Assembly: GCA_044225365.1 (NCBI GenBank) | Contig: JBGAIQ010000087.1 | Location: forward strand, 1 to 14,109 | Source of the DNA: Planctomycetota bacterium | GTDB taxonomy: Bacteria > Planctomycetota > B15-G4 > JADJEK01 | Direction of reading: 5' to 3' | Length of the DNA: 14,109 bases | Shown here: positions 1 to 14,109 of the stretch, in pieces | Layout of the letters: each line of letters begins with the position of its first letter | Numbering within the stretch: position 1 is the stretch's first letter | Notes under the pieces: generated by a model | What the model was told of the DNA's origin: nothing | The model's database searches: none | The model's input: the letters and a program-made list of their open reading frames with translations, nothing else | Program-made: the position numbers and the translations under genes

Positions 1-1
1 G

Positions 2-118
2 CCCGTGCCCGGCGGCGGCGGGCCCGCGTTCTTCTTCGTCCAGATGGTGACGCCGAACGCCGCGATGCCGAAGGGTTACGAGGTCACGAACTGCTTGCAG
101 GTCGTGCTGCTCGCCTGA
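2..118 (+). CDS. 3' end of a partial CDS, probably a secreted protein ending in the same C-terminal domain family as the two FG-GAP proteins
   Basis: Manual translation of frame 2 gives PVPGGGGPAFFFVQMVTPNAAMPKGYEVTNCLQVVLLA-stop (TGA at 116-118). The pattern Q-x4-[N/D]-x3-P-x-G-x3-T-x-[C/A]-hydrophobic strand matches the ends of the neighbouring proteins. Not in the ORF track because it is truncated. Confidence 0.7.
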   Translation, partial: PVPGGGGPAFFFVQMVTPNAAMPKGYEVTNCLQVVLLA

Positions 119-131
119 CCTCAGGCCTCGG

Positions 132-1856
132 TCAGTCGAACTTCATCTCGACCGCGCCCGTGCCCGAATGGCCGCCGGGAGCGCCCGGGTCCTGAATGAA
201 CGCCTGCATGCGGATCGTCGCGCCGCCGACCTGGGGCGACAGCAGAGGCAGCGTCGCATCCAATGTGACCGACGCGCCGCCGATCGATCCATTGTTCGTC
301 GAGAGCAGGAGCGACACGGGCAGGAGCTGGCCGAGATAGAGATGGCAGCCGTTGGCGAGCGGGAGGTTCGCCTGGCCGACGCCCAGCAGCACGATGACCG
401 GCGCGTTCCCGATGCACTGGTCGATCTTCATGCTCACCTGCCCCGCGCTCGCGAAGCATCCCGCGACGTCGAGCGAGGGAACGAAGCCGAGCGAGCCCGG
501 GCATCCGACGCCTACTTTCGACGCCAGGCCGCATGCGCCGCGGTAGACGCGGAAGTACTCGGCATGCGGAAGCGGTTGCTGGTAGTTCGTCGAGCGCATT
601 CCGGCGGCGAGATCGGACGACCCCTGCGAATCGACGTTCCCCACGATCGCCAGGGTGGACCCGAAGTGATCGAAGGCCTTCCCGCCATCGGCGTGATAGA
701 GCTTCGCGAACGAAGCGCCCGAGAACACGTTCACCGTTCCGCCCTCGGTGATTCCCGCATGGACGTTTTCGAACGGCGCGCCGACCACGAGATCCGGAAC
801 GCCGTCGCCCGTGAGGTCCACGCCGCCCACGACGGTGATTCCGAATTGCGATCCTGCCGCGCCCGACAGCGTGGCGAGGAGATGGCCGTCCTTGCCGGAA
901 TGCACGCGCACGGTGTCGGAGAGAGGCGCGCCGATGACGAGATCCGGCACCCCATCGAGATCGAGATCTCCAGCCGTGGAGACCGCGGAGCCGAAGCCGT
1001 CGAGCGGCGCGCCCCCGACGATCTGCAGCAGCGACGCTCCGGTCTTGGGCGAGAAGATCCGAACGTATCCCGGATGGGTGGTGTCGAGGAAGCGATACGT
1101 GCCCGCTGCCGCATCGGGTGATCCATCGCCATCGATGTCCCCCACGCCCGCCACCGCCGTTCCGAGCAGATCGTAGGCCGCGTCGCCGTAGCCCTTGAAC
1201 GAGGCGGCGTGCGAACCGCCCGAGATCACCCACACGGCGCCGCAATTCACGCCGTGGCTCGAATCGTCGTGGACCGCGCCCGCGGCGAAGTCGGCGTTGC
1301 CATCCTGGTCGATGTCGCCGAGGTTGGCGAGCGCACCGCCGAGCCGATCTCCGATGTCGTCGCCCGCAATGCTGAAGAGCGGCGCGCCGGTCTTGCCGCT
1401 GAAGAAGCGGACGGCGCCCGAGTCGCTTCCGTTGTCGTTCGCGAGGGGCGAGCCTACGGCGACGTCGGGGTAGCCATCTCCGTCGAGATCTCCGGCGCCA
1501 CAGATCGCCGCGCCGAAGAGCGCGCCGTAGTACTGGATGGAACCGATGGTCAGGGCCACGGCACCGGTGGCGCCCGAATGGATGCGCACGACCGGGCCGT
1601 AGCCGAACGCGAGTTGGCCGCCGAGCAGATCGGCAACCGCGATGTCCGGGATGCCGTCTTGCGTGACGTCGCCAACCCCCGCCACCGTGTAAGCGAAACT
1701 CGTGAGTCCCGTGGCCGAACTCACGGAATCGACCTGATACAGGAGATTCTGCGCCTCGCTCCGATTCGAAGCGAAGGCAACCGCGAGACACGCGAGGGTG
1801 CACTGCAAGGAAAGACGGCCCGCCGGTTTCATGGAGTGTCTCATGGACTGTCTCAT
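132..1856 (-). CDS. Secreted FG-GAP repeat (integrin alpha-like 7-bladed beta-propeller) protein with Cys-containing C-terminal domain, ~574 aa
   Basis: Seven repeats of the type G-D-[LIV]-D-G-D-G-x-P-D-x-x-V-G-A-P (e.g. GDLDGDGYPDVAVGSP, GDLDLDGVPDLVIGAP) with FG motifs between them. Signal-peptide-like segment LQCTLACLAVAFASNRSEA-Q. Start moved from 2168 to the ATG at 1856, which overlaps the upstream stop (ATGA). ATGs at 1844 and 1832 are alternatives. Confidence 0.85.
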   Translation of the reverse strand: MRQSMRHSMKPAGRLSLQCTLACLAVAFASNRSEAQNLLYQVDSVSSATGLTSFAYTVAGVGDVTQDGIPDIAVADLLGGQLAFGYGPVVRIHSGATGAVALTIGSIQYYGALFGAAICGAGDLDGDGYPDVAVGSPLANDNGSDSGAVRFFSGKTGAPLFSIAGDDIGDRLGGALANLGDIDQDGNADFAAGAVHDDSSHGVNCGAVWVISGGSHAASFKGYGDAAYDLLGTAVAGVGDIDGDGSPDAAAGTYRFLDTTHPGYVRIFSPKTGASLLQIVGGAPLDGFGSAVSTAGDLDLDGVPDLVIGAPLSDTVRVHSGKDGHLLATLSGAAGSQFGITVVGGVDLTGDGVPDLVVGAPFENVHAGITEGGTVNVFSGASFAKLYHADGGKAFDHFGSTLAIVGNVDSQGSSDLAAGMRSTNYQQPLPHAEYFRVYRGACGLASKVGVGCPGSLGFVPSLDVAGCFASAGQVSMKIDQCIGNAPVIVLLGVGQANLPLANGCHLYLGQLLPVSLLLSTNNGSIGGASVTLDATLPLLSPQVGGATIRMQAFIQDPGAPGGHSGTGAVEMKFD

Positions 1857-1860
1857 GGAA
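1829..1860 (-). repeat. Imperfect 12-bp tandem repeat (~2.7 copies) at the gene junction
   Basis: + strand reads tcatggagtgtc / tcatggactgtc / tcatggaa. On the - strand each unit contains ATGA. Confidence 0.8.
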
Positions 1861-4381
1861 TGGTCACCCACCACGCCGAGGTGAAGGCCGCGCCGAGCGG
1901 CACGCCGGGATCGAGGACGACCGCCTGCAGCGCGAACGACATCGCGGTCGTGGACGCATCGAGTCGACCATTCAGCTCCACCGTTCCGTTTCCGGGACCG
2001 ACTCCCGCGAGGGGGAGCGCCAGGATCGCGGGCAGGATCGGGCTCACGAGCAGGGTGCAGGCTCCGATATGGATTCCCGCCTGCCCGCCGCCGAGGAGCA
2101 CGAATGCGGTCGAGCCGCCGAGGGCGGATTCGATCCGCAGCGTCAGCGAGCCGCCCGGCACGGGGCAACCCTCCAGGACCGTTTGGGGCACGATTCCCCC
2201 GCTACCCGCGCATCCCGTCCCGTATGCGAGCAGGGATCCCGCGCACGGCGGCGGTCCGATCTCTCGCAGCACGTACGCACCTTTTTGCGCCGCGATCACC
2301 AAGTCGAGCCGCGCGTCGCCGTCGAGATCCGCAGCGACCGGATGCCCGCCAGGCGGACCGATGATTCGTCTGCGCATTCGCAGATTGCCGAGGCCGTCGT
2401 CGTCGACGACCTCCGCGCCGTCGTTCGTTCCCAGCACGATCTCGATGCCGCCGTCGCCATCGAGGTCGATCGCCGTCGCGTGATCCGCGTTGGCGAGGCA
2501 CGTCAGAGTCGAGGTCTCGAGGAATTTCAGCGTGCCATTGCCGAGCTCGAGCGCGAGGCGGCCCTGGTAACTCCCCGGTCCTCCGTAGCCGAGCAGGTCC
2601 GGAAACCCGTCCTGGTTCCAATCCGTGGTGAGCGCGCGCGCTCCCCCTTGCCATAGGGTGAGGGTCTTCGCGACGAAGCTGCCCGCGCCTTGATTCTGCA
2701 GCACGACGTAGCCGCCCGTTGCGACCACGAGGTCGAGATCGCCGTCGAGATCGAGGTCGCCCTCCGCGATCCCGCCGCCGGCAGGGATCGTCAAGGCGAC
2801 CGCGACCGCGAATTGGCCCGCGCCGTCTCCGGCCGCACTCACCATCTTGCCGCTCCCCGCCTCGATGAGATCGGGATCGCCCTCTCCCGTGACGTCCGCG
2901 AGCGCGATCCCATCGACCAACACCGGAATGGATAGCGACTGTGTCGTCGTCTGGAACGAGCCGTTCGCTTGTGCTCGCAGGAGCGCGAACGAGGACGCTC
3001 CTTTCTGGGCGACGACCACGTCGAGCCGTCCGTCGTGATCGATGTCCGCACTCGAGGCGTCGCCGGTCGGCGCCATCGAGAGATTCGTCGTCGACTGCGG
3101 GGCGAGCCCTCCCGTGGCCGTCCCGAAACGCATCACGTATCCGCCCGCCGACTGCGAGAGATTCGTCGCGAACTGGAGGAGATCGTTCCGGCCGTCACCG
3201 TTCCAATCGAATGCGAACTGCTGACTCACGAGCGGGAGAGATCCGTCGGCGAACAGTACGCCGCCAAAGGCTCCGCCGCCGCGGCCGAGGACGAGCCCGT
3301 GCGAATCTGGCACGAACAGGTCGGGGAGCGCGTCGGAGCCGAAACGGGCCGGGACGACGAACGAAGGATTCGAGCCCGCGTAGCTCGGAACGGGCGCGCC
3401 GAATCCGCCATGGCCATCGCCGGGAAAGACCTCGATCGGCTGCGCGAGGCCCGTTCCCGAGTGCCCCGCGACGACATCGACGGCGCCGTCCCCCGTGACG
3501 TCGGCGACCGTCGCGCCGGCGAGCTCGAACGAAGTCGAGAGCACGGTCGAAGGACCGATCGCACCGCTCGCCGTCCCGAAGAAGATTCGGATCTGACTCG
3601 ACGCGGGGATCGGGACCGCAATATCCGCTCGGCCATCGCCATCGAAATCCCCCATCCCGACCCGGCCCGGATCGGACGGAAGGTTGATCGCCGTCGTCGC
3701 CGCGAAGTGCCCGGTCCCGTCGCCCAGCGCGACCCGCATCTTCTGTTCATACAGTTTGTCGACCGTGACGAGGTCGGCGTTGCCGTCCCCATTGAAGTCA
3801 CCGATCGCGAGCGAGACGATCTGTCCCGGGAGGGAGATGGTGAAGGGAGCCGCGAAGCCGCCGGGAACGGCGAGCTGGACCGCGACCGCGTTGCTCGCCG
3901 TCACGCCGCCGGTCACGATGTCGCCGCGTCCGTCGCCGTTCACATCGGCGAACAGCCGCGCATTGACGATGCCGCCCGCGCCGGTCGCGAGCAGCGTCGG
4001 ACTCGACAAGGCGCCGGCGCCGTCGCCGCGGAGGTAGAAGATCAATCCCCCGGTGATGAGGAGGTCGTTCTTGCCGTCGTTGTCGATGTCGGTGATGGCG
4101 AGGGGTTGCGGAGCGAGTCCGAACGAAGCTCCCGGAGCCACGCTCGGCAGCCGGAGTCCGCCGGCGGCATCGCCGAGCATCGCGAGGATCTTCACGCCGC
4201 CGTACGTGGCGAGGCAAAGGTCGTCGATCCCGTCGCCGTCGAGATCGCCGATCGCGAAGCCATCGGAAAGCGTGTCTACCCCGGAATCGACTCCCTGGGT
4301 TCCGAAGCGTTCGGTCTGACCATCCAGCTCGGCGACGACCGCCGCAGTGAGAAACCCCGCGGCGAAGAATCGAGATCGCAT
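1853..4381 (-). CDS. Secreted FG-GAP-like/VCBS repeat protein (14 repeats, probably two beta-propellers) with Cys-containing C-terminal domain, 842 aa
   Basis: Signal-peptide-like start MRSRFFAAGFLTAAVVA. Fourteen D-x-[DN]-x-D-G-x-x-D-[LIV]-type repeats, some degenerate (GDLDGDGIDDL through ADLDGDARLDL). The C-terminal ~130 aa begins CAGSLLAYGTGCAGSGGIVP. Confidence 0.88.
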   Translation of the reverse strand: MRSRFFAAGFLTAAVVAELDGQTERFGTQGVDSGVDTLSDGFAIGDLDGDGIDDLCLATYGGVKILAMLGDAAGGLRLPSVAPGASFGLAPQPLAITDIDNDGKNDLLITGGLIFYLRGDGAGALSSPTLLATGAGGIVNARLFADVNGDGRGDIVTGGVTASNAVAVQLAVPGGFAAPFTISLPGQIVSLAIGDFNGDGNADLVTVDKLYEQKMRVALGDGTGHFAATTAINLPSDPGRVGMGDFDGDGRADIAVPIPASSQIRIFFGTASGAIGPSTVLSTSFELAGATVADVTGDGAVDVVAGHSGTGLAQPIEVFPGDGHGGFGAPVPSYAGSNPSFVVPARFGSDALPDLFVPDSHGLVLGRGGGAFGGVLFADGSLPLVSQQFAFDWNGDGRNDLLQFATNLSQSAGGYVMRFGTATGGLAPQSTTNLSMAPTGDASSADIDHDGRLDVVVAQKGASSFALLRAQANGSFQTTTQSLSIPVLVDGIALADVTGEGDPDLIEAGSGKMVSAAGDGAGQFAVAVALTIPAGGGIAEGDLDLDGDLDLVVATGGYVVLQNQGAGSFVAKTLTLWQGGARALTTDWNQDGFPDLLGYGGPGSYQGRLALELGNGTLKFLETSTLTCLANADHATAIDLDGDGGIEIVLGTNDGAEVVDDDGLGNLRMRRRIIGPPGGHPVAADLDGDARLDLVIAAQKGAYVLREIGPPPCAGSLLAYGTGCAGSGGIVPQTVLEGCPVPGGSLTLRIESALGGSTAFVLLGGGQAGIHIGACTLLVSPILPAILALPLAGVGPGNGTVELNGRLDASTTAMSFALQAVVLDPGVPLGAAFTSAWWVTIP

Positions 4382-4420
4382 TCGGCCCCCGTTCCAACGA
4401 CCGCCGCGACCCGCGGAAAG

Positions 4421-4462
4421 CCGTCACGGCCCCGATGGTATTCCATCCGGGGCCGGTGACGG
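4421..4462 (-). terminator. GC-rich hairpin downstream of thiC, possible intrinsic terminator or mRNA stability element
   Basis: ccgtcac-ggccccg-atgg-[tatt]-ccat-c-cggggcc-g-gtgacgg forms 18 bp with two single-base bulges. It lies 40 nt after the thiC stop. On the - strand it is followed only by CUUUCC, a weak U tract. Confidence 0.55.
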
Positions 4463-4502
4463 GAGACTTCGATGTTTCATCGTGCGCGCGGCGAGCGGGG
4501 CG

Positions 4503-6299
4503 TCAGGGCGCGCTCTGCATTCGCTTCGCAGCCTCGGCGTCCACGTAATCGCTGTGACAGCTCAGTTTGCCGTCCTCGACCGGAGCGACGGCTTCCTTCA
4601 CCTCCGCCGCAAGTCGGTGGATCTCCTCGGGCGACAGATAACCGCGCTGCTCGAGGATCTTCTGCTGATCCCCACTGAGGCCGGGTGAGCGCTTGGCCTT
4701 GCCGGTCTCGTACTCCTTCGCCTTGCCCGACGTGAACTCCTGGATCTCCTTCTCCTTCGCCTTGCCCGACGTGAACTCCTGGATCTCCTTGCTGATCCGG
4801 ACGGAGCACCAGTCGTGGCCGCACATGGCGCAGAAGTCGGTGTCGACCGAGAGGTCCTCGTCGTGATACGCGCGCGCCGTGTCGGGGTCGAACGAAAGAG
4901 CGATGTGCTGTTCCCAGTTGAGAGCCGCGCGCGCCTTCGTCAATTCATCGTCGCGATCGCGCGTGCCCGGGATGCCGAGCGCGACGTCCGCGGCATGCGC
5001 GGCGATCTTGTAGGCGATGCAGCCCTGCTTCACGTCGTCCTTCTTCGGCAGGCCGAGGTGCTCCTTGGGTGTGACGTAGCAGAGCATCGATGCGCCGTGC
5101 CACGCCGCCGCCGTCGCCCCGATGCACGAGGTGATGTGGTCGTAGCCGGGGAAGATGTCGGTGACGAGGGGACCGAGGACGTAGAACGGCGCGCCGTGGC
5201 AGAGTCGGCGCTGCAGTTTCATGTTGTACTCGATCTGATCGAACGGGACGTGGCCCGGCCCTTCGATCATGACCTGGACGCCGTGCGCCCAGGCCCGCTC
5301 GGTGAGTTCACCGAGCGTGCGCAGTTCGGCGAGCTGTGCCGCGTCGGTCGCGTCGGCGAGCCCGCCCGGCCGTAGTCCGTCGCCGATCGAGAAACTGACG
5401 TCGTACTCGCGCATCAGCAGGCAGATCTCGTCCCACAACTCGTACATCGGGTTCTGCTTGCCGTGCGTGATCATCCATTTCGCGAGGAGGGATCCACCTC
5501 GCGAGACGATCCCGATCTTGCGATCGCGCACGAGCGGGAGATGCTCGCGCAGGACGCCGGCGTGGATCGTGAAGTAGTCGACGCCCTGCTTCGCCTGATG
5601 CTCCAACGTCTTCATGATCTGCGCGGCGTCGAGATCCTCGATCCGCTTGCCGAGGATCATCGAGTAGATCGGGACGGTGCCGATCGGGGCCGTCGAATGA
5701 CGGATCATCGCGGCGCGACACTCGTCGAGATTGCCTCCCGTCGACAAGTCCATCACCGTGTCCGCGCCCCACCGCAGCGACCAATCGAGCTTCTCGACTT
5801 CGCTGTCCGTGTCGGACGAGATCGGCGATGCGCCGAGATTGGCGTTGATCTTCGTCTTGCTCGCGCGACCGATCGCCATGGGATCGAGACGGAAACCGAG
5901 GTGAACCCGATTCGCCGGAATGATCATCCGCCCGGCGGCGACCTCGTCGCGAATCTGCTCGGCCGTGAGATGGGGTTCGCGCTCGGCGACCCTCCGCATC
6001 TCCGGAGTGATGATTCCGAGGCGCGCCTTCTCGAGCTGCGTGACCGCGCGCGCCGCGTCGCGGGGATTCGGATTGAAGTCCCAGGCCGTCTTCGACGAGG
6101 GCGAGGGCATGCCAGGAGTGTCGGGGGAGCTGAACGTCGTGGGGCCACCGATCCTGGACTCGAGTGCGAACGAACCGGGATTCGTACCTTCGCTCCGCGT
6201 GCTCGGGTTCCGCGCACCATGGAGCGGGAGCTGGATGCCGAGCGCGGCGTAGGCGGTCGAAGGAGAGTCGGGCGCTGCGTTGGATTCGAAGGCGTTCAT
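4503..6299 (-). CDS. thiC: Phosphomethylpyrimidine synthase ThiC (HMP-P synthase, radical SAM)
   Basis: Diagnostic motifs [98 protein letters not shown] and the Fe-S motif CAMCGHDWC (CX2CX4C). TPP riboswitch upstream. The exact start is uncertain because of a low-complexity N-terminal extension. Confidence 0.97.
4713..4790. repeat. Perfect 39-bp direct tandem duplication within thiC (13 aa, [13 protein letters not shown] x2)
   Basis: ctccttcgccttgcccgacgtgaactcctggatctcctt occurs at 4713-4751 and again at 4752-4790 with no mismatches. Confidence 0.95.
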
Positions 6300-6396
6300 T
6301 CTCGAGTGCCGTTCACCCCGTCGGGTCCGGGGATGCGAGGTTCTCTAGGGGCGCTCGAATCGACAGAAGGAACGCTGCGCAGCGGGAGTGCCGCAC

Positions 6397-6482
6397 ATCG
6401 CTTCCCTCCGCCGGTCCGAACCGGATCAGGTTCAACGGGTGCGTCTCAGCCCTCCGCTCTAACGGAGTGCGCCCCGAGCGAT
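6397..6482 (-). promoter_or_regulatory. TPP (thiamine pyrophosphate) riboswitch aptamer / THI-box
   Basis: The - strand reads ATCGCT-CGGGG-cgcactccgttagagcggaggg-CTGAGA-cgc-ACCC-g-TTGAACCTGATC-cggttcggaccg-GCG-g-AGGGA-AGCGAT. It has the conserved CUGAGA, ACCUGAUC and AGGGA elements, a P1 stem (ATCGCT/AGCGAT), and lies ~100 nt upstream of thiC. Confidence 0.95.
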
Positions 6483-6490
6483 TCGACTCC

Positions 6491-6518
6491 AATCTAGCAA
6501 GCGCGTCTCGGATTTCAT
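6491..6518 (-). promoter_or_regulatory. Candidate sigma70-type promoter for the thiC leader
   Basis: The - strand has ATGAAA (-35-like), a 16-nt spacer, and an extended -10 TGcTAGATT ending 8 nt before the riboswitch P1 stem. The position fits a riboswitch transcription start. Confidence 0.45.
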
Positions 6519-6812
6519 CCGTTGGCCCGAATCCCCCGCACGGCGCGATCGGCGAGGAATCGAGCGAGCCTCTTCTCGATTACACGGCTTGCGCTCTCCA
6601 ATCCGGTGCTACAGGGAATATCGAGTTGGCCTGCGGCGCTCGCTCAAAAGGTTGGAATTGGTTGCGGAACGATCGAGCCCGGCCCTCGATTCGGCGGGCA
6701 CCGGTAACAGGAATCAAGGCATGCTGAGTTTCTCGTCTAGGGAACCGCGGGTATCGCTCTGGCGACTTATGAGCGGAATTCCGATCCTCGGCGCCCTCGA
6801 AATTAGGAACGC

Positions 6813-8804
6813 ATGAGCCCCGGCCTCGGTCGTCGCGTGCGCGCGATCGTCCTCGACGATTCGGCATCTCGTCTCGCGCGCCTCGATCGCTTGCTTTCGA
6901 GCGCACACCTCTACTCGGAACTCCTTCCGATCTCCCACCTCGAGCCACTCCGATACGATGCGCGCCTCGACGGCTGCGACGTGGTGATCGCGGATGACCG
7001 AGCGCCGTCGTTCGACACCGCGACCTTCTTCGCAACCCTGCTCGACCTCGCGCCGACGATCCCCGCGATCCTCGTGACGGCGAGCAACGACCCGCAGCGC
7101 GCGATCGATGTCGTACGCGCGGGCGCATTCGACTGCGTCGCGGAGGATGCGCTCGAACGCCTGCCTCAGGCGGTGATCGCCGCTTCCGAGATCAAACGCC
7201 TGCGCGACGAACGCGAGGCGGTCACTCGCACGTTGCGCCGCGCGGAGCAGAGGCTCGCGGAACTGTTCGAATCCGCGATGGACGCGATCATCTCGATCGA
7301 CGACGACCAGCGCATCGTGCTGTTCAATCGCGCCGCAAGCGAGATGTTCAAGATCCCACCGAACGCCGCGATCGGTCGCGCGATCGGCGATTTCATCCCC
7401 CTGCGTTATCGCACCAAACACGAATCGTACGTCGCGAACTTCGAAACTTCTGGCGCGACTCGTCGCAAGATGGGCGCATTGGGAAGAGTGTTCGCGCTAC
7501 GCGGCGACGGAAGCGAATTGGCCGTCGAAGCCTCGATCTCGCAGTGTCGGATCGATGGCGAACTCCTCCTCACGGTGATCCTCCGCGACTTGTCGGAACG
7601 GGTCTGGGCCGAGGCCGAGCGCGATCGCTTGCTCGAGCAGTTCCGGGCGAGTCAGAATCTCGAGGGACTCGGCGCGATCGCGGGCGGTGTCGCCCATGAC
7701 TTCAACAATCATCTCGCCGCCATCGCCGGCAACTGCGAGCTGGCGAAGCTCGTGATTGCCGAGGACTCGGAGGCGCATCGACACCTCGACCGCGCACTCG
7801 CGACTCTCGCGCAATCCGCAGGCCTCTCCCGTCAGCTCTTGCTCTGCGCGGGCCGAGAGTCGAGAGAACTCCGGACCCTCCGCTTGCAAGACGTCGTCGG
7901 TGAGATCTCCGATCTGCTGAAGGCCACGGCGCGGTCCCGCGCGGCTCTCGAATTCGAGATCGATCACGAGACGCCCGCGATCGAAGCCGACGTCTCGCAG
8001 CTCCATCAGCTCTTGCTGAATCTCGTGACGAACGGCGTCGATGCCGTCGAGAACAAGCGCGGTCGCGTCGTCGTCGGCACGCGTCGGGTCGAGGTGACGG
8101 ATGCGCCGGATTCGAAACCGCTGATCGACATCGAACCGGGCGTCTACTGCGAGCTCTTCGTGCGCGACGACGGCAGGGGCCTCGATGCCGCGACGAAGGA
8201 TCGGATGTTCGACCCCTTCTTCACTTCGAAGCCCAACCATCGCGGGCTCGGTCTCTCCGCGGTCATGGGCATCGCGAAGAGCCATCGCGCGCGCGTCGAC
8301 GTCCAATCGGAACCAGAACTGGGAACCACCGTTCGAGTGCTGTTTCCCGCCGCGGCGTCGCAACGACTCGCAACGAGTCGGCCGGCGAGTCGGCAGTCTG
8401 GGAGCGCTCGTGTCCTCGTCGTCGACGATGAACCGCTCGTCCTCGAGATGATGCGAATGGTGCTCCAGTCGCGAGGCTATCGCGTCGACGCGTTTGCTTC
8501 GCCCGATGACGCTCTGCAGTTCTATCGCCGTGAGAAGAGCGCCTTCGATGTCGCTGTCCTCGATCTCTCGATGCCGCTCTACTCCGGTCTCGAGATGGCT
8601 TCCGCGCTGCGGGTCTCGAAACCCGCGCTACCGATCGTGTTCACCAGCGGGTTCGGCCGTCCGGCGAGCCTTGGCTCGTCCACCATGTCGCCGGGCACCG
8701 CGTTCGTCGACAAGCCGTTCCAGTCCCGCGAGCTCGTCGCCAAGATCCAGGAAGTGCTCATGACGAACGAGCGTGAAGCGAGTCAGGGCGAAGCGCCGAG
8801 TTGA
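6813..8804 (+). CDS. Cytoplasmic hybrid sensor histidine kinase/response regulator (REC-PAS-HisKA-HATPase-REC), 663 aa
   Basis: H-box AGGVAHDFNNHL, N-box QLLLNLVTNGVDA, G1 VRDDGRG, F-box MFDPFFTSK, G2 GLGLS. PAS domain LFESAMDAIISID...RDLSER. Canonical C-terminal receiver (VLVVDDE, LDLSMP, TSG, KPF). No transmembrane segment. AGGA precedes the ATG. Confidence 0.93.
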   Translation: MSPGLGRRVRAIVLDDSASRLARLDRLLSSAHLYSELLPISHLEPLRYDARLDGCDVVIADDRAPSFDTATFFATLLDLAPTIPAILVTASNDPQRAIDVVRAGAFDCVAEDALERLPQAVIAASEIKRLRDEREAVTRTLRRAEQRLAELFESAMDAIISIDDDQRIVLFNRAASEMFKIPPNAAIGRAIGDFIPLRYRTKHESYVANFETSGATRRKMGALGRVFALRGDGSELAVEASISQCRIDGELLLTVILRDLSERVWAEAERDRLLEQFRASQNLEGLGAIAGGVAHDFNNHLAAIAGNCELAKLVIAEDSEAHRHLDRALATLAQSAGLSRQLLLCAGRESRELRTLRLQDVVGEISDLLKATARSRAALEFEIDHETPAIEADVSQLHQLLLNLVTNGVDAVENKRGRVVVGTRRVEVTDAPDSKPLIDIEPGVYCELFVRDDGRGLDAATKDRMFDPFFTSKPNHRGLGLSAVMGIAKSHRARVDVQSEPELGTTVRVLFPAAASQRLATSRPASRQSGSARVLVVDDEPLVLEMMRMVLQSRGYRVDAFASPDDALQFYRREKSAFDVAVLDLSMPLYSGLEMASALRVSKPALPIVFTSGFGRPASLGSSTMSPGTAFVDKPFQSRELVAKIQEVLMTNEREASQGEAPS

Positions 8805-8858
8805 TCGCGTCGAACGGCGCGTTGCGAATCCCCAACCCGCGGGTTCCGCCCGCCGCGC

Positions 8859-10082
8859 TCACGGGAAGTCGTTCTGCGCGCCGTTCTTCGTCTTGTTGCC
8901 GCGGCCCGCGTTGCTCGCGCCGAGATCGAGGATGCCGTCACCGTTCGAAGCGCTGTTGTCTTCGATCCAAGCCGAGTCACCCTCGACGCGAATCCCGTCG
9001 CCGCCGTTCGACTTCGGCTTGCAGTCGCGCACCAGGGCATAGAGCACGTTGTCGAACACGTAGATGCCGGTGCCGCCGTTCGTCTCGGCCCGAACTCCCA
9101 TGACCTTCGTCCGGTCCTTCACGACGAACAAGCCGTGCGAAGCGTTGCTCGAGTACTTGCCGCCCTCGACGAGGACTCCCGTGCCGCCGCCCGTGAAGCC
9201 GACGAGATTCTGCGTCGCCGTGCACCCCGTGAAGGTGCAGGCCGTCGCGTCATCGCATTCGAATCCACTGCTGAGGTTCACGAGCGCCGAGCACTTGCTG
9301 AGTCGGTGACCGCTTCCGGTCACGTAGAAACCATCGGCTCCGGAGGTCGCTGTGCAGTCGTCCAGTTGGTGACCGGTGCCGCGTACCGTGATGTATCCTG
9401 GATTGTCGACGTCGCTCGCACCCACTCCGATCGCGGAGCATTTCACGAGGCGACAGTTCTCCGACGTGTCGGTGAACAGGAACCCGTTGTAACCGACGCC
9501 GTTCGCCGTACAGGAATCGAACGTGTGGTCGCGGCCGTCGATCCGACACCCGATGCGCGTCATGGCCCCGAAGCTGCAGTTCTTGACGAGTACACCGCGC
9601 ACGTCCACCCCGCGCAGCTCGAGTCCGACGTCGTCGCCAGCGACACCGCTGCATCCGTCGATGACCACGTTCGCCGAGTTCCCGCTGACGTCGATCGCGG
9701 CGACATCGTCGTCGGAGCCGCCGGAGGCGAGACTGCCGCTCTGCACCGTGAGGTCCTTCAGCGTCACACCCTTCATGTTCGCGATGGCGACGCCCGCGTG
9801 CGAGGCCGTGCCGCGGATGAGGACTGCGCTCGTCCCGCTGCGCTTCAGCGTGAGGAATTCTTGGTTGTTCGTCCCCGTGACCGTGATGAACACGGTCTCG
9901 TCGTAGATTCCCGAGGGGATGATGACCGTGTCCGCCGCGTCGGCGTTCGCGAGCGCGAGATCGACCGCGGCCTGGATCGTCTGGGCATCGGTGCCCACCT
10001 TGATCGTCCCTGCCCGCGCGGTCGCCGCGACGCAGCCGAAGACCAGGAAGAAAACGGCGAGGAGGAGGCGGCGTGCGATCAT
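8859..10082 (-). CDS. Secreted right-handed parallel beta-helix repeat protein (pectin-lyase-like fold), ~407 aa
   Basis: Start reassigned to the ATG at 10082 (MIARRLLLAVFFLVFGCVAATARA-G is a Sec signal peptide, GGAG upstream). N-cap TIQAAVDLA...DTVIIPSGIYDE is followed by ~22-23 aa repeats such as GFYVTGSGHRLSKCSALVN and GIRVEGDSAWIEDNSASNG. Confidence 0.85.
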   Translation of the reverse strand: MIARRLLLAVFFLVFGCVAATARAGTIKVGTDAQTIQAAVDLALANADAADTVIIPSGIYDETVFITVTGTNNQEFLTLKRSGTSAVLIRGTASHAGVAIANMKGVTLKDLTVQSGSLASGGSDDDVAAIDVSGNSANVVIDGCSGVAGDDVGLELRGVDVRGVLVKNCSFGAMTRIGCRIDGRDHTFDSCTANGVGYNGFLFTDTSENCRLVKCSAIGVGASDVDNPGYITVRGTGHQLDDCTATSGADGFYVTGSGHRLSKCSALVNLSSGFECDDATACTFTGCTATQNLVGFTGGGTGVLVEGGKYSSNASHGLFVVKDRTKVMGVRAETNGGTGIYVFDNVLYALVRDCKPKSNGGDGIRVEGDSAWIEDNSASNGDGILDLGASNAGRGNKTKNGAQNDFP

Positions 10083-10304
10083 GTTGCTGGTACTCCGAAT
10101 CACATTTCGGATCGATGGTCTAGCCAAGTTGAGGCGGGAGAGAAAACGCTTTCGTCTCCAAGGGCTTCCCGTCGAAGAAAGATGCCAGACTGCAAGGACG
10201 TGACGCGAGACGAAGATCGAGGCCTCGGTGGACTTCGAAGCGTTGCTCCTGACCACCGCATCGGGTTAAATCTTCCGCTTCCGGCCCGCTTTCGGAATAC
10301 GCAC

Positions 10305-11255
10305 ATGCCAACGTCCCTGCTCGACTATCACTTCCTCGAGGACGGCGAGCTCAATCGCCTCTGGTACGAAGAAAACGATCCGAGGGCACGCGACGCGTTC
10401 ATGCAACGTTGGTGGCTCGGCGGGGATCCGGTCGCGGGGAAGGATCTCCTCTCCCATTACCACACCTTGTTCATGCATCGCTGCTACGCCAAGGGCATCC
10501 TTGCCGAAGAGCACATGGCCAAGGTCTTTCGGGGCGCCGTAAGACTCTTGGTGACAGAGTATCCCGCAGATCCGATCGAGAAGTTCGAGGACGTGTGGAT
10601 TCCCTTCGTCGATCGCGCGATCGAGGCCACGAAGGGCGAGATCGCGACCCCCTCCACGGCCCCCGTCGCCGAGCAGAAGAAAAAGATCGAGGATTCGCTT
10701 CGCGCCTCGGGTGCGCACGGGGAACTCGTCCGGGAGTGGCTCACATCGGGCACAGCCGCACGCTCGGAATCCGACTGCGAGAATCTCCTCGACGCCGTGA
10801 AGCAGGTCCTGATCGCGCTCGACGGCGACGCCGCGAAGAACCACCCGATCGTCCGGACACCGGAGCCGGAACCCTCGAAACTCGATCCTTCCGTCGCGGT
10901 GCCCCACTTCCACGGCAAGCCGCTCTTCGACTACGCCTTCGCGGGCGGCACGCTCAGCAAGCGCGAGAACGAGCACATCGACTGGTGTCAGCCGTGCCGG
11001 CAGCGGTGCCTCGGTGCGCTCCTCGTCCTGCGCCGCATGCGCGAGATCCTGGGCGGCGACGTTCCGAAGCTCCCCGAGATCTCCCCGGAATTCGATCAGA
11101 TCCTGCAGTCGGAGTCGCCCGGAGTCCCGAAGATCGACGCCTCGAAGCGCACGAAGAAGGCCGAGACGGGCGGCTCGAAGACGGGCCTGATCGTCGGAGT
11201 CCTGCTCGTCGTGGCGATCGGGATCGCGGTTGCGATGATGCTCGCGAAGAAGTAG
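10305..11255 (+). CDS. Hypothetical membrane-anchored protein with a degenerate ECF-sigma-like N-terminus, a zinc anti-sigma-like HxxxCxxC motif and a C-terminal TM helix, ~316 aa
   Basis: Protein-like composition starts at the ATG at 10305 (the ATG at 10182 is an alternative). Contains LFDYAFAGGTLSKRENEHIDWCQPCRQR and a hydrophobic tail GLIVGVLLVVAIGIAVAMMLA-KK. Confidence 0.75.
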   Translation: MPTSLLDYHFLEDGELNRLWYEENDPRARDAFMQRWWLGGDPVAGKDLLSHYHTLFMHRCYAKGILAEEHMAKVFRGAVRLLVTEYPADPIEKFEDVWIPFVDRAIEATKGEIATPSTAPVAEQKKKIEDSLRASGAHGELVREWLTSGTAARSESDCENLLDAVKQVLIALDGDAAKNHPIVRTPEPEPSKLDPSVAVPHFHGKPLFDYAFAGGTLSKRENEHIDWCQPCRQRCLGALLVLRRMREILGGDVPKLPEISPEFDQILQSESPGVPKIDASKRTKKAETGGSKTGLIVGVLLVVAIGIAVAMMLAKK

Positions 11256-11296
11256 TCGGACGGGCTGTTCGCTCGTCACGAACGGAACGGCGACGC

Positions 11297-12652
11297 ATGG
11301 ACACGGATAGCAGCAACGTCCACACGCGGTCCGATCCGCCGAAGCGCGATGGCGCCGACGCGGCGGCGCTGCGCGCTGCGTCCGTCGTCCTCGACCTGCG
11401 GGAGAAACTCGCCGCACGCTTCGTCCTCGCGGTGTTCGATGCGGAGACTCTTCGCTCGATCGGCCCCGAACTCGGCATCAACCCGCTGCCCGGCAAGCGC
11501 TGGAAGACGATGACGGACGCCGACCACGCGCTGCTCCTCGCGCGGACGTTGCGCACGCCGTCGAAGCAGCAGTCGACGCTGCTCGAGCGCGTGGCGTCCG
11601 CGCTGCCGCTCTCGCCGAGTCCAGCCGATGCGTCGGTGACGGACGAATCGATCGCGACCTGGTCTGCGTACGATCGCATGGTTCCTCTCGAGACGCGCCT
11701 CGCGGCCCTGCTCGCCGTAGCGCTCGACAAGAACCGCAAAGACGTCCTCACGAAGTGGCTCGAGGACGACTTCCTCGCGCGGCCGCTGCCCGTCACGCCC
11801 GCGAGCGAGCCCGAAGCGCCGCTCGGTCCCGAGCAGGAGGCACTGCGCCGACTCGAACAGAAGATCGTGCGGATCGAGAAAGAACATGCCGACGCGCGCG
11901 CCGCGGGCGAGGAGCGCGAGAAGGCATTGCGCCTCCGGATCGATCAGCTCCAGACCGAACTCTCCGATCTCCAGCAACGTGTCGGCAAGAAGCACCGCGA
12001 ACACGAGGAATTGAAGCAGCTCTACGAAACCGCGAAGGGCGACCTCGAGATCGCGTTCCGCCGCGCAGCTCGCTTCAAGCAAACGCTCGACGAATCGAAG
12101 GCGCCGTCCGATCGCGAGAAGGAACTCCTCGAAGCCTACGGACGCGAGAAACTGCGCGCCGAGATCGAGGCGGCGAAGGTCGAGATCCTCGAATACGAAC
12201 TCGACATCCTGCAACAAGACGACGAAGAGCGCGACGAGACCCCTTCCGGGGAACCTGCGCGCCATTCAGTACTCGATCGCATCGCGGTCTTCGTGCAGCG
12301 CTTCGGCAGCCGGCCGAAGATCCTCATCGTCGGCGGCGCCGGCAAGCAGCGATCGCATCGTGAGCGCGATTTCGAAGAGCTGAAATCGCGAATCGGCGTC
12401 GACGGCGAGTGGCGCTTCGCCGACTACAACAGTTGGCATCGCGATCTGCAGCGTCTGCGCAACGACATCCAGCACCGCTTCGATCTGGTCTTCGTGCTGC
12501 ATTGGAATCGCACGACCTTCGTGCAGAAGATGCACGACGAAGCGCGGGCGTTGAACGGCCGAGTTCGGACGGTCCCGTATCGCGGGTTCTTGTCCCTCGA
12601 ACGAGCTGTCACGGAAGAAGTCGAGCGATTCGTCAACGAACGCATCGCGTGA
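11297..12652 (+). CDS. Hypothetical coiled-coil protein with a C-terminal DUF2325-like alpha/beta domain, ~451 aa
   Basis: Start at ATG 11297 (MDTDSSN). Long E/K/R/Q/L-rich heptad region (EQEALRRLEQKIVRIEKE...LEYELDILQQ). The C-terminal KILIVGG...FDLVFVL...RGFLSLERAV resembles the DUF2325 pattern as recalled, not searched. Confidence 0.75.
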   Translation: MDTDSSNVHTRSDPPKRDGADAAALRAASVVLDLREKLAARFVLAVFDAETLRSIGPELGINPLPGKRWKTMTDADHALLLARTLRTPSKQQSTLLERVASALPLSPSPADASVTDESIATWSAYDRMVPLETRLAALLAVALDKNRKDVLTKWLEDDFLARPLPVTPASEPEAPLGPEQEALRRLEQKIVRIEKEHADARAAGEEREKALRLRIDQLQTELSDLQQRVGKKHREHEELKQLYETAKGDLEIAFRRAARFKQTLDESKAPSDREKELLEAYGREKLRAEIEAAKVEILEYELDILQQDDEERDETPSGEPARHSVLDRIAVFVQRFGSRPKILIVGGAGKQRSHRERDFEELKSRIGVDGEWRFADYNSWHRDLQRLRNDIQHRFDLVFVLHWNRTTFVQKMHDEARALNGRVRTVPYRGFLSLERAVTEEVERFVNERIA

Positions 12653-12689
12653 GATTCGACCTTCGAGTTCGAAAAGGAACGGAGTGGAC

Positions 12690-13469
12690 ATGTCCCGATT
12701 GAATGGACGCATGGCGTTGGTCACAGGCGGCGGCAGCGGAATCGGCCGCGCGATCGCGCTGCGCCTCGCCACGGAAGGCGCGAAGGTTGCGATCACCGGC
12801 CGGCGCGCCGACAAGCTCGCCGAGACGAAGAACCAGATCGAGGCCCGGGGCGGATCGTGCCGCACCTACGTCTTCGATGTCCAGAACATCGAGAAGGCCG
12901 ATGGGTTCGTCGACGGCGTCGCGAAGGATCTCGGTGGACTCACGATCCTCGTGAACAACGCCGGCATCTCCGGTCCGACCGCGCTTTCCGAGGTGACGCC
13001 GCAGCGTTGGCGCGAGATCCTCGCGACCAACTGCGACGGCGCGTACTTCATGGCGCGGGCGGCGCTCCGCCACATCCCCGATCGCGCGAATGGACGCATC
13101 ATCAACATCGCGACGATCGGTGCGCAGGTTCCCTTTCCCGGCTGGACGGCGTATTGCGCCTCGAAGGCGGCCCTCGTCGGGATCACGAAGTGCCTCGCGA
13201 TGGAGGTCGCGCCCCGCGGCATCACCGTCAATGCGATCCTGCCCGGCTGGGTGCTCTCCGACATGCAGGATGCCGGCGTGAAGACGATCGCCTCCGCCAT
13301 GGGCAAGTCGGTCGATGAAGCGATGCCGCTGATCCTCTCGCAGGTTCCACTCGGTCGCATGAGCGATCCCGAGGAGATCGCCGCGGTGGCCGCGCACCTC
13401 GCTTCCGACGATGCTCGCGGAATGACGGGGTCGTCGACGGTCGTGAGCAACGGCGCCTACATGGGCTGA
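12690..13469 (+). CDS. Classical SDR family NAD(P)-dependent oxidoreductase, ~259 aa
   Basis: Motifs TGGGSGIG, LVNNAG, YCASK (YxxxK) and ITVNAILPG. GGAG lies 5 nt before the ATG at 12690. The GTG at 12684 is an alternative start. Confidence 0.93.
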   Translation: MSRLNGRMALVTGGGSGIGRAIALRLATEGAKVAITGRRADKLAETKNQIEARGGSCRTYVFDVQNIEKADGFVDGVAKDLGGLTILVNNAGISGPTALSEVTPQRWREILATNCDGAYFMARAALRHIPDRANGRIINIATIGAQVPFPGWTAYCASKAALVGITKCLAMEVAPRGITVNAILPGWVLSDMQDAGVKTIASAMGKSVDEAMPLILSQVPLGRMSDPEEIAAVAAHLASDDARGMTGSSTVVSNGAYMG

Positions 13470-13488
13470 AGCGTCGAATCGGAACTTG

Positions 13489-13531
13489 GGAATTGGAGGT
13501 TGGCAAAGCGCCTCGCCGGCTCTCCAATTCC
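13489..13531 (+). other. Long intergenic stem-loop between the SDR and BMC-T genes
   Basis: ggaattggag (13489-13498) is the perfect reverse complement of ctccaattcc (13522-13531). The stem extends inward with gttggc/gccggc (two G-U pairs) around a 10-nt loop, and is followed by gctttccc. Confidence 0.6.
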
Positions 13532-13567
13532 GCTTTCCCGCACCACCCACCACCGTCCAGGTTCCCC

Positions 13568-14109
13568 TTGGTCGAACTCCGAACGTTCTGTTACCTCGAT
13601 GTCCTGCAGCCGCAGCTCGCGAGTTTTCTCGCGACGGTTTCGCAGGGCTACATGCCCGTCGCGGGTCAGGCGGCGCTGTTCATCGAGATCGCGCCGGGCA
13701 TCTCGATCAATCGGATCACCGACATCGCACTGAAGGCGACGGGCGTGGAACCCGGCATGCAGATCGTCGAGCGGGCGTTCGGCGCGCTCGAGATCCACAG
13801 CTTCGATCAGGGCGCGATCCGCGAGGCGGGCGCCGCGGTGCTCCGCTATCTCGGCGCCGATGAAAAGGAGCGCCACAAGCCGAAGGTGATCTCGAGCGAG
13901 ATCATCACGGGCGTCTCCGATTATCAGACGATGCTCGTCAATCGCATGCGGCACGGCGACATGATCCTCGGCGGCGAGACTTTGTACATCATGGAGACGC
14001 TCCCCGCGGGGTATGCACTGCTCGCGGCGAACGAGGCCGAGAAGGCGGCGCCGATCAAGCTGCTCGAAGTGCGCGCGTTCGGCGCGTTCGGTCGGCTCTA
14101 TCTCGGCGG
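13568..14109 (+). CDS. Bacterial microcompartment shell protein, BMC-T double-stacking permuted type (CcmP/CsoS1D/Haliangium BMC-T3-like), partial at 3' end
   Basis: Manual translation from TTG 13568: MVELRTFCYLDVLQPQLASFLATVSQGYMPVAGQAALFIEIAPGISINRITDIALKATGVEPGMQIVERAFGALEIHSFDQG...NRMRHGDMILGGETLYIMETLPAGYALLAANEAEKAAPIKLLEVRAFGAFGRLYLG. The motifs LQPQLA, EIAPG, VERAFG, AANEAEKAA and GAFGRLYL are hallmarks of BMC-Tdp proteins. The frame stays open to the window edge. Confidence 0.93.
   Translation, partial: MVELRTFCYLDVLQPQLASFLATVSQGYMPVAGQAALFIEIAPGISINRITDIALKATGVEPGMQIVERAFGALEIHSFDQGAIREAGAAVLRYLGADEKERHKPKVISSEIITGVSDYQTMLVNRMRHGDMILGGETLYIMETLPAGYALLAANEAEKAAPIKLLEVRAFGAFGRLYLG

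Follow-up and report, generated by a model that had tools for sequence, protein, structure and literature searches.

An uncatalogued, predicted Ig-like terminal domain on exported proteins of a Planctomycetota lineage, a candidate surface-docking module

Genes of the window and their terminal domains

The window, a stretch of 14,109 nucleotides from a planctomycete genome, begins with two neighboring genes on the reverse strand and the end of a third gene convergent to them. Gene A (132..1832, minus strand) encodes an exported FG-GAP (PF01839) beta-propeller protein of 566 aa if translation starts with the ATG at position 1832 (further possible ATG starts lie at 1844 and 1856), and gene B (1853..4381, minus strand) encodes an exported FG-GAP_3 (PF13517) repeat protein of 842 aa. 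Both are real ORFs with differing propeller repeat subtypes, as an earlier note on this DNA had stated, and the signal peptides described there are recognizable by eye as Sec-like N-termini, clear in gene A and weaker in gene B. The last ~135 residues of the two proteins indeed form an alignable domain (31% identity over 125 aa, E 4e-14), in which every motif listed in the note is legible in both genes. In gene A, this domain (135..539, minus strand) comprises 135 aa with 5 Cys and matches the family HMM with E 9e-28; in gene B (1856..2251, minus strand), it comprises 132 aa with 4 Cys (E 1e-31). Four cysteines align between them, at domain positions 3, 13/14, 28/29, and 65. For the gene A domain, AlphaFold2 predicts an all-beta Ig-like sandwich (pLDDT 95.6).

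The convergent gene fragment (2..118, plus strand) consists of the last 38 codons and the stop codon. The complete gene lies on contig C46, whose bases 34243-34382 equal window bases 1-140 letter for letter; this gene encodes a protein of 355 aa with a signal peptide and a non-FG-GAP body lacking a Pfam family. The family HMM matches the end of this protein (E 2.7e-12), so that the fragment, for which the same ending had been proposed, represents the end of a Cys-poor, divergent copy.

Family size, placement and passengers

Of the 4282 called genes of this genome, 237 encode the domain, and within the phylum 59 of 301 genomes have it; it is restricted to a lineage, as had been supposed. Lineages neighboring the domain-rich clade, in three families, retain only 1-2 copies. 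A six-frame genome scan yielded 195 matches, and in a decoy control reversed tails gave 0 matches vs. 228 for the real tails, so the similarity is not a product of chance. The database size of the family amounts to 27,036 clusters at 50% identity, and unnamed Planctomycetota clusters of the ESM Atlas match the domain; a search of plasmids returned no match. A genome-collection scan (2 loci only) and an alignment-based protein search (8 matches only) say nothing on the range beyond the phylum.

At least 76 unrelated passenger clusters carry the domain, which agrees with the expectation of many paralogs on diverse passengers. A restriction to FG-GAP paralogs, named in the note as a possible refutation, does not apply, as only 66 of 184 carriers belong to the FG-GAP cluster. 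Simple duplication of an FG-GAP gene is rejected by the number of passenger clusters and by the finding that the domains of genes A and B are not mutual nearest relatives, that of gene B ranking 15th among the neighbors of the gene A domain. Of 179 copies, only 59 have as their nearest domain one from the same passenger cluster, and the median identity between copy pairs is 25%. Passengers include choice-of-anchor families over the cut-off (NF038128, TIGR05002), multihaem and di-haem cytochromes, and membrane-bound glycosyltransferase-like and SGNH proteins. Degenerate copies reside on two multi-pass membrane proteins (weak matches, family E 4e-4 to 8e-4) and one N-anchored membrane protein, none of which can serve as surface cargo.

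The prediction that the domain would always be C-terminal does not hold: 228 of the 237 copies (~96%) are placed C-terminally and 9 (~4%) N-terminally, and 3 of 27 copies are N-terminal in a genome of another order. N-terminal copies follow the signal peptide wherever the protein start is visible, and most retain the terminal motif; all keep the fold consensus, and a free C-terminus is thus not needed. Each protein harbors one copy, with no tandem or mid-protein copies among 195 genome and 150 database matches. Signal peptides were expected on all carriers; they are seen, by heuristics and by eye, on nearly all. Two blunt heuristics detected them in 147/184 carriers vs. 1443/3054 controls and in 86/180 carriers vs. 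706/3054 controls, respectively, and among the 37 first-pass negatives, about 31 have a normal signal peptide, judged by eye, if a different start is taken.

Proteins with the low Lys/Glu/Arg content of an extracellular-type composition, the trait from which the surface location of carriers is deduced, bear the domain in 203 of 327 cases, compared with 20 of 2589 other proteins; about 62% of the extracellular-type proteins are covered, and about 38% lack the domain or have other tails. Lipoproteins number 0/32 among carriers vs. 5/43 in the comparison set (p 0.07), or 1/203 vs. 2/129 (p 0.56), which is only suggestive of the exclusion from lipoproteins expected of an alternative anchor. The domain is uncatalogued, single-copy, terminal, freely shuffled, and concentrated on extracellular-type proteins.

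Sequence traits and predicted fold

The domain generally spans about 125 aa (125-135 aa in the A/B pair). The four conserved cysteines that had been taken as a family trait align only in genes A and B, whereas 40 of 183 copies are free of Cys. One Cys pair, followed in 157 copies, is completely present in 75, completely absent in 79, and reduced to a single residue in 3; the cysteines are optional pairs without family-wide conservation. In an alignment of 125 copies, only G10, G89, and Q112 are conserved to at least 90%. A near-invariant Gln reaches 97%. With a GRAVY of 0.57, the domain is strongly apolar, and charged residues make up 5.4% of it vs. 15% of the passengers; K+R account for 2% and Asp for 2.6% of its residues. 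Its last residue is most often Pro, Gln, or Asn. Informal inspection of the residues preceding the domain brought no conserved cleavage motif to light.

As stated in the note, the domain belongs to no named family: the 125 members gave no family match in Pfam or NCBIfam at E <= 0.05, and a sequence search of the PDB produced no family match, only weak antibody light-chain hits (E >= 0.0036). AlphaFold2 predicts a nearly uncharged Ig-like beta-sandwich with extra strands (pLDDT 96); the model is all-beta and has no long helix, in accordance with the claimed lack of a transmembrane (TM) helix. The best structural matches are macroglobulin domains of TEP1, C5, and C4 (Z about 8, best 8.3; rmsd 2.6-3.0 A over about 100 residues). 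Weak Foldseek matches, all with E > 1e-3 and TM <= 0.5, comprise the HPI S-layer protein, the BslA hydrophobin, and the ML lipid-binding domains MD-2, NPC2, and GM2A, the last with an rmsd of 6-12 A. For macroglobulin, other Ig-like, and ML folds, the scores reflect a common arrangement only (identity 5-18%) and permit no functional inference. FlgD_ig was not found in the genome.

Relation to known anchoring and sorting tails

In other Planctomycetota, the same passengers have dockerins (PF00404; GC-type, NF041540) in the terminal slot, likewise with one copy per exported protein and large lineage-specific expansions. The dockerins differ by their acidic Ca-binding loops, which are missing from the all-beta, uncharged domain of about 125 aa, and neither PF00404 nor NF041540 matches any of the 125 members. 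The cohesin PF00963 was not detected in the genome, which is 94% complete (the positive control matched). Dockerin-cohesin docking in a "planctosome" has been put forward as a hypothesis for another planctomycete lineage (PMC6461901), and the role of planctomycete dockerins remains hypothetical.

The best 120 homologues of a vanadium-haloperoxidase-like passenger (61-72% identity, besides the query itself) end in the domain family in 57 cases, in a probably related subtype in 9 (hhalign 42%, E 2.7e-4, vs. the domain family), in dockerin-like tails, assigned by pattern, in 41, and in IPTL-CTERM-like tails in 6; 6 others and 1 partial sequence make up the rest. None of the 66 family or subtype tails contains a dockerin or IPTL pattern. 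Among 36 of these proteins that were scanned, NF041540 exceeds its cut-off in 9, and TIGR04174 reaches its own in 2 of the 6 IPTL-like tails. The best 120 homologues of an M10 protease passenger comprise 23 with the family domain, 62 with dockerin-like tails, and 35 others, none having both. Across the 301 genomes of the phylum, which include kin that are not independent, 55 are expanded for the domain and 25 for dockerins, with an overlap of 0. The domain likely takes, judged from these sequences, the dockerin or IPTL-CTERM slot on the same passengers of other bacteria, and this alternation with known anchor and sorting tails favors the idea of an anchoring or sorting signal proposed in the note. 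Such an exchange shows an equivalent position, not an equivalent chemistry.

Proteins of the Bacteroidota T9SS combine a signal peptide, varied cargo, and a folded Ig-like CTD, an architecture that the carriers resemble as far as it is read by eye and predicted, with similar cargo types. The CTD spans 67-108 residues according to PMC11285876, whereas the planctomycete domain is longer, carries an N-arm as well as a hairpin flap, shows no conserved Lys in its final strand, and also occurs N-terminally. None of the 125 members matches PF18962, TIGR04183, or TIGR04131 at E <= 0.05; the structural matches listed contain no T9SS CTD, although such a likeness could still exist. PorV was not detected in 80 genomes (positive control matched), nor was SprA_N, with a silent control; in this one genome, neither Peptidase_C25 nor PorP/SprF was detected, with controls silent or lacking. 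PEP-CTERM and IPTL-CTERM signals (TIGR02595, TIGR04174) consist of a short motif, a TM helix, and a basic cluster (PMC1569441), in contrast to the soluble-type folded domain, which has neither TM helix nor basic cluster; one exosortase gene (PF09721) is encoded in the genome. The suggested analogy to a T9SS- or PEP-CTERM-type machine is not borne out by these comparisons. The SLH anchor PF00395 gave no Pfam match in the 125 members, and the all-beta model differs from its triple helical repeats.

Search for a partner or translocon

A co-occurring translocon or peptidase, for which profiling had been advised, was found neither by profiling nor by a two-genome comparison. The latter set this genome against one from another order (2.4 Mb, 86% complete), of which 2.31 Mb were compared, and returned 165 shared exported-type proteins (89 Pfam-scanned, 26 NCBIfam-scanned), including BamA, BamB/D-like, TolC-type, and secretin proteins as well as several without a name. 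As scanned, the shared set contained no convincing dedicated translocon, new beta-barrel, or scaffold; a beta-barrel heuristic singled out nothing beyond an LptD-like protein and a false positive resembling a peptidase. A self-BLAST scaffold screen returned no repeats and likewise missed known repeat proteins. The genome encodes 13 secretin genes. Two candidates were profiled across 80 genomes. A giant PilX/GspK-like protein (1700-1800 aa) of a pseudopilin cassette is present in 32/32 domain-rich genomes tested and also in 23/44 genomes without the domain, which led to its rejection as a specific partner. The other candidate, a single-copy protein that bears the domain, was seen exclusively in domain-rich genomes, yet in no more than 19 of 32; two of these 19 matches are weak and partial.

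Proposed function and alternative readings

The best explanation, to which we assign about an even chance of being correct, is that the domain is a retained module docking exoproteins non-covalently at the cell surface. A carrier would be exported by Sec via its N-terminal signal peptide and fold in the periplasm, where disulfides would optionally form and some passengers would receive haem. It would then cross the outer membrane, probably via one of several type II-like secretin systems of the genome, and may be retained by a conserved apolar face that binds an outer-membrane lipid or glycolipid or a putative scaffold protein. This face would be formed by the Gly-rich N-arm, the hairpin flap, and the near-invariant Gln...Asp-Pro...Ser/Thr-Asn end.

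It is possible, if doubtful, that the folded domain is instead an export address, read periplasmically by a type II-like machine as T9SS reads its CTD, with the cargo released or otherwise held. The machine would consist of a secretin and pseudopilins, possibly with the giant PilX/GspK-like cassette. The presence of just one copy in each protein, with none in tandem or mid-protein, the coverage of extracellular-type proteins, and the cytochrome passengers, which must fold prior to outer membrane crossing, are consistent with such an address, as are the 13 secretin genes and the cassette protein in all domain-rich genomes tested. The occurrence of the same protein in domain-free genomes argues against it, together with the ~38% of extracellular-type proteins without the domain or with other tails, the anchor-type rather than translocon-type nature of the alternating tails, and the existence of N-terminal and membrane-bound copies. 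The N-terminal copies are nonetheless compatible with an export address, because a fold-read export signal can tolerate a C-terminal extension (PMC11285876).

A mosaic coat or S-layer-like lattice, displaying passengers through self-binding or hydrophobin-like partition into the outer leaflet, is improbable. The extreme lack of charge, the weak Foldseek matches to HPI S-layer, BslA, and ML proteins, and the failure to find a separate partner point to it, but a median pairwise identity of 25% is low for a lattice, an abundant stand-alone domain protein was not seen in this genome, and the structural matches reach only the common Ig arrangement. Slightly less probable still is cleavage of the domain, after which a sortase-like or PorU-like enzyme would join the cargo covalently to an envelope polymer. 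The IPTL-CTERM-like alternatives, the near-invariant Gln, and the exosortase-family gene would suit this process; it conflicts with the lack of a TM helix or basic tail and with the failure to find Peptidase_C25 in this genome (in a search without positive control), PorV in 80 genomes, or, by informal inspection, an upstream motif, and cleavage would strip N-terminal copies of their cargo. As a last alternative, a common Ig-like domain for ligand binding (e.g. of a glycan) or spacing, expanded in one clade without any sorting role, would explain the generic Ig/macroglobulin-like fold and the copies on glycosyltransferase-like and SGNH proteins. It is very improbable in view of the consistently terminal, non-tandem placement, the mutual exclusion with dockerin and IPTL tails, and the many unrelated passenger clusters.

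The exchange with dockerin- and IPTL-type tails on identical passengers makes the question of how planctomycetes display enzymes and adhesins at their surface accessible to simple domain-swap reporters. Binding of the domain to a lipid or a scaffold would amount to a new anchoring chemistry; if a translocon reads it, a new export pathway. The far-reaching version, in which a T9SS-independent machine, possibly a type II-like secretin with the giant pseudopilin cassette, reads one folded domain for outer-membrane export and surface display of ~5% of a clade's proteome, haem enzymes included, and would constitute an undescribed secretion-and-anchoring pathway, seems rather unlikely. No description of the domain was found in the largely open-access literature searched, and this very large family has no Pfam, NCBIfam, or PDB entry. 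Since most extracellular-type proteins of these genomes bear the domain, its family HMM can serve directly to predict the exoproteome of a Planctomycetota branch that is mostly uncultured. A second, Lys-rich terminal domain family is unrelated (hhalign 0.3%).

Terminal domains of genes A and B

Genes A (132-1832) and B (1853-4381), both on the minus strand, encode exported FG-GAP propeller proteins. As proposed in an earlier note, their Pfam repeat subtypes differ, their ends are alignable (31% identity over 125 aa, E 4e-14), and every motif described for these ends is present in both. The truncated convergent gene at 2-118 was supposed to end in the same domain. Since window bases 1-140 are identical to C46:34243-34382 on another contig, 2-118 forms the 3' end of a gene complete there, encoding a 355-aa protein with a signal peptide and without any Pfam family; the end of the full product indeed matches the family HMM (E 2.7e-12).

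An uncatalogued domain family

The HMM, seeded with the domains of A and B and iterated to convergence, yielded 195 matches in 195 ORFs of the genome under study (G000). Among the 194 copies with a stop codon, the domain ends within 10 residues of it in 179, 11-30 residues away in 7 and further away in 8, the last comprising one fragment and genuine N-terminal copies, which sit directly after the signal peptide wherever the contig includes the start. A second subtype with a longer hairpin flap (~20 further genes) is tied to the family by hhalign (73%, E 3e-5) and by the HMM of a second genome from another order (G191). Restricting the search to protein tails identified 228 C-terminal members, vs. 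no matches on reversed decoys; the few with the poorest scores (E 4e-4 to 8e-4) are uncertain. The numerous paralogs expected were thus found, in total 237 of 4282 genes called by an in-house script. A strictly C-terminal position was not, as nine copies (one of them weak) are N-terminal. Signal peptides, likewise anticipated, were recognized on nearly all carriers by heuristics, which are blunt, and by eye. The bodies of the 228 tail members show no predicted TM segment in 212 cases, one or two borderline segments in 14 and a multi-pass topology in two.

AlphaFold2 predicts eight strands and no long helix (125 copies, pLDDT 95.6, pTM 0.88). Foldseek returned no match to the predicted domain at E <= 1e-3; a wide structure search retrieved macroglobulin and other Ig domains with Z <= 8.3, values typical of a shared general arrangement. 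Structural Gly and Pro residues are conserved, as are a Gln (97%) and, near the end, Asp (80%), Ser/Thr (99%) and Asn (77%). The four Cys described as conserved are not family-wide (40 of 183 copies have none); they form two optional covarying pairs, a sequence pattern consistent with disulfides. Its composition is unusually apolar (GRAVY 0.57, 5.4% charged residues), and a single hydrophobic 19-mer in the domain of B (mean 2.07) is Pro-broken and aligned with a strand.

The domain is real and uncatalogued. No description was found in the literature searched (main texts), and passages of 10.1101/817700 contain none of the secretion or C-terminal domain terms looked for. At E <= 1e-3 it occurs in 27,036 clusters at 50% identity, the best 150 of which all carry one C-terminal copy (150/150). 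The relatives bear the database label Planctomycetota, and we take their clade to be the OM190/'Saltatorellota' group. All 20 relatives from family and order harbor the domain. An even sample of the phylum gave matches in 59 of 301 genomes, with expansions in 55 (16 families) and one or two matches in four. In a small genome of another order, 24 of 27 matches are C-terminal and three N-terminal, and the Cys pairs are mostly missing.

A second, unrelated family in G000 comprises 18 genes with a Lys-rich terminal domain of ~200 aa on exported proteins, mostly C-terminal and sometimes N-terminal (e.g. C11:704-2704, C75:13605-15626, C38:6283-10941); it was not found in G191.

Passengers and composition

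BLAST clustering divided 184 carriers into 76 clusters, bearing out the proposed diversity of passengers. The option of a duplication confined to FG-GAP proteins is contradicted by an FG-GAP cluster of only 66 members and by the nearest-relative domain lying on the same passenger cluster in just 59 of 179 copies; by these sequence relationships, the domain is shuffled between passengers. Pfam runs on one representative of each of the 75 non-FG-GAP groups, many without any family, revealed S8, M10, M12 and M23 peptidases, metallo-beta-lactamase, serine beta-lactamase-like, phosphoesterase, esterase, exo/endo-phosphatase and GSDH enzymes, di-haem peroxidase and multihaem cytochromes, and CHRD, LTD, TIG, beta-helix, Kelch, WD40 and SBBP domains. 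Two passengers belong to choice-of-anchor families, above cut-off. Carriers have an extracellular-type composition, with a median Lys+Glu+Arg content of 6.7% vs. 17.8% in other signal-peptide-like proteins; after identical trimming, the domain is found on 203 of 327 proteins low in these residues vs. 20 of 2589 others.

Loci L183, L184 and L185 (C77:51702-54668, C40:186315-189191, C33:223449-224738) comprise two multi-pass glycosyltransferase-like proteins, fused to a beta-helix-like region and a degenerate domain copy, and an SGNH protein, anchored at its N-terminus, whose charged tail is similar.

Docking or export

The domain lies outside the T9SS-CTD, exosortase-signal and dockerin families and is predicted to work like a terminal anchor or sorting module. 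Dockerins are docking modules; IPTL-CTERM is a named sorting domain linked to exosortase. Both recur in the same slot. A haloperoxidase-like passenger was compared with its homologues: of the best 120, 57 end in the family domain, nine in what is probably a related subtype, 41 in a dockerin-like tail, six in an IPTL-CTERM-like one and six in another kind, while the tail of one is missing. No family tail shows a dockerin or IPTL pattern. NCBIfam assigned GC-type dockerins above cut-off to nine of 36 homologues scanned and IPTL-CTERM at or above cut-off to two. For an M10 protease, 23 of the best 120 of 221 homologues have a family tail, 62 a dockerin-like one and 35 some other tail; on visual inspection many of these 35 look dockerin-like too. 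None of the 55 domain-rich genomes is also one of the 25 dockerin-rich ones, a separation that kinship alone could give. For freshwater Nemodlikiaceae, a dockerin-cohesin 'planctosome' is hypothesised in passages of PMC6461901.

A retained, non-covalent surface-docking role has about an even chance of being correct. Against it count the degenerate copies ending the two multi-pass proteins and the SGNH protein, as well as the lack of a partner in the genomes compared; an exclusion of the domain from lipoproteins was not significant. That the domain is an export address is less likely. The N-terminal copies weaken this reading without overturning it, since T9SS CTDs tolerate C-terminal extension according to parts of PMC11285876.

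Secretion machinery

PorV gave no match in the 80 genomes profiled, where its control was detected; SprA_N gave none either, its control being silent as well. Peptidase_C25, PorP/SprF, Por_Secre_tail, FlgD_ig and cohesin had no match in G000 (94% complete), which holds 13 secretins, one exosortase and one Pfam dockerin. Comparison of the two genomes disclosed no dedicated translocon, peptidase or scaffold. Syntenic in both is a pseudopilin cassette (L077:9692-17586; C73:61375-70156) with a giant protein of 1700-1800 aa, PilX/GspK-like by eye from its N-terminus and neighbours and without Pfam or NCBIfam family. It occurs in 58 of 80 Planctomycetota genomes (32/32 domain-rich, 3/4 marginal); because 23 of 44 domain-free genomes also encode it, the cassette is compatible with the domain but not diagnostic. 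A single-copy exported protein of ~400 aa without family (L186, C95:219754-220980; L173:7305-8522) bears a divergent domain copy and is conserved across orders, in 19 of 32 domain-rich genomes vs. none of 48 others.

Other features of the contig

The window is the entire contig C91 of a 6.5-Mb genome (65% GC), and both its ends (1-140 and 13970-14109) overlap other contigs (C46, C59) by 140 bases. Past the shared bases, C46 (G000:C46:34243-35035) holds a gene A paralog (856 bases at 71% DNA identity). In the terminal domain of this paralog the last strand is missing and the sequence continues into another frame, either because the assembly forks between similar genes or because the deletion is real. 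A 12-base tandem repeat at 1829-1859 extends over the stop codon of gene B and provides gene A with three in-frame ATGs, which suggests translational coupling of the two. An exported right-handed beta-helix protein (PF13229; 8859-10256, minus strand) is not among the family matches. thiC (4503-6486, minus strand), with a TPP riboswitch at 6386-6486, contains in its 3' part a 39-base tandem duplication (4706-4790), through which 13 residues recur in frame.
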